Of a DNA stretch of 64,000 nt, positions 1 through 64,000 are shown one piece after another; position 1 is the first letter of the stretch, and every line of letters begins with the position of its first letter. Source of the DNA: Escherichia phage vB_EcoM-RPN226; sequence record OL770073.2. One strand, 5' to 3'. Both the position numbers and the translations under genes were made by a program. The notes under the pieces were generated by a model. It made no database searches. It was given only the letters and a program-made list of their open reading frames with translations, and had not been told where the DNA came from.

Positions 1-33
1 AAACGGTATATATAATGGCATCAACTCGATAAC

Positions 34-249
34 ATGAGATTGATTATGAGAACTGAGGTTGTGGTGTTTACACTCCATGAGTCTGGAAAGTCATTCATTG
101 AAATTGCTCGTGAATTGAACTTACAGGCGAAAGAAGTGGCTGTATTATGGGCTCGAGCTATGACTGCTAAGAATAAATTTGAGACTCGAGAAAAAGTTGT
201 CTATAGAAAAAGACATATTAATAAAAAGGTGAAAAATGGAACAGTATGA
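34..249 (+). CDS. hypothetical small protein, possible helix-turn-helix DNA-binding (T4 24.3-like position)
   Basis: 71-aa ORF upstream of rnlB, same strand; IEIARELNLQAKEVAVLWARAM segment resembles an HTH; position matches T4 24.2/24.3 region. Confidence 0.4.
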   Translation: MRLIMRTEVVVFTLHESGKSFIEIARELNLQAKEVAVLWARAMTAKNKFETREKVVYRKRHINKKVKNGTV

Positions 250-514
250 TCTTTATGAAAATGAATCTTTTGCTAATCAATTACGTGAAAAAGCACTTAA
301 AAGTAAACAGTTTAAACTAGAGTGTTTTATTAAAGATTTTTCGGAACTTGCTAATAAAGCAGCTGAACAAGGTAAAACATATTTTAGTTATTATTGTACT
401 GCTCGCGATAAATTGATTACTGAAGAAATTGGTAATTGGCTGAGAAAAGAAGGATTTAGCTTTAAAGTCAATAGTGATCAGCGTGATGGTGATTGGTTAG
501 AAATTACATTTTGA
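236..514 (+). CDS. hypothetical protein (T4 24.2-like position)
   Basis: 92-aa ORF overlapping the previous stop and ending 10 nt before rnlB; no recognisable motif. Confidence 0.4.
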   Translation: MEQYDLYENESFANQLREKALKSKQFKLECFIKDFSELANKAAEQGKTYFSYYCTARDKLITEEIGNWLRKEGFSFKVNSDQRDGDWLEITF

Positions 515-523
515 GGATTAATT

Positions 524-1528
524 ATGTTTAAAAAGTATAGCAGTCTTGAAAATCATTACAACTCTAAATTTATTGAAAAACTTTATAGTTTAGGATTGAC
601 TGGCGGCGAATGGGTAGCTCGTGAAAAGATTCATGGCACAAATTTCTCACTGATTATTGAACGCGATAAAGCAACTTGTGCTAAACGTACTGGACCTATT
701 CTTCCTGCTGAAGATTTCTTTGGGTATGAAATTATTCTAAAGAATTACGCTGACTCCATTAAAGCAGTACAAGATATTATGGAAACTTCAGCAGTTGTAT
801 CTTATCAAGTCTTCGGTGAATTCGCTGGACCTGGCATTCAGAAGAATGTCGATTATGGCGATAAAGATTTTTATGTATTTGACATTATTGTTACTACCGA
901 AAGTGGTGATGTGACTTATGTCGATGATTATATGATGGAATCATTCTGTAATACATTTAAATTTAAAATGGCTCCACTTTTGGGTCGTGGTAAATTTGAA
1001 GAACTTATTAAATTGCCAAATGATTTAGATTCTGTCGTCCAGGATTATAATTTTACAGTAGACCATGCTGGATTAGTTGATGCAAATAAATGCGTTTGGA
1101 ATGCTGAAGCAAAAGGCGAAGTATTTACCGCTGAAGGTTATGTATTGAAACCTTGTTATCCTTCTTGGATGCCTAATGGCAATCGTGTAGCTATTAAATG
1201 CAAGAACTCTAAATTTAGCGAAAAGAAAAAGTCTGATAAGCCTATTAAAGCTAAAGTTGAACTGTCAGAAGCTGATAATAAATTGCTGGTAATTTTAGCT
1301 TGCTACGTTACACTGAACCGAGTAAATAACGTTATTTCTAAAATTGGCGAAATTGGTCCAAAAGATTTTGGAAAGGTGATGGGACTAACTGTTCAAGATA
1401 TTTTGGAAGAAACTTCTCGTGAAGGTATTACTTTAACTCAAGCGGATAATCCTTCCTTGATTAAGAAGGAATTAGTTAAAATGGTACAAGATGTACTTCG
1501 TCCGGCTTGGATTGAATTGGTAAGTTAA
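524..1528 (+). CDS. rnlB: RNA ligase 2 (Rnl2, nick-sealing RNA ligase)
   Basis: 334-aa protein [12 protein letters not shown]...; ligase motif I lysine in EKIHGTN; near-identical to remembered T4 Rnl2 (gene 24.1). Confidence 0.9.
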
Positions 1529-1530
1529 AT

Positions 1531-1560
1531 AAAAAGGGACCTTTCGGTCCCTTTGTTTTA
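1531..1560. terminator. bidirectional rho-independent terminator between rnlB and gene 24
   Basis: hairpin AGGGACC-TTTC-GGTCCCT flanked by T-runs on both strands. Confidence 0.7.
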
Positions 1561-2841
1561 TTCATCAACGATAATTTTTGGTAATTTAACACCTAATAAA
1601 ACAGACAAATCTGAACGACCCGCCATTTTATCCATGTCTCCACCATCAATTATTCTTGCTTCTTTTTCATCTTTTGCTACAGTGTAAGGATTTGCAGATA
1701 AAGCATATCTAACCAATAAACCGATAGATGGTTGTAAGCTTTCTGGATCAACCACAACTTTAAATGCACCTACATGTTCAGGGTCATCTAAGTCGAGACC
1801 TTCTGTATACGGAGCATAGAAAATTGATCCGACAATTTCTTTTTCACCAATATTTTCTACTACGCCAACGATTACATAATCTAATGGGCTGTTAGTATCG
1901 CAATAAAGCGGTAAACCATTAGCTAAGAACCCATAGGCATTTTGTGAAAGATATTTATCATCTTCTGGTTTATGTTTTAACCAACCTGATGCAGCAAGAA
2001 TCGCAGCGGCACGAGCTGAAGCAACACAGAACGTTGCAGTATAAGTTGATTCTTTTTGGATATGCGAAACCATTTCACATACCATTCGGTATAATGAACG
2101 ACCAGCTTCAGGTGCAGATGCATAACTCAAATCGATGAATCCACTATCAGTAATTCCTGTAACTTTATAGCGTTTTGACACTGTAATCAAAGACTGCAGA
2201 ATATCTTTATTGATTTCATCTGCCATTTCAGTTGCAAGCAAATCTTCCAAGAAATTAGGAGCATCGAATCCATTTGCTTCTAAATCTTGCGCTAATTCAA
2301 CTGTGATGCCAGTTTTAAGTTTACGAGATTTAACCGCGGTTTGCCATTTATTAATCTGGAATCTAGCATCCGCAATTTCACTATCAGAGCTTTCAAATTT
2401 GCTTGTTGACGCTGCGTCAGAAAATAGACGAACCTTTAAAAGAACAATTGCAATCTGAAGAGCTAGCTCTAAGTCACTTTCTTGAATATCTGCAAATGGT
2501 GTATCTTCTAACACTTTATAGACGATATTATTATATTTGAATAAATCGCCTTTATTGAGAGTTAATTTAGACTCTTCTGTTAATTCTGTGATTTGTTCTC
2601 GGTCTACGTATCCAGCTTCGCCAGCATAAGTAGCACCAGTTTTAAATGTAAATTCGTTATCTGGGTTAAGGTATTTGATACCGTAAAAAGCAGCAACAGG
2701 TTGATTAGTTCTTTGCGTTGCTACAATGTCAGAATATATTAATTTAGTGGTAGCGCGAGTCAAAGCAACGAGATTTGGGCGACCGATTGAGTTGCTATTC
2801 GTTGTGGTTGATTCGCGCAGAAGTTCGTTGATTTTAGCCAT
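1558..2841 (-). CDS. 24: head vertex protein gp24
   Basis: 427 aa, gp23-like fold paralog, sits next to gene 23 as in T4; late promoter TATAAATA upstream on minus strand. Confidence 0.9.
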   Translation of the reverse strand: MAKINELLRESTTTNSNSIGRPNLVALTRATTKLIYSDIVATQRTNQPVAAFYGIKYLNPDNEFTFKTGATYAGEAGYVDREQITELTEESKLTLNKGDLFKYNNIVYKVLEDTPFADIQESDLELALQIAIVLLKVRLFSDAASTSKFESSDSEIADARFQINKWQTAVKSRKLKTGITVELAQDLEANGFDAPNFLEDLLATEMADEINKDILQSLITVSKRYKVTGITDSGFIDLSYASAPEAGRSLYRMVCEMVSHIQKESTYTATFCVASARAAAILAASGWLKHKPEDDKYLSQNAYGFLANGLPLYCDTNSPLDYVIVGVVENIGEKEIVGSIFYAPYTEGLDLDDPEHVGAFKVVVDPESLQPSIGLLVRYALSANPYTVAKDEKEARIIDGGDMDKMAGRSDLSVLLGVKLPKIIVDE

Positions 2842-2868
2842 TGCGCTTTCCTTTTGGTTTATATGATT

Positions 2869-2876
2869 TATTTATA
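2869..2876 (-). promoter_or_regulatory. late promoter (TATAAATA) for gene 24
   Basis: TATTTATA on plus strand 28 nt upstream of gene 24 start; second copy at 2899-2906. Confidence 0.6.
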
Positions 2877-2915
2877 CTTTTCACGTGATGTGATAAAATA
2901 TTTATAGGAGGATTT

Positions 2916-4427
2916 ATGTCTATTGATATTTATAAAGATAAAAATGGCAAGCTGAACAAGAACTGGAAAATGATACACGCTAAACACCCTGAAATCATTG
3001 ATAGTATTGAGTTGCCATATGATGACCCTAAAACAAAAATCGTTTTAGCGATAAACGGAATGACAGAACTTAGCCGCTGTAAAAACTGTGGTGTTGAGAT
3101 GGATATCTCGAAGCTTGGCTCAGATTATTGCTCTAGAAAGTGTTCAGCTAACTCATCTGAAGTTAAGAGGAAAAAGCTTGATAGCATTAATCTTGAAGAA
3201 CGCGGCAAAAAAATTTCTGAATCTCTTAAAGGTAAATCCACTGCAAAATCTTGGAATACTCGTAAGAAAAAGTATGGTGAAAAAGGATTTAGCCAAACTG
3301 GGATAGAAGCTATCAAAAATAACGGAGTTAATTCTAGCGAAAAACGAATTAATACAATGATTACCCGTTATGGAGTTAAAAACCCGTTTCAACTGGAAAG
3401 CGTGATTGAAACTATATCCAAGGTTCAAACAGAGAATAACACCGCACGAAACCATTTACCCGGTTGGCTGTATGATAAGAATAAATTTAAACAAGTTTAT
3501 TCTAAATCTGGAATTAGAGGAATAATCAAAAAATCTGGCTGCGGTGCAAATTTAGCATATGTTTTATCACGTGAATATCAGCTCCGAGATATGAAAACTA
3601 CTTCGGCCGAAACAGAGATTCTGAGTTTTATTAATGAACTCGGGTTTGAAGCAGAGAAGACGCGCCAAGTGATAGCACCTTTTGAGCTGGATATCTATGT
3701 CCCAGAGAAGAAGCTTGCTATTGAGTTCAACGGTCTTTACTGGCACAGTTCAGGCTCAAAGGAACAGGACATTATTAAGAATAACCATCTCAAAAAGACT
3801 GAGATGTGTGAAGCACAAGGAATTCATCTGCTGCATATCTTCGAGAATGAATGGGTAGATGATACTAAACGCGAGATATGGAAATCGGTTATTAGAAATA
3901 AACTTGGTAAATCTGAACGCATCTATGCGCGTAAATGTAAGGTACATCCGGTTGATTCTAGAGCTGCTAAAGAGTTTTGTGAGTATAACCATTTACAGGG
4001 TCATGTCCCATTCCAGAATGCCCTGGGTTTATTCTATAACGATGAATTAGTACAGTTGGTCACATTTGGCAGAGGCCGCTATCAAGGTAAAACCGAATTA
4101 CTTCGTATGTGCACAAAACGTGGATACAGCGTAGTAGGTGGTGCTTCAAAACTTCTCAAGGATAAGAAATTTATTTCTTATGCTAACCGTAGATGGTCTA
4201 TGGGTAATGTGTATCAACAGATCGGTATGAAACAGATTGGTGTTACTCCGCCGTGTGACTATTATTTTGATAAAGGCCGTCTGTATCACAGGTCAAGTTA
4301 TATGAAACACTTATTAAAAGACAAGCTCAAAGTTTTTGATGAAAATCTTAGCGCGATAGAAAACTGTTATAACAACAAAATAAGAAGAATTTGGGATTGT
4401 GGTAATATAGTTTATGAATCCCAATAA
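2916..4427 (+). CDS. putative homing-endonuclease-like protein with Vsr/PD-(D/E)xK-type nuclease core and N-terminal Cys cluster
   Basis: 503-aa ORF antisense to the late cluster between genes 23 and 24; strong RBS taggagga; CKNCG...CSRKC zinc-finger-like cluster; FELDIYVPEKKLAIEFNGLYWHS resembles Vsr/DUF559 motif; no GIY-YIG motif. Confidence 0.55.
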   Translation: MSIDIYKDKNGKLNKNWKMIHAKHPEIIDSIELPYDDPKTKIVLAINGMTELSRCKNCGVEMDISKLGSDYCSRKCSANSSEVKRKKLDSINLEERGKKISESLKGKSTAKSWNTRKKKYGEKGFSQTGIEAIKNNGVNSSEKRINTMITRYGVKNPFQLESVIETISKVQTENNTARNHLPGWLYDKNKFKQVYSKSGIRGIIKKSGCGANLAYVLSREYQLRDMKTTSAETEILSFINELGFEAEKTRQVIAPFELDIYVPEKKLAIEFNGLYWHSSGSKEQDIIKNNHLKKTEMCEAQGIHLLHIFENEWVDDTKREIWKSVIRNKLGKSERIYARKCKVHPVDSRAAKEFCEYNHLQGHVPFQNALGLFYNDELVQLVTFGRGRYQGKTELLRMCTKRGYSVVGGASKLLKDKKFISYANRRWSMGNVYQQIGMKQIGVTPPCDYYFDKGRLYHRSSYMKHLLKDKLKVFDENLSAIENCYNNKIRRIWDCGNIVYESQ

Positions 4428-4435
4428 ACGAAAAA

Positions 4436-4467
4436 AAGGGAACCCGAAGGTTCCCTTTTTATTTTCT
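4436..4467. terminator. bidirectional terminator between 503-aa gene and gene 23
   Basis: hairpin GGGAACC-CGAA-GGTTCCC with A-run before and T-run after. Confidence 0.7.
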
Positions 4468-4477
4468 AAATTAAATC

Positions 4478-6043
4478 TTAGATACCTTTCACGTATACAC
4501 GGCGGAAGTAAGCATTTTTACCAAGGCTATTCAGAATAGAAGGCATACCGCTCTGGATGCGAGAAGCCGGAGCCTGAGCAGCGGATTCTGCAAATGGGTT
4601 GATACCGATACCGTAACGAGTTTTGAAACCCATAACAGGCTGGAAATTTTTCGGATCAGAACCACGCAGCGGAGTCAGAGCTACATATGGAGCATAGTAA
4701 ATACCAGCATCCATTTCGTTCGGACCTTTATAACCTACAGTGAAATAATCCTGTTTAGCATACTGGTCGATATATACACGGTATTTACCACCCAGAACAC
4801 CAGCAAATACTGACTTGGTAGTATCAGTGTTAAAGCCGGTAGCCAGACCCTGTGCAGCATAAGAAATGCCAGTATCAACTGAAGCCAGAACGTTAACTAC
4901 GTTACGGGAAGCGATAATGAAGTTACCTTCACCACGACCGGTCTGACGAGCAATTTCAACTGCTTCTTTGTCAATCTGGAACAACAGAGCTTTAAAGGAT
5001 TCACCCGCCCAGCGAGCACCACGAATATCAATCGGATCCTGGAAGTCAAATACACCAGCTTTAGAACCCGGAGTCAGGGTCATACCAGATTTACCAACCT
5101 GAGCTGAGTAGTTAATCCAATCAACAACTTCACGGTTGATTTCCAGCATGATTTCGGTAGCCAGAATACCAGACAGTTCAGCATCAGCATCCATACCGTG
5201 AACAGCGCGGAGGTCTTGTGCTAATTCGATAGAGTAAGCAGCTTTCAGCTGACGAGATTTAGCTTCGATAACTTGTTTATCGATACGGAAGCCCATTTCA
5301 TTCCATGGGTTATCGGTAGAACCGTTGAAACTTTCCTGGAGTTCAGCGATAGAAGTAGCCATACCTTCAGCGATTTCTACCAGTGCACCAGCTTCCATTT
5401 GTTTCTTAATTTCAGCATCTAATTTAGCTGCGTCAGTTGCACTTGAACTAATTGTTACTTGAGCAGAAGCTTGCAGATACACAGTACCAGTGTCCTGGAA
5501 GAAGTGAGTATAGATATCACCTGCTGTGGTTTGTGTGCTAGCAGCCAGAGCTGCGAATTTCTTAGCAGCACCCTGACCAGAGAACATTGCATCTGGACCA
5601 TACATTGGGTGGAATGCTTCTTTAGCACCAGAAGCGACCGGGTCTTTACCATATACTGCGCGCAGTGCGAATACCTGGCCAGTCGGGCTGTTCATCGGCT
5701 GAACACCGCAAATATCGAAAGCAATCAGGTTAGGAATAGCACGACGTACCATACCCATAACAGCTGGGCCAATCTGAGTTACTGCGCCAGAAGTCTGACC
5801 TGCAGCGATGTTGGTAGCATTGTAACCGTGGTCACCGCCGATTTCAGCTTCTGTTAAGAAAGAACCAAATGCCTGAGCAATTTTTTCGTCTTTGTACTCT
5901 GGAGCTGTCTGGAAATCTTTTTCCTGGTTTTCAAAGATTTTAGCGATAATCGCTTGTTTGCTATTAGCAATTTCCGGTAAACCTTCACCTTCCAGTAATG
6001 GCTTCCATTTGTTCAAAAGTTCAGCTTTAGTTTTGATAGTCAT
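4478..6043 (-). CDS. 23: major capsid protein gp23
   Basis: 521 aa, MTIKTKAELLNKWKPLLEGEG... matches remembered T4 gp23 almost residue for residue. Confidence 0.95.
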   Translation of the reverse strand: MTIKTKAELLNKWKPLLEGEGLPEIANSKQAIIAKIFENQEKDFQTAPEYKDEKIAQAFGSFLTEAEIGGDHGYNATNIAAGQTSGAVTQIGPAVMGMVRRAIPNLIAFDICGVQPMNSPTGQVFALRAVYGKDPVASGAKEAFHPMYGPDAMFSGQGAAKKFAALAASTQTTAGDIYTHFFQDTGTVYLQASAQVTISSSATDAAKLDAEIKKQMEAGALVEIAEGMATSIAELQESFNGSTDNPWNEMGFRIDKQVIEAKSRQLKAAYSIELAQDLRAVHGMDADAELSGILATEIMLEINREVVDWINYSAQVGKSGMTLTPGSKAGVFDFQDPIDIRGARWAGESFKALLFQIDKEAVEIARQTGRGEGNFIIASRNVVNVLASVDTGISYAAQGLATGFNTDTTKSVFAGVLGGKYRVYIDQYAKQDYFTVGYKGPNEMDAGIYYAPYVALTPLRGSDPKNFQPVMGFKTRYGIGINPFAESAAQAPASRIQSGMPSILNSLGKNAYFRRVYVKGI

Positions 6044-6061
6044 TTGTGTTAACCTTTAAAA

Positions 6062-6871
6062 TTAGAAACGAGATGCGACTTTCGCATATACACTTACAAT
6101 ATCTTCTGCACCAGGTGCAGCTTTATCTTCTACAGCTTCAGTGACGAAATTCAGTCCGGCTGCTTCAGTATCAGGAGTATTTATACCCTCAGTAATAGTG
6201 CTTTCATCTTTATTAGACTTCTTCACCATTTCTACGATGGCACTCAATTTATTTGAGAATTCATCTGAATAATCCATACCTTCGACCAGAGCAGAGACTT
6301 TTTCTTTTTGAGACTCAGTCAGATCTTTAGTACTTTCGCTCAATGCCACTTCACGCTGCACATAATTGATATATGCGTCACGCTTATTGAGTTCTTCGAA
6401 CAGACGAGCTGATTCTTCTTTATGTTCTTGCAGCTCTTCTTCCATTTCAGCCACAACATCAACTGATTCTTCTGGAACAACAACGTTGTGTTCAACAAAG
6501 AGCTCTTTTAATCCACCAAGCATGGATTCAAACAGTTCGGCTTTGATGCCTTTATCAACTGCTAATTTATTTTCAGCGAGCCATTCTTTCGCAAGATGGT
6601 CAATGAATTTAGAAGCTTGCTCAGCGATTTTCTTCTCAGCTTTTTCTTCGGCTTCTTCTTTATTTTTTTCTACTTCTTCTTCTGCTTTTTCAGCAATTTT
6701 AGCGATATGAGATTCAGCTAATTTAACGGCGTGCTGCTTGACGGTAGCTTCGAATACAGTGCCGAAAGTTTCTTTTGCTTCCGGAGAAATATTAACTGAT
6801 TCGAAAATACTATCAAGAGCAACGGAAGCATCAATTTTTTGCGCTTCAGCAATCAGTTGTTCTTTAAGCAT
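6062..6871 (-). CDS. 22: prohead scaffolding core protein gp22
   Basis: 269 aa, highly acidic and coiled-coil rich, position between 21 and 23. Confidence 0.85.
   Translation of the reverse strand: MLKEQLIAEAQKIDASVALDSIFESVNISPEAKETFGTVFEATVKQHAVKLAESHIAKIAEKAEEEVEKNKEEAEEKAEKKIAEQASKFIDHLAKEWLAENKLAVDKGIKAELFESMLGGLKELFVEHNVVVPEESVDVVAEMEEELQEHKEESARLFEELNKRDAYINYVQREVALSESTKDLTESQKEKVSALVEGMDYSDEFSNKLSAIVEMVKKSNKDESTITEGINTPDTEAAGLNFVTEAVEDKAAPGAEDIVSVYAKVASRF
6178..6185 (-). promoter_or_regulatory. late promoter (TATAAATA) for gene 23, inside gene 22
   Basis: TATTTATA on plus strand about 135 nt upstream of gene 23 ATG. Confidence 0.55.
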
Positions 6872-6898
6872 TTTGTAGTCCTGTTGTTTAGATAATAA

Positions 6899-6906
6899 TA
6901 TTTATA
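6899..6906 (-). promoter_or_regulatory. late promoter (TATAAATA) for gene 22
   Basis: TATTTATA on plus strand 28 nt upstream of gene 22 start. Confidence 0.55.
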
Positions 6907-7540
6907 ACGCTTTTTTCATGGCCTCTGCAAGAGCCATATAGGCGTCATCGGCACTTGTATCGGCTTCCGCCGTCTGTGATTCGGTAATTTCCTTAGGAGT
7001 TACCCATGCATCTGGAGCACTTGGACCCCATACTGCATCAACACCTACAGTTAATTTGAATCCTTCGTTTACGATACGATAACCTTTATTTGTGTCAGTC
7101 AATGAACCTAATCCACGAGAAGAAACTCCTGGAATCCATCCGGCACGAATATTAGCTGCTAATTTATCTCCAGGACCGTGGTCACCTTCAATAACACGAG
7201 CTCGTCCGTATACGTCATTTCCTTTCCACCACATATCTTCTATAATGATAGCGGCTTGCATCGGGTCAACATTAGCGCGTGGAGGATGATTTAATTCTCC
7301 GAGAGCTTGTTTAGTTAAAACTTGCTCATTAATATAGTCTTTTACCGCTTTTTCTAATATGCGTTTTGGATAAAGACGTTTATTTCTATTGACGACTTCT
7401 GCTTGCATGAATATTCCTTCGATGTATAAACCCGGTTTTAAACCTAAGTCTTTTCCATCGTGGGATTCAAGCATTGGCACACCATCAATAATTTCGCCAG
7501 GTTGACCCCAAGTTTCAATTAGTAATTGGGGTTCATTCAT
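6902..7540 (-). CDS. 21: prohead core protease gp21
   Basis: 212 aa, position and length match T4 gp21. Confidence 0.85.
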   Translation of the reverse strand: MNEPQLLIETWGQPGEIIDGVPMLESHDGKDLGLKPGLYIEGIFMQAEVVNRNKRLYPKRILEKAVKDYINEQVLTKQALGELNHPPRANVDPMQAAIIIEDMWWKGNDVYGRARVIEGDHGPGDKLAANIRAGWIPGVSSRGLGSLTDTNKGYRIVNEGFKLTVGVDAVWGPSAPDAWVTPKEITESQTAEADTSADDAYMALAEAMKKAL

Positions 7541-7965
7541 TAGCTTAATCCTAATGCTTTACGGCGTTTAAGAGCTTTTTTACGCTTACGCTGAGCACGA
7601 GATTGACCTGCTGGATTGGCAATCTTCGTTTTGGTAGCTTTGCGAGCAATTTGTCTACGTTTTGCTTTAGACAGCCCAGTGGTTTGAAATGCATTGCGTT
7701 CGCGTGTTTTGCGATCTTTAGTACGTGTAATTTCACCACGAGCTGAAACGTGCTTAACAATGAATTCATTTAACGGCATGTTTTCATTAATAGAAGCTAA
7801 TGCAACTGCTAAATCAGTTTCATCATCAAGCATATTCTCGACAATTGTATTTATATCGTCTTTATTTAAAGCAGAAGACAATTCGTCAAAGCGACCCTGT
7901 GCTTCAGGAATAAGTGCTTCGACATTCTCGAGAACTAATTCATGAGTTTCAGGGATCAGAAGCAT
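7540..7965 (-). CDS. 68: prohead core protein gp68
   Basis: 141 aa, basic C-terminus, overlapping start/stop with neighbours as in T4. Confidence 0.75.
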
Positions 7966-8206
7966 TATTCATCATCCTCGTCTTCGTCATCTTCGTCAGA
8001 GTCTTTGTCTTTTTTGTCGTCTTTATCATCACCATCTTCGTCATCATCCTCGTCTTCAGGTTCTTCACCTTCGATTAAGAAATTACGAGCGATAGCGATT
8101 TTTTCTTCTTTAATTAAATCAATCGTTCTTGCAGCCATGGCTTCAGCAAATAATTTACGAGCGGCTACGAGGTCGTTTGATTTAATAGCTTCAATTAAAC
8201 CTTCCA

Positions 8207-8207
<1 letters not shown>
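7965..8207 (-). CDS. 67: prohead core protein gp67
   Basis: 80 aa with poly-acidic D/E-rich C-terminal tail, position between 20 and 68. Confidence 0.75.
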
Positions 8208-9832
<1,625 letters not shown>

Positions 9833-9864
9833 TTAAGCAGGATGGGGATTTCTCCCCATTCATT

Positions 9865-10356
9865 TTATTCCCAATAATCGAGAGCGAGAGTTACTTCAAA
9901 GGTTTGGATTTCATTGTTTGAATCCCAATCTAATTGAAGTTCACCCACGTTAGTAGGCCACAGACCTTTAATTTCGACTTCTTTTGTTACAGTTTTAGCG
10001 TCACGAGCATATTGGCGAACAACAGCGCTCTTTTTATACTCTGCTGGTTTTCCACCAGTAATTTCGTTCCCTTGCCCAGCAGCAATGCTTTGCCAATCAA
10101 CAAACTTCTGGCGAGCATCATGTGCCTCATCGTTCATTACTGTAACAGTCCAGTCATCGAATGTACGATCGCCTGCTACGTTAATTTTACGGTTCATGAA
10201 TCCGACTGGAATTTTTTCTACAATACCAGCTGGTAAAGCAGTGGCTTTACATTGAAACGTAAAATTTTGTCCAAGATAAGAAATTTCTACTTGGAATAAG
10301 TTAGGTCGAGCAAAATCACCAGATTCAAACGCTCGTGTTACATCATCTACAAACAT
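9865..10356 (-). CDS. 19: tail tube protein gp19
   Basis: 163 aa, length and position match T4 gp19; two TATAAATA late promoters upstream. Confidence 0.9.
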   Translation of the reverse strand: MFVDDVTRAFESGDFARPNLFQVEISYLGQNFTFQCKATALPAGIVEKIPVGFMNRKINVAGDRTFDDWTVTVMNDEAHDARQKFVDWQSIAAGQGNEITGGKPAEYKKSAVVRQYARDAKTVTKEVEIKGLWPTNVGELQLDWDSNNEIQTFEVTLALDYWE

Positions 10357-10370
10357 ATTAGCCTCTGTAG

Positions 10371-10378
10371 TATTTATA
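10371..10378 (-). promoter_or_regulatory. late promoter (TATAAATA) for gene 19
   Basis: TATTTATA 15 nt upstream of gene 19 start. Confidence 0.6.
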
Positions 10379-10429
10379 TCCCTATGTTTAACCTAGGGCA
10401 TATAGAATTAAAGAATTAAGGATATAGTG

Positions 10430-10437
10430 TATTTATA
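10430..10437 (-). promoter_or_regulatory. second late promoter (TATAAATA) upstream of gene 19
   Basis: TATTTATA immediately downstream (minus sense) of hairpin 10439-10456. Confidence 0.5.
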
Positions 10438-10438
10438 T

Positions 10439-10456
10439 GGCCTGCCGAAACAGGCC
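10439..10456 (-). terminator. hairpin after HNH gene, before gene 19 late promoters
   Basis: GGCCTG-CCGAAA-CAGGCC stem-loop; no strong U-run. Confidence 0.4.
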
Positions 10457-10463
10457 TTTAGAA

Positions 10464-11069
10464 TCATTCTAGTAAATCCCAAAGATCTACGCTATTTCTT
10501 TTTGACTTTTCTCGGTTAGATTCCCAAGTGATTATTTCTAAATTTTTTACGCTTGCTATAATTTCCGGCGGAATTAAATTATCAAATCCATATTTGATAG
10601 ATACCTTGTGATCAAGTTGGTAAGCACCTTCTACGCCGCACAATCCTATTTTATCAGCATTCGGCCATTTTGACCAAATTTTTCTTATTTTAGCTGACTT
10701 AGTTATAGAATGAACTCTACTAGCATATAATGCAAACTCTTTTCTTTTACCAGTCCATCGAGGATGTTTATCGCCTCTTTGCCATGGTCTGCTTATTCCA
10801 GATTGAACTTCCGAATTTTTAATAGCAACTTGTTTAATGCTACATTTTCTACATGCATGTGTGGGTGTTCTATTTAAAAGCTGAATGCTTCTACTAAATT
10901 TAATACCACACAAATCACATTTAGCGTCAACTATTTTATTACTATTCTTTGGCATTAATTCTATTGGAACAGATATTGTATCATGATATGATACTTTATA
11001 TCCCAGAATTGTCGACCACATTTTTGAATGATTTCTTGGTTTTATTGTAACAAACTTAGAAATAATCAC
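10464..11069 (-). CDS. HNH homing endonuclease (mob-like) inserted between genes 18 and 19
   Basis: HNH motif YQLDHKVSIKYGFDNL...NLEIITWESNREK; Cys pairs CDLCG/CRKC; longest ORF starts at 11108 inside the gene-18 terminator hairpin, so a GTG at 11067-11069 after GAGG is the more plausible start (start uncertain). Confidence 0.7.
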   Translation of the reverse strand: MIISKFVTIKPRNHSKMWSTILGYKVSYHDTISVPIELMPKNSNKIVDAKCDLCGIKFSRSIQLLNRTPTHACRKCSIKQVAIKNSEVQSGISRPWQRGDKHPRWTGKRKEFALYASRVHSITKSAKIRKIWSKWPNADKIGLCGVEGAYQLDHKVSIKYGFDNLIPPEIIASVKNLEIITWESNREKSKRNSVDLWDLLE

Positions 11070-11086
11070 TTGTTTCCTCGAGAATA

Positions 11087-11100
11087 GGGGCCGAAGCCCC
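11087..11100 (-). terminator. hairpin immediately after gene 18 stop
   Basis: minus-sense GGGGC-TTCG-GCCCC stem with UUCG tetraloop. Confidence 0.5.
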
Positions 11101-11108
11101 ACAATCAA

Positions 11109-13088
11109 TTAACCTGCAAGACCAGTTAACTCATCGAAATCTGCACCAGTAGCAGTTGCGACGAAATTAAGTTGGATATAATTTATACTACGAGCCGGTT
11201 GAATGTAGAATGTTGCAACAAACTCATTTCTATCAATTACTGACGGAGTGTTATTTGTTGTATCGCAAACTACACGATATTCATAAATTCCACCGAGAGC
11301 TTTAATTCCCTGCAAGTACTGGGAAGTTTCTGTGCGGAACGATGAACGAGTAAACGCGTTGTTTAATTCGAACAAACGATATTTTGAACTACGTCCGATA
11401 TTCGTTTTTAACATATTAAACAGACGACGAACGTTAATACGATCAAATGGAGAAGGAACAGAAGTAGCTGTTTTATCACCATACAATACGTAACCATCAC
11501 CACCTGTACCGGTTACCGGGTTGATAGCTTCTTGATATAAACGGTCGCGCTGCGCCTGGCGAGTTTCAATAGCAAGTTTAATAACGTTAAGAATCTGGCC
11601 ACGATTATAACCAGCTGGAGACATCCAAGTCTGAGAAACGTTATCAGTTCTTGCACACAAACCAGCAATATCAGCTGCTAATGGAACCCAACGATTCACA
11701 TCATTATATTTGTCATACTGATACTTGTAGTTACCATCGATTGCTGCATAGGTTGAACTGATATTAAAGTTGTTATCAGTGTATGAACCTGCTGCAGTTC
11801 TCCAATTGACTAAGTTATCAACAGCACGAGTTACAGGAATTCCAACTACAGTTTCACGCGGTGGTGAGCACAGTACTAAGCAATCTTGGCGAGCATCACC
11901 AATTGAAACGACGTGTTTTTGGACAGTAGATGCTGTTTCTAAAGATTCGCCGGCGCAAGAACCCGCAATAAACAACTGAACGTCAACAGATTCACGGTCA
12001 GCAAAGAAGTCCCAAGCTTCCATCAAATCTCCTGCTGTCACTTCAGCATTTGATGATAATCCACCAGACAGAGTTAAAATTCCAGAGAAGCCTTCTGGCC
12101 AGTTTTGCGCAGTTGCAAAAATATATTCTGAACCACCTTTTGCGAAAAAGTCATCAATATAGATGTTACTATCGTAAATATCTTTTTCACCACGCTTTGT
12201 TGAAAGAACAACGCTTTGAACAATAGCATCATTGCGACGAACTATAATAGCGTATTGTGAATCAGTTTGTGGTCCATATCCAAACACTGCCTTGGCAGTA
12301 GATGCGCGGGTTCCGCCGCCTGGATAAATTGGAAGTAATGCAGAAGCCCCTTTTGCGTAGTCAGCTTTAGATACGATTTCAATTTCGATTTTATCGCCCA
12401 ACTCGCCTGGATAAAGAGCTACTACTCCTGGAATTCCATATTTTTCGAGATTTGCTTGAAAGTCAACAGCTGTCATAGCAGCTTCGGCATTTTCAATTTC
12501 AGCTAATAAAATACCAGAATCAGTAATAATTTTTCCAAGAGTTATTACTGCAGCTAAACCAGAGGAAGACGAAGAAATTTCCGCGGTCCAGTTAGAACCT
12601 AATGCTGGATATTCGCCTACTTCTTTCGCTTTAGCGATAATTTTTGCGGTAGGAATATTAATTTTCTTAATTTTTCCATCAGCATCTACTTCGGTAACTT
12701 TACATTCTGTTTCAATGTCTTCTGAAACATACTTAACCGTGATTTTATCTCCAACCGCGTAGTTACTACCTGGGGTAGAAATAGTGTATTCAATATTACC
12801 GGCAATCGGAGATGAGTTTTTAGCGGTATCTCTATCGACAGCACGCACAACTCGCAAATCATTTCCGTATTGTAAGAAATTCATTGCAGACATAAAATAG
12901 TCAGCAGTTTCAGCTGTAGGTTGACCAAAAGTATTAACTAAATCTACTTCGTTTGTAACCTGTTTAATTTGAAAAGCAGGACCCCACTGGAATTTACCGG
13001 CCAAAGCTGCTGTACCAGTAGAGTTATTAACCACGGTGCTTTGAACCGTAGTTTCTTTGAGCTCAATGCCCGGAGATAATAAAGTCAT
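11109..13088 (-). CDS. 18: tail sheath protein gp18
   Basis: 659 aa, matches T4 gp18 length and order. Confidence 0.95.
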   Translation of the reverse strand: MTLLSPGIELKETTVQSTVVNNSTGTAALAGKFQWGPAFQIKQVTNEVDLVNTFGQPTAETADYFMSAMNFLQYGNDLRVVRAVDRDTAKNSSPIAGNIEYTISTPGSNYAVGDKITVKYVSEDIETECKVTEVDADGKIKKINIPTAKIIAKAKEVGEYPALGSNWTAEISSSSSGLAAVITLGKIITDSGILLAEIENAEAAMTAVDFQANLEKYGIPGVVALYPGELGDKIEIEIVSKADYAKGASALLPIYPGGGTRASTAKAVFGYGPQTDSQYAIIVRRNDAIVQSVVLSTKRGEKDIYDSNIYIDDFFAKGGSEYIFATAQNWPEGFSGILTLSGGLSSNAEVTAGDLMEAWDFFADRESVDVQLFIAGSCAGESLETASTVQKHVVSIGDARQDCLVLCSPPRETVVGIPVTRAVDNLVNWRTAAGSYTDNNFNISSTYAAIDGNYKYQYDKYNDVNRWVPLAADIAGLCARTDNVSQTWMSPAGYNRGQILNVIKLAIETRQAQRDRLYQEAINPVTGTGGDGYVLYGDKTATSVPSPFDRINVRRLFNMLKTNIGRSSKYRLFELNNAFTRSSFRTETSQYLQGIKALGGIYEYRVVCDTTNNTPSVIDRNEFVATFYIQPARSINYIQLNFVATATGADFDELTGLAG

Positions 13089-13116
13089 TTTTAATCCTCT
13101 TTAATATGCTTTAATA

Positions 13117-16257
<3,141 letters not shown>

Positions 16258-16298
16258 GATTTCTCCTAATCTGGGCTTTAATTAGTTTATAATATTTA

Positions 16299-18809
<2,511 letters not shown>

Positions 18810-18822
18810 TTAAAAATCCTTT

Positions 18823-18838
18823 GGGGCCTTGCGGCCCC
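18823..18838 (-). terminator. hairpin between wac and gene 13
   Basis: GGGGCC-TTGC-GGCCCC stem-loop followed by T-rich run on minus strand. Confidence 0.5.
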
Positions 18839-18841
18839 ATG

Positions 18842-20299
18842 TTATGCTGGTGATAAAAAGGTAGAAAGTAGTACCCATTCGCCGTCTTTACGAACGTAAG
18901 CTTGGCCATCTTTTGGAGCTTCAGGAATATAACCTGCTTCCTGTAAAGTCTGAACATCCCCCTGTAATGAAGATACATTACTTTTAATACTATGCATTTC
19001 TTGATTAATAGAAGAAATGTTAGTTTCATTAGCTTTTATTGAATTAGTTAATCCGCGCTCTTCTACTGTTGAACCATTTGGATTTGTGCCGCTTACTAGT
19101 TTATTTAGTGCAACAACTTGGCCTTTAATTCCAGTAGTGTTATTACCAATTTCAACTTGTAAGTTTTGAACATCATTGTTCAGTCTATTAACTGAAGTTT
19201 CAACAGTTGAAACCCTATTTAAAAGAGACCCAGGAGGAGAAGGCTGACCTCCACTAGAATCAGTTCCAACGATTTGGTTTAGCCATGAAACGTTTGCTCG
19301 TAGTCCAGATGAAGTGTTTTCACCAACAATTCCATTTAAAAACTCAATTGATGTTGTATTATCTTTAATTTGACCTTTAATACTAGAAGGAATATCATCT
19401 GAGCCAATTGACGTTTCAATGACAGTCAATCGTTGTTTAATACCTCCGCTTTTATTTAGTTCATCATTTAAAGCTGAAACTTCTCGTGTATTAGTGTTAA
19501 CATCTGTGATTATTGAAGTATTTCCTGGATATCCAATAGAAGTTTTGATAGATTTAATTTCGGAACTAAGATTAATCTGCGATTGATCTAAATTATGAAC
19601 ACGTGAATATATGCTTTCACTGAATGAAGATGGTCTTTGTCCAAGCTCTTGTCTAAGATTTCCGACTTCAATTGTCAGTGAACCTACATCAGATTCAATA
19701 AATTTTTCTTCCAAATCACTTAGACGTATTCCTTGGGAAGTTATAGCATCTGTATTATTAATGATGCGGTGCTTCATACCCGTGCTGCTATTTCCTACAA
19801 CAGGAAGACCATTAATATCTTGCCCAGCATATTGTCCTAATTCCCTTTTAATCCATAACAAATCATTTCTAATCGTTCTATAAACTGAATTTGCTTGCGA
19901 ATTAAATGGACCAATATCAGAAAGAATATTATCAACCGTAGTATTTGTGCCATTTAATATATCAGTATGTTCATTCGTGAGTGTCTTTAAATTTGATATA
20001 TCATTTTTATTAACACTGATCTGTGATAGCGCTTCTATATCTCCTGATACATCTAAAATGTCTTGAATGGTTTTAATATCTTCCTGAGATGTTTCAATGG
20101 CAGTTTTAAGAATTCCTACATTTTCGTCGAGAACCTCGACATTTTTAAACACAGAAACAGTTGGTCTATTCATTGACCCATCGTTTCCATACTTAGTACT
20201 AGCTCCTAATATTTCTTCACCATTTTTAATCCATGAAATACGTTCCTGACCTTCGCCAGGAACGCTATCAACAAAAGGTAACTCTTTTAATTCAATCAT
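18842..20299 (-). CDS. wac: fibritin (whisker antigen control)
   Basis: 485 aa, long coiled-coil repeats and C-terminal foldon-like [27 protein letters not shown]. Confidence 0.85.
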
Positions 20300-20308
20300 T
20301 TGTAATCC

Positions 20309-21859
20309 TTAGTAATGAATTTTAATAATATAGTTTAATGATATATTCCATGGTCTAGTTTCATAACCAATTAATCCTTCACGATTAAGTGTACCAAGGG
20401 CATCTCTCGGTCCACCCAATTCAAATCCATCATTAGTGAAGTATGAAGCATTATCCCAGTCGGCATATTTTCTAGTTCCAAGATATCCTTGATAAACGGA
20501 CGCACCAAATGGAGCTTCATGTCTTTGGTATTCTCCCCAACCACCAGCATGTTTATGGTATGACATTTGTTGTGCCTGAACGCCACCAACATGCATTCCG
20601 TCGCATCCTACACCAAGTCTATCCTTCCCATAGCCATCTTGTCCTCGTTGATTTAAAATATGACCGCCCGTGCCAGCTCCTCTGACGAAAAGACCTCGCA
20701 TATCAGGAATGCCAGGGTTATTCCAATCACCACCAAATCTTGTTCCAACTGTGTTTCTATAATCAGGATATTGATCTCCTGACACTGTTCCACCATGGCA
20801 CATAATCCAACCCGGAGGTGCTGAATCTCCCGCAAACATCATAATAGTTCCAACTGGAACCCTTTCTGACGCATATCTTTCAGTGGCAACAGGTTGATCG
20901 CCATTTTTCCACATTCCGCCGCGCGACCAAATTCCGTTTGCTGTAAGATGGTCTAAATTTAAAGAACCATTAATAGTTTGTCCACCACGAGTATTAATTA
21001 CATCTGCGTTCCATGCTAATGCACCAGAGCTATCACCTTCAGGGGCAATACCGGCTTGCGTCGTTAATTTTACCACCCCACGCATAGAACCAGTAGCTCC
21101 TCGACCATTTAGTGTTTCACCTGTTACTGCAACATCTCCTAAATTACTGTTAATTTCCGATTGTGTTCCTAAACGTATAACACCCTTATATTCTTGTGTT
21201 GCAACAGAATTCATAAAGGTATACGGAGAAATTGCATATCCTTCGCGGAGAGTTCCTTGACGAGTTTGCGCAACAGTAGATAATTGAACTACACCTCTCA
21301 CAGATTCTGATGCAGTATCTTCGGAAGGAGCTATTTGTGAAATTAATTTTATTGCAAGTTTTTGCGTTTTTAATGGAGTCATTGCCGTAGTATCATCAAC
21401 TCCAGCTAAAGCTGCAGGTGTAGATGATATTTTAATAACCCCGTTTGATGACTCAGACGAATATCTATTTTGGAACACATCGTCAGTATGGTATTTCAGT
21501 TTTTGCGGCGTTATTGATGAATTATTATCTGAGCCTTCTAATGTTTCTTCATTTGTTGAATAGCGCGTTAAACCATACTTAGTTTCAGTAGCATTTGGAT
21601 ACAATAATCTTGTTGCTAATGTAGCTGGTGTAACGATTTTAGAATTATTAGTTCCATCTAAAACCTCTTGCTCTGACGCAATCATTGCTATTCCTTTAAC
21701 TTCCATAGTTGCATCAGGAATACCATTTATGCCGATATTACTTATTTTTGATAATGCAGACTGCACTGTCGTGACAGTGTCAGGAAAATTCGATCCAATA
21801 GGATCGAATTTAACATATTTTGATTCATTTGATACGTGCTGATATGTATTGTTACTCAT
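20309..21859 (-). CDS. 12: short tail fiber gp12
   Basis: 516 aa, position after gene 11, Ser/Thr/Gly-rich fibre-like composition. Confidence 0.85.
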
Positions 21860-22515
21860 GCTATTCTCTCAAAATAATAAAATACTGTAGGTTGTGTGTG
21901 ACTATCTAGCGTGACAGTTTGCGCACCTAATAATTGCCAAGTTCCGTATCCAGGTTTAGAAGGAGAAATTATTTCCTGTTTGAAAGTAATTCCTTTATCA
22001 GAGTATTGTTCTAAGATATGTTCTTGGTTATCTAAATACTTAACTTGTATTTTATTTCCTATGGTAGGATGGTCTTCAAATGAATCAATTGCAATAAATT
22101 TTGCAACCATTTCCTGTAGAGCTGTTCTAACGGCACTGGTAAATTCGATTGAAGTCATTCCGTTGGTAGCTTTAACAGGAATGCCAAACATGTTAACAAT
22201 AACTGGGTCACCCGGTTTGGCTGAAGTATCAGTAACAGTTCCTTCAAATGACCAATAGTCTGTTTGCTGCACGCCAGTAGGAGATACGCCGCTTATATTA
22301 ACTAATACAGCTCCAACTTGTTGCTCTGCCATATTTCTAACATCATTGATAGCAGATTCTACATTTGGGTCATAAAAACCCTTTGCTATTTGTGAAATTG
22401 TTACAGCGCCTACTGGCTGATTATTCATAACCGAAATATCATTTTTCTTAGTTCTAAAACCAAGAAAATCTGCTAAGCGGGAAATAACTCCCGCTTTATT
22501 ATTAAGTAAACTCAT
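21856..22515 (-). CDS. 11: baseplate wedge protein gp11
   Basis: start at [10 protein letters not shown] gives 219 aa as in T4; ATG overlaps gene 10 stop. Confidence 0.85.
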
Positions 22516-24320
22516 TATGCAATCCTTATCCAACGGTATACAGTAATAGACGGTTGAATATTACTAATATTAGCAGGAGGAGTATGTGAAGAGTTTGTTG
22601 TTGCGTAATCTTCACGGTATTTTGTATATATAGGACCAGTTTCATCTGGGTCATATTGGCAACCTCCAATAATAACCGATCCATTTTCGTCTTCAATTAA
22701 AACTCTTTCGTCGGTTTTAGTTGCAGGAAGATTTGCGTTTTCAAGCGTTACTGATGTTGTTCCAACCGTTCCACCGGCAGTATGTGAAGGATTTCCACTA
22801 GAATCTAAATCATTATTGTTTAAAGCAAAGTTTGGATCCGTAACATCATCATTCCATCCTACTAAAACTTGTCCTTTACCAAATAATTTCCATGAACCAA
22901 ATCCCATATAAGTCACCGGATTATTTGGATTTATAGCATTTTCATAAATTGAACCTACAGGATAAATGCTATCGAAAATAGATGATATTGAATTATACGT
23001 TCTAGTATAAGAATCAACTTTTTCAACATTTGGCCAACCGATTTTATCGAAATCTGTTAAGGCCACATCACCAGTAACTTCAGTAGATGATCCTTTGCTA
23101 ACATAGCGGTCATCAGTCAATTCAATAATGTCATCTTTTTCTAAAAGAGTTCCTAAATCGTTATTGAACCATGTTATAACGATAATGTCACCTGATTCAA
23201 ATTTTCTATCAAATAAAAGACTGGTAGGTTTTCCATCTTCATATTCTATAGAATAATCTGTGTTTGATTCTTTCCATTCGCCACCAAGAGATATACATCC
23301 TTCTTGTGTATCTGAACTAGCGCCTTCACACAAAAACAGAGGATATCCAGCTGTTCCAGCCTGCTGCTGTAAAATTCCATTAAAACGAACCTCAAGAGAG
23401 TTAGGATTAATGGGTTCACCAGGAATTAATCCAAATGCAGAAAATGGAATTGATTTCATCGCCGATAAATCAGTAACATAAATGCTTCCTTCTAAAGAAG
23501 TCTTTGATGTTAGTTTTGAATCTAGTACTTTTATTTGGCGTCTAGTATATGAACTTCTCCATTGTGATACACCATCCATAAATGTTTCAATTTGAACAGT
23601 GTCACCAATATTACAAGGCTGTCTTAATCGAATATTAAATCCATCAAGAGGAACTAATTCGCCTTCATTTTCGCCCGGAGAGCCAAAGTCACTGTTTTCG
23701 CTAAATACATCACCGTAATACAATTCGTTACCACGATGTTTTACTCTGATGTTATTGACATTATAACTAGTTCCATTAAAAACATCTAAAAAGTCTGTTT
23801 GCCCTTGAACTTCGACTAAAAATTCTTTACGAGCTACATTACTAATGTCTGAACTAATAATTTTATCAATTTGCTTATTTTTGACATACTCCCAGCGTCC
23901 TGGAGCGCAATAAACGAGCTCTAAATCACTAAATTGAATATTAATTTCAACTGACGATGACGACCCTTTAATTGTATCTCCGGAAGCAGCTACTAAAGTA
24001 ACTGGATTGATGTTCCATGTAGCGAATACGTCTCTAGCTCTAATTACCTTGTTGTAATCATTAACAGTTCCTTTAGGAAGTTGTAGAGTTACTCTTCCAG
24101 ACGAAGTATTAATGGCATATGATTTTCCCCATTCTGCCGTTAGTGTTTGTCCAGATGAAGCATTATAAGTTTTCCAGGCACCGGCTGAATATGGAACATC
24201 TCCATCACCAAGTTCATAATAAAGTTCATCAAAGTTTTCATTTATTTTTATACCACCTTTACGCAGGTAGTCACCGGTACCATCATCAACAACATTACCG
24301 ATATTAATATTTTGTTTCAT
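22515..24320 (-). CDS. 10: baseplate wedge protein gp10
   Basis: 601 aa, order and length as T4. Confidence 0.85.
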
Positions 24321-25186
24321 TATTGAGCCACCCCGATTTTCTGCGTAGCGATAACTTTAACTGCTGCTCTCATACCGACAGTTGAAGAACTTATAGTCGC
24401 CGTTACATAATTTTCTTTAATACTAAATGCAATATTAGCGATTTCGTCTTCTTCGGTTTCATTCCCAACCCGCATGACAGCATATTCAGAAGAAATGACC
24501 GTTGAATTAACAGTATCTACAAGAATATTTATTTCTGCCGTTTTAATTTTTCTTCCATCTACCGATTGACACGTAACTAGTAATTTAGCCATATTGTATT
24601 CAGTACGATGAAATAATGGAATGTCAACTGATCCGGATGTAGAAATATTCCATGTACCTTCAGCCGGTGATTCCTTTTGGCCAAACATACTTTCAATAGA
24701 ATAATTCCAAACTGACGTAGAATTATCAGATGAAATACAACGTAAAGTAACTTTACTATATGGGCTAGTTACTACCAAATTACCTGAAACACCTTTAATT
24801 GAATCAATCGCTTGAATCGTTAAAGGATTGGTAACTGATATAGATCCATTTGAGTTAATAAATTCAACGCAATCACCAAGTTCGCCTCTTTCAATGATAA
24901 CTTTAACACCTACAGCAGAGGTATCAATATCGTGTCTAGTACCAACTTTCACCGGAGTTGCGTACTCTGTGATAGAATGCTTTTGATAATATCCAGTAGC
25001 ATGGATAATTTGGCCGTCAGCACCAGTACCATTTGCTACTGCCATTTTACGCTGATCGCCAAACGCGTTATAAATTGCATTAAAATCACTATTAATTTTA
25101 TTACCACCGTCGAATAAGATATCACCAGTAGAAGCGTTACCAATTTCGCCGGTATCAATCAATTTCTTTGGTTCTTGAATGAACAT
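24320..25186 (-). CDS. 9: baseplate wedge protein gp9 (long tail fiber socket)
   Basis: 288 aa, order and length as T4; late promoter at 25211-25218. Confidence 0.85.
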   Translation of the reverse strand: MFIQEPKKLIDTGEIGNASTGDILFDGGNKINSDFNAIYNAFGDQRKMAVANGTGADGQIIHATGYYQKHSITEYATPVKVGTRHDIDTSAVGVKVIIERGELGDCVEFINSNGSISVTNPLTIQAIDSIKGVSGNLVVTSPYSKVTLRCISSDNSTSVWNYSIESMFGQKESPAEGTWNISTSGSVDIPLFHRTEYNMAKLLVTCQSVDGRKIKTAEINILVDTVNSTVISSEYAVMRVGNETEEDEIANIAFSIKENYVTATISSSTVGMRAAVKVIATQKIGVAQ

Positions 25187-25210
25187 AGCGGTTTCCTTAT
25201 GAGTTTATAG

Positions 25211-25218
25211 TATTTATA
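25211..25218 (-). promoter_or_regulatory. late promoter (TATAAATA) for gene 9
   Basis: TATTTATA between palindromic hairpin and gene 9 start. Confidence 0.6.
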
Positions 25219-25226
25219 AAGAAAAA

Positions 25227-25244
25227 GGGAGCCCATGGGCTCCC
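25227..25244 (-). terminator. palindromic hairpin terminator after gene 8
   Basis: perfect palindrome GGGAGCCCATGGGCTCCC followed (minus sense) by TTTTTC and the gene 9 late promoter. Confidence 0.6.
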
Positions 25245-25249
25245 TTAAT

Positions 25250-26254
25250 TTAAAATGTAAACAGAATATTGATTTCTTCCGTTTGATCCATTGCCATAAT
25301 AATAGGTGGCCTATTTTCCATATAAATCATTTCGCCCGAATGCCTCATTAAATCTTCCGGATCATAATAATCCTTTTCAGCTTTAACGTTTGGGTCATTT
25401 GGATGAGCTTTAGCTTCAAGAGGATTCGTGATTATTGATATTTGCCTAAATCCTTTATTTCCCGGCAGTGCAGCTTCAGGAAAATAAACTGAATCTAAAT
25501 ATGCTTTAAAACGGATAGTATTTGCCTTAACACGGTAAATTAATCCAAAATCATCTTGCTGCCATGTGAGATTATCTTCATACCCCCATCTAGTCGGATC
25601 TTCTTTTAATTCCTCAGGCCAAGGAACCACGATATATTCATTCGTGCATCTGTTTATAGATACATCAGGCGGAATCTCAAAAAGATATTCCCATACATAC
25701 CCGTCTCCAGGTTCGATTGTTCCTTCCGCGTCTCCTCGACCTTCAGGAGGAGTCATTGACCTAACAGAAGGAGTCCATTTTCCACCTAGCTTAAGGCATT
25801 CATCCTTATTAGTTAAAGACTCAATTGAGCACATTCCAGTATCAGGAACATCTAAACAACGATATACTAACCAGCCTGCGCCTGATTCGGTAGCGTTGTA
25901 AGGAGCTGAGTTACACACTACAATATCGTTAATTCTAAATGTGTATGGATCCGGATATCTAGTATCTCCCCAATCTCGACGAGGAATAACTGCATCAAGC
26001 ATAGATGGAAGAACCTTCACGGTTCCCATCATATGAGTCCACATGTCAGTTACACCTAACACAGAATCGGTGGGATGAGGTGGGGCAAATCCCACCTCAT
26101 TTTCGTTTGATGACCACGGTTCTGATCTTCCAAATGTAATAAAGATAGTGTTTTTATCCGGACCACTTCCAATTGAATTATAAAAATTCAACATTTTTTC
26201 TGTTCTAAATTTTGAAGTAACTATCGCACGATAGATAACACTTGAATCATTCAT
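25250..26254 (-). CDS. 8: baseplate wedge protein gp8
   Basis: 334 aa, order and length as T4. Confidence 0.85.
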   Translation of the reverse strand: MNDSSVIYRAIVTSKFRTEKMLNFYNSIGSGPDKNTIFITFGRSEPWSSNENEVGFAPPHPTDSVLGVTDMWTHMMGTVKVLPSMLDAVIPRRDWGDTRYPDPYTFRINDIVVCNSAPYNATESGAGWLVYRCLDVPDTGMCSIESLTNKDECLKLGGKWTPSVRSMTPPEGRGDAEGTIEPGDGYVWEYLFEIPPDVSINRCTNEYIVVPWPEELKEDPTRWGYEDNLTWQQDDFGLIYRVKANTIRFKAYLDSVYFPEAALPGNKGFRQISIITNPLEAKAHPNDPNVKAEKDYYDPEDLMRHSGEMIYMENRPPIIMAMDQTEEINILFTF

Positions 26255-29200
26255 CTATTTTAACCTGTGTTGGATTTTCAGGGTCTCTTGGATTTCCTAT
26301 ATTATCTTTTAGACGTTTATTAACTAAATCTCTAAATTGCGCAAATGTTGTTCCAGATGCATCAAATAGAGGACTCATTAATTTACGTCGTTCAGATGGC
26401 AATTGACCTTGAAATATTGAATTGTTATTTTCAGCATTATAGTCATCAGGAAGAGGATATTCTACGCCAGCCATTGGGCCAGGCTCGTAAATTGCTTCGC
26501 CTGTTACTGAATCATGTTCGATTTCACCGGTTGGAGTTAATTTAGCTACTCTATCAGCATATTCAGTAGGCAATCCAGAATCCCATTTATAGTTTTTGTA
26601 TTTATTAATTATAGTCTCTGTATGTTTAAGAGTTAAACCAACATTAATAAACATTGTTAAAAGAGTAATTGCTATAAATCCAAATCCTACTGGATGAACA
26701 AAACGAATAACGTCAGATTTCCAACGGGAAGAAGGCAAATTGGATTTAATTTTCATTACATAATATGATCGACTTCTATTAATATAGTCTATATTATTTT
26801 GAAGCAAATCCTTCCCTTTAACTCCACGAATAATTTCGCCTTCAAAACTAGGAAGTCTTTCTGCTTTAACTTCTTGACCGGCAATCAATCTTCCCAAAAG
26901 ATTATGAATAGTTACGGTCCATTGCAATTTACCGTTAGAATAACTTCTTTCTATATAAGTAACATTACATCTTCCTGTAGCTGTATAAATTGTTTGTCCT
27001 ACTAAGTCTTCAGTCAAAGAATCAGATTGAACGATTATATCATATTCAGTACCAGCCCCAGATTCAATTTCAATTTCAACTTCTTCATTATAAAGAACTT
27101 TAAAAAGAAATTTGTACGATGCTTCAATTCCTTTAGTGGAATAAAAATCATAGCTGCGTGATTCGAAAAATCTTGCAACAGCATCGCGTTTGTCAGCATT
27201 CAAATAAATGTTTCTTTTATATATCTCTGACCACAAATATTCCCATGCATGCTCTTCTCGTGGATATTTGTTACGAATTAAATTTCGTAAATTGTTATAC
27301 TGAGTTCCATATCCATCAGAAAGATATTGAATATATGCTTCGCAAAATGCCTCAAAATTCGAATCCTGTAACAAATAAGAATCAGGCATCATTGTGCCAA
27401 TCAATGGTCTTAAATCAGGGTCAGCTAATCCACGCTCTTCTTCGGGCGACCAAGGAGTTTCATGCTCTTGGTTTTGTAAAAATGCTTTTAAAAATACTTC
27501 AGTTGGTTTCCAAATAATTTCTACGGTATCTCTAACACGATAGTTAAAATCATAGTAAGAAATTATTTCACCAGAGGCTTTATAGAAAAGCATCCCAGAT
27601 GCATATTTTTTAAATCCAGTGAATTTAACATTTGGCATTACTATAGTACAATCGCCATCATCCCAGTATTCATGAACTAATCTATCTGGTGATGTTTCAG
27701 GAATATTTTCTATAACTTTAGTGTATTTTAAATCAGCATAAACTACTACAACCCTATCAGAGTTGTTTATCCAACAACGTGTGTTAGATTTTTTAGACCA
27801 GTTAAAGAATGGTTCTGCATAGTATTTCATCGGCTGAGGAGTAAAAGTTTCCCAATCAGACTTTTCATCTGCTATAAATGCCATCATATGATAATGCTTA
27901 TCAGCTAGCCATTCACGAGGAAATTCATATTTAACAGCACCGATTAACTGATATTTCGCTGCAGTTTCAGGGTCATTAACAATGTTATCACTTAAAAATT
28001 TAAAATTACTCGAAGACAGAGAAACTAATTTACCATCAGTTGACATATTCGCATATCCAGGTTGAATACGTCTTCTTTCTTCTTCAGTGTTGCCAAAAAC
28101 TCTTTTCCATGTTTTCGTGGCATGATTTAAAACATATATTCCTTTATCGGCAGAATCAATTATTTTTGATGTTCTAGGATTAGCATTTAATGTTTCAACT
28201 TCTCCAACAATAAGAGCAAAAACTTTATCACCAATAGAATCCATTTTATAACATACTGCTTTAGGATTTCCAGTTATAGTCATCGTATCAGGTTCAAATA
28301 GCCTTTCCGAATATGTTGGAGATAATGGGTCAGAATCTATAGGTGCATTACTCGTTTTTATGTATCTAACTTTGTCTCTGGCGACAACGTAAATGTAATC
28401 ATCGGTGCAAGTAATAGCTTCTGCAATGCGGTATACATTAGCTGGCAAAGTCGCGTAAGTGGCAAAAATTTCTACATCAAATCCTAGATGTAATTGGTCG
28501 CCAAGTTTAGCAAATGTTATATCCTGCGAACTAAATCTGACATCATCAGCTGACCATCTAACATCAGTAGATTTGCGGCCATAGAAAATCTTGTCGTATC
28601 CTAGAACGTATGTTGTGTTTGCAGATTGGTAATATACTGTCTTAGATAAAGGATATCCTACGCGGTCATTGAAGAGTTTTACAGCTTTCCAAGTTTGTCC
28701 TTTATCATTAGATACTTTAACTACAGGTTGATAACGCTCAAAAAGATATAGAATCCCTTCTGATTCCATCAAATAAACTCGGTTAATATCCTTACATACT
28801 TGCTGAATAGAACCTTGTATTTCATGATACTCATTTTCACCAATAATAAAATTACTTATTGATGAAACATCAACATATGATGGGCTGAATTGAAACGATT
28901 CGTTCATCAATGCAGCCATTATAGTGTCATTGTTAAAATTGACATAGTCAGAATTATTAAGAGTAAATTTTTCCTGAATGAATTTATTAGCTAATTGCAT
29001 TTCAATCATGTTTTGAAATGTATAAGCGTTTGTAGCAAAAGTTTCAAACTCTTCAGTATAAATCCAATCAGACTGCTCAAAATCCTGCGCAGCTGTAGCT
29101 ACTCTAATAATGTACGATGTCAATGGATTAGCGTTATCAAAAAAGAAGCTGTTATTTGCAGTATATCCTAAGTTAATCCATCTGTATTGATTACTCGGGA

Positions 29201-29345
29201 GATTTTCCCCCGAGTTTGTTTTTGTCTCAGCGATTTCTACAAAATAGTAGAAATTAGCACCAACGTCATCCCAGCGTACTTGCACCTGATTTGCGGATAA
29301 CTTGGAAATTCTGAGACTAGTGACTGAAGGTGCTTTTACTGTCAT
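26247..29345 (-). CDS. 7: baseplate wedge protein gp7
   Basis: 1032 aa, order and length as T4. Confidence 0.9.
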   Translation of the reverse strand: MTVKAPSVTSLRISKLSANQVQVRWDDVGANFYYFVEIAETKTNSGENLPSNQYRWINLGYTANNSFFFDNANPLTSYIIRVATAAQDFEQSDWIYTEEFETFATNAYTFQNMIEMQLANKFIQEKFTLNNSDYVNFNNDTIMAALMNESFQFSPSYVDVSSISNFIIGENEYHEIQGSIQQVCKDINRVYLMESEGILYLFERYQPVVKVSNDKGQTWKAVKLFNDRVGYPLSKTVYYQSANTTYVLGYDKIFYGRKSTDVRWSADDVRFSSQDITFAKLGDQLHLGFDVEIFATYATLPANVYRIAEAITCTDDYIYVVARDKVRYIKTSNAPIDSDPLSPTYSERLFEPDTMTITGNPKAVCYKMDSIGDKVFALIVGEVETLNANPRTSKIIDSADKGIYVLNHATKTWKRVFGNTEEERRRIQPGYANMSTDGKLVSLSSSNFKFLSDNIVNDPETAAKYQLIGAVKYEFPREWLADKHYHMMAFIADEKSDWETFTPQPMKYYAEPFFNWSKKSNTRCWINNSDRVVVVYADLKYTKVIENIPETSPDRLVHEYWDDGDCTIVMPNVKFTGFKKYASGMLFYKASGEIISYYDFNYRVRDTVEIIWKPTEVFLKAFLQNQEHETPWSPEEERGLADPDLRPLIGTMMPDSYLLQDSNFEAFCEAYIQYLSDGYGTQYNNLRNLIRNKYPREEHAWEYLWSEIYKRNIYLNADKRDAVARFFESRSYDFYSTKGIEASYKFLFKVLYNEEVEIEIESGAGTEYDIIVQSDSLTEDLVGQTIYTATGRCNVTYIERSYSNGKLQWTVTIHNLLGRLIAGQEVKAERLPSFEGEIIRGVKGKDLLQNNIDYINRSRSYYVMKIKSNLPSSRWKSDVIRFVHPVGFGFIAITLLTMFINVGLTLKHTETIINKYKNYKWDSGLPTEYADRVAKLTPTGEIEHDSVTGEAIYEPGPMAGVEYPLPDDYNAENNNSIFQGQLPSERRKLMSPLFDASGTTFAQFRDLVNKRLKDNIGNPRDPENPTQVKIDE

Positions 29346-31324
29346 TGTGATATAGGCTCCAAATCGATAGTTAAGTATTGTGGACGTAAATCATTTTCAA
29401 ATACAATCAGTGAACCATCGCGTGTGAAAATAACATCGTCTATTGGATCAGAATATAGCTCAATAGTCTGAACCTCAAATTTATCGGATGTTAAATTAAT
29501 TTTAGCGATATTCCAATAAATCATGTCAGCTGGATAATTTATTTCACCGATAACGTAGTATTTGTCGCGTCCATCGGAACTTGCTAATTTATTAAAATCA
29601 TTGCCTGTATATGGCTGAATGTTTTCATTTTCTGTAACATCGCCAGAAGCAAATGGACCAATAATAACTTTACCAATTCCTTTAGAATCTCGGTCTGTTG
29701 ATACTATGCGAACGTCATATAATACATCTTCTTCTAAACCAGTATCAGGATTTACAACCTTTCGTCCAGAATTAAATGAAAACGTATTAGATTCCATAGA
29801 ACGATCTTTTATTTGATTATTGTATTTAATACCTGCTTCAGGCGTTTTATAGAAGTTTTGTACTTCACGAACAATTTGAATTGTCGCTGATGAACCAATG
29901 ATAGAATGATCTGCATCATCTACATATGTCAACATCTTAGATTTAGCGAAAGATGAGTTAAAAATTTCTACGTCTTCGGTATAATAACGATCAATTTTAT
30001 CAATTATTTGACCTTCGAGCCACTGTTCGGATTCTTGCAGCTTATTTAAAGCATATGTGACTTTTAAATTAGTCTTAATAAAAAGATAATTAGGAGAAAT
30101 AATTGATGGCGTAATAGGAGCTAAATTATAGTCTTTGAGATAATTTTTAATATCTTCGCGCTGTACAGTAGTTAAATACAACCCTGATTTAGGTTTAGCC
30201 GCAATAAATGCATAACCAGGTTTAGTAGAATCAGTGAAAGTCTGAACTGCTTGAATAATAGAACCAAATCTCTCTGAGACGAATGTATCATAGTCAGTTG
30301 CAGTTACGCAGCGTTGCTGGGTTTCGCGTTTAATAGTACCCAATTCGCGAATACGTTCAATATCTTCTGGATCGCCGCCGCCATCTGCCCCAACAAAATC
30401 TGGGTCATCGTTTGGATTTTCATTAATGTTGATGACAGTTATATTTGTTAATGTATCTGCATATGAAAATCCGACTGCGCCATTCGCATCTGCGCCGTTA
30501 GTACTGATGTACTCAATAACAATCGTAGAGTTCTGAGTAGGTTTAAGACCCCCAATATAATTAGCAGTCAATGCTCCTTCTGCCGCATTAACAGAAATCT
30601 CACCTTCACCAAAATAAAACTCAGTATTTCCATCAATAGTTTCACGCATGTAGTAAATTGTTGATGTAGAACCAGCATGAACCATTGACTTTCTTGTCCA
30701 GTTAATCCATTCTGCTCCATCAACGTACAGTTTAACTTGGTTTCTATCTATATTTTTGTCATAAATGATAATAGGTGTTAATTTATCATAAATGATTTCA
30801 GTTCTTACTATACGTCCCTGGGCTAATTTTAAACGCGGAAAATACTGGTTATTTTTATCGCGAATAGCAATAACATCTTCGGTAGATACAAAGTTATAAG
30901 GATTAACTGAAGTATCTTTTGCATATGCTAAAAAGCGAGTACCACGAGGAATAGTAATGTAATTTCTATTCAATGCATCTGTACAAGTTAGCATAATTTC
31001 AGTTTGAGCAGCTGATTTTGAAGTAGGTAAATATCCATTATCTTGTGCCGCTTGAACTACTGAACTACGTAAGTTAGCAGTACGCATAAAACTTTCATAC
31101 ACGGCAGCATTACCAAACTGCTGAATGTATAATGTATTATAAGCCAAAAGGTCGCACAGAACGTTTAATCTTGAGCCTTCAAAATCATAATCCAAAAATT
31201 CATTTTGGCCATTAAGCCATTCAATGAGGTTTTGTTTTATTTCAGCAAATGTACCCCCGACGAATATCTCGGGAATAGCATTTGCTGTTCTTGTTAATTG
31301 ATAATTTACAGGGGTATTTGCCAT
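29342..31324 (-). CDS. 6: baseplate wedge protein gp6
   Basis: 660 aa, order and length as T4. Confidence 0.9.
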   Translation of the reverse strand: MANTPVNYQLTRTANAIPEIFVGGTFAEIKQNLIEWLNGQNEFLDYDFEGSRLNVLCDLLAYNTLYIQQFGNAAVYESFMRTANLRSSVVQAAQDNGYLPTSKSAAQTEIMLTCTDALNRNYITIPRGTRFLAYAKDTSVNPYNFVSTEDVIAIRDKNNQYFPRLKLAQGRIVRTEIIYDKLTPIIIYDKNIDRNQVKLYVDGAEWINWTRKSMVHAGSTSTIYYMRETIDGNTEFYFGEGEISVNAAEGALTANYIGGLKPTQNSTIVIEYISTNGADANGAVGFSYADTLTNITVININENPNDDPDFVGADGGGDPEDIERIRELGTIKRETQQRCVTATDYDTFVSERFGSIIQAVQTFTDSTKPGYAFIAAKPKSGLYLTTVQREDIKNYLKDYNLAPITPSIISPNYLFIKTNLKVTYALNKLQESEQWLEGQIIDKIDRYYTEDVEIFNSSFAKSKMLTYVDDADHSIIGSSATIQIVREVQNFYKTPEAGIKYNNQIKDRSMESNTFSFNSGRKVVNPDTGLEEDVLYDVRIVSTDRDSKGIGKVIIGPFASGDVTENENIQPYTGNDFNKLASSDGRDKYYVIGEINYPADMIYWNIAKINLTSDKFEVQTIELYSDPIDDVIFTRDGSLIVFENDLRPQYLTIDLEPISQ

Positions 31325-31332
31325 TTTAAATC

Positions 31333-31626
31333 CTATTTAATGAATACTTTAGATGATGCCTGAGCCACAGTATCACCGCATGATATTGGATCAGCCATTT
31401 GAACAGCTTTCTTTCCAGTGACATATACCTTAGAAGTTCTAGGTTGTGTCACTCCGCCATGTGTTTCATATGGCTTTTTAATTTCTGTATGTTCTGTAAT
31501 TGGATCACCTGCTACGAGAACAGCAATTCCTCCAGTGAATACTTTACTTTGTGTAGCATTCACAACCGTTGGAGGCCATGCTTCATGGCCGGCAGTAACA
31601 CACTTATCATAACTTAATCCTGACAT
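31333..31626 (-). CDS. 5.4: PAAR-repeat tail spike tip protein gp5.4
   Basis: 97 aa, small beta-rich protein with Cys/His pairs, position between 5.1 and 6. Confidence 0.8.
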
Positions 31627-32163
31627 TTATGGCCTCTCATACACGTAGCTTCTCAATTTATTAGCCCAACGACTCCAATTTCCAACTATAGTTTTTGTAT
31701 AATTTTTAACAAGAGTTTTTCTTATTGGAGCTGGAGGATTCGTTGGTTCAGTAGTATCAGAAGATGACCTAGAATTACTGCCAGAACCTCCAGATTCACC
31801 TTGTTCTTGATAGTCATATATTAATGTTACTTCGTAAGTGAATGTCTTCTGGAGGTTTTGAGGAGCTTTCCATAGATATAACTGAGTATTAGAATCAGTT
31901 GGAAGGTCTTCCCATGAAGCAGCAGTTTTAAATTCATTATCTAAACGATATTTCAACACATCATTTCCAAATCCAAACACAGATTCATACGTTCCATATA
32001 AACGATTTTCTTCTACTAAAATCCCAGGAGTTTCTTCGTAACTAGTTATATTTATAGATACTAACGTTTCACCTGTTTCTAATTGAGCGGTAAAGGTGAC
32101 GTCGATAGAAGAACCTTCCATGGATTCTCCTAAATCAGCGCTCATTGGAAGTATATTAGCCAA
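31627..32163 (-). CDS. 5.1: hypothetical protein (T4 5.1-like position)
   Basis: 178 aa, position between gene 5 region and 5.4. Confidence 0.55.
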
Positions 32164-33022
32164 TTGTTGAATTCTCTAATGATGTAAATTTATAATCACA
32201 TTTTTTCAACGCTTTTAAAATTGCGTTATAACTTACATCCGGGAGGTCGTGTTCAATTGCTTTTTCTCTAAACCATTTGTATTTCTGTGGATGTGGTTTT
32301 CCCAAATCCTCCCAAAGTTTTTTGACTTTTTCTATACTAATCCAAGGTTCAACTGATCTTAGTTTTTTATTTCTAGCATCTAATCTCGATTTTCTTATCA
32401 AAGGATCATTCCATGATTGTTTCGTTCCTTCTATTTTTCCTGGATGATTGATTAATTTGTTTCTATATTCATCAGATTTCCATAAAGATTTAACGGTATT
32501 AGAAATACGAATTTTTAATGTTGGATCATTTTCAAAAGCAGTTTTCATCGCATTACTCATTTTCTTTCGATATTCTGGCGATGCGCATCTTTCTTTGTTT
32601 ATTTTAGATATTTTCTCTGAAAATTCTTTAGTTGACGTTGATTTAGCTAATGCCTTCAATTGAGCTTTCCTATATTCAGGATTAGACCACATTCTCTTCA
32701 AATCTTCGGATGAAAAACCATCACCGCCGGATTTTATATTGGTACATAGAATATCAGATGATTTATATTTCGAAATCCAATATCTTTCTCTTGAATTGAG
32801 GATTTCATAAGTAGAAACAAATTCAATTATTTCAAAATCTATTTTATAACCAGGTTTATTACGTATCTTTTTAATATAATCACCGGAACCTCTATACTTA
32901 TCATTTTCTAAATCAAAATATCTAGATTCATGTTTACCAATATAAACCCGTACTAATCCTTTCGGATTAGTAACGGTTGTTTTATATATGTATCTAAATT
33001 GAACTGTGTTAGATTTTTTCAT
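32156..33022 (-). CDS. segC: GIY-YIG homing endonuclease (segC-like) between genes 5 and 5.1
   Basis: N-terminal GIY-YIG motifs FRYIYKTTV...VRVYIGKH...RERYWISKYKS; basic C-terminal DNA-binding region; late promoter overlapping gene 5 stop. Confidence 0.75.
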   Translation of the reverse strand: MKKSNTVQFRYIYKTTVTNPKGLVRVYIGKHESRYFDLENDKYRGSGDYIKKIRNKPGYKIDFEIIEFVSTYEILNSRERYWISKYKSSDILCTNIKSGGDGFSSEDLKRMWSNPEYRKAQLKALAKSTSTKEFSEKISKINKERCASPEYRKKMSNAMKTAFENDPTLKIRISNTVKSLWKSDEYRNKLINHPGKIEGTKQSWNDPLIRKSRLDARNKKLRSVEPWISIEKVKKLWEDLGKPHPQKYKWFREKAIEHDLPDVSYNAILKALKKCDYKFTSLENSTIG

Positions 33023-33038
33023 AATTCACCTCTGGAAT

Positions 33039-33046
33039 TATTTATA
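33039..33046 (-). promoter_or_regulatory. late promoter (TATAAATA) for segC-like gene, overlapping gene 5 stop
   Basis: TATTTATA on plus strand 17 nt upstream of the GIY-YIG ORF start, followed by SD GAGGTG. Confidence 0.55.
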
Positions 33047-34772
33047 AACCTACGTCTATACGGCTACCATCAATTGTGTATTGACCAGATGAAATAGAAC
33101 TCATAGATGCCATTTTTTCTGTCCAATCTCCACCAACGTCCCAATCAACTGTCCCAGCAACTTTCCAAGAAAGATTTCCATTTACTGTATTAGTCTGATT
33201 TCCTTCAACTAAAGTGGTAGCATCCCCTTTAACTGTAATGTCAGCATTACCTTCAACTACAATAGTAACATTACCTTTGACTAGGATAGTTCCATTACCT
33301 TCAACTGTCTTAGTTTCATCGCCACGTACAAATATTGTATTGCTTCCATCTATTTGATGGAGACGATTATCCATGTTGTAATAAATTTCTGATCCACCGA
33401 CGTTAGTCTTTTTATCGCCAGCTACCAAAAAATTACCATCAGCATTTGTTATATCATACAAATTATCAACAGTTTTTCTTGTTCTTCTTCCTGATGGTGA
33501 TACTTCCTCATATGTTCCAGTTGGATGAACTAATCTGTATCGTTCTTGTCCCGGGGTATCGTCAAATTCCTGAATATGACCGCTTTCAGTTTCCATTGTG
33601 TGAACATACGGATATTCACCTTTATATGAAGAAACAGGTTCTTTGAATAAAATTCTTGAATCATTCGGAATAGGAGGGTCAGCCGGGTCAGAAGACTTTG
33701 CTACAGTAGCAGCCATTGCCGACAAAGACCTAGCTGGTGTTTTCACTTCAATACCATATGATTCCAAATTACCGGTAAGAATAATCATGGTAACACGGGA
33801 TGCACGGCCTTTTGTTTGTTGATACCACAATGAATCACGACCAGCTTTATATGCTTTTTCCCAATCTCCGGCTAACATAGCAGTTAACATTGTGTTAAAT
33901 TTAGCTACACCGCCAACGCCCATCTGAAATGCCATATTTTCTAACGCCATTTGACGAGAACGATTAACTGCCTGCCAAACTGGGCCAACTTTAGAATGTG
34001 ATTTAATGTCACGTTGCATATCAGCTAAATCACGTTCAAATAAAGTTACCGCTTCTTCCATTGTAATAGAACCTGGATTTCCGGTAATTTCACGACCAAC
34101 TTGTTTTGATAAAACTTTATTAATTTGGGCCATATCACGAACTGGCTGCTTCATGATAAGATGACCAATACCAATTGTCGGATATCCTTCGGTATCCCAA
34201 TAAACTTTTAGTCTTAATCCTTCATCGCGGCGAAGCATTTCAGCCATTGACATATTTGGATTATCATCAATTGGAATCTCTGATAGTGGTCTATCATCAG
34301 GATTTATCGCAGTGTCTAAATTACTATCTTGGATAATATTAGAAGACGAATCATATCCTACTTCTCCGCCTTGGTTTAATACGTTAGTATCATTTCCTAG
34401 ACGTCTAGGATACTGTCCAGTCGGGTCAGAAAATCCTTCAAGTCTATTAGGCTTTTCGCGAACTATTCCACCATACGTGCCAAGGACAATTCCGTTAGTT
34501 TTCCATTTGTCTAAAAAATGACCATAAACTCTAGTTCCTTCTACCGGACCAGTAACGGAGCCTCCAATTCCAGACATTGCTGCAGAAGTTATAGGTTGAA
34601 TAACTGACATCCATGGTAATTTATCAGTTGGAATACCCATTACATCACCTTGCGCTCTTTGAGGTGGATGCAGACCAACCACACGAACACGAACACGACC
34701 TAATTTTAATGGGTCCATTCTATCTTCAACAACACCAACAAACCAATTAAGGTTATTACTTATCATTTCCAT
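33042..34772 (-). CDS. 5: baseplate hub / tail-associated lysozyme gp5
   Basis: 576 aa; central lysozyme-like domain; C-terminal beta-helix repeats VEGNxxxxVxGxxT. Confidence 0.9.
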   Translation of the reverse strand: MEMISNNLNWFVGVVEDRMDPLKLGRVRVRVVGLHPPQRAQGDVMGIPTDKLPWMSVIQPITSAAMSGIGGSVTGPVEGTRVYGHFLDKWKTNGIVLGTYGGIVREKPNRLEGFSDPTGQYPRRLGNDTNVLNQGGEVGYDSSSNIIQDSNLDTAINPDDRPLSEIPIDDNPNMSMAEMLRRDEGLRLKVYWDTEGYPTIGIGHLIMKQPVRDMAQINKVLSKQVGREITGNPGSITMEEAVTLFERDLADMQRDIKSHSKVGPVWQAVNRSRQMALENMAFQMGVGGVAKFNTMLTAMLAGDWEKAYKAGRDSLWYQQTKGRASRVTMIILTGNLESYGIEVKTPARSLSAMAATVAKSSDPADPPIPNDSRILFKEPVSSYKGEYPYVHTMETESGHIQEFDDTPGQERYRLVHPTGTYEEVSPSGRRTRKTVDNLYDITNADGNFLVAGDKKTNVGGSEIYYNMDNRLHQIDGSNTIFVRGDETKTVEGNGTILVKGNVTIVVEGNADITVKGDATTLVEGNQTNTVNGNLSWKVAGTVDWDVGGDWTEKMASMSSISSGQYTIDGSRIDVGL

Positions 34773-35346
34773 AAGATTTCTCCATTATACGTATAAGGTC
34801 GTTCATAAATGAATTGATGTCTGATTTTGCTATTATTTTTATTTGACGAAGTTTTTCATTTTCAAGAACAGCAGCTTCATACGTATCGACCGCAGCAAGT
34901 GCTCCTTCATATTGAGGATATTTTCTAGCTTTATCGCCTTTGTCATACCAAACATATGGATTATCATCGTATGATATTAAATTATAAAATTTTTCACCGT
35001 TCTCATTCACATGATATACTATTTGGTCTCCACCTACATTTTTGTATTTTTGTATAGATGCTTGATAAGCAGCTTCTTGTGAAGTAATCCATCCATAATA
35101 CGGATCATAATTATCATTACACATCAATAAAACCCAATACAACTGTGGATTTCCATATATAGCATTTGCTAATTCTTCCGGGCGTGGTGAACCTTTAATA
35201 TAATAAGTACGTAAACGGTATCCCGCAAGAGCGCGTTTGAAATAGTCTTTATAGTTTCTAAAAATATCTGTCATAGGAATAGTCGGCGCGTTTTTATTCA
35301 CCGTTTTGGCCGCATATTCAATCGGATCAAAAAATGTAAAGAGCAT
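34756..35346 (-). CDS. 53: baseplate wedge protein gp53
   Basis: 196 aa, overlaps gene 5 start, late promoter upstream. Confidence 0.85.
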   Translation of the reverse strand: MLFTFFDPIEYAAKTVNKNAPTIPMTDIFRNYKDYFKRALAGYRLRTYYIKGSPRPEELANAIYGNPQLYWVLLMCNDNYDPYYGWITSQEAAYQASIQKYKNVGGDQIVYHVNENGEKFYNLISYDDNPYVWYDKGDKARKYPQYEGALAAVDTYEAAVLENEKLRQIKIIAKSDINSFMNDLIRIMEKSYGNDK

Positions 35347-35359
35347 GGGCCCTCCTGTT

Positions 35360-35367
35360 TATAAATA
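35360..35367 (+). promoter_or_regulatory. late promoter (TATAAATA) for gene 4
   Basis: TATAAATA on plus strand 27 nt upstream of gene 4 ATG; back-to-back with the gene 53 late promoter. Confidence 0.55.
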
Positions 35368-35374
35368 TATTATC

Positions 35375-35382
35375 TATTTATA
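35375..35382 (-). promoter_or_regulatory. late promoter (TATAAATA) for gene 53
   Basis: TATTTATA on plus strand about 30 nt upstream of gene 53 start. Confidence 0.55.
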
Positions 35383-35393
35383 AGGAGAATCCA

Positions 35394-35846
35394 ATGGCAT
35401 ATTCTGGAAAATGGGTTCCTAAAAATATATCAAAATATAGAGGTGACCCTAAAAAAATTACGTATAGATCAAATTGGGAAAAATTCTTTTTTGAATGGTT
35501 AGATAAAAATCCAGAAATTATTGCATGGGGTAGTGAAACAGCAGTAATTCCTTATTTTTGTAATGCAGAAGGGAAAAAACGTAGATACTTCATGGATATT
35601 TGGATGAAAGATTCTTCTGGACAAGAATTTTTTATTGAAATAAAACCTAAAAAAGAAACACAACCACCAGTTAAACCGGCACATCTAACAACTGCAGCGA
35701 AGAAAAGATTTATGAATGAAATTTATACATATTCCGTTAATACTGATAAATGGAAAGCAGCGCAATCTTTAGCTGAAAAGCGTGGAATAAAATTTAGAAT
35801 TCTAACAGAAGATGGATTAAGAGCTCTTGGCTTTAAGGGGGCATAA
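35394..35846 (+). CDS. 4: head completion protein gp4
   Basis: 150 aa, divergent from gene 53, TATAAATA late promoter at 35360-35367. Confidence 0.85.
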
Positions 35847-36670
35847 TGGCTATTTTTCAAATAATTAATGAAAGCACTCCCCAAGTTCCAAAGGTTAAGC
35901 AATCATTAAACGAAAAGAAATGGATTCAGATAGGTCTTGAATACAAAAAGGCCAAAGCAAAAGGAATGACAGGAAAGCAATTTGCCGAAGAAAGAGGAAT
36001 CAAATACTCTACGTTTACTTCGGCAATGTCAAAATATGCTTCAGGAATTAAAACGGCTGAAAAGATTCAAAAGCTTGAATCAAAACCAATGAATAAACTC
36101 AATAAGCAAGAAAGACAACTGCTTATGATAAATTCATTCAGGCAAACATTGCGTGATAAAATTCGTAATGAAGGTGCAGCAATTAATAATAAAACCAGAA
36201 AGTGGTTTGCTGAAACTATTAAGCAAGTAAAAGGACATAAAGTTGTTCGCCCGCAGCCGGGACGAATATATGCTTTTGCTTATGATGCTAAACACAAAGA
36301 AACTCTTCCTTATTGGGATAAATTTCCTTTGATAATTTACCTCGGTTTAGGTAAACATAATTTAATGTACGGATTGAACTTGCACTATATTCCACCTAAA
36401 GCTCGTCAACAGTTTCTAGAAGAGCTTTTAAAGCAATATTCAAATACACCTACTATTACTAATAAAACGAAATTAAAAATTGATTGGAGTCAAGTGAAAG
36501 GATTTAGGGGTGCAGACCAAATGATTAAGGCATATATACCTGGTAATATTATGGGTAGCCTTGTTGAAATCGCCCCGAAAGACTGGGCGAACGTTGTGTT
36601 AATGCCACTCCAAAGCTTCTACTCCAAAGGAAAACGTTTCTCTGCAAACAAAGTCTGGTCAAATATCTAA
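35846..36670 (+). CDS. 2: DNA end protector protein gp2
   Basis: 274 aa, position and length as T4 gp2. Confidence 0.85.
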
Positions 36671-36776
36671 TTCTATTATCTTCCATTCTTTTCTATTGTT
36701 TGTTCTAAATGGAATTGAATGGAAGAGACCTAAAACCATTATACCACCAACAGTTATAAAGCATTATGAGGAATAT

Positions 36777-37307
36777 ATGTCGCAAGCTCTGCAACAAATT
36801 TTTAACCAAGCCAATACAACTAACTTTGTAGTATCAATACCACACAGTAATACTACATCTGCTTTTACTTTAAACGCTCAGTCAGTTCCTATTCCAGGAA
36901 TTAGAATACCTGTTACTGATACCGTGACTGGACCGTTTGGACTAGGCCGAGCACAACGCCCAGGAGTTACATTTGAGTACGATCCACTCATCGTGAGATT
37001 TATAGTTGATGAAGAGCTTAAGTCGTGGATAGGAATGTATGAATGGATGCTAGGAACTAGTAACTATCTTACAGGCGAAAATACTGCCCAAAAAACAGGT
37101 CCTGAATACATTACGCTTTACATTTTAGATAATAGTAAAACTGAAATCGTGATGTCAATAAATTTTTATAAGCCTTGGGTTTCTGACCTGTCTGAAGTAG
37201 AATTTAGCTACACGGAAGATTCAGACCCAGCCTTAGTATGCACAGCAACGATTCCTTATACGTATTTTCAAGTAGAAAAAGATGGTAAAATTATAGCAGA
37301 AGTTTAA
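36777..37307 (+). CDS. 3: tail completion / sheath stabiliser gp3
   Basis: longest ORF starts 36696; ATG at 36777 after GAGGAA gives 176 aa as in T4. Confidence 0.8.
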   Translation: MSQALQQIFNQANTTNFVVSIPHSNTTSAFTLNAQSVPIPGIRIPVTDTVTGPFGLGRAQRPGVTFEYDPLIVRFIVDEELKSWIGMYEWMLGTSNYLTGENTAQKTGPEYITLYILDNSKTEIVMSINFYKPWVSDLSEVEFSYTEDSDPALVCTATIPYTYFQVEKDGKIIAEV

Positions 37308-37331
37308 TGCTTAAGTTTCATGTGTTATAAT
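37305..37331 (+). promoter_or_regulatory. MotA-dependent middle promoter for gene 1
   Basis: MotA box TTAATGCTTAA (TGCTTAA 37308-37314) followed by TATAAT at 37326-37331. Confidence 0.55.
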
Positions 37332-37356
37332 CTTAACTAAATTTGAGGAGAAACAT

Positions 37357-38069
37357 ATGAAACTAATCTTTTTAAGTGGTGTAAAGCGTAGTGGAAAAGA
37401 TACTACCGCAGATTTTATCATGAATAATTATTCTGCAGTTAAATATCAACTTGCTGGTCCTATTAAGGATGCATTGGCTTATGCATGGGGTGTATTTGCA
37501 GCAAACACTGACTATCCTTGTTTAACTCGTAAAGAGTTTGAAGGAATTGACTATGATCGTGAAACTAATTTAAATCTGACTAAATTAGAAGTAATTACGA
37601 TTATGGAACAAGCATTTTGCTATCTTAATAGTAAAAGCCCAATTAAAGGTGTGTTTGTTTTTGATGACGCAGTTAATTTCGTAGCATTTAACAAGATTGC
37701 TGACGTTATAAATAATATTGAAGATCAATGGTCAGTCCGTCGTCTGATGCAAGCCCTAGGTACGGATTTGATTGTTAATAACTTCGACCGCATGTATTGG
37801 GTAAAATTATTTGCTTTAGATTATCTTGATAAATTTAACTCAGGTTATGATTATTATATCGTTCCTGATACTCGTCAAGATCATGAAATGGATGCGGCTA
37901 GGGCGATGGGTGCTACAGTAATTCATGTAGTTCGTCCTGGTCAAAAATCCAATGATACTCATATTACAGAAGCTGGATTGCCAATTCGTGATGGCGATTT
38001 AGTAATTACAAACGATGGTTCTCTTGAAGAACTTTTTTCTAAAATTAAAAATACACTAAAGGTACTATA

Positions 38070-38070
<1 letters not shown>
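37357..38070 (+). CDS. 1: deoxynucleoside monophosphate kinase gp1
   Basis: 237 aa, P-loop GVKRSGKDT; MotA-box middle promoter upstream. Confidence 0.9.
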
Positions 38071-38767
<697 letters not shown>

Positions 38768-38779
38768 TTTCACAAAGTT

Positions 38780-38810
38780 GTTTACACGTTGATGAGGTAG
38801 TGATACTATT
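38780..38810 (+). promoter_or_regulatory. early promoter (GTTTAC -35, GATACTAT -10) for IPI-like gene
   Basis: GTTTAC at 38780-38785; -10 flanked by inverted repeat GATGAGGTA/TACCTCATC. Confidence 0.6.
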
Positions 38811-38839
38811 ACCTCATCAAAATTAATTAGGAAAATAAA

Positions 38840-39112
38840 ATGAAAACTTTCAAAGAATTTATCAATGAAGCTGCTTTTAACGAAAAAGTAAAAATTAGCA
38901 AAGCTGTCAAGACTATGATTGATAACATCAATTACCTATATGGTATTGATTTAACTGACTATGTAACAGTTGGTAACAAACGTAACTATTTCGTGTTTGA
39001 CATCTCTGAACTTGACCAGAATCAAATTAACAACATTGAGCGTTTTGCTAATGATAAGGGTCTTCGACACGAGCCTGGTGGCTATAAAAAATACGCAATT
39101 TATTTAAAATGA
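38840..39112 (+). CDS. ipI: internal protein I-like (capsid-targeted, candidate anti-restriction protein)
   Basis: 90 aa, N-terminal capsid targeting sequence MKTFKEFINEA with gp21-type cleavage sites after Glu; own early promoter at 38780. Confidence 0.65.
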   Translation: MKTFKEFINEAAFNEKVKISKAVKTMIDNINYLYGIDLTDYVTVGNKRNYFVFDISELDQNQINNIERFANDKGLRHEPGGYKKYAIYLK

Positions 39113-39145
39113 GTTTACTTTTAGATGGGGTAGTGATACTATTAC
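39113..39145 (+). promoter_or_regulatory. early promoter (near-duplicate of the 38780 promoter)
   Basis: GTTTAC at 39113-39118; shares GGTAGTGATACTATTACC with the 38780 promoter. Confidence 0.6.
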
Positions 39146-39170
39146 CCTATCAACTACAGAGGAGAATAAA

Positions 39171-39353
39171 ATGAAACGTTGTGAATTAATTCGAAATGTT
39201 GCTATTGCAATTTCTGCTTCCGCTTTTAGTTTTTCAATGTTTGTTGGATTTATATGCGGATTATTAACTACAGCAGAAAATGTGTTTTCACTTGTAGTAG
39301 CATTTTTAATTGGTTTAATCGCTATCGTTATGGATAAAATTTCTAAAGGTTAA
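39171..39353 (+). CDS. small hydrophobic membrane protein
   Basis: 60 aa with two predicted TM helices, early promoter at 39113, RBS gaggag. Confidence 0.45.
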   Translation: MKRCELIRNVAIAISASAFSFSMFVGFICGLLTTAENVFSLVVAFLIGLIAIVMDKISKG

Positions 39354-39355
39354 TA

Positions 39356-39643
39356 ATGATTCTTTATGCGAAAGTATCGTCCGTTGAAAATGGATATAAA
39401 TATGATCAAGATGCGGCTAAAGCCTTGATTGATGATTATGGCATTTTAACATGTTTTGAAGTTGAAAAGGTTTACATTGACCGTTCATCTTCTCAAGTTA
39501 AATTAGTAAAGGAAGACCGTAAATTTAATACAGTAAATTTTGATTTCTTTATTGAAACAGAAAAAGGTCCTCTTGAATATGATATTTTCAAGAATCCTTT
39601 GGGTCTTGAATGCATCGTAAATATGTATTATCATAAATGGTAA
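39356..39643 (+). CDS. hypothetical protein
   Basis: 95-aa ORF translationally coupled to previous (TAATAATG). Confidence 0.45.
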   Translation: MILYAKVSSVENGYKYDQDAAKALIDDYGILTCFEVEKVYIDRSSSQVKLVKEDRKFNTVNFDFFIETEKGPLEYDIFKNPLGLECIVNMYYHKW

Positions 39644-39671
39644 ATATGCTTTAAGAATTATTTGTTATTAT
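39644..39671 (+). promoter_or_regulatory. candidate MotA-dependent middle promoter for tRNA cluster
   Basis: ATGCTTTAA (TGCTTTA 39647-39653) followed by TATTAT at 39666-39671. Confidence 0.45.
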
Positions 39672-39740
39672 TAACTCATATCGCACTGATTAATACCCTC
39701 TATCATCAAGGGTTCTTGCTTGAGAGCCTTTGTTAATAAT

Positions 39741-39813
39741 TGGGAATTAGCCAAGTTGGTAAGGCATAGCACTTTGACTGCTAGATGCAAAGGTTCGAGT
39801 CCTTTATTCCCAG
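39741..39813 (+). tRNA. tRNA-Gln (anticodon TTG)
   Basis: acceptor stem TGGGAAT/ATTCCCA, T-arm GGTTCGAGTCC, anticodon loop CTTTGAC read by hand. Confidence 0.8.
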
Positions 39814-39814
39814 C

Positions 39815-39901
39815 GCGAGAATGGTCAAATTGGTAAAGGCACAGCACTTAAAATGCTGCGGAATGATTTCCTTGTGGGTTCGAGTCCCACTTCTCGTACC
39901 A
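39815..39901 (+). tRNA. tRNA-Leu (anticodon TAA)
   Basis: acceptor GCGAGAA/TTCTCGT, long variable arm, T-arm GGTTCGAGTCC, encoded CCA; forms a dimer unit with tRNA-Gln. Confidence 0.8.
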
Positions 39902-39907
39902 AAGTTT

Positions 39908-39979
<72 letters not shown>

Positions 39980-39992
39980 AAATTTAATTTAC

Positions 39993-40065
39993 TCCGTGTA
40001 GCTCAGTTTGGTAGAGCGTCTGCTTTGGGAGCAGAATGTCGCAGGTTCAAATCCTGCCGCGGAGA
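39993..40065 (+). tRNA. tRNA-Pro (anticodon TGG)
   Basis: D-arm TAGCTCAGTTTGGTAGAGC, anticodon loop TTTGGGA, T-arm GGTTCAAATCC. Confidence 0.8.
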
Positions 40066-40067
40066 CT

Positions 40068-40154
40068 GGAGGCGTGGCAGAGTGGTTTAATGCACCGGTC
40101 TTGAAAACCGGCAGTCGCTCCGGCGACTCATAGGTTCAAATCCTATCGCCTCCG
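40068..40154 (+). tRNA. tRNA-Ser (anticodon TGA)
   Basis: acceptor GGAGGCG/CGCCTCC, long variable arm, anticodon loop CTTGAAA, T-arm GGTTCAAATCC. Confidence 0.8.
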
Positions 40155-40161
40155 TAATTTC

Positions 40162-40234
40162 GCTGATTTAGCTCAGTAGGTAGAGCAACTCACTTGTAAT
40201 GAGGATGTCGGCGGTTCGATTCCGTCAATCAGCA
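40162..40234 (+). tRNA. tRNA-Thr (anticodon TGT)
   Basis: acceptor GCTGATT/AATCAGC, D-arm TAGCTCAGTAGGTAGAGC, anticodon loop CTTGTAA, T-arm GGTTCGATTCC. Confidence 0.8.
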
Positions 40235-40240
40235 TATCAA

Positions 40241-40312
40241 GGCCCTGTAGCTGGAAGGTTCAAGCAAGCGACTCATAATCGCCAGATGGTGGTTCAATTC
40301 CACCCAGGGCCA
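40241..40312 (+). tRNA. tRNA with CAT anticodon (Ile by T4 analogy, would be called Met by anticodon alone)
   Basis: acceptor GGCCCTG/CAGGGCC, anticodon loop CTCATAA, T-arm GGTTCAATTCC. Confidence 0.7.
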
Positions 40313-40319
40313 TATTTTG

Positions 40320-40360
40320 GGAACATAAATACTCTTAGAAATAGGAGATATTTATGTTCC
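40320..40360 (+). promoter_or_regulatory. 12-bp perfect hairpin sequestering segB start codon; SD in loop
   Basis: GGAACATAAATA (40320-40331) pairs with TATTTATGTTCC (40349-40360); ATG 40354-40356 in 3' arm; loop carries AGGAGA; 5' arm contains CATAAATA, a near-late-promoter. Confidence 0.6.
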
Positions 40361-41019
40361 ATTACACTTATAAAATAACAAATAAAATTAATAATAAAAT
40401 CTATATAGGCGCTCATTCTACCGAAAATTTAGATGATGGATATATGGGTTCTGGTAAATTATTAAAAAGAGCCCAAGACAAGTATGGTATAGAAAATTTC
40501 TCTAAAGAAATATTAGAGTTCTTTGACGATAAAACCTCTATGTTTGAGTCAGAAAAGAATATTGTGACTGAAGAGTTTTTAAAGCGCCCTGATGTTTATA
40601 ATTTGAAATTAGGTGGTGAAGGTGGTTGGGACCATTTAAACACTAAAGAATATTTGGATAAAAAGAAAGAAGCTTCCTTAAAAGGGGCTGCTGCTTTTAA
40701 AACCAGATTTGAGAACGACCCAGACCTTAAAGAAAAATATCGTAAAATGGGTTCAGAAAGGTTTAAACAGCTTTGGGATAATCCTAAGTATAGAGAGAAA
40801 TTTTTAAATACTAAATCTTTCTTGGGTAAGACCCATACTCCTGAAACTATTAATAAAATGAAAGAATCTCACGCCAAAAATAAACACCAACAAGGCGAAA
40901 AGAATTCCCAATTTGGTATGATGTGGATTCATTCATTAGATGAAAAAGTTTCTAAACGTATTAAGAAAACTGACCCAATTCCAGAAGGATGGTTTAAAGG
41001 TCGAAAAATGAAATTTTAA
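40354..41019 (+). CDS. segB: GIY-YIG homing endonuclease SegB-like, embedded in tRNA cluster
   Basis: 221 aa, GIY-YIG motifs YTYKITN...KIYIGAH; start codon sits in the 3' arm of a 12-bp perfect hairpin. Confidence 0.8.
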   Translation: MFHYTYKITNKINNKIYIGAHSTENLDDGYMGSGKLLKRAQDKYGIENFSKEILEFFDDKTSMFESEKNIVTEEFLKRPDVYNLKLGGEGGWDHLNTKEYLDKKKEASLKGAAAFKTRFENDPDLKEKYRKMGSERFKQLWDNPKYREKFLNTKSFLGKTHTPETINKMKESHAKNKHQQGEKNSQFGMMWIHSLDEKVSKRIKKTDPIPEGWFKGRKMKF

Positions 41020-41022
41020 TTA

Positions 41023-41099
<77 letters not shown>

Positions 41100-41415
41100 G
41101 ACAAGAAACCGGGTCGCTACCGGTAAGTCGTCGGACTGATGTTCCCTGAGTAAGGAATTGTGTTAATAAATCTTTATGATTTGTTGATGCCCTCTTACAT
41201 CACAGCAGAAACGGCGCTCAGAATTATCGATTCGAGGAAATATCTTTGCCGTAAGCCGAGTAGCGTTTTTGACGGAACGTTCGGATATGGTCGAGATATG
41301 GCCTTTTAAAAATATTGAGTAGCGTCAACTACTTAATAACCGGGTTCGAATCCCGGCGTTTCGTACAAACACTTGCCTTAGCAGGTGGAACCCCGACAAG
41401 GTTGCCGCAAGGCTT
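41100..41415 (+). ncRNA. small stable RNA region (T4 species 1/2, rnaC/rnaD-like, tRNA-like 3' element)
   Basis: about 320 nt non-coding between tRNA-Arg and a rho-independent terminator; contains tRNA-like T-arm CCGGGTTCGAATCCCGG; boundaries uncertain. Confidence 0.4.
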
Positions 41416-41443
41416 AGCCCCAGCCGAAAGGTTGGGGCTTTTT
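41416..41443 (+). terminator. rho-independent terminator after stable-RNA region
   Basis: AGCCCCAGCC-GAAA-GGTTGGGGCT hairpin plus TTTT. Confidence 0.7.
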
Positions 41444-41445
41444 AG

Positions 41446-41453
41446 TATAAATA
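41446..41453 (+). promoter_or_regulatory. late promoter (TATAAATA) for CTS-protein gene at 41493
   Basis: TATAAATA directly after terminator 41416-41443. Confidence 0.5.
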
Positions 41454-41492
41454 TAGTAGTGTATTAAATCACGAATTAAAACAGGAAATAAG

Positions 41493-41966
41493 ATGAAATC
41501 ATATGCTCAATTTTTAAATGAAGTGGCGTTAAATGAAGCATCCGCTTCAGATGTTCGCGCTGTAGCAACTGCTGCTATTAAAGCTGGTAAATATTCTTAT
41601 AAAGATGCTTCTGATGAATCCCGGTACAAGTTCTACGACGATATGAGAGCTGAAGGCTTTGTGGGTAACTATGTTACCACCGCCTGGAAAAGCCTGGTTG
41701 CTACTGGTGCGGCTTTCGAAAAACCTTCCGGTAAACCTGCTCCTAAAGCAGATCCTAAAGCTGCACAAGAAAAAAATATTGTTAAAGGAATTATCGCTAA
41801 ATATGAAGCTATCCTTAAAGAGCTTTTAGTAATCAAAACCGAAGGCCAAAAGTTAGCCCGTGCTTATAGTTTCAAAGACAACCCACATGCTCATGACCTA
41901 GAGTATGTTGAAGACATCCAAAAAATTATTAAAGACCGCATTTGGTCTGCTAAACAAATCAAATAA
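41493..41966 (+). CDS. capsid-targeted internal-protein-like protein
   Basis: 157 aa, N-terminal CTS MKSYAQFLNEVALNEA, flanked by two copies of the same terminator hairpin and preceded by TATAAATA. Confidence 0.55.
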   Translation: MKSYAQFLNEVALNEASASDVRAVATAAIKAGKYSYKDASDESRYKFYDDMRAEGFVGNYVTTAWKSLVATGAAFEKPSGKPAPKADPKAAQEKNIVKGIIAKYEAILKELLVIKTEGQKLARAYSFKDNPHAHDLEYVEDIQKIIKDRIWSAKQIK

Positions 41967-41972
41967 CATTTT

Positions 41973-42000
41973 AGCCCCGACCGAAAGGTTGGGGCTTTTT
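41973..42000 (+). terminator. rho-independent terminator after CTS-protein gene (near-duplicate of 41416 terminator)
   Basis: AGCCCCGACC-GAAA-GGTTGGGGCT hairpin plus TTTTT. Confidence 0.7.
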
Positions 42001-42121
42001 GATATCTAGGCCTTTCTGGACCTCTCTAGGCATCATTTAGTTTATACCCTTTATAATATATTATCCTATCCTTTAATTGCCCATCCCTGCCCTAGAATTC
42101 CCTAAAACTTTTTAAAAATTT

Positions 42122-42177
42122 TTTCACAAAACGGTTTACATCCCCGTTCTTCCATGGTACTATACAACTATCAACTA
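42122..42177 (+). repeat. dispersed early-promoter module repeat, copy 1 of 3
   Basis: TTTTCACAAAAC..GTTTACA..GGTACTATACAACTATCAACT also at 54913-54968 and 56375-56408. Confidence 0.6.
42134..42166 (+). promoter_or_regulatory. early promoter module
   Basis: TTTTCACAAAAC upstream element, GTTTAC at 42134-42139, GGTACTATACAACTATCAACT -10 region. Confidence 0.6.
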
Positions 42178-42207
42178 CTGATACAGAAAAACAACTTGGA
42201 GAATGAA

Positions 42208-42471
42208 ATGGATAATTACGGCGAACTGTTCAACTTCTTTATGAAATGCGTTTCAGAAGATTTCGGTCGTACAGTGAATGATATTAAAGTTATCGGTCCT
42301 GATCATCCGATGTTTGAAACTTACGCAGTAATGGGTAATGAAGATGGTCAGTGGTATACTGTAAAGGTTGTGATTAACATGTTCACTGCTGAAGGTTATG
42401 TTAAACTGTCTTCTAAAGTTTACCATGATAACGACGAAATCGCAGAAGAATATTTTAATAATATGAAATAA
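42208..42471 (+). CDS. hypothetical protein
   Basis: ATG at 42208 after GGAG, downstream of early promoter at 42134; longest ORF start 42154 lies inside the promoter. Confidence 0.45.
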   Translation: MDNYGELFNFFMKCVSEDFGRTVNDIKVIGPDHPMFETYAVMGNEDGQWYTVKVVINMFTAEGYVKLSSKVYHDNDEIAEEYFNNMK

Positions 42472-42526
42472 GTTTACATAGGCTCATGATTGAGATATTA
42501 TGAGCCTATAATTTGAGGAAACTGTT

Positions 42527-43057
42527 ATGTCTCTTTATACCGAACTGAATGAAACTTCCGAAAAATCTTTTGATGGTATCTTATCAATAATGCAAAAGCA
42601 GGTATTAGAACAGCTTAGTGAAGCCGCAAGCAACGGACATAAGGCTTGTCGAATCCCAAGCCCACATCGTCGCCTGTATGAACGCCCTCTTATTAATTGG
42701 CTAGAAAGCGAAGGTCTTACAGTTAAGATTTGTCCTGCCAAATTTGATGTCCCACGTATTCTTAATATTTACTGGGATAAACCGATTGAGAAACCGATTG
42801 AGAAAAGTGAACCTTGGGTTGTCAATGTAAAAACATATGATAATGGATGCTCACTTGAGGTGTCTGCTGTAATTAAAGGCACTCACGGTGAAAAATCGTG
42901 GGGTTGGCCTGGCAAAGATAAAGAAATCGTGTTAAGTGTAAAAGCTACTAGTATTAGTACTCCTATAGCTAAAAGCATTATCGCCGCCGCTGTTGAAGAA
43001 GCTGAACGAATTTGTAAAATTAAAAATAGTTTACATCTCTTAAATAGCATGATATAA
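42527..43057 (+). CDS. hypothetical protein
   Basis: 176-aa ORF with RBS gaggaa; internal KPIEKPIEK duplication. Confidence 0.45.
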   Translation: MSLYTELNETSEKSFDGILSIMQKQVLEQLSEAASNGHKACRIPSPHRRLYERPLINWLESEGLTVKICPAKFDVPRILNIYWDKPIEKPIEKSEPWVVNVKTYDNGCSLEVSAVIKGTHGEKSWGWPGKDKEIVLSVKATSISTPIAKSIIAAAVEEAERICKIKNSLHLLNSMI

Positions 43058-43100
43058 TTCTTCCACAGATTTTAATTTTTAATCAACCTAAGGAAATACT

Positions 43101-43694
43101 ATGAACACACTGAAGAAAATTGTTGAGTTTATTCGCACTAAACTTGGTTCTGCTATGGCTAAAAATCTATCTGTTGAAGAACAGTATACTGCTGCAGCAG
43201 CAAAACTTCTTGATAAAATTAAAGACCTAAAAACTGCTTCTGTTAAATCTATTAATGAAGAAAAACGTATTCGTGAACTTGTTATCGAAAAGAATCGACA
43301 AGCCGAATCAAAAGAGCGTGAAATTCGCAAACTTCTTTCCGAAGGTCAAGATGTAACAATGCATGCTAAGCTCGGTTTACTATATCGTCGAACAGCTGAG
43401 CAGTTGACTACTAAAGCTGATGGTTATGCTGAAATGCGAATTGAAATCGCCAAGAAAGTAGTTGAGTTAGATGATGCTCGTCAAGAACTTGCAGTTAAAT
43501 TGGAATATATCCGTGAAACTCGTGCGGCAAATGCCCTTGGAATTAGTACTGCCGATGATGTAGTTGAAATTGCAGCACTGACTAAGGTTGATATTGAAGA
43601 TACCCTTGCTCGAGTTGAAACCTTTAATGGTAATATTTCCGGGGTTGAAACTACCTCTGCCGATGTTCAGGAATACATTAATTCTCTGAAATAA
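43101..43694 (+). CDS. coiled-coil protein (possible PspA/IM30-like)
   Basis: 197 aa almost entirely heptad-like helical sequence; RBS aaggaaa; followed by hairpin terminator. Confidence 0.4.
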
Positions 43695-43700
43695 TGATAA

Positions 43701-43714
43701 GGGGCTTCGGCCCC
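43701..43714 (+). terminator. hairpin after coiled-coil protein gene
   Basis: GGGGC-TTCG-GCCCC; same 14-nt hairpin as downstream of gene 18; weak U-run. Confidence 0.45.
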
Positions 43715-43735
43715 TATTACTTGGAGTAAATAGGA

Positions 43736-44344
43736 ATGAAAATGCAAAGTGATTTCAATTCAATGTTTGAAGAGTTCCAAAGACATGTTGATGTTCCAGA
43801 CCAATTACTAAATGCTCTTAAACGTATGGCAAAAGGACGTAATTACTATTGGGGGTCTTCATATGAAACTGATGAAAGTCTTTCTGGAAGATTTTCTAGA
43901 GGTAAAAAGTCTTTAATACGTCCTGGAATACTTATTAACAGTATTGAATCAATTCATTCATTGACGTGTGATTTTGATGTTGAATTTACTGATTTCATTT
44001 CTCCTGAATGGACAGTTTGTTATTTAAACGACGATTTTGATTATCTCGGTGTTTATAGTTTAAGTGACGCATGGTTTAAACGTAACTTACAAAAGTCAAA
44101 TTTATTCTATATTGATACTACAGTAAAATTTCAGGGAAAGAAATATTTCTTTACTCTTATAGTTGATTCTGAAACGAAGCATGAAAATAAACGTATTCTT
44201 AGTAAAAGGAATATCTTGAATATTGTTGATGATCTTTTTGATAAATTCGTGGAAAATCCTAATTTTGAAAGCGATTTATTATTAGAAAAATTTGTTAAGG
44301 AATGTAGAGAATATGTCAAAGCCATCACTATACCTTCCAAGTAA
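43736..44344 (+). CDS. hypothetical protein
   Basis: 202-aa ORF with RBS ggagtaaatagga. Confidence 0.45.
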   Translation: MKMQSDFNSMFEEFQRHVDVPDQLLNALKRMAKGRNYYWGSSYETDESLSGRFSRGKKSLIRPGILINSIESIHSLTCDFDVEFTDFISPEWTVCYLNDDFDYLGVYSLSDAWFKRNLQKSNLFYIDTTVKFQGKKYFFTLIVDSETKHENKRILSKRNILNIVDDLFDKFVENPNFESDLLLEKFVKECREYVKAITIPSK

Positions 44345-44705
44345 ACCTGTGAAGTATGAATTAAAGCGCCAGCTAATTCCTACCGATGTATTAATGGGTC
44401 CTGTGGTAGCTGTATCATTTGTAATTCTATTGATTGCTGGAATGGTTATAGACGTTATGACAGATATTGAATCTGACGTAATATTTGGAGCAACGTTAAT
44501 TCTTCCATTAGCAGTTCCATTTTTATTGGTACCTGTAAATTGGGTAGGATATTGGTATCAAGGAAGGCATTATCGTAAACGTGTACGTGAATGGAAAGCT
44601 CAGTGTAAAAAGATTAAAAAGGAACACCAGCTTAAACTAAATATGTATGAATTTAATGAAATTATGAAATTTGTTAAGGAATCACGATGCAAAAGCCAAA
44701 ACTAA
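44313..44705 (+). CDS. small membrane protein
   Basis: two predicted TM helices; start chosen at MSKPSLY, uncertain. Confidence 0.4.
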   Translation: MSKPSLYLPSKPVKYELKRQLIPTDVLMGPVVAVSFVILLIAGMVIDVMTDIESDVIFGATLILPLAVPFLLVPVNWVGYWYQGRHYRKRVREWKAQCKKIKKEHQLKLNMYEFNEIMKFVKESRCKSQN

Positions 44706-45049
44706 ATAAAGTCAAATATTCTTTTTCTGAGTCATTTTTAATTTTTGCTGTGGCGTTGGCTGCAGCTCTTGCGGGTAGTCTTTTTGGATTGTTAATTGAC
44801 TGTCTTATTTTAAACATCGACGGCACAGTAAATATAACAGAAGTTTGGAGTGAACTTCGTTTTACTATAGCGATTTCATTATTTTCATTCTTTGGCACCA
44901 TGCTATTTTTTCATTATGATAATTTTAAAATAAATTGGCAAAGAAAAAAGGATTACAAAATACAATTAAAAGAATATAATAGCTACATGTCTTATATTGA
45001 AAATGAATCAATGAAAGAGTTTGTGATTGATTGCAGGAAATTAAAATGA
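44687..45049 (+). CDS. small membrane protein
   Basis: 120 aa with hydrophobic helices, overlaps neighbours. Confidence 0.4.
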   Translation: MQKPKLNKVKYSFSESFLIFAVALAAALAGSLFGLLIDCLILNIDGTVNITEVWSELRFTIAISLFSFFGTMLFFHYDNFKINWQRKKDYKIQLKEYNSYMSYIENESMKEFVIDCRKLK

Positions 45050-45486
45050 AAACATTATCAGCTGGTATTATCTTTATGACAGAAGATAAAGATTTATTTA
45101 TGGGTCGGGTTACTGGTTCTCGTAAGCCTGGAATGATGGCACATCGCTGGGATATTCCAAAGGGCCATGTAGAAAATTCTGATTTAAGCGCATTAGATGC
45201 AGCACGAAGAGAATGTTTAGAAGAGACTGGTTTTAACAATTATAATCCAGGCCTTCTAGAAGACCTAGGTGTATTTAAATATTCTAGTAATAAAGACTTA
45301 CAGTTATTTTATTATACGATTCCAGTAGAGCATGAGATGTTTAGAAATTGCCATTGCGAGTCTTATTTTGAAAATAAAGATGGTGTTATGATTCCAGAGA
45401 TGGATGCTTTTGCTCTTATTCCTCGTACCCAGTGGCAATATGTGATGGGTCCTTCACTTTATCGAATAATGAACAGCCTCTTTTAA
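45031..45486 (+). CDS. nudE: Nudix hydrolase NudE
   Basis: 151 aa with Nudix box GHVENSDLSALDAARRECLEETGF; directly upstream of e. Confidence 0.85.
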   Translation: MQEIKMKTLSAGIIFMTEDKDLFMGRVTGSRKPGMMAHRWDIPKGHVENSDLSALDAARRECLEETGFNNYNPGLLEDLGVFKYSSNKDLQLFYYTIPVEHEMFRNCHCESYFENKDGVMIPEMDAFALIPRTQWQYVMGPSLYRIMNSLF

Positions 45487-46289
<803 letters not shown>

Positions 46290-46290
46290 T

Positions 46291-46320
46291 GTTTACTTCC
46301 TCCAAGGACTTTGATACTAT
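46291..46320 (+). promoter_or_regulatory. early promoter upstream of denV remnant
   Basis: GTTTAC at 46291-46296 and GATACTAT at 46313-46320. Confidence 0.55.
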
Positions 46321-46347
46321 ACATTCATCAACTACTTGGAGGAAATT

Positions 46348-46422
46348 ATGACTCGTATCAATTTAACAACTTCAGAATTATTTCTGGTGGTAAGGCTTAA
46401 ACAGTTTACGCTTAAGTATTAA
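46348..46422 (+). pseudogene. denV: denV (endonuclease V) remnant: first codons only
   Basis: early promoter plus RBS GGAGG plus ATG encoding MTRINLT (T4 DenV N-terminus), then divergence and a stop after 24 codons. Confidence 0.5.
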
Positions 46423-46433
46423 TATGATATAAT
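46403..46433 (+). promoter_or_regulatory. candidate early promoter for IPIII-like gene
   Basis: GTTTAC at 46403-46408 and TATAAT at 46428-46433 (19-nt spacer, weaker). Confidence 0.4.
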
Positions 46434-46463
46434 TACTCTATCAAAACAAACAAGGAAACAAAA

Positions 46464-47060
46464 ATGAAAACGTATCAAGAATTTATCGCCGAAGCTTCTG
46501 TAGGAAAGGTCCAAGGCATTAATAAAGATGAGTGGACTTACCGAGGAAACGGCTTTGACAACCCAGGAAACGGCTTTGACCCTAAAACAGCCCCTATTGA
46601 ACGGTATTTAGCTACAAAGGCTTCCGACTTTAAAGCTTTCGCCTGGAAAGGACTTCGCTGGCGTACCGACCTAAATATTGAAGTTGACGGACTTAAATTT
46701 GCTCATATTGAAGATGTTGTTGCTAGTAACTTGGACGCAGCTTTTGTTAAAGCTGACTTTGACCTTCGTCGCTGGAATTTAAAACTGTTCTCTAAACAGA
46801 AAGGTCCTGTGTTTGTGCCTAAAGCTGGTAAATGGGTTATTGATAATAAATTAGCTAAGGCTGTCAACTACGCTGGTCTTGAATTCGCCAAGCACAAATC
46901 ATCATGGAAAGGTCTTGATGCAATGGCTTTCCGTAAAGAATTTGCCGATGTTATGGCTAAAGGCGGCTTTAAGGCAGAAATAGACACCTCTAAAGGTATG
47001 TTTAAGGACGCTAATGTTCAGTACGCTTATGCCGTTGCTAATGCAGCCCGTGGTAATTAA
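46464..47060 (+). CDS. ipIII: internal protein (IPIII-like, capsid-targeted)
   Basis: 198 aa, CTS MKTYQEFIAEA. Confidence 0.65.
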   Translation: MKTYQEFIAEASVGKVQGINKDEWTYRGNGFDNPGNGFDPKTAPIERYLATKASDFKAFAWKGLRWRTDLNIEVDGLKFAHIEDVVASNLDAAFVKADFDLRRWNLKLFSKQKGPVFVPKAGKWVIDNKLAKAVNYAGLEFAKHKSSWKGLDAMAFRKEFADVMAKGGFKAEIDTSKGMFKDANVQYAYAVANAARGN

Positions 47061-47237
47061 TAAGGCCTATACTTAGGCCTATTTACATTCAAATAACATG
47101 GGAACAACCTGGACCTCATGATTCTATGAGGGATTCCCGCCAACCTGTAATAAGGTCGAGCCCAAGTGCGGTAATGGGTAAATACAGAAATGGACAATTC
47201 ACGCGCCATGGAATGGCCCAAATTTAGAGAGAATAAA

Positions 47238-47777
47238 ATGAGAACATTTTTAACTGGTCCTTATCTATCCCTGATGAATGCTTTTACACACCATTCTGAT
47301 GCTAGAGTAGAAGAAATTTGTAAGAACGGTTATGCCCCACCATTTGAAGACGTACTCAAGCAGTACTGTACACTTCGTTTAGACGGCGGCAGACAATCAG
47401 GTAAATCGACTGCAGTAACTAATTTTGCTGTTAATTGGCTGCACGACGGTGGAACAGTTATTGTTCTTTCTAATACTTCAGCTTATGCTAAAATTTCTGC
47501 TGGCAACATTAAAAAAGAATTTTCTCGTTATTCTAGCGATGATATTAGATTCCGTTTATTTACTGATTCTGTCCGTAGTTTTATTGGCAATGAAGGTTCT
47601 AAATTCCGCGGATTAACGCTTTCTCGTATTCTGTATATAATTGACGAGCCTATTAAAGCTCCTGATATGGATAAGATTTACAATGTCCATATTAAAGCAA
47701 TACAGCACTGCTGCAAAAGCAAATATTGCATCGGCGGTATTGCTCGTCCTCAATTTTTTGTGATTGGAATGCAATGA
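47238..47777 (+). CDS. small P-loop NTPase-like protein
   Basis: Walker A-like GGRQSGKST and Walker B-like ILYIIDEP; start at ATG 47238 after AGAGAGA. Confidence 0.45.
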   Translation: MRTFLTGPYLSLMNAFTHHSDARVEEICKNGYAPPFEDVLKQYCTLRLDGGRQSGKSTAVTNFAVNWLHDGGTVIVLSNTSAYAKISAGNIKKEFSRYSSDDIRFRLFTDSVRSFIGNEGSKFRGLTLSRILYIIDEPIKAPDMDKIYNVHIKAIQHCCKSKYCIGGIARPQFFVIGMQ

Positions 47778-48082
47778 TGACCACTATTGAAGTTTTTGAG
47801 TATTGTTATAACAGCCCAGTATGCAATAAAAGGGCTGTTGTAGAAAATTACGAGATTTACCATTTTAAACCTAAACGATATCGTTTGACTAAAGGTCCGT
47901 TTGCAGGGCAGCAGGTTCTTTGTACTGCTCCTAATGCAAGATTAATGAATAAAATTCCATATTTTACCATGGAATTTATTGATGGGCCTTTTAAAGGACT
48001 AATCACACAGAGTTTAATGGCATATGATTCTGAGCCATTTTTAATTAAAGAGCAATCTTGGATAAATTTATTTTCTAATTGA
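47774..48082 (+). CDS. hypothetical protein
   Basis: ATGATGA overlap with previous gene; Cys-rich N-terminus. Confidence 0.4.
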
Positions 48083-48090
48083 GAGGTTAT

Positions 48091-48453
48091 ATGAAAGCAT
48101 ATCAAATTCTTGAAGGCACGCATAAAGGTACTATTTATTTTGAAGACGGTATTCAAGCACGAATTATTGTCTCTAAAACCTTTAAAGAGGACTCTTTTGT
48201 AGACCCAGAAATTTTCTATGGTTTGCATGCCCGTGAAATTGAAATTGAGCAACAGCCTACAGTTAAAATTGAAGGTGGTCAACACCTGAACGTTAACGTT
48301 CTGCGCCGTGAAACTCTGGAAGATGCAGTTAAGCATCCAGAAAAATATCCGCAGCTGACCATCCGTGTATCCGGTTATGCAGTTCGCTTTAACTCTCTGA
48401 CTCCGGAACAGCAGCGCGACGTTATCGCTCGTACCTTTACCGAGAGTTTGTAA
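48091..48453 (+). CDS. autonomous glycyl radical cofactor GrcA/YfiD-like protein (T4 Y06I-like)
   Basis: C-terminal 60 aa including glycyl-radical motif RVSGYAV matches E. coli GrcA as I remember it; start ATG 48091 after GAGAGG. Confidence 0.85.
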
Positions 48454-48674
48454 TGGCAAAGATAATTATTGAAGGTTCTGAAGATGTGCTAAATGCTTTC
48501 GCCGAGTGGTTTAGTAATTCAGGCGAACAGCAATTTAATGAAGCGTGGAACATGGGTGATATTAGTGGAATTTATCCTACGACAGAAATTTCTGTTCAGG
48601 GATATGGCATTCATGAACCTATTCATTTAGTTGAATATGATTTGGGTACTGGTGAGGAAGTAAAATATGATTGA
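48453..48674 (+). CDS. hypothetical protein
   Basis: 73 aa, TAATG coupling to upstream gene. Confidence 0.4.
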   Translation: MAKIIIEGSEDVLNAFAEWFSNSGEQQFNEAWNMGDISGIYPTTEISVQGYGIHEPIHLVEYDLGTGEEVKYD

Positions 48675-48933
48675 AGATATTAAGGGTTATAAGCCACATA
48701 CTGAAGAGAAAATCGGTAAAGTGAATGCTATCAAAGATGCTGAAGTTCGTTTAGGACTTATTTTTGATGCTTTATATGACGAATTCTGGGAAGTGCTAAA
48801 TAATTGCGAAGACTATGAATTCGCGAAGAATTATGCTGAAAGCATCGATCAGTTAACTATTGCTAAAACGAAGCTCAAAGAAGCCAGTATGTGGGCTTGT
48901 CGCGCAGTGTTTCAACCAGAGGAAAAATATTAA
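48667..48933 (+). CDS. hypothetical protein; positional candidate for vs.4 (Acb2-like cyclic-oligonucleotide sponge)
   Basis: 88-aa acidic helical protein; fifth small ORF between the IP locus and regB, the position vs.4 holds in T4; assignment positional only. Confidence 0.4.
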
Positions 48934-49211
48934 TGGCTCAATTAAGCGCAGGGTTTGGTTATGAGTATTATACTGCCCCTCGTCGTGTATCTGTTGCTCC
49001 TAAGAAAATTCAAAGTCTTGATGACTTCCAGGAAGTAGTCCGTAAAGCTTTCCAGGACTATGCACGTTATCTTAAAGAAGATTCGCAGGACTGTCTCGAA
49101 GAAGATGAAATTGCTTACTATGAGCAGCGTCTTGAACAGCTTAAAAACCTACATGAGGTTCGTGCAGAAGTTACAAAGTCTATGAATAAATTGATTAGAT
49201 TTAAAGAATAA
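48933..49211 (+). CDS. hypothetical protein
   Basis: start MAQLSAGF overlapping previous stop (TAATG). Confidence 0.4.
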
Positions 49212-49213
49212 CT

Positions 49214-49253
49214 GTTTACTTTTCCTCTTGACTGTGGTATAATTTTTCTATCA
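49214..49253 (+). promoter_or_regulatory. early promoter for regB
   Basis: GTTTAC 49214-49219, TGgTATAAT with TATAAT at 49248-49253. Confidence 0.65.
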
Positions 49254-49270
49254 GTTAAGAGGAGAATAAC

Positions 49271-49732
49271 ATGACTATCAACACAGAAGTTTTTATCCGT
49301 CGAAATAAACTCCGTCGTCACTTTGAGTCGGAGTTTCGTCAAATTAACAATGAGATTCGTGAGGCATCAAAAGCAGCAGGGGTCTCATCGTTTCATCTAA
49401 AATATTCTCAGCATCTTCTTGATCGTGCAATTCAACGGGAGATCGATGAGACATATGTTTTTGAATTATTCCATAAAATAAAAGACCATGTTTTAGAAGT
49501 TAATGAATTCCTGAGTATGCCTCCGCGTCCTGACATTGACGAGGATTTTATTGATGGGGTTGAATATCGTCCTGGGCGTTTAGAAATCACAGATGGAAAT
49601 CTTTGGCTTGGATTTACAGTTTGTAAACCTAATGCGAAGTTCAAAGACCCGTCACTTCAATGTAGGATGGCCATTATCAACAGTCGTCGTTTACCAGGAA
49701 AGGCTTCTAAAGCAGTAATTAAAACTCAATGA
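49271..49732 (+). CDS. regB: endoribonuclease RegB
   Basis: 153 aa, matches T4 RegB length and position; early promoter with TATAAT at 49248. Confidence 0.8.
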   Translation: MTINTEVFIRRNKLRRHFESEFRQINNEIREASKAAGVSSFHLKYSQHLLDRAIQREIDETYVFELFHKIKDHVLEVNEFLSMPPRPDIDEDFIDGVEYRPGRLEITDGNLWLGFTVCKPNAKFKDPSLQCRMAIINSRRLPGKASKAVIKTQ

Positions 49733-49739
49733 GGTAAGC

Positions 49740-50285
49740 ATGAGAAAAGCACTACTCGCTGGTCTATTGGCCATTTCAATGATGGCACATAGCTCCGAGC
49801 ATACTTTCAGTAATGTCCAACTCGATAACATGCGTTACGCGTATCAATTCGGGGAACAATTTTCTAAGGATGGAAAATATAAAACACACAAAAATATCCA
49901 CAAGAGCGGATTAGGTCATATAATGGCTGCTATTTTATGGCAAGAAAGCTCTGCCGGAGTTAATTTAAAATCTAAGCCAAAGCATCATGCCTACGGAATG
50001 TTCCAAAATTATTTGCCGACCATGCGTGCAAGAGTTAAGGAACTTGGTTATAATATGACCGATGCCGAAATAAAAAGAATGTTGAATAAACGGTCCAATT
50101 CAGCTTCCTGGGCGTACATTGAACTTTCTTATTGGTTAAATATACATAAGGGTGATATAAGAAAGGCAATATCCTCTTATAATTCGGGATGGAATGTTAA
50201 AGCAGGTTCTAAATATGCTTCTGAAGTCCTAGAAAAGGCTAATTACCTTAAAAATAATAAACTTTTGGAAATAGTAAATGACTAA
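49740..50285 (+). CDS. secreted lytic transglycosylase-like protein
   Basis: N-terminal signal peptide; SLT-like motifs WQESS, GMFQ, SYNSG. Confidence 0.5.
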   Translation: MRKALLAGLLAISMMAHSSEHTFSNVQLDNMRYAYQFGEQFSKDGKYKTHKNIHKSGLGHIMAAILWQESSAGVNLKSKPKHHAYGMFQNYLPTMRARVKELGYNMTDAEIKRMLNKRSNSASWAYIELSYWLNIHKGDIRKAISSYNSGWNVKAGSKYASEVLEKANYLKNNKLLEIVND

Positions 50286-50625
50286 AATTTTGGTTTTATG
50301 CATAGGATTAATTTCATTTTCTGCTTCTGCGTCAGCAGATGCATCATATACTGAAATTAGAGAATATGTAAACCGTACTGCCGCGGATTATTGTGGGAAA
50401 AATAAAGCATGCCAAGCTGAATTTGCGCAGAAATTAATATATGCATATAAAGACGGGGAAAGAGATAAATTAAGCAGATACAAAAATGATACTTTATTAA
50501 AACGATATGCTAAAAAGTGGAATACCTTAGAATGTTCAGTTGCGGAGGAGAAAGATAAAGCCGCTTGTCATTCAATGGTTGACCGTTTGGTAGATTCTTA
50601 TAATCGAGGATTGAGTACTAAATGA
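50278..50625 (+). CDS. secreted/periplasmic small protein
   Basis: 115 aa, signal peptide MTKILVLCIGLISFSASASA, four Cys. Confidence 0.45.
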   Translation: MTKILVLCIGLISFSASASADASYTEIREYVNRTAADYCGKNKACQAEFAQKLIYAYKDGERDKLSRYKNDTLLKRYAKKWNTLECSVAEEKDKAACHSMVDRLVDSYNRGLSTK

Positions 50626-51089
50626 TTGTAAAATATATCAAGGGCGATATTGTCGCCCTGTTTTCTAAAGGTAATAATATTGCTCATGGGTGTAATTGTT
50701 TTCATACAATGGGCGCCGGTGTGGCAGGACAATTAGCAAAGGCTTATCCAAAAATTCTGGAAGCTGATAAACTACAGACTGAATGGGGTGATGTAACTAA
50801 ACTTGGTTCTTATTCAGTCTATGAAAAATACTTTAGGACCCATAAAGCTTATTGCTTTAATCTTTATACACAGTTTGAGCCGGGACCTAATTTTGAGTAC
50901 TTTGCTTTAATGAATTGTATAATAGAATTAAATGAATTCGGAAAGAATAAAATAACAAAGCCTGTAATTTATATGCCAAGAATTGGTGCAGGTATCGGTG
51001 GCGGAAACTGGGATGTAATCGAAGAGATTTTAGATACGTATTCCACTAAACTAGAAATTGTGATTGTTGATTGGGAACCATTATTATGA
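50622..51089 (+). CDS. macro-domain-like protein (possible ADP-ribose derivative processing)
   Basis: motif AHGCNCFHTMGAGVAGQLAKAYP and later PRIGAGIGGGNW, reminiscent of Poa1-type macro domains. Confidence 0.45.
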   Translation: MIVKYIKGDIVALFSKGNNIAHGCNCFHTMGAGVAGQLAKAYPKILEADKLQTEWGDVTKLGSYSVYEKYFRTHKAYCFNLYTQFEPGPNFEYFALMNCIIELNEFGKNKITKPVIYMPRIGAGIGGGNWDVIEEILDTYSTKLEIVIVDWEPLL

Positions 51090-51298
51090 ATATACATTAT
51101 CCACATCCATACGACCCAAAGAATAAGGCAGTAATTATTCGTCAATGGGAACGCATTTGCCGTACTAAATGTCCAATTAATAGTCCGCATGATGTAGATA
51201 AAGACTACATTGGAACATTCGTCGAATATACCTTTATTGATAAGAAAGGTCGTAAACAGCATGTAGAAGAATACTGCTTAAAGGTGACATGGTTATGA
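51086..51298 (+). CDS. hypothetical protein
   Basis: start MNIHYPH overlapping previous stop. Confidence 0.4.
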   Translation: MNIHYPHPYDPKNKAVIIRQWERICRTKCPINSPHDVDKDYIGTFVEYTFIDKKGRKQHVEEYCLKVTWL

Positions 51299-51480
51299 GT
51301 TTAAGTAAAGAACAAAAAGACAAACTCTTTTCTCTTATCCATGGAGTTATGGATAAAAATAGTGAATTGGAAAAAGTTTGTGATGAATGCGGTCCTTTTA
51401 GCGCAAACGAGTACGAAGAACTTTCTAAAGAATTCGATAATAAAGAACAAGAACTCATTGATTATATAAATTCCTTATGA
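51289..51480 (+). CDS. hypothetical protein
   Basis: 63-aa ORF in operon context. Confidence 0.35.
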   Translation: MVMSLSKEQKDKLFSLIHGVMDKNSELEKVCDECGPFSANEYEELSKEFDNKEQELIDYINSL

Positions 51481-51665
51481 TTACTCGCGAACAAAAGAAC
51501 GAAATATTATTTTTAGTTAGTGAAATTATTAGTTTAGAAAAGGATTTGTCTTTTGAATTATCTTCTGATTATGGAGATGACGAAACATATTACGAATTAG
51601 TAAAATCTATCGATAAAGCTGAAAATGATTTAAAAACATATTTAGAAAATTTAACTAAGGGCTAA
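51477..51665 (+). CDS. hypothetical protein
   Basis: 62-aa ORF in operon context, similar length and composition to the preceding ORF. Confidence 0.35.
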   Translation: MITREQKNEILFLVSEIISLEKDLSFELSSDYGDDETYYELVKSIDKAENDLKTYLENLTKG

Positions 51666-51666
51666 G

Positions 51667-52248
51667 ATGGCGAGTTTAATTTTTACTTATGCAGCAATGA
51701 ATGCTGGAAAATCTGCTTCTCTTTTGACTGCTGCGCATAATTATAAAGAACGTGGAATGAGTGTATTAGTTCTTAAGCCTGCTATTGATACTCGCGATTC
51801 TGTCTGTGAAGTCGTTTCTCGCATTGGAATTAAGCAGGAAGCGAATATTATTACAGATGATATGGATATTTTTGAGTTCTATAAATGGGCTGAAGCACAA
51901 AAAGATATTCATTGCGTATTTGTAGATGAAGCACAGTTTTTAAAAACTGAACAGGTGCATCAATTAAGCCGAATTGTCGATACATATAATGTTCCTGTTA
52001 TGGCTTATGGTCTAAGGACTGATTTCGCTGGAAAATTATTTGAAGGTTCTAAAGAACTTTTGGCGATTGCAGATAAACTTATTGAACTAAAAGCAGTTTG
52101 TCATTGCGGTAAAAAAGCGATTATGACAGCTCGATTAATGGAAGATGGAACACCAGTTAAAGAAGGTAATCAAATCTGTATTGGTGATGAAATTTATGTT
52201 TCTTTGTGCAGAAAACATTGGAATGAATTAACTAAAAAGCTCGGTTAG
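51667..52248 (+). CDS. tk: thymidine kinase
   Basis: 193 aa, P-loop AMNAGKSAS, C-terminal Cys cluster; matches T4 Tk. Confidence 0.9.
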   Translation: MASLIFTYAAMNAGKSASLLTAAHNYKERGMSVLVLKPAIDTRDSVCEVVSRIGIKQEANIITDDMDIFEFYKWAEAQKDIHCVFVDEAQFLKTEQVHQLSRIVDTYNVPVMAYGLRTDFAGKLFEGSKELLAIADKLIELKAVCHCGKKAIMTARLMEDGTPVKEGNQICIGDEIYVSLCRKHWNELTKKLG

Positions 52249-52290
52249 TGCAAAAGTTATAAATAGGTTTATCTAACTAAAGGGGTATAT

Positions 52291-52503
52291 ATGCTACAAT
52301 TAACTGAAAAGCAACTTCGCAATCTTACTGTTCTTCAATTAGATGAAATTCGTAGGGAAGTTGGAAATATCATTTCAGCTTTGCGTCGAGAAGTATCACT
52401 CAACCAATCTCCGGCAGACTATACTAGATTGCGAAATTTTGAAAAATACCTTGATAAAGTTAAGGCCGTGCATCGGCACAAAGTAAATACAGGACAAAAA
52501 TGA
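52291..52503 (+). CDS. hypothetical protein (rI.-1-like position)
   Basis: 70-aa ORF with RBS aaagggg. Confidence 0.4.
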
Positions 52504-52515
52504 TAGGAGGCCTTT

Positions 52516-52809
52516 ATGGCCTTAAAAGCAACGGCACTATTTGCCATGCTAGGATTAGCGTTTGCTTTATCTCCACCGATTGAAGCGAATGTCGATCCTC
52601 ATTTTGATAAATTTATGGAATCTGGTATTAGACATGTTTATATGCTTTTTGAAAATAAAAGCGTAGAATCATCTGAACAGTTCTATAGTTTTATGCGAAC
52701 GACCTATAAAAATGACCCGTGCTCTTCAGATTTTGAATGTATAGAGCGAGGCGCGGAGATGGCACAATCATACGCTAGAATTATGAACATTAAATTGGAG
52801 ATTGAATGA
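52516..52809 (+). CDS. rI: lysis inhibition regulator RI
   Basis: 97 aa with N-terminal signal-anchor; matches remembered T4 RI. Confidence 0.7.
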   Translation: MALKATALFAMLGLAFALSPPIEANVDPHFDKFMESGIRHVYMLFENKSVESSEQFYSFMRTTYKNDPCSSDFECIERGAEMAQSYARIMNIKLEIE

Positions 52810-53192
52810 AATTCAGCGACTTTTCACAAAGTGGAAAACCTTCAAAGGCAGATGAATACTTAGGTTTATTAATGGCTGCACAAGCTTATTTTCATTCTGC
52901 GCATTTTGAAACTAAAAGTTATGCTAGACACAAAGCATACGATTTTATTTTCTCTGAGTTGCCAGATTTGATTGATAAATTTGGTGAGCAATATTTGGGG
53001 TATTCTGGTAGAAAATACACACCTTCTATTCCAGATGCCAGTAAACTTCCTACCGACACAATTAAAATGATTGATCGCATACTAGACCAATCTAACAGCA
53101 TTTACAAAGAAATGCCTCCAGCCATTCAAAGCACGATAGATGATATTACTGGAATGTTTTATCAAAGTAAATATCTTCTTTCTCTCGAATAA
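52806..53192 (+). CDS. hypothetical protein (rI.1-like position)
   Basis: 128 aa, ATGA overlap with rI, followed by terminator. Confidence 0.45.
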
Positions 53193-53196
53193 CATT

Positions 53197-53220
53197 AGTC
53201 TCCTTCGGGAGACTTTTTTC
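53197..53220 (+). terminator. rho-independent terminator after rI.1-like gene
   Basis: AGTCTCC-TTCG-GGAGACT hairpin followed by TTTTTTC. Confidence 0.7.
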
Positions 53221-53229
53221 ATTTTACCG

Positions 53230-53262
53230 GTTTACTTTCCACTTGAGCTGTGATACTATACA
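53230..53262 (+). promoter_or_regulatory. early promoter
   Basis: GTTTAC 53230-53235, GATACTATACAACC -10 region. Confidence 0.6.
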
Positions 53263-53287
53263 ACCATCAGATAAAGAGGAGAACATC

Positions 53288-53476
53288 ATGAAAATTGAAG
53301 CACTTAATAAAGAAGGAAATATCTACGTCATCATTAATGGTGATTTTTTCGTCGACATGGATGAAGTTACCAGTGAAGAACTTGTAGAACTTCTTAAGAA
53401 ACGTTATGATATGTGTGATGAAGCTGCAACTCATATGGCGTGTGCAATATTCTCTCTTTCATATGTGGTGGAATAA
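53288..53476 (+). CDS. hypothetical protein
   Basis: start ATG 53288 after AAAGAGGAGAA, downstream of early promoter. Confidence 0.4.
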
Positions 53477-53679
53477 TGATTAGTATCGAACAAGCAGATA
53501 AAATTAAAGAATTGGTAGCTTTAATTCGCAAAGCAGATGAGGAACTTAGTGACTTTGCTTGGTTTTCGTCAGGCATTGCAAATAAAGGCGCTGAAGAACT
53601 TGAAGCTAAAGTTGATAATGCTGTAGAAGCTTTAGATATGTTTCTTGATGAAATTATCGATCACAATACGAGAGTTTAA
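53476..53679 (+). CDS. hypothetical protein
   Basis: start MISIEQADK overlapping previous stop. Confidence 0.4.
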   Translation: MISIEQADKIKELVALIRKADEELSDFAWFSSGIANKGAEELEAKVDNAVEALDMFLDEIIDHNTRV

Positions 53680-53681
53680 GT

Positions 53682-53882
53682 ATGCTGACACACGAACAGT
53701 TTGAAAAAATCATTAAATTAGCACGTGATGTTGAAATAGATTCATATCAATTAGCAGTTGAGCATTGTGAAGGATATTCATATGAAGGTATAGCAGCAGC
53801 TAAAAGAGATTTGGATGAATCTAAAGCTAAGTTAGTTCAATATCTTGAAATGATTAGGTGGAATAATGAAAACTGTAGTTAA
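53682..53882 (+). CDS. hypothetical protein
   Basis: 66-aa ORF, similar helical composition to previous small ORF. Confidence 0.4.
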   Translation: MLTHEQFEKIIKLARDVEIDSYQLAVEHCEGYSYEGIAAAKRDLDESKAKLVQYLEMIRWNNENCS

Positions 53883-54876
53883 GTCTTATTTTGGTAGTCA
53901 TCTTTATGGAACTTCTACTCCAGAATCTGATGTAGATTTTAAAGAAATCTTTGTTCCTCCTGCTCGTGATATTCTTATTGGAAATGTTAAAGAGCATATG
54001 AGCAAAAACACTAACAACACATCATCTAAAAACACTAAAGATGATATTGACCATGAACTATACAGTCTTAAGTATTTCTTTAAATTAGCAGCAGATGGTG
54101 AAACCGTAGCATTGGATATGCTCCACACTCCACCTGAACTGGTAGTTAAATCTGATTTGCCTGATGTATGGAAGTTTATTCAAGACAATCGTTCTCGTTT
54201 TTATACGACTAACATGAAATCCTATTTAGGATATGTCCGCAAGCAAGCTTCTAAATACGGTGTCAAGGGTTCTCGTTTGGCCGCATTACGTGATGTATTG
54301 AAAGTAGTTAATCAAATCCCTGACCAGTGGGTCGACTATCAAGAAGGAATCCCTGATAGACTTCGTCGCACTAAAGTTGAAGATATTAAGCATCGTCTTC
54401 CAGAAAACGAGTTCTGCGAATGGGTATTCTATAATCATGAGAAAACAGGCCCGCAAACGTTCTATACTGTGTTGAGTCGTAAATATCAGACTACACTTTC
54501 TCTTATTGAGCTTAAGCAGTCTTTGAATAAACTTGATGCTGAATATGGTGAACGTGCTCGTAAAGCTGAAGCGAATGAGGGTATTGACTGGAAAGCTCTG
54601 AGTCATGCTTGTCGTGGTGGACTCCAACTATTGGAAATTTACAAAACCGGTGACTTAGTTTATCCACTTCAAGACGCTCCATTTATTCTCGACGTGAAGC
54701 TGGGTAAGCATCCATTTAAAACTGTTCAAGAGTTTTTGGAAGATGTGGTCGATCAAGTAGAAGCAGCATCCATTGAAGCTTCTAAGAACGGTATGCAACA
54801 AAAAGTAGACATGGGTTTCTGGGATGACTTCCTTGAGAGGGTTTATCTTGAAAACCATCGAAGTTATTATAAATGA
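53866..54876 (+). CDS. Pol-beta-superfamily nucleotidyltransferase-like protein
   Basis: N-terminal signature GSHLYGTSTPESDVDFKEIFV (GS, spacer, DxD); 336 aa; followed by strong terminator. Confidence 0.55.
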   Translation: MKTVVKSYFGSHLYGTSTPESDVDFKEIFVPPARDILIGNVKEHMSKNTNNTSSKNTKDDIDHELYSLKYFFKLAADGETVALDMLHTPPELVVKSDLPDVWKFIQDNRSRFYTTNMKSYLGYVRKQASKYGVKGSRLAALRDVLKVVNQIPDQWVDYQEGIPDRLRRTKVEDIKHRLPENEFCEWVFYNHEKTGPQTFYTVLSRKYQTTLSLIELKQSLNKLDAEYGERARKAEANEGIDWKALSHACRGGLQLLEIYKTGDLVYPLQDAPFILDVKLGKHPFKTVQEFLEDVVDQVEAASIEASKNGMQQKVDMGFWDDFLERVYLENHRSYYK

Positions 54877-54878
54877 TA

Positions 54879-54907
54879 GGGAGCCTTCGGGCTCCCTTTT
54901 TTATTTC
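54879..54907 (+). terminator. rho-independent terminator after nucleotidyltransferase gene
   Basis: GGGAGCC-TTCG-GGCTCCC hairpin followed by TTTTTTATTT. Confidence 0.75.
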
Positions 54908-54926
54908 AAAAATTTTTCACAAAACT

Positions 54927-54965
54927 GTTTACAAGCATAAAGCTTTATGGTACTATACAACTATC
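54927..54965 (+). promoter_or_regulatory. early promoter module for AAA+ ATPase gene
   Basis: TTTTCACAAAAC upstream element, GTTTAC 54927-54932, GGTACTATACAACTATCAACT. Confidence 0.6.
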
Positions 54966-54990
54966 AACTGATACGGATTTGGAGAATAAA

Positions 54991-55959
54991 ATGAAAACTG
55001 TAACTATCAATAAGGGTATCTACTTCGGTAAAGAAATCTCTGGAACTTTTGAGCTCTTAGGCGAATGGTTCCCAGATAATGCTCCGGTAGATGCACAAGG
55101 AGATGGTAAAGTTTTTGTTGAAATTGACGGTAAACGTCGCGGTGTTTGGGTTTACAAATCAGATATTTCATATGATGGTGTAAAAGTTGAAGAAGTTAAA
55201 GAATCGTATGAAGATATGAAAACCCGCATTAATAAAAGATTTAACGTTATGGGAATGATGACGAACGGTATTATTAATGGAAATATTCGTTCATTAATTA
55301 TCTCTGGCGCAGCAGGTATTGGTAAAACGTATTCTTTAGATAAAGCTTTAAATAAAGCAAATGATATTGGATACATTGAATATAAAAGCATTAATGGTAA
55401 AATCTCTGGTATTGGTCTTTATGAGCAGCTTTGGAATAATCGTGAAGAGAATTCTGTCCTTTTGATTGATGATGTGGATGTTTTCTCTGATATGGATATT
55501 CTTAATCTTCTAAAAGCCGCTCTGGACACCGGAGAGACCCGTAAAGTCTGCTGGAGCACTGCGTCTTCTTACTTAGAAGAAAAAGGCATTGAGCGTGAGT
55601 TTGAATTTAAAGGAACGATTGTTTTTATCACAAACGTTGACATTGACCGCGAATTAGACCGTGGTACTAAACTTGCTCCACACTTACAAGCATTAGTGTC
55701 CCGCTCAGTTTATTTGGATTTGGGTGTTCATACTAATGAAGAAATTATGGTCAGGGTTGAAGATGTTATTCTTTCAACTGACATGATGCAAAAGCGCGGT
55801 CTTTCTGATGAAGAAACTTATAAAGCATTATCATGGATGAAAGTTAATGTTAATCGTTTACGCAATGTTTCACTGCGTACTGCTCTTTATCTTGCTGACT
55901 TTATTATGACCGACAAAAACGGTTGGGAAGAAATTGCTGAGGTTACTCTTCTGAAATAA
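54991..55959 (+). CDS. AAA+ ATPase
   Basis: Walker A GAAGIGKT, Walker B VLLIDDVD; start ATG 54991 after GGAG. Confidence 0.6.
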   Translation: MKTVTINKGIYFGKEISGTFELLGEWFPDNAPVDAQGDGKVFVEIDGKRRGVWVYKSDISYDGVKVEEVKESYEDMKTRINKRFNVMGMMTNGIINGNIRSLIISGAAGIGKTYSLDKALNKANDIGYIEYKSINGKISGIGLYEQLWNNREENSVLLIDDVDVFSDMDILNLLKAALDTGETRKVCWSTASSYLEEKGIEREFEFKGTIVFITNVDIDRELDRGTKLAPHLQALVSRSVYLDLGVHTNEEIMVRVEDVILSTDMMQKRGLSDEETYKALSWMKVNVNRLRNVSLRTALYLADFIMTDKNGWEEIAEVTLLK

Positions 55960-56060
55960 TTCATAAGAGGACTTCTATGACAAAAAGGCAGTTCAGAAAT
56001 AGATTATATGGACTGCCATTTAAAAGATGACTAGAATTAAACTGGTGAATGGAGGTAGTG

Positions 56061-56363
56061 ATGTTATACTCAAAGGCTCGTGAAATTTACGAAACTAAGA
56101 TTAAAGAAGCAGTATTTCAATTCGCAACGACAATGCGATGGACAAATGACTGGGAGTATTCAAAAAATCATAAGAAGCCCATGGTGACAAGAAAGGCTCA
56201 TATGTTAGTGTTAATAGACCGTGAGCAGATTAAAGCCCGAGAAGCCCTCCAGAATCATAAAAAGGCTGCCTTTGAATGGTTTATGGATAACACTGCTCCT
56301 GAGACTAAGAAAGCAGTAAGCGCATGGTTCAGTGGAAAAAATTGTGAAAGAAGTTTCTTTTAG
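56061..56363 (+). CDS. hypothetical protein
   Basis: start after GGAGGTAGTG. Confidence 0.4.
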   Translation: MLYSKAREIYETKIKEAVFQFATTMRWTNDWEYSKNHKKPMVTRKAHMLVLIDREQIKAREALQNHKKAAFEWFMDNTAPETKKAVSAWFSGKNCERSFF

Positions 56364-56365
56364 TG

Positions 56366-56405
56366 GTTTACAAGACTGTTCCTCTGTGGTACTATACAAC
56401 TATCA
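56366..56405 (+). promoter_or_regulatory. early promoter module
   Basis: GTTTAC 56366-56371, GGTACTATACAACTATCAACT. Confidence 0.6.
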
Positions 56406-56423
56406 ACTATGGAGGAACACAAA

Positions 56424-56951
56424 ATGAATGCTAAAGATATTTTCAACTTGGTAAATTACAACGATGGTAAATTTAAATCTGAAGCACAAAGCAAGTTCTT
56501 TAATGACATCTCAATCGGAGGTGAAATCACAGTTGATGGAGGACAAATTTACAAATCCCGTTGGAATTGGATCGTTATTATTGATGAGATTGGTATTGTC
56601 GAAATTTACAAAAATACGAATAAAAATCGTACATTACACTGGTCTCGTGATACTAACGAACAGTACAAAAAGGATAAAGCATCTAAATTATCTCGTGTAA
56701 CTCAAGAAGATATTGAGTTCATCAAGAAAGATATTTTAATGTATGATAACTTAATTGCTGAAGAGCAAGCTGTTATTGATAAATTTGATGAGATTAAAGC
56801 TTCTCGTGAAATTCCTGATTTTATGAAAGAATCAGTAAATGAACGATACACTCTCATTTCAGAGCGTATTGAAACTTACAAAAAGCAAAGAGCTGAACGC
56901 CAAAATACTCTTCGGAAGTTTGAAGAACGGTTAAAGACGGTACTCGCATAA
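56424..56951 (+). CDS. hypothetical protein with C-terminal coiled coil
   Basis: start ATG 56424 after GGAGGAA, downstream of early promoter. Confidence 0.45.
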   Translation: MNAKDIFNLVNYNDGKFKSEAQSKFFNDISIGGEITVDGGQIYKSRWNWIVIIDEIGIVEIYKNTNKNRTLHWSRDTNEQYKKDKASKLSRVTQEDIEFIKKDILMYDNLIAEEQAVIDKFDEIKASREIPDFMKESVNERYTLISERIETYKKQRAERQNTLRKFEERLKTVLA

Positions 56952-57006
56952 CCGCTTTATACCAAGGATGGTATAATGGTTCTAAGCCCTTTTAATTGAG
57001 ATTATT

Positions 57007-57414
57007 ATGAAACAGTTGATAATTAAAAGATTGAATTTATTGATATGTTGTTTATGTGTAGTAGTTGCATACGGTTATTACGCAATTAATGATTATATGC
57101 ATTATAAAGATTATGATGTTACTGTAGTTAATACCATTACAGGAACACAAGGAAAAGGGTCTAGTTTATCGTTTATTGCCGTATATGAACTTAAAGACGG
57201 TTATAGATTTAGTGAATATATTTCCCCAGAGATGTATTCTTCAATAGAAAAAGGTGATAATATTACTGTAAGTTTACGTCCTTTCGACGTAAAACAGACA
57301 CTGTTTGATAATATTGTTTGGTTCTTTGGGATGGTATTAGTTCAATCCGTGTGTGGCGCTTATGTAGTCTGTTCAATCATATTCTGTGTATTTAGTAAAA
57401 TTGAAATTGAGTGA
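57007..57414 (+). CDS. membrane protein
   Basis: N-terminal and C-terminal hydrophobic helices. Confidence 0.4.
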   Translation: MKQLIIKRLNLLICCLCVVVAYGYYAINDYMHYKDYDVTVVNTITGTQGKGSSLSFIAVYELKDGYRFSEYISPEMYSSIEKGDNITVSLRPFDVKQTLFDNIVWFFGMVLVQSVCGAYVVCSIIFCVFSKIEIE

Positions 57415-57421
57415 GGAAAAT

Positions 57422-58312
57422 ATGTCAGTAGTAATTAATAATGTTAATGCAGTAATTAAATCTTTAGTTAATAAAAAAATGATGAATGAATGGACTGTAT
57501 TTCGCCGTGGAGAGCCAGATAAATTTTTTCATAGATTTAACTCAACTCTGAATTTGAATGTTATTGACAGAGATGTTCATGCCGAAATTTTAGATAAGTT
57601 TAAAGTTGATATTGGATTTGGATTAGAAAAACATCTACAGCGAACAAATGGGTCTGGAATGAGTTTATCTAATCGCATTATGAAAGCCCTTAATAAAATT
57701 GGAGCATTGTCTCGTATTAACGCGAGTGAAATCCTTCGTAATTACAATAAAGGATATGACCTTTATGGTCGACTAATGCCGAAGTTATCATTTGACCAAA
57801 TGATTGCGGATTTGTGGGAAAATCAACGCCGATTATTAGCATTAGGCGCTCGATTAGCTAAAGGTCTAGATAAACAAATGATTTTTAAGACCAATAATAC
57901 AGAAGACCTTAAATGCTTTAAATTTAGTATTCGTGGCGATGATTATTACATCAGAGCCCACTCTACAGATTATGTTAATATGGGGCATCATCTCTGTTTA
58001 GCTTTTGAAGTTTTAAAAGAAGCTGGAACACTAGAATATTCATCTGGTGCTAAATGCCCTATTGGTTCAAGTTGTATTTTAATTTATCGACCGGATGAAT
58101 CCAGTTCAACTAAATTGCCTACAAAACCTGTGCTAGTTCGTAGTAACGAAAAACATTCTGAACAAATTGATTATTTTAATAAGCAGATTGAAGAGCTGAA
58201 TATTTCTATTCAACAATATGATGATGAAATTTTCAGACTATCTGAATTGAGTAGTAAAGCTAAATCTGAGCGTGAAAAGTTAATTAAAATTGTTGATTTA
58301 CTTAAATCTTAA
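57422..58312 (+). CDS. hypothetical protein with C-terminal coiled coil
   Basis: start MSVVINN after GAGTGAGGAAAA; C-terminal heptad segment. Confidence 0.45.
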   Translation: MSVVINNVNAVIKSLVNKKMMNEWTVFRRGEPDKFFHRFNSTLNLNVIDRDVHAEILDKFKVDIGFGLEKHLQRTNGSGMSLSNRIMKALNKIGALSRINASEILRNYNKGYDLYGRLMPKLSFDQMIADLWENQRRLLALGARLAKGLDKQMIFKTNNTEDLKCFKFSIRGDDYYIRAHSTDYVNMGHHLCLAFEVLKEAGTLEYSSGAKCPIGSSCILIYRPDESSSTKLPTKPVLVRSNEKHSEQIDYFNKQIEELNISIQQYDDEIFRLSELSSKAKSEREKLIKIVDLLKS

Positions 58313-58320
58313 GGAACACC

Positions 58321-59349
58321 ATGAAAACTCGTTCTCAAATTGAAGATATGGTTCGTAATGCCAGTTATACTCGTGATGTTATGACATTTTTGTGTGAAAA
58401 TAATTTAGACCCTGATAAAGTTAATCGTGTTATTCATCACTTTAAGTATACGAATAGCAGTGAATGGTTACGTCATTTTAGTAAAGCGGGGTATATTACA
58501 CAAATGACTGCTCGTGAGCAACTCACCGATTTCTGTAAAACCATTGATTATAAAAATCCTCTATTTGTTCAAGGCGTTGGTCAAAGTAAGGTCGATTTAT
58601 CATCTGGATTTTTCAATCCAAATCATTATCGTATTGAATGGAGATTTATTGCTCTGTTCCGTAGACAATTAAAGCAAATTTTGTCGACGGCTAGTCGATT
58701 AAAAGGTTCTGACATTAACTTAAAGAACCTGAAATTTGATGGTTATACTCTTCAGATGGAAGTAAGACCATTAAAAGAAAATAATAGAACTGCACGAATT
58801 AGCTTTAAACCTAATACAAAAAATTCTCTTTCAATTTGCGAATGCCTTAAATCACAGTTGACAGAAGCATTTAAGTATATGGATGTTGTTGCCGCTGTTC
58901 AGTCTAAGATTTTACCTCGTTTTGAGCGAAATTGGGAACATACAACAACGTATGAACTTGATATGATCGTTTCATTTAAATACGATTTTTTGAGAAAGGA
59001 CGAAGTCACGCAAGAGAAAAAGCAGGAAGTGCAAGATAACTTAAATTTAAATTTATCCAATTACTCATCAAACGATCCTAAATTTTGGATGTATAGCTCA
59101 AGCAATATAGATGCATGTAAACTTAATAAAGTGAGTTTTCTTCCTACTGAAAATTCAAATTTTAAACCTGTAGAAAAATGGCACGCTGACGCGATTGAGA
59201 AGTCTCTTAAGGCAGTAGATGATGAACTCGTTAAAGCGACCAATGAAGTGCTAGAAGCTGAAAAGGTGTTAGAACAAGCTCAGTCAAGGGTTAAAAATCT
59301 GACAAAGCAACGTTCTAAACTGAACAATGCACTAAATGCACTGAACTAG
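58321..59349 (+). CDS. hypothetical protein with C-terminal coiled coil
   Basis: 342 aa, RBS taaggaacacc, C-terminal coiled coil. Confidence 0.45.
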   Translation: MKTRSQIEDMVRNASYTRDVMTFLCENNLDPDKVNRVIHHFKYTNSSEWLRHFSKAGYITQMTAREQLTDFCKTIDYKNPLFVQGVGQSKVDLSSGFFNPNHYRIEWRFIALFRRQLKQILSTASRLKGSDINLKNLKFDGYTLQMEVRPLKENNRTARISFKPNTKNSLSICECLKSQLTEAFKYMDVVAAVQSKILPRFERNWEHTTTYELDMIVSFKYDFLRKDEVTQEKKQEVQDNLNLNLSNYSSNDPKFWMYSSSNIDACKLNKVSFLPTENSNFKPVEKWHADAIEKSLKAVDDELVKATNEVLEAEKVLEQAQSRVKNLTKQRSKLNNALNALN

Positions 59350-59378
59350 TTTACTTTGCCACAAGGATGTGGTATAAT
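59349..59378 (+). promoter_or_regulatory. early promoter
   Basis: GTTTAC 59349-59354, TGgTATAAT with TATAAT at 59373-59378. Confidence 0.65.
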
Positions 59379-59406
59379 GTTCTTACTTTCTACTGAGGAG
59401 ATTAAT

Positions 59407-60333
59407 ATGACTCGTAAACATTATATTGATTATTTTGACAGTCTTATTACTAAACACCACAATTATCAGATCGGACACAGAGCAGTAATTAATAATATTC
59501 TTCGTGATTTCCTTCAATATGTTGGCCAGGAAAATCATATCTGTAAAGATACTCAAAACGCTTATTCTCATTCGTTAGGCAATTTGCTTGAATGGTTTAA
59601 ACGTTCTCGTATGTTATCTTCTACTGTAGCTCGCGATAACATTAAAAACTTTATGAAGCCGAGATTCATTAAAACTGCGACATCTATAACCGATTTGGTT
59701 GAATTTACTATTATTAACGATGTTAAAAAGACCCATTTAGCTGATTGGTTATCTACCATTCCTGAAACTAAATTTGCTGATAAATTCGCTTGTCAATTCA
59801 ATGACCAAGTGAATATGCTTTTTAAGCATGCTCGTAAACTATTTACCGCGGGCGATGACCGTACAAATACAGTTCATGTTAAGGACTGGGTTATTGCTGA
59901 TGAAGTAACACACAAACCAGGTGGTTCATCAGTATTAATTAATATCCAGGTTCCTTATTATTACTCACGTAATCTCGGCACCATGACAGCTAGAGAAATT
60001 AATAAGCATAACAAAACTATTCGTTCGTTGTCTTATAAACTCTGCACGATGGTGGAGATGATGGACGTAGTGGAAATGTATGATGAAACCGAAGATAATG
60101 ATTCAATGCTGTACAGTTCACGCATTCTAATTAAACTGAAGAACCCTAATACGTATAAGCCAGTTGTAAAAGAACCTAAAGTAGAAAAGGTTGATAACTT
60201 GAGCGAAGAACGTGAATATCTCAATGCTCGTTTGATTGAAGTTGAAGCCCAAATTGCAGAACACACCAAATTGTTAAAAGCTCTTAATGCAAAAGCAAAT
60301 GGTTTACGTAATGCTATTGAGGTACTGAAATGA
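59407..60333 (+). CDS. hypothetical protein with C-terminal coiled coil
   Basis: start ATG 59407 after GAGGAG, downstream of TATAAT early promoter. Confidence 0.45.
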   Translation: MTRKHYIDYFDSLITKHHNYQIGHRAVINNILRDFLQYVGQENHICKDTQNAYSHSLGNLLEWFKRSRMLSSTVARDNIKNFMKPRFIKTATSITDLVEFTIINDVKKTHLADWLSTIPETKFADKFACQFNDQVNMLFKHARKLFTAGDDRTNTVHVKDWVIADEVTHKPGGSSVLINIQVPYYYSRNLGTMTAREINKHNKTIRSLSYKLCTMVEMMDVVEMYDETEDNDSMLYSSRILIKLKNPNTYKPVVKEPKVEKVDNLSEEREYLNARLIEVEAQIAEHTKLLKALNAKANGLRNAIEVLK

Positions 60334-60626
60334 AAAAGCGCTTATTAGAAGATATTGCCGAAGCTTCAGATTTTCCTGAATGGACTCCATGCGCTGGGTT
60401 TGATAAAGGGCTGCTAGTTACCGACGATTTAGACTTTAAACCTCCAGCATGGGATGCCATTATGGCTATGGTTAGTCGTCGTGAGCAATCTTCTAAGAAT
60501 GTTCCAAACTGTCCAAAGTGTGGTACTGAACAGGTACAATTAGTTCATTGGCAGACTAGTAATCTTCGTTATAAATGTCGTCATTGTAAACACCGATTTG
60601 ACCGAGAAGAAAATGACCAAGCGTAA
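60330..60626 (+). CDS. zinc-ribbon protein
   Basis: CPKCG...CRHCKHRF four-Cys zinc ribbon; ATGA overlap with upstream gene. Confidence 0.45.
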
Positions 60627-60855
60627 AGAATATATGGAGACTGCTGAAAAGGCAGTCCGTGAATTAGCAATAGCTTATTATAATGAACATGGTAAATTTC
60701 CTGATAGATACAGCGTGCTTAAATCAGCTTTAACTCGTTCATATAAAAATATGCTATCAGAAGTAAGTGATATTATATACAAACATAAAGAACAAACAGG
60801 TCAAAGTCTTGATTACGACGAGACTTTTAAACAAGTACTAGGAATTAAGGAATAA
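60613..60855 (+). CDS. hypothetical protein
   Basis: start chosen at ATG 60613 after GAGAAG. Confidence 0.35.
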
Positions 60856-60856
60856 T

Positions 60857-61120
60857 ATGTTTAAAGTATATGGTTATGATAGCAACATCCATAAATGTGT
60901 GTATTGCGATAATGCAAAACGTCTCTTGACTGTGAAGAAACAGCCGTTTGAATTTATCAACATTATGCCAGAAAAAGGTGTTTTTGATGATGAGAAAATC
61001 GCTGAGCTTCTGACTAAACTAGGTCGTGATACTCAAATTGGATTGACGATGCCTCAGGTATTTGCTCCTGATGGAAGTCATATTGGTGGATTTGACCAAT
61101 TGCGGGAATACTTTAAATGA
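60857..61120 (+). CDS. nrdC: thioredoxin/glutaredoxin NrdC
   Basis: 87 aa with CVYC active site; matches T4 thioredoxin. Confidence 0.9.
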   Translation: MFKVYGYDSNIHKCVYCDNAKRLLTVKKQPFEFINIMPEKGVFDDEKIAELLTKLGRDTQIGLTMPQVFAPDGSHIGGFDQLREYFK

Positions 61121-61332
61121 TGTTCGAAGGAACTGATTATATCCATGACTACCGCGGAAGCGCGGTATATGTAGGTGATGAAGTCGCAGTTTATTACGGG
61201 TATGGAACTTTGATGACAGCAAAGGTTATTCAAATTAAAAATGGCCGCGCTAAACTCGAAGTTTATTATTCTAACGGTGAAAGGTCTATTTCTAAATGGA
61301 AATATGGCGATTGCATGGTCAAACTGGGGTAA
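61117..61332 (+). CDS. hypothetical protein
   Basis: 71-aa ORF, ATGA overlap with nrdC. Confidence 0.35.
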   Translation: MMFEGTDYIHDYRGSAVYVGDEVAVYYGYGTLMTAKVIQIKNGRAKLEVYYSNGERSISKWKYGDCMVKLG

Positions 61333-61334
61333 AT

Positions 61335-61505
61335 ATGATTTACGATATTAGTGTATCAAGAACTCCGTCAATGGTTACTATTCCTGCCGAAGAATTAGAT
61401 CGTCTTCAGAAAATTGAAGAGCTTCTTTGGGAAATTGAATCTGATTTGCCATCAGGATTAGAATCCTGGATTGATTATGAAGAACTTAATAAATTGCGAA
61501 ATTAA
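61335..61505 (+). CDS. hypothetical protein
   Basis: start at MIYDISVS after previous stop. Confidence 0.3.
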   Translation: MIYDISVSRTPSMVTIPAEELDRLQKIEELLWEIESDLPSGLESWIDYEELNKLRN

Positions 61506-61515
61506 TTGGTGAAAA

Positions 61516-61836
61516 ATGAATATTGAAAATAAATTAGATGTTGATGCAGTTCTGAGTGAAATCATCGAAGACCATGATGCATTTTCAGAAAATTATGATT
61601 TCGATTTTTCGGATTATCTTAAACCTGTCGAAATAGAAGATTGGGTACAAGATGGCAAATGCCAATATCGGCAGTGTGTTTATTTTAGTCCAAAACATAA
61701 CGTTCATGTGTCTGTAAATGAATCTCGCTCAGGTTCTTACCATTCTGACTGGTATTATGCAGTTCCGACTGTTGAACTAGTCGAGCCCCGTGAACGTGTA
61801 GTAACTCAGACAATACGAGAATGGATTACGCTATAA
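61516..61836 (+). CDS. hypothetical protein
   Basis: 106-aa acidic ORF. Confidence 0.4.
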   Translation: MNIENKLDVDAVLSEIIEDHDAFSENYDFDFSDYLKPVEIEDWVQDGKCQYRQCVYFSPKHNVHVSVNESRSGSYHSDWYYAVPTVELVEPRERVVTQTIREWITL

Positions 61837-61941
61837 AACCCTGGTGGGCGGCTAGATGGGAAACTGTAGAGCCAGAGCCGGAAGAACCGGTTTACACTGA
61901 TGAAGAAACAGTATATAATGAACCAACGATAAATGACTTAA

Positions 61942-62406
61942 TTGATATGGAGATGGGACATGATTACAGTAGATAAGTGGTTTAGAATTAATCGTGCTGA
62001 TAAAGGGCTGTGTAATTATTGGCCGGAACTTAGTGCAGGTACTGTCTTTAAAGTTCGTGAACTTGCAAAAGAATGCGAAGATGATATAGAACCTGATACT
62101 GGAATTATTGAAATTGAACTTTCTGATGGAAAGATTATTAACATCTACGATAAGCCAATTACGTATTGGTGCTTGTGGAATACTGAATCAGTAGAAAATG
62201 GCGAGATTGAAGAAGTTGTAGAACGAGTTGATCAAGCTATTCATAAACCTAAAGCCGCTTTTCAAGGTGAACGCATTTCATATGCATTAGCTAAATTAGC
62301 TGCGCAAGAAAATAACGATGGTTATGAAGGAAATTTGATGCAAGCTGCGGCAGAATATATTGAATGGCTTGAAACTCAAATTTCTTTTTCTGACCGAGCG
62401 TTTTAA
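61942..62406 (+). CDS. pin: hypothetical protein, positional candidate for Lon protease inhibitor PinA
   Basis: 154-aa ORF directly upstream of gene 49 where pin sits in T4; start uncertain. Confidence 0.45.
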   Translation: MIWRWDMITVDKWFRINRADKGLCNYWPELSAGTVFKVRELAKECEDDIEPDTGIIEIELSDGKIINIYDKPITYWCLWNTESVENGEIEEVVERVDQAIHKPKAAFQGERISYALAKLAAQENNDGYEGNLMQAAAEYIEWLETQISFSDRAF

Positions 62407-62425
62407 TACTTGAAAATAATAAATA

Positions 62426-62455
62426 CCCTTATCTATTCAAGGTAAGGGTTTTATT
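62426..62455 (+). terminator. candidate terminator/attenuator between pin-like gene and gene 49
   Basis: CCCTTA-11 nt loop-TAAGGG stem followed by TTTTATT. Confidence 0.4.
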
Positions 62456-62929
62456 ATGTTATTGACTGGCAAATTGTACAAAGAAGAAAAACAAAAATTT
62501 TATAATGCACAAAACGGTAAATGCTTAATTTGCCAACGAGAACTAAATCCTGATGTTCAAGCTAATCACCTTGACCATGACCATGAATTAAATGGACCGA
62601 AAGCTGGAAAGGTACGTGGATTGCTATGTAATCTCTGTAATGCTGCAGAAGGTCAAATGAAGCATAAATTCAATCGTTCTGGCTTAAAGGGACAAGGTGT
62701 TGATTATCTTGAATGGCTAGAAAATTTACTTACTTATTTAAAATCCGATTACACCCAAAATAATATTCACCCTAACTTCGTTGGAGATAAATCAAAGGAA
62801 TTTTCTCGTTTAGGAAAAGAGGAAATGATGGCTGAGATGCTTCAAAGAGGATTTGAATATAATGAATCTGACACTAAAACACAATTAATAGCTTCATTTA
62901 AGAAGCAGCTTAGAAAGAGTTTAAAATGA
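62456..62929 (+). CDS. 49: endonuclease VII (Holliday junction resolvase)
   Basis: 157 aa, zinc-binding CLICQ...CNLCN and HLDHDH motif; matches T4 gp49. Confidence 0.9.
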   Translation: MLLTGKLYKEEKQKFYNAQNGKCLICQRELNPDVQANHLDHDHELNGPKAGKVRGLLCNLCNAAEGQMKHKFNRSGLKGQGVDYLEWLENLLTYLKSDYTQNNIHPNFVGDKSKEFSRLGKEEMMAEMLQRGFEYNESDTKTQLIASFKKQLRKSLK

Positions 62930-63469
62930 CAATTGAAAAAGAAATTGAAGGATTGATTCATAAAACTAATAAAGACCTTTTAAACGAGAATGCTAATAAA
63001 GATTCTCGTGTTTTTCCAACTCAACGGGACCTTATGGCTGGTATTGTGTCTAAACACATTGCCAAAAATATGGTCCCGTCTTTTATTATGAAAGCGCATG
63101 AAAGCGGAATTATTCATTTCCATGATATTGATTATTCCCCTGCTCTTCCATTTACTAATTGCTGTTTAGTAGATTTAAAAGGAATGCTTGAGAACGGATT
63201 TAAGCTCGGTAATGCACAGATTGAAACTCCTAAATCAATCGGTGTTGCTACTGCAATTATGGCACAAATTACTGCACAGGTTGCTTCCCATCAATATGGC
63301 GGAACGACTTTTGCGAATGTAGATAAAGTACTTTCTCCTTATGTTAAACGCACCTATGCAAAACATATTGAGGACGCAGAAAAATGGCAAATCGCTGATG
63401 CGTTGAATTATGCCCAATCTAAAACAGAAAAAGATGTATACGATGCATTCCAAGCTTATGAGTTAACGT
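62926..63469 (+). CDS. nrdD: anaerobic ribonucleotide reductase NrdD, exon 1 (interrupted by group I intron)
   Basis: ATGA overlap with gene 49; reading frame continues into intron sequence; exon/intron junction position approximate. Confidence 0.75.
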
Positions 63470-63667
63470 AAGTCAAGCTCATGTAAAATCTGCCTAAAAC
63501 GGGAAACTCTCACTGAGACAATCCGTTGCTAAATCAGCAGTAGCTGTAAATGCCCAACGACTATCCCTGATGAATGTAAGGGAGTAGGGTCAAGCGACCC
63601 GAAACGGCAGACAACTCTAAGAGTTGAAGATATAGTCTGAACTGCATGGTGACATGTAGCTGTTTAT

Positions 63668-63691
63668 CCTCGTATAAATATGAATACGAGG
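63668..63691 (+). promoter_or_regulatory. hairpin containing late promoter and Shine-Dalgarno of I-TevII
   Basis: 7-bp stem CCTCGTA/TACGAGG; TATAAATA at 63673-63680 in 5' arm/loop; GAGG SD in 3' arm; ATG at 63699. Confidence 0.6.
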
Positions 63692-63698
63692 TGAAACG

Positions 63699-64000
63699 AT
63701 GAAATGGAAATTAAGAAAAAGCTTAAAAATTGCCAATTCTGTAGCATTTACCTATATGGTAAGATTTCCTGATAAGTCTTTTTATATAGGTTTTAAAAAA
63801 TTCAAAACTATATATGGTAAAGATACAAATTGGAAAGAATACAATTCGTCATCTAAGCTTGTTAAAGAAAAGCTTAAAGATTATAAAGCTAAGTGGATAA
63901 TTCTTCAAGTTTTTGATTCTTATGAATCGGCCCTTAAACATGAAGAAATGCTTATTAGGAAATATTTTAATAACGAATTTATTCTTAATAAATCTATAGG
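63699..64000 (+). CDS. intron-encoded GIY-YIG homing endonuclease I-TevII (partial, 3' end outside window)
   Basis: MKWKLRKSLKIANSVAFTYMVRFPDKSFYIGFKK... GIY-YIG motifs; preceded by TATAAATA and hairpin-embedded SD. Confidence 0.85.
   Translation, partial: MKWKLRKSLKIANSVAFTYMVRFPDKSFYIGFKKFKTIYGKDTNWKEYNSSSKLVKEKLKDYKAKWIILQVFDSYESALKHEEMLIRKYFNNEFILNKSI

What the first reader, a model, noticed from the sequence alone, without database searches (positions are those of the whole stretch)
56424..60333. Run of early genes each ending in a short coiled coil
Four consecutive products (56424-56951, 57422-58312, 58321-59349, 59407-60333) have unrelated-looking globular N-terminal regions but each ends in a 30-45 residue heptad-rich segment. 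Two have their own early promoter. This looks like a family sharing a C-terminal oligomerisation or targeting module. None has a recognisable catalytic motif.
Basis: seen in the sequence. Interest (0 to 1): 0.5.

Follow-up and report, generated by a model that had tools for sequence, protein, structure and literature searches.

The report
Coiled-coil-tailed early phage paralog family
This is the nrdC.8–nrdC.3 accessory early-gene block of a T4-like phage: the heptad tails are real, but three of the four proteins are diverged copies of one gene family whose one studied member lets T4 overcome a bacterial defence protein.

Summary
All four products end in a Pro-free, heptad-phased helix of about 38-56 residues. 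They rank 2-5 of 72 window ORFs on a C-terminal heptad score; fibritin, a known coiled coil, ranks first.

The window comes from a Tequatrovirus, and the genes are orthologues of T4 nrdC.8, nrdC.6, nrdC.5 and nrdC.3. nrdC.7, a membrane protein, lies between the first two, and nrdC.4 is absent.

The bodies of nrdC.6, nrdC.5 and nrdC.3 (and T4 nrdC.4) are not unrelated:
- Profile comparison links them (hhalign 95.9% and 86% through nrdC.3/4; controls 4.4% or less).
- AlphaFold models of nrdC.3 and nrdC.6 show the same order of elements: helical bundle, alpha/beta core, disordered linker, long C-terminal helix.
- Both models hit the same uncharacterised ~310-335-residue proteins of distant T4-like phages.

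So the coil was inherited with the whole protein. It is not a module grafted onto unrelated domains. nrdC.8 belongs to a separate, strongly conserved family with its own helical tail.

T4 nrdC.5 is published as counteracting the Dsr1 sirtuin defence. My best reading, which is inferred, is a tandem array of oligomeric binders of host defence proteins, with diversifying bodies and a conserved coiled-coil tail. Moderately interesting; not a new kind of system.

The parts
56366..56395 (+). T4-type early promoter-like site upstream of nrdC.8 (GTTTAC, 17 nt, TGgTACTAT)
   Evidence: Consensus scan and direct reading. Function not tested.
56424..56951 (+). nrdC.8 orthologue (175 aa). It has a small conserved N-terminal domain (about residues 1-95) and a helical C-terminal half. 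It belongs to a family separate from the other three.
   Evidence: 100% identical to Shfl2 nrdC.8. PHROG 2274, E 6.6e-111. Orthologues on metagenomic contigs carry PF26901 Phage_T4_Y05D. An exhaustive phmmer search gave 37 representatives that mostly match residues 1-95. dN/dS is 0-0.04.
56817..56948 (+). nrdC.8 C-terminal heptad segment (residues 132-175), preceded by a second helical stretch (about 95-128) and Pro131. It could be an intramolecular helical hairpin instead of an intermolecular coil.
   Evidence: Heptad score 0.47, z 3.0. Fourier rank 8 of 72. Only sub-threshold PDB sequence hits, to prefoldin beta, lamin and SNAP25. No structure model was made.
57007..57414 (+). nrdC.7 orthologue, a hydrophobic 135-aa product annotated in T4 as a predicted membrane protein. 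It lies between the first and second genes of the finding and is not part of the coiled-coil set.
   Evidence: C-terminal heptad score 0.15, z -1.0. It sits elsewhere in RB69.
57422..58312 (+). nrdC.6 orthologue (296 aa), a member of the nrdC.3/4/5/6 superfamily.
   Evidence: 97.6% identical to Shfl2 nrdC.6. Homologues carry PF26899. hhalign to nrdC.3/4: probability 86%, E 5e-6. AlphaFold2 mean pLDDT 77.5. BFVD neighbours shared with nrdC.3.
58148..58309 (+). nrdC.6 C-terminal helix (residues 243-296), seven heptads. It is the best-conserved part of the protein between phage genera and includes invariant polar residues (D267 D268 E269 R272 K281 E283 R284 K295).
   Evidence: Identity 58% in the helix against 35% in the body versus RB69.
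58321..59349 (+). nrdC.5 orthologue (342 aa; Pfam DUF7235). The T4 orthologue is the published counter-defence gene against Dsr1.
   Evidence: Pfam PF23882, E 3.9e-121. 94% identical to T4 nrdC.5. hhalign to nrdC.3/4: probability 95.9%, E 5e-9. Function from PMC9391042.
59176..59346 (+). nrdC.5 C-terminal heptad helix (residues 286-342), about eight heptads and the strongest 3.5-residue periodicity in the window.
   Evidence: The end motif KLNNALNALN is kept as KLFNAMNALKS in Mosigvirus NHEP29, although the body is about 30% identical.
59349..59378 (+). T4-type early promoter-like site (GTTTAC, 17 nt, TGgTATAAT) with an internal stem-loop, resembling a PeSL element, upstream of nrdC.3.
   Evidence: PeSL elements are described in PMC2839356 and PMC4122927. 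The resemblance is by inspection only.
59407..60333 (+). nrdC.3 orthologue (308 aa). It carries the promoter, ribosome-binding site and first codons that precede nrdC.4 in relatives; nrdC.4 itself is missing from this phage.
   Evidence: 95% identical to Shfl2 nrdC.3. Homologues carry PF26897. Deletion junction read. AlphaFold2 mean pLDDT 78, pTM 0.69.
60196..60330 (+). nrdC.3 C-terminal helix (residues 264-308), about six heptads.
   Evidence: AlphaFold2 helix 264-307. Heptad z 2.3. Identity 78% in the helix against 57% in the body versus the T4 allele.

Best explanation
The region is the nrdC.8 to nrdC.3 stretch of the variable, dispensable early-gene block of a Tequatrovirus.

nrdC.6, nrdC.5 and nrdC.3 (with nrdC.4 in T4) are tandem, strongly diverged paralogues of one family that is spread across T4-like phages. 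The common plan is an N-terminal helical bundle, an alpha/beta core, a flexible linker of about 20-70 residues, and a C-terminal amphipathic helix of 45-56 residues with a continuous heptad register.

Proposed mechanism (inferred):
- The tail makes each protein a homo-oligomer.
- The variable body binds a host protein.
- For nrdC.5 the target is the Dsr1 sirtuin defence or its activation step.
- The other paralogues neutralise other host factors, most likely other defence proteins.
- Oligomerisation gives avidity for targets that are themselves oligomers.

nrdC.8 is a separate, strongly conserved small protein with its own helical tail. Its resemblance to the others is limited to that feature.

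Shown here: gene identities, heptad tails, paralogy, shared architecture, distribution and evolutionary rates. Taken from the literature: the anti-Dsr1 phenotype of T4 nrdC.5. Inferred: oligomerisation, direct binding and an anti-defence role for the paralogues.
For: Identity.

Tails: and the AlphaFold2 helices.

Paralogy:
- nrdC.3 and nrdC.4 align end to end.
- hhalign gives 95.9% for nrdC.5 versus nrdC.3/4 and 86% for nrdC.6 versus nrdC.3/4; controls reach 4.4% at most.
- The aligned positions are mutually consistent in all three pairings.
- The motifs 'F.K.g.LS...ar..L..F.K' and 'A.RL..G' are shared.
- The two models have the same order of secondary-structure elements.
- Both models hit the same BFVD proteins from Pectobacterium PM2, Acinetobacter fHyAci03, Klebsiella Mineola and Serratia CBH8 phages.

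Distribution: ORFs of 292-330 aa lying near nrdC.10 (four of the five between nrdC.10 and nrdC) in Acj61, Klebsiella 311F and fHe-Yen9-01 all have C-terminal heptad scores of 0.49-0.57, while their neighbours score 0.11-0.20. Two of them link to the family by hhalign, at 91.6% and at 53.6%/37%.

Accessory, fast-evolving character:
- nrdC.4 is absent here. ACG-C40 has a deletion across the block, and P0056 is an nrdC.5/nrdC.3 fusion.
- dN/dS is 0.08-0.32 for nrdC.5 and nrdC.3, against 0-0.10 for nrdC.8, nrdC.10 and nrdC.
- Orthologues between genera are only about 23-35% identical for nrdC.5 and nrdC.6, against 78-85% for nrdC.8 and nrdC.10.
- The tail is as conserved as the body or more so in all seven comparisons of the three paralogues.

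Function: expression of T4 nrdC.5 restores plating of a deletion phage on cells carrying dsr1 (PMC9391042).
Against: - No oligomer was modelled or measured. The helix could bind another partner.
- Direct binding of nrdC.5 to Dsr1 has not been shown, and Dsr1 was still described as poorly characterised in a 2026 paper.
- Nothing is known about the function of nrdC.3, nrdC.4 or nrdC.6.
- The direct nrdC.5 to nrdC.6 profile match is weak (probability 12%, E 2e-3), so that link rests on nrdC.3/4 as a hub and on structure.
- No structure was predicted for nrdC.5 or nrdC.8.
- All dN/dS values are below 1, so positive selection is not demonstrated.
- The heptad score uses my own weights, not a published predictor.
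Confidence: 0.55

Rival explanations
1. One reading: unrelated globular domains that each acquired the same mobile C-terminal oligomerisation or targeting module by domain shuffling.
For: Pairwise BLASTP between the bodies is insignificant or marginal. nrdC.8 has a heptad tail on a body with no detectable relation to the others.
Against: Collinear homology through body, linker and tail for nrdC.3, nrdC.4, nrdC.5 and nrdC.6. Same element order in the two models and shared structural neighbours. The nrdC.8 tail is no more similar to the other tails than reversed-sequence controls are.
Confidence: 0.08
2. The C-terminal helix is mainly a docking peptide, not a self-association domain. It binds one common partner (a host hub protein or another phage protein), or it lets the co-expressed paralogues form mixed complexes.
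For: In nrdC.6 many polar, non-core helix positions are invariant over 33 sequences that are 32-84% identical to the window protein. The helix is more conserved than the body between genera. The tail ends share an L..A(L/I/V)..(L/I)(K/N) pattern, seen by inspection.
Against: The conservation pattern is the classic coiled-coil one, with hydrophobic, low-entropy a/d positions. No partner is known. The shared end pattern may simply reflect common ancestry.
Confidence: 0.22
3. The paralogues other than nrdC.5 are host-takeover or housekeeping early proteins unrelated to defence, and the anti-Dsr1 activity is a speciality of nrdC.5 alone.
For: Only nrdC.5 has a phenotype in the literature. nrdC.6 has a low dN/dS of 0.05-0.14.
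Against: The genes are lost, fused and replaced by divergent alleles among close relatives. This fits strain-specific accessory roles. The block lies in the dispensable region that was deleted in evolved T4 clones.
Confidence: 0.2
4. The heptad tails are a by-product of the A+T-rich, Lys/Glu/Leu/Ile/Asn-rich coding of this phage, or they are amphipathic helices that pack back on the body or on a membrane.
For: nrdC.3 and nrdC.8 are only moderately periodic, at Fourier ranks 6 and 8 of 72. The scoring scheme is home-made.
Against: Composition-matched shuffles rarely reach the observed scores. The four rank just behind fibritin among ORFs of the same genome. The register runs without a break to the C-terminus, and a/d hydrophobicity is conserved in homologues as low as 20-30% identical. 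In both models the helix follows a linker with pLDDT below 50. The hydrophobic stripe is two positions in seven, which is narrow for a membrane-binding helix (inference).
Confidence: 0.05

Closest known systems
T4 NrdC.5 (Pfam DUF7235, PF23882), the counter-defence factor against the Dsr1 sirtuin system (Srikant, Guegler and Laub, eLife 2022, PMC9391042)
   Same: The window gene 58321-59349 is its orthologue, at 94% amino-acid identity and in the same position. nrdC.3 and nrdC.6 share its architecture and are remote paralogues.
   Different: The mechanism of NrdC.5 is unpublished in the library searched. Neither the paralogy with nrdC.3, nrdC.4 and nrdC.6 nor the conserved coiled-coil tail was found described there. 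No function is known for the paralogues.
Pfam families PF26897 Phage_T4_Y04OP (nrdC.3 and nrdC.4), PF26899 Phage_T4_Y05B (nrdC.6) and PF26901 Phage_T4_Y05D (nrdC.8)
   Same: The window proteins are plain members of these families.
   Different: These are separate families of unknown function. The evidence here joins PF26897, PF23882 and PF26899 into one superfamily and extends it by structure to T4-like phages of Klebsiella, Acinetobacter, Pectobacterium, Serratia and Yersinia.
DSAD1, the phage protein that inhibits DSR2 by direct binding (from my own knowledge, not tested here)
   Same: It is a small phage protein that counters a defence-associated sirtuin, and so serves as a model for how NrdC.5 could act by stoichiometric binding.
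   Different: No sequence or structure comparison was made. It has a different host range and a different target (DSR2, not DSR1). No homology is claimed.
Phage tail terminator and tail completion proteins (lambda gpU-like fold)
PeSL (promoter-early stem-loop) cassettes of the variable regions of T4-type genomes (PMC2839356, PMC4122927)
   Same: Early promoters with an internal stem-loop flank these genes, and genes come and go between close relatives.
   Different: The loss of nrdC.4 in this window maps to the homologous 5' ends of the two paralogous genes, not to the promoter element itself.

Membership tests
Coiled coil (structural class) | At least four contiguous heptads with hydrophobic a and d positions and polar b, c, e, f, g positions | tested here: met
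   Continuous register over 11-16 a/d positions in all four proteins. In homologues a/d positions are 77-94% hydrophobic against 13-27% elsewhere. Ranks 2-5 of 72 ORFs. Weaker for nrdC.3 and nrdC.8 in the Fourier test.
Coiled coil (structural class) | The segment is an uninterrupted alpha-helix | tested here: met
   No Pro for 44-60 residues. AlphaFold2 helices 264-307 in nrdC.3 and 243-272 plus 278-295 in nrdC.6. Not modelled for nrdC.5 or nrdC.8.
Coiled coil (structural class) | Two or more helices actually wind around each other (oligomer or hairpin) | not testable with these tools
This needs multimer modelling or SEC-MALS/crosslinking.
Coiled coil (structural class) | High probability from an established predictor (COILS, Marcoil, DeepCoil) | not tested
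   No such program or parameter table was available. A home-made score with fibritin as positive control was used instead.
DUF7235 / T4 NrdC.5 | Full-length match above the Pfam gathering threshold | tested here: met
   PF23882: E 3.9e-121, 404.6 bits against a cut-off of 30, covering 1-342.
DUF7235 / T4 NrdC.5 | Counteracts Dsr1-mediated defence | not testable with these tools
   Shown for the T4 protein only (PMC9391042). The window orthologue is 94% identical.
PF26897 Phage_T4_Y04OP (nrdC.3/nrdC.4) | Sequence membership | tested here: met
   The local Pfam copy lacks this model. However, 84 of the 85 homologues found with the nrdC.3/4 profile carry PF26897, at 58-96% identity to the window protein for the nrdC.3 branch.
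PF26899 Phage_T4_Y05B (nrdC.6) | Sequence membership | tested here: met
   All 109 homologues carry PF26899, and the closest are 97% identical.
One superfamily joining nrdC.3/4, nrdC.5 and nrdC.6 | Significant collinear profile-profile similarity above background | tested here: met
   Probability 95.9% (E 5e-9) and 86% (E 5e-6) to the nrdC.3/4 hub. The direct nrdC.5 to nrdC.6 match is only 12% (E 2e-3). The 18 unrelated window ORFs used as controls reach 4.4% at most.
One superfamily joining nrdC.3/4, nrdC.5 and nrdC.6 | Same fold | tested here: inconclusive
   nrdC.3 and nrdC.6 have the same order of elements and the same BFVD neighbours at probability 1.00. No direct superposition tool was available, and nrdC.5 was not modelled.
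One superfamily joining nrdC.3/4, nrdC.5 and nrdC.6 | nrdC.8 also belongs | tested here: not met
   hhalign probability 0.3% or less for full length. Tail-only E-values of 0.02-0.07 are within the range of reversed controls. Its HMM finds no paralogue in the window.
[not shown]
   [not shown]

The most novel reading that the evidence does not exclude
The nrdC.3/4/5/6 superfamily would be a general anti-defence scaffold of T4-like phages across many host genera. A conserved coiled-coil tail oligomerises, or docks onto a common hub, a fast-evolving recognition body, and each paralogue disables a different host immune sensor. A bolder variant takes up the weak resemblance of the alpha/beta core to tail-terminator proteins: the bodies would be early-expressed decoys of a late structural protein that defence sensors recognise.
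Probability: 0.2. Interest if true: 0.7.

Novelty: new member of a known kind. Interest (0 to 1): 0.42.

Why it matters
T4 still has many early genes of unknown function, and how NrdC.5 defeats the Dsr1 sirtuin defence is not known.

If nrdC.3, nrdC.4, nrdC.5 and nrdC.6 are one family with a conserved oligomerising tail and a diversifying body, three consequences follow:
- There is a direct experiment on mechanism: delete the tail or swap the bodies.
- There are three or more ready candidates for new counter-defence genes in the best-studied phage.
- There is a way to find relatives in therapeutic T4-like phages of Klebsiella, Acinetobacter and Yersinia, where host range matters.

The genes and Pfam families are already catalogued, so this is an incremental gain, not a new kind of system.

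Tried and rejected
- Pairwise BLASTP among the window proteins found only nrdC.3 versus nrdC.4, plus a marginal nrdC.3 versus nrdC.6 match.
- Shallow alignments from a few loci gave weak hhalign probabilities. Deeper alignments were needed.
- The search for related loci in viral contigs returned only five close relatives.
- HMM searches of all 333 window ORFs found no further paralogue. They placed nrdC.6 and nrdC.5 only as weak second-best hits.
- Full-length and tail-only profile comparisons found no relation of nrdC.8 to the other three.
- A BFVD hit of the nrdC.3 model to a 175-aa Klebsiella KPV15 protein raised the idea of a structural link to nrdC.8. tblastn with nrdC.8 found no match in any Klebsiella phage, and the match quality was poor (TM 0.17-0.28), so I dropped it.
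- PDB sequence searches gave nothing significant, only sub-threshold coiled-coil proteins.
- NCBIfam hits were far below their cut-offs.
- Literature searches for the gene names and Pfam accessions found only the eLife 2022 phenotype and incidental mentions, including an RNA-seq note on nrdC.8.
- Cluster look-ups of remote homologues returned unnamed metagenomic sequences.

Full report
**What the region is**

The window comes from a T4-like phage of the genus Tequatrovirus. A 4.5-kb query over the finding matches 740 phage records, the best at about 96-97% identity. The annotated regions of Shigella phage Shfl2 and of T4 give the gene names:

| Window coordinates | Gene | Length | Note |
|---|---|---|---|
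| 56424-56951 | nrdC.8 | 175 aa | 100% identical to Shfl2 |
| 57007-57414 | nrdC.7 | 135 aa | hydrophobic; annotated in T4 as a predicted membrane protein |
| 57422-58312 | nrdC.6 | 296 aa | 97.6% identical to Shfl2 |
| 58321-59349 | nrdC.5 | 342 aa | 93% identical to Shfl2 |
| 59407-60333 | nrdC.3 | 308 aa | 95% identical to Shfl2 |

The four products are therefore not strictly consecutive.

nrdC.4, a 333-aa gene that lies between nrdC.5 and nrdC.3 in T4 and Shfl2, is absent from this phage. That explains why most relatives match in two pieces with about 1 kb extra.

Family assignments:
- nrdC.5: DUF7235 (PF23882)
- nrdC.3 and nrdC.4: PF26897
- nrdC.6: PF26899
- nrdC.8: PF26901

All four are families of unknown function. 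No enzyme family is detected by Pfam, NCBIfam or PDB sequence search.

Yes.

No standard coiled-coil predictor was available. I scored 28-residue windows in all seven registers with simple a/d and surface weights.
- On the last 60 residues the four proteins rank 2nd to 5th of the 72 window ORFs of at least 100 aa.
- Rank 1 is a 485-aa ORF that Pfam identifies as fibritin, a known trimeric coiled coil. It serves as a positive control.
- Against 300 shuffles of each tail, z is 3.0 (nrdC.8), 3.3 (nrdC.6), 3.8 (nrdC.5) and 2.3 (nrdC.3).

A Fourier test for 3.5-residue hydrophobic periodicity, which needs no weights, ranks them 1 (nrdC.5), 3 (nrdC.6), 6 (nrdC.3) and 8 (nrdC.8) of 72. nrdC.5 and nrdC.6 are clear cases; nrdC.3 and nrdC.8 are moderate.

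Other support:
- The register runs without a break to the C-terminus over 11-16 a/d positions, about 38-56 residues.
- The tails have no Pro for 44-60 residues.
- Across homologues the a/d positions are 77-94% hydrophobic and have the lowest entropy. Other positions are 13-27% hydrophobic.
- AlphaFold2 models (mean pLDDT 78 and 77.5) give one long terminal helix in nrdC.3 (264-307) and in nrdC.6 (243-272 plus 278-295). Each follows a linker with pLDDT below 50.

**The bodies are not unrelated**

*Sequence.* BLASTP already links nrdC.3 and nrdC.4: 25% identity over 276 residues. They align from the shared start MTR..YI..F to the shared end L..A...(L/I)K.

With non-redundant alignments from three database searches plus divergent members from metagenomic contigs and other genera, hhalign gives:

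| Comparison | Probability | E-value | Aligned columns |
|---|---|---|---|
| nrdC.5 vs nrdC.3/4 | 95.9% | 5e-9 | 141 |
| nrdC.6 vs nrdC.3/4 | 86% | 5e-6 | 118 |
| nrdC.5 vs nrdC.6 | 12% | 2e-3 | 65 |

- An earlier run aligned nrdC.6 and nrdC.3/4 over 229 columns, right to the last residue.
- The aligned positions agree across all three pairings.
- Two motifs recur: F.K.g.LS...ar..L..F.K and A.RL..G.
- Eighteen other window ORFs of 200-450 aa scored against the same profiles reach 4.4% at most.

*Structure.* The two models have the same order of elements: five N-terminal helices, a long helix, a beta-hairpin, a helix, a beta-hairpin, a disordered linker and the terminal helix. nrdC.3 has one extra three-stranded insertion.

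Foldseek against predicted viral structures returns, for both models at probability 1.00, the same uncharacterised 309-335-aa proteins of T4-like phages of Pectobacterium (PM2), Acinetobacter (fHyAci03) and Klebsiella (Mineola). Serratia CBH8 appears in both lists more weakly.

*Other genera.* I looked in the block around nrdC.10 in three such genomes.
- The 304- and 330-aa proteins of Acj61, the 324-aa protein of Klebsiella 311F, and the 313- and 292-aa proteins of fHe-Yen9-01 all have C-terminal heptad scores of 0.49-0.57. All but the 313-aa one, which lies just upstream of nrdC.10, sit between nrdC.10 and nrdC.
- Their neighbours score 0.11-0.20.
- The Klebsiella protein matches the nrdC.3/4 profile at 91.6%.
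- The 292-aa Yersinia protein matches both nrdC.3/4 (53.6%) and nrdC.6 (37%).

The coiled-coil tail is therefore an ancestral, collinear part of one protein family that is widespread in T4-like phages. It is not a module grafted onto unrelated domains.

**nrdC.8 is different**
- It shows no profile similarity to the others, in full length or in the tail alone. Its tail comparisons are no better than reversed-sequence controls.
- It is nearly invariant within the genus and 83-85% identical in Mosigvirus, with dN/dS of 0-0.04.
- An exhaustive phmmer search of 1.84 billion representatives finds 37 relatives of 150-240 aa. They conserve the N-terminal domain (KS..L..NNG.FKSEKQ..F) and carry variable helical tails.
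- Its helical half is split by Pro131, so an intramolecular hairpin is as likely as an intermolecular coil. I could not model it.

**Evolutionary behaviour**

The three paralogues behave as accessory, fast-changing genes.
- nrdC.4 is missing here. The junction lies in the homologous first codons of nrdC.4 and nrdC.3, so the window's nrdC.3 carries nrdC.4's promoter, ribosome-binding site and MTR start.
- ACG-C40 has lost most of nrdC.5 through most of nrdC.3.
- One database protein is an nrdC.5/nrdC.3 fusion.
- nrdC.3 occurs as two alleles only about 60% identical within the genus.
- Between Tequatrovirus and Mosigvirus, nrdC.5 and nrdC.6 are about 23-35% identical, while nrdC.8 and nrdC.10 are 78-85% identical.
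- dN/dS is 0.08-0.32 for nrdC.5 and nrdC.3, 0.05-0.14 for nrdC.6, and 0-0.10 for nrdC.8, nrdC.10 and nrdC. All values are below 1, so these are real genes under purifying selection, relaxed in two of them.
- In all seven comparisons the tail is at least as conserved as the body. Examples are 58% against 35% for nrdC.6 and 78% against 57% for nrdC.3.
- In nrdC.6 several polar helix positions are invariant.

**Function**

The only experimental datum found is for T4 nrdC.5. An evolved T4 clone with compensatory deletions could not plate on ECOR17 or on MG1655 carrying ECOR17 dsr1, and expressing nrdC.5 restored plating (PMC9391042). A 2026 paper still calls DSR1 poorly characterised. No paper in the library mentions the Pfam accessions or gives a function for the other genes.

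**Best explanation**

This is a tandem array of diverged paralogues. Each has a variable binding body tethered by a flexible linker to a conserved coiled-coil tail, and each is made early to neutralise host factors. nrdC.5 acts on the Dsr1 pathway; the others probably act on other strain-specific defences.

Oligomerisation, direct binding and the anti-defence role of the paralogues are inferences. The main alternative is that the tail docks onto a common partner or mixes the paralogues into hetero-complexes.

**Verdict**

The genes and families are already catalogued, and one member already has a published phenotype. The addition here is the superfamily link, the conserved architecture and its wide distribution, which give testable candidates for new counter-defence genes. 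Interest is moderate.

Noticed in passing
window 59330-59420, compared with L001 6328-6418 and 7385-7472: nrdC.4 is absent from this phage. The sequence upstream of the window's nrdC.3 (promoter, ribosome-binding site, ATGACTCGTAA) is the one that precedes nrdC.4 in Shfl2, whose own nrdC.3 starts MKTRK. The deletion junction therefore lies in the homologous first codons of the two paralogues.
   Followed up: yes
window 59349-59378 and 56958-56978: The early promoter before nrdC.3 has an internal stem-loop (CCACAAGGATGTGG) between its -35 and -10 elements. A similar TACCAAGGATGGTA next to TATAAT lies before nrdC.7. Both resemble the PeSL cassettes described for the variable regions of T4-type genomes (PMC2839356, PMC4122927).
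   Followed up: partly
L009 (RB69, AY303349) 5976-6878 and the following bases: The deposited RB69 nrdC.5 is frameshifted near its 3' end. The coiled-coil C-terminus (...KLFNAMNALKS*) is encoded in another frame, and it is intact in the close relative NHEP29 (L011 5991-6938). This is either a sequencing error or a pseudogene.
   Followed up: partly
L008 (ACG-C40) 5805-6216; protein P0056: ACG-C40 has a deletion running from about codon 71 of nrdC.5 to the last 72 codons of nrdC.3. P0056, from a 167-kb contig, is an in-frame fusion of the nrdC.5 middle region to the nrdC.3 C-terminal half. The block is a hot spot for deletions between paralogues.
   Followed up: partly
window 59407-60626 (nrdC.3 and nrdC.2): Both genes exist as very divergent alleles within Tequatrovirus: about 60% (nrdC.3) and 64-69% (nrdC.2) amino-acid identity to T4, with dS near 1. 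The flanking genes are 95-100% identical. This points to allele replacement by recombination.
   Followed up: partly
window 53866-55959 (nrdC.11 and nrdC.10): An RlaP-type nucleotidyltransferase lies next to a P-loop protein with weak AAA/STAND-like matches. nrdC.10 is conserved far beyond the coiled-coil family: 1311 phage records, including Vibrio and Aeromonas phages and jumbo phages of Escherichia and Agrobacterium.
   Followed up: no
L015 7133-7348 and L016 5696-5911: Divergent metagenomic relatives keep the order nrdC.8, (nrdC.7,) nrdC.6, nrdC.5, nrdC.4-like. They carry an extra 71-aa ORF between nrdC.6 and nrdC.5 that is absent from the window.
   Followed up: no
window 2916-4427 (+): This 503-aa ORF has a high C-terminal heptad score and a sub-threshold Pfam match to a restriction-endonuclease-like domain (REase_MTES_1575, 26.8 bits against a cut-off of 38.2).
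   Followed up: no
[not shown]
   Followed up: partly

Follow-up and report, generated by a model that had tools for sequence, protein, structure and literature searches.

RESULTS

A group I intron and the I-TevII gene within nrdD

The window, by which we mean the whole stretch of 64,000 nucleotides that was analyzed, ends within a mobile-element locus in the anaerobic ribonucleotide reductase gene nrdD. The endonuclease VII gene (gp49, 62456-62929) lies directly upstream, and nrdD exon 1 follows it, recognized by an NRDD domain in the ORF at 62926-63471 (Pfam, E 1.2e-40). The features discussed here are collected in Table 1. The 5' splice site was placed after U63463 by comparison with T4 and with the intron-less nrdD gene of RB51 (...DAFQAYEYEVNTLF), the protein of which reads ...AYEYEVNTLF, and the intron therefore starts at 63464. 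At the junction, exon 1 ends in ...GCUUAUGAGU and the intron opens with UAACGUAAG; the in-frame TAA at 63469-63471 is thus intron sequence.

The Rfam group I intron model RF00028 matched 63428-63659 with 103 bits (E 1.3e-26), an alignment that spans model positions 1-253 of 253. A U63463·G63477 pair in P1 marks the 5' splice site, and in an RNAalifold consensus P1 columns 8-15 pair with columns 27-34, invariant across seven sequences. Between this intron and the divergent ELT1-type intron described below, 14 of the 54 predicted intron pairs are changed on both sides yet still paired, which argues that both intron lineages are under selection as ribozymes. The window contains no 3' end of the intron. 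The homologous intron of T4 is 1033 nt long and ends in G (...CAUUG), and its removal yields ...QAYEYEVNTLF, restoring a frame like that of RB51. Self-splicing of the T4 nrdD intron is established (PMC2988022).

On this evidence we assign the sequence to a group I intron in nrdD. The preliminary description had named such an intron and proposed the Rfam group I models as a check; the match clears the gathering score (50) with 103 bits, P1 has its U·G pair, the core shows compensatory pairs, and the assignment holds. Its picture of noncoding, structured RNA after exon 1 likewise stands, but the intron start it gave, 63470, is six bases late.

Table 1. Features of the nrdD intron locus, with comparable hairpins elsewhere in the window and the second intron lineage
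Feature	Position	Strand	Basis or detail
nrdD exon 1 (anaerobic ribonucleotide reductase large subunit, N-terminal 179 codons plus one base)	62926..63463	+	Pfam NRDD; RB51/T4 comparison
P1: UAUGAGU (63457-63463) with internal guide GCUCAUG (63477-63483)	63457..63483	+	Sequence; RNAalifold
Group I intron catalytic core, P1 3' strand to P9	63464..63659	+	RF00028; compensatory pairs vs ELT1-type
P9 hairpin	63642-63659	+	3' end of intron core
Probable P9.1 5' strand, CUGUUUAU	63660..63667	+	Partner AUAAACGG at I-TevII ORF end, outside window
Regulatory hairpin: 5' arm CCUCGUAU, loop AAAUAUGA, 3' arm AUACGAGG	63668..63691	+	Fold, z = -4.4
T4 late-promoter box TATAAATA	63673..63680	+	Exact consensus match
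Putative I-TevII operator, 19-nt block TATGAATACGAGGTGAAAC	63679..63697	+	Homing-site likeness
Shine-Dalgarno GAGG of I-TevII	63688..63691	+	3' arm, 7 nt upstream of AUG
I-TevII ORF, first 100 codons (GIY-YIG domain), runs past window end	63699..64000	+	Pfam; T4 identity
segB start hairpin, CATAAATA in 5' arm, GGAG and AUG in 3' arm	40320-40360		-21.4 kcal/mol, z = -5.4
Gene e (lysozyme) hairpin, two tandem TATAAATA in 5' arm, AGGAG buried	45489-45525		
Gene 49 (endonuclease VII) hairpin, AATAAATA in 5' arm, AAGG/AAGGG and AUG in 3' arm	62416-62457		-18 kcal/mol
ELT1-type intron	Phage ELT1 (L002) 3559-4609; also L005-L011		

Beyond P9, at the same position as in T4, an ORF begins at ATG 63699 with the protein sequence MKWKLRKSLKIANSVAFTYMVRFPDKSFYIGF... 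(MKWKLRKS...). The window holds 100 of its 258 codons (the length in T4); the visible codons are all identical to those of T4 I-TevII, the annotated GIY-YIG homing endonuclease of the nrdD intron, with zero nucleotide differences over 63699-64000. The SegE_GIY-YIG model scored 26.2 bits on the ORF (Pfam cut-off 25), and the generic PF01541 model reached 17.5, under its cut-off of 22.6. The motifs FTY (residues 17-19), YIG (29-31), and HEE (81-83) and the residue N97 are present and are invariant in the ELT1-type homologue. By these matches the ORF is I-TevII, as the preliminary description had named it from the MKWKLRKS start of a GIY-YIG endonuclease, and the cleavage activity of the T4 enzyme is known (PMC2988022, Table 1). 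Within the I-TevII coding region, over the GIY-YIG motif codons, 63750-63791 folds into a further hairpin (-15.2 kcal/mol, z = -3.7). The ELT1-type counterpart reaches only -4.1 kcal/mol (z = -0.15), so this fold is not conserved and is probably incidental.

A late-promoter box and the I-TevII ribosome-binding site share one hairpin

Between P9 and the I-TevII start codon lies a hairpin with a stem of 8 bp, formed by CCTCGTAT (63668-63675) and ATACGAGG (63684-63691) around a loop of 8 nt. The local fold adds an outer stem of UGUUU (63661-63665) with AAACG (63694-63698), which brings the minimum free energy to -15.5 kcal/mol (z = -4.4), a value equalled by none of 200 dinucleotide shuffles. The late-promoter box occupies the last 3 nt of the 5' arm with its first 3 nt, and the loop with its other 5 nt, ending 18 nt before the ATG. 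Exact copies of TATAAATA number 22 in the window against 9.4 expected, and none of 100 shuffles reached 22. The preliminary description had assigned the GAGG Shine-Dalgarno (SD) sequence to the 3' arm and a late-promoter box to the 5' arm or loop, and both placements are correct; the stem it drew exists as well, with 8 bp and not the 7 claimed.

The SD bases are predicted to be fully paired in read-through RNA that includes the upstream intron (P = 1.0), and the probability that they pair with nucleotides upstream of the predicted +1 is 1.00. Given the spacing typical of T4 late promoters, we infer a late start at about 63686-63688 in this phage, which would give a very short leader with the SD sequence at +1 to +3. 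Opening 63686-63701 costs approximately 15 kcal/mol in the read-through RNA versus approximately 5 kcal/mol in RNA that begins at 63685-63688; the start region of the late RNA is cheaper to open because the 5' arm is absent. The predicted late RNA keeps a weak alternative pairing of the SD sequence with the downstream coding sequence (approximately 5 kcal/mol). Near the I-TevII ORF, no MotA middle-promoter box (WWTGCTTYA) was seen on the + strand and no convincing sigma-70 site was found. RegB targets the motif GGAG, and a RegB cleavage site at the I-TevII SD sequence was considered and rejected, this sequence being GAGG.

Three other genes in the window, e, 49, and segB, show the same arrangement, with a box in or beside the 5' arm of a hairpin and the SD sequence (and AUG) in the 3' arm. 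They differ from I-TevII in that no splicing is at stake, since they are free-standing genes, and the segB and gene 49 boxes depart from the consensus (CATAAATA and AATAAATA, respectively). The segB ORF (40354-41019) lies between tRNA genes, and its hairpin is located between tRNA-Met (40241-40312) and the ORF; the suggestion that segB follows the same sequestration logic as I-TevII was thus confirmed, with the box and GGAG/AUG placed as in Table 1. The gene 49 hairpin is the known late-expression switch of that gene. The gene e hairpin is the classic case, with the SD sequence predicted to pair with upstream nucleotides at a probability of 1.0.

Relation to the T4 intron

The T4 nrdD (sunY) intron with I-TevII (AF158101, 43535-46385) has the same insertion site, P1, core, hairpin, box, SD sequence, and ORF. 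Over 537 visible bases, the intron in the window differs from that of T4 at a single position (99.8% identity), T63657 for C, which changes a G-C pair of P9 to G·U. The flanking gp49 and exon 1 sequences are clearly more divergent, differing from T4 at 33 of 1008 positions (96.7% identity; Fisher p = 1.2e-5 versus the intron), and the exon difference closest to the splice site is at 63435, 28 nt upstream. A near-identical intron in divergent flanks looks like the outcome of recent homing with a short co-conversion tract. The source phage is, by its sequence, a T4 relative (Tequatrovirus-like) with an almost unchanged T4-type intron. No genome in the phage collection matched 39001-64000 above about 94 to 95% identity.

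Phage records that include this nrdD region number about 750, and only 24 of them have the T4-type intron; one locus identical to the T4 type was found in IMG/VR. Some carriers of the T4-type intron, among them the Salmonella phage Manna (L003, 2561-3342), fPS-2, and G8, have an extra 0.8 kb or so between gene 49 and nrdD. This insertion is annotated as a homing endonuclease in fPS-2; the window and T4 are without it.

A second, divergent intron lineage at the same site

In 46 phage records, among them ELT1, HY03, JB75, and SHSML-52-1, a divergent nrdD intron is inserted at the site used by the T4 type. The Rfam group I model scored 70.6 bits on this ELT1-type intron. Its core is approximately 71% identical to that in the window, with about 71 to 74% nucleotide identity over this region, and its endonuclease, which also begins with MKW, shows 56% amino acid identity to I-TevII. 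Only these two I-TevII lineages, all inside nrdD, were recovered by tblastn of the phage collection. We found no description of an ELT1-type nrdD intron lineage in the literature searched.

The hairpin architecture is kept in the ELT1-type intron. The TATAAATA box overlaps the 5' arm at its end, and the 3' arm, SD sequence, and spacer are identical to those of the T4 type. The 5' arm reads UCUUGUAU in place of CCUCGUAU, with two C-to-U changes that retain all 8 pairs through G·U, a pairing that only the sense-strand RNA allows. Since these changes break the DNA palindrome and keep the RNA pairing, the stem appears to be selected at the RNA level. The ELT1-type stem has 11 bp and a nested 6-bp hairpin, with 9 extra nt between box and SD sequence; prediction again places the SD sequence in a paired state (P about 1), and a transcript begun after the box would lack the 5' arms.

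This conservation is supportive but thin: the stem comparison concerns only two lineages and shows two one-sided changes, and the invariance of the 3' arm precludes any double compensatory change. RNAalifold missed the hairpin on a MAFFT alignment, in which the 9-nt indel had misaligned the 5' arm, and recovered it on a shorter alignment. That a second lineage keeps the regulatory design is nonetheless modest comparative support for the proposed I-TevII mechanism. The endonuclease gene has decayed in some ELT1-type introns. In 215Ecol030PP (PP328843), only endonuclease residues 202-255 are left, and in vB_EcoM_F1 (MT682712) the endonuclease match is in two pieces.

Possible pairing of the I-TevII start with the end of the ORF

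The partner strands of 63660-63709 lie outside the window and were taken from T4 (L001, 4531-4558). In T4, pairing of CUGUUUAU with AUAAACGG would give a P9.1 helix that encloses the I-TevII ORF, and the stop codon of I-TevII falls within P9.2 (GUAGAG/CUCUAC), 21 nt upstream of the 3' splice site. The P9.1 assignment draws on T4 (L001, 4551-4558), on the P9/P9.1/P9.2 plan of ORF-less relatives in IMG/VR, and on the fold of a mini-construct. Those relatives carry a plain P9.1, then GG, a P9.2 hairpin, and UGAACA...G. Literature searches for published models of sunY P9.1/P9.2 returned nothing relevant.

In T4, the last codons of the ORF, approximately 840 nt downstream, are complementary to the start region made up of the I-TevII spacer, AUG, and first codons (63692-63709), and in both lineages the ORF end is the best partner of the start region in the rest of the intron. 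The predicted helix reaches -14.4 kcal/mol in the T4 type, matched by 0.7% of random 40-mers; the ELT1-type helix has 20 bp and reaches -20.1 kcal/mol, matched by 0 of 3000. Four substitutions separate the lineages, which are not independent, within this helix, and all of them keep or improve pairing. In the three-way junction of the mini-construct, formed by P9.1, the SD hairpin, and the start-codon helix, the SD sequence and the AUG are both paired. As a tentative model, the I-TevII start might be locked twice, in a junction that would hide the AUG, close the ORF loop, and bring the 3' splice site to the core.

DISCUSSION

A probable late-promoter and hairpin switch for I-TevII

We interpret the locus as a mobile nrdD group I intron in which a late promoter combined with a ribosome-binding-site hairpin would switch I-TevII on, and we put the probability of this reading at roughly 0.9. 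Early and in the middle of infection, transcripts begun upstream of nrdD would read through exon 1 into the intron, and the hairpin at 63668-63691 would form as soon as it was made and bury the I-TevII SD sequence. Ribosomes would then not load, the intron would fold and splice, and NrdD would be made. Late in infection, gp55-RNA polymerase would initiate at the TATAAATA box in the 5' arm and loop, and RNA from about 63686-63688, lacking the 5' arm, would leave the SD sequence free so that I-TevII could be translated. For this switch, the intron, the identity of the ORF, the hairpin, the box, and the energy gap between the two RNAs were computed here; use of the late promoter and late expression of I-TevII come from the literature. 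The arrangement probably serves to exclude ribosomes from the intron until it has been spliced.

The combination of promoter and ribosome-binding-site hairpin has been published for I-TevI, I-TevII, I-TevIII, and segB (Gott et al. 1988; Edgell, Gibb, and Belfort 2010, PMC2988022, Fig. 5). In the three intron endonucleases, the ribosome-binding site is sequestered by a very stable RNA structure, and I-TevI transcripts from the late promoter are without the sequence needed for that structure (PMC2988022). The T4 late promoters were mapped by primer extension by Gott et al. (1988), as summarized in PMC2988022, and the published evidence for the I-TevII switch consists of promoter mapping and structure prediction (PMC2988022). 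Uzan and Miller (2010) agree, with genes e, soc, and 49 and I-TevI as the documented cases (PMC3014915). The reading of the hairpin as translational sequestration, already put forward from the sequence, is supported here and matches the switch in both of these sources (PMC2988022 and PMC3014915).

A close parallel is the T4 td intron with I-TevI (Gott et al. 1988; Gibb and Edgell 2010), likewise a GIY-YIG ORF in a group I intron with a ribosome-binding-site hairpin and a late RNA that lacks the 5' arm, although the gene and the intron loop that bears the ORF differ from those of I-TevII. Early translation of I-TevI through the intron disturbs folding and splicing (PMC2988022). Deletion of the hairpin, a direct functional test published for I-TevI and mobE (PMC2988022), leads in I-TevI to early translation and defective splicing (Gibb and Edgell 2010), and autorepression through an operator has also been shown for I-TevI.

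The nrdD intron and the I-TevII switch are thus already known, textbook T4 biology in a T4 relative, and their occurrence in this phage is conceptually nothing new. They are a classic case of a selfish endonuclease gene whose expression from within a host gene does that gene no harm: the block on translation would last through intron folding and splicing, to be lifted on late transcripts only. The switch motif can be recognized by a reader from the raw sequence.

Alternative explanations of the hairpin

The hairpin could instead be mainly architectural, an arm of the ribozyme periphery in a three-way junction with P9.1 and the helix that closes the ORF loop. It would then serve to draw the distant 3' splice site toward the core, with burial of the SD sequence a side effect. 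The ORF-less IMG/VR relatives carry a simple P9.1 hairpin at exactly the position of this hairpin, CUGUUUAU (63660-63667) can pair in T4 with AUAAACGG at the ORF end, and ORF-deleted mini-constructs fold as P9.1, hairpin, and start-codon helix. However, the ELT1-type intron, in which no P9.1-like pairing is evident, still has the SD hairpin and the TATAAATA box, and a purely structural arm would have no need for a late-promoter box so sited that the late RNA loses the 5' arm. We regard a mainly architectural role as unlikely, and architectural and SD-burying roles are not mutually exclusive. Far less probable still, and in our view close to negligible, is that hairpin, box, and SD sequence coincide by chance in AT-rich DNA or that the hairpin is an intrinsic terminator. 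AT-rich phage DNA does fold easily, but no shuffle of the 200 was as stable, the late-promoter consensus is exact, and the architecture is kept in a lineage with approximately 26% nucleotide divergence. As to a terminator, a scan flagged only two hairpins, that of gene 49 and the adjacent P9 (63642-63659); the 3' arm of the SD hairpin is not followed by a U-run, and expression of nrdD requires transcription on to exon 2, so that a terminator at the SD hairpin was rejected.

A role at the DNA level has somewhat more in its favor, though it too is doubtful as the explanation of the hairpin. As shown for I-TevI, I-TevII might bind a look-alike of its homing site at its own late promoter and start and repress its own transcription, the inverted repeat being secondary. 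An I-TevII operator has been proposed (PMC2988022, Fig. 4B), and 17 of 21 positions agree between TATGAATACGAGGTGAA-ACG (63679-63698) and the homing site TATGAGT/ATGAAGTGAACACG, which spans the insertion point, a score equalled by only 1.5% of random window segments. Moreover, the two intron lineages share no other identical stretch as long as TATGAATACGAGGTGAAAC, not even within the core. Yet this 19-nt block is already constrained, as it includes the SD sequence, the spacer, and the 3' arm, and in the ELT1-type intron it lies 9 nt further from TATAAATA. The similarity to the homing site is modest, leaving the operator putative, and the two 5'-arm substitutions (C to U) disrupt the palindrome in the DNA but preserve RNA pairing. 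An operator is best seen as an additional layer and not as a replacement for the RNA switch.

Related introns in viral metagenomes

Among IMG/VR loci, in which start calls are noisy, SD pairing at 28 ORF starts after P9 did not differ from that at 533 control starts (Mann-Whitney p = 0.25). The motif GAAGATATAGTCTNANCTGCATGG, which spans J8/7-P7-P9, occurs in at least 120 IMG/VR viral contigs (L014-L133). Most of these loci look ORF-less, with compact P9.1 and P9.2 hairpins, and together the contigs look like a large family of related phage introns.
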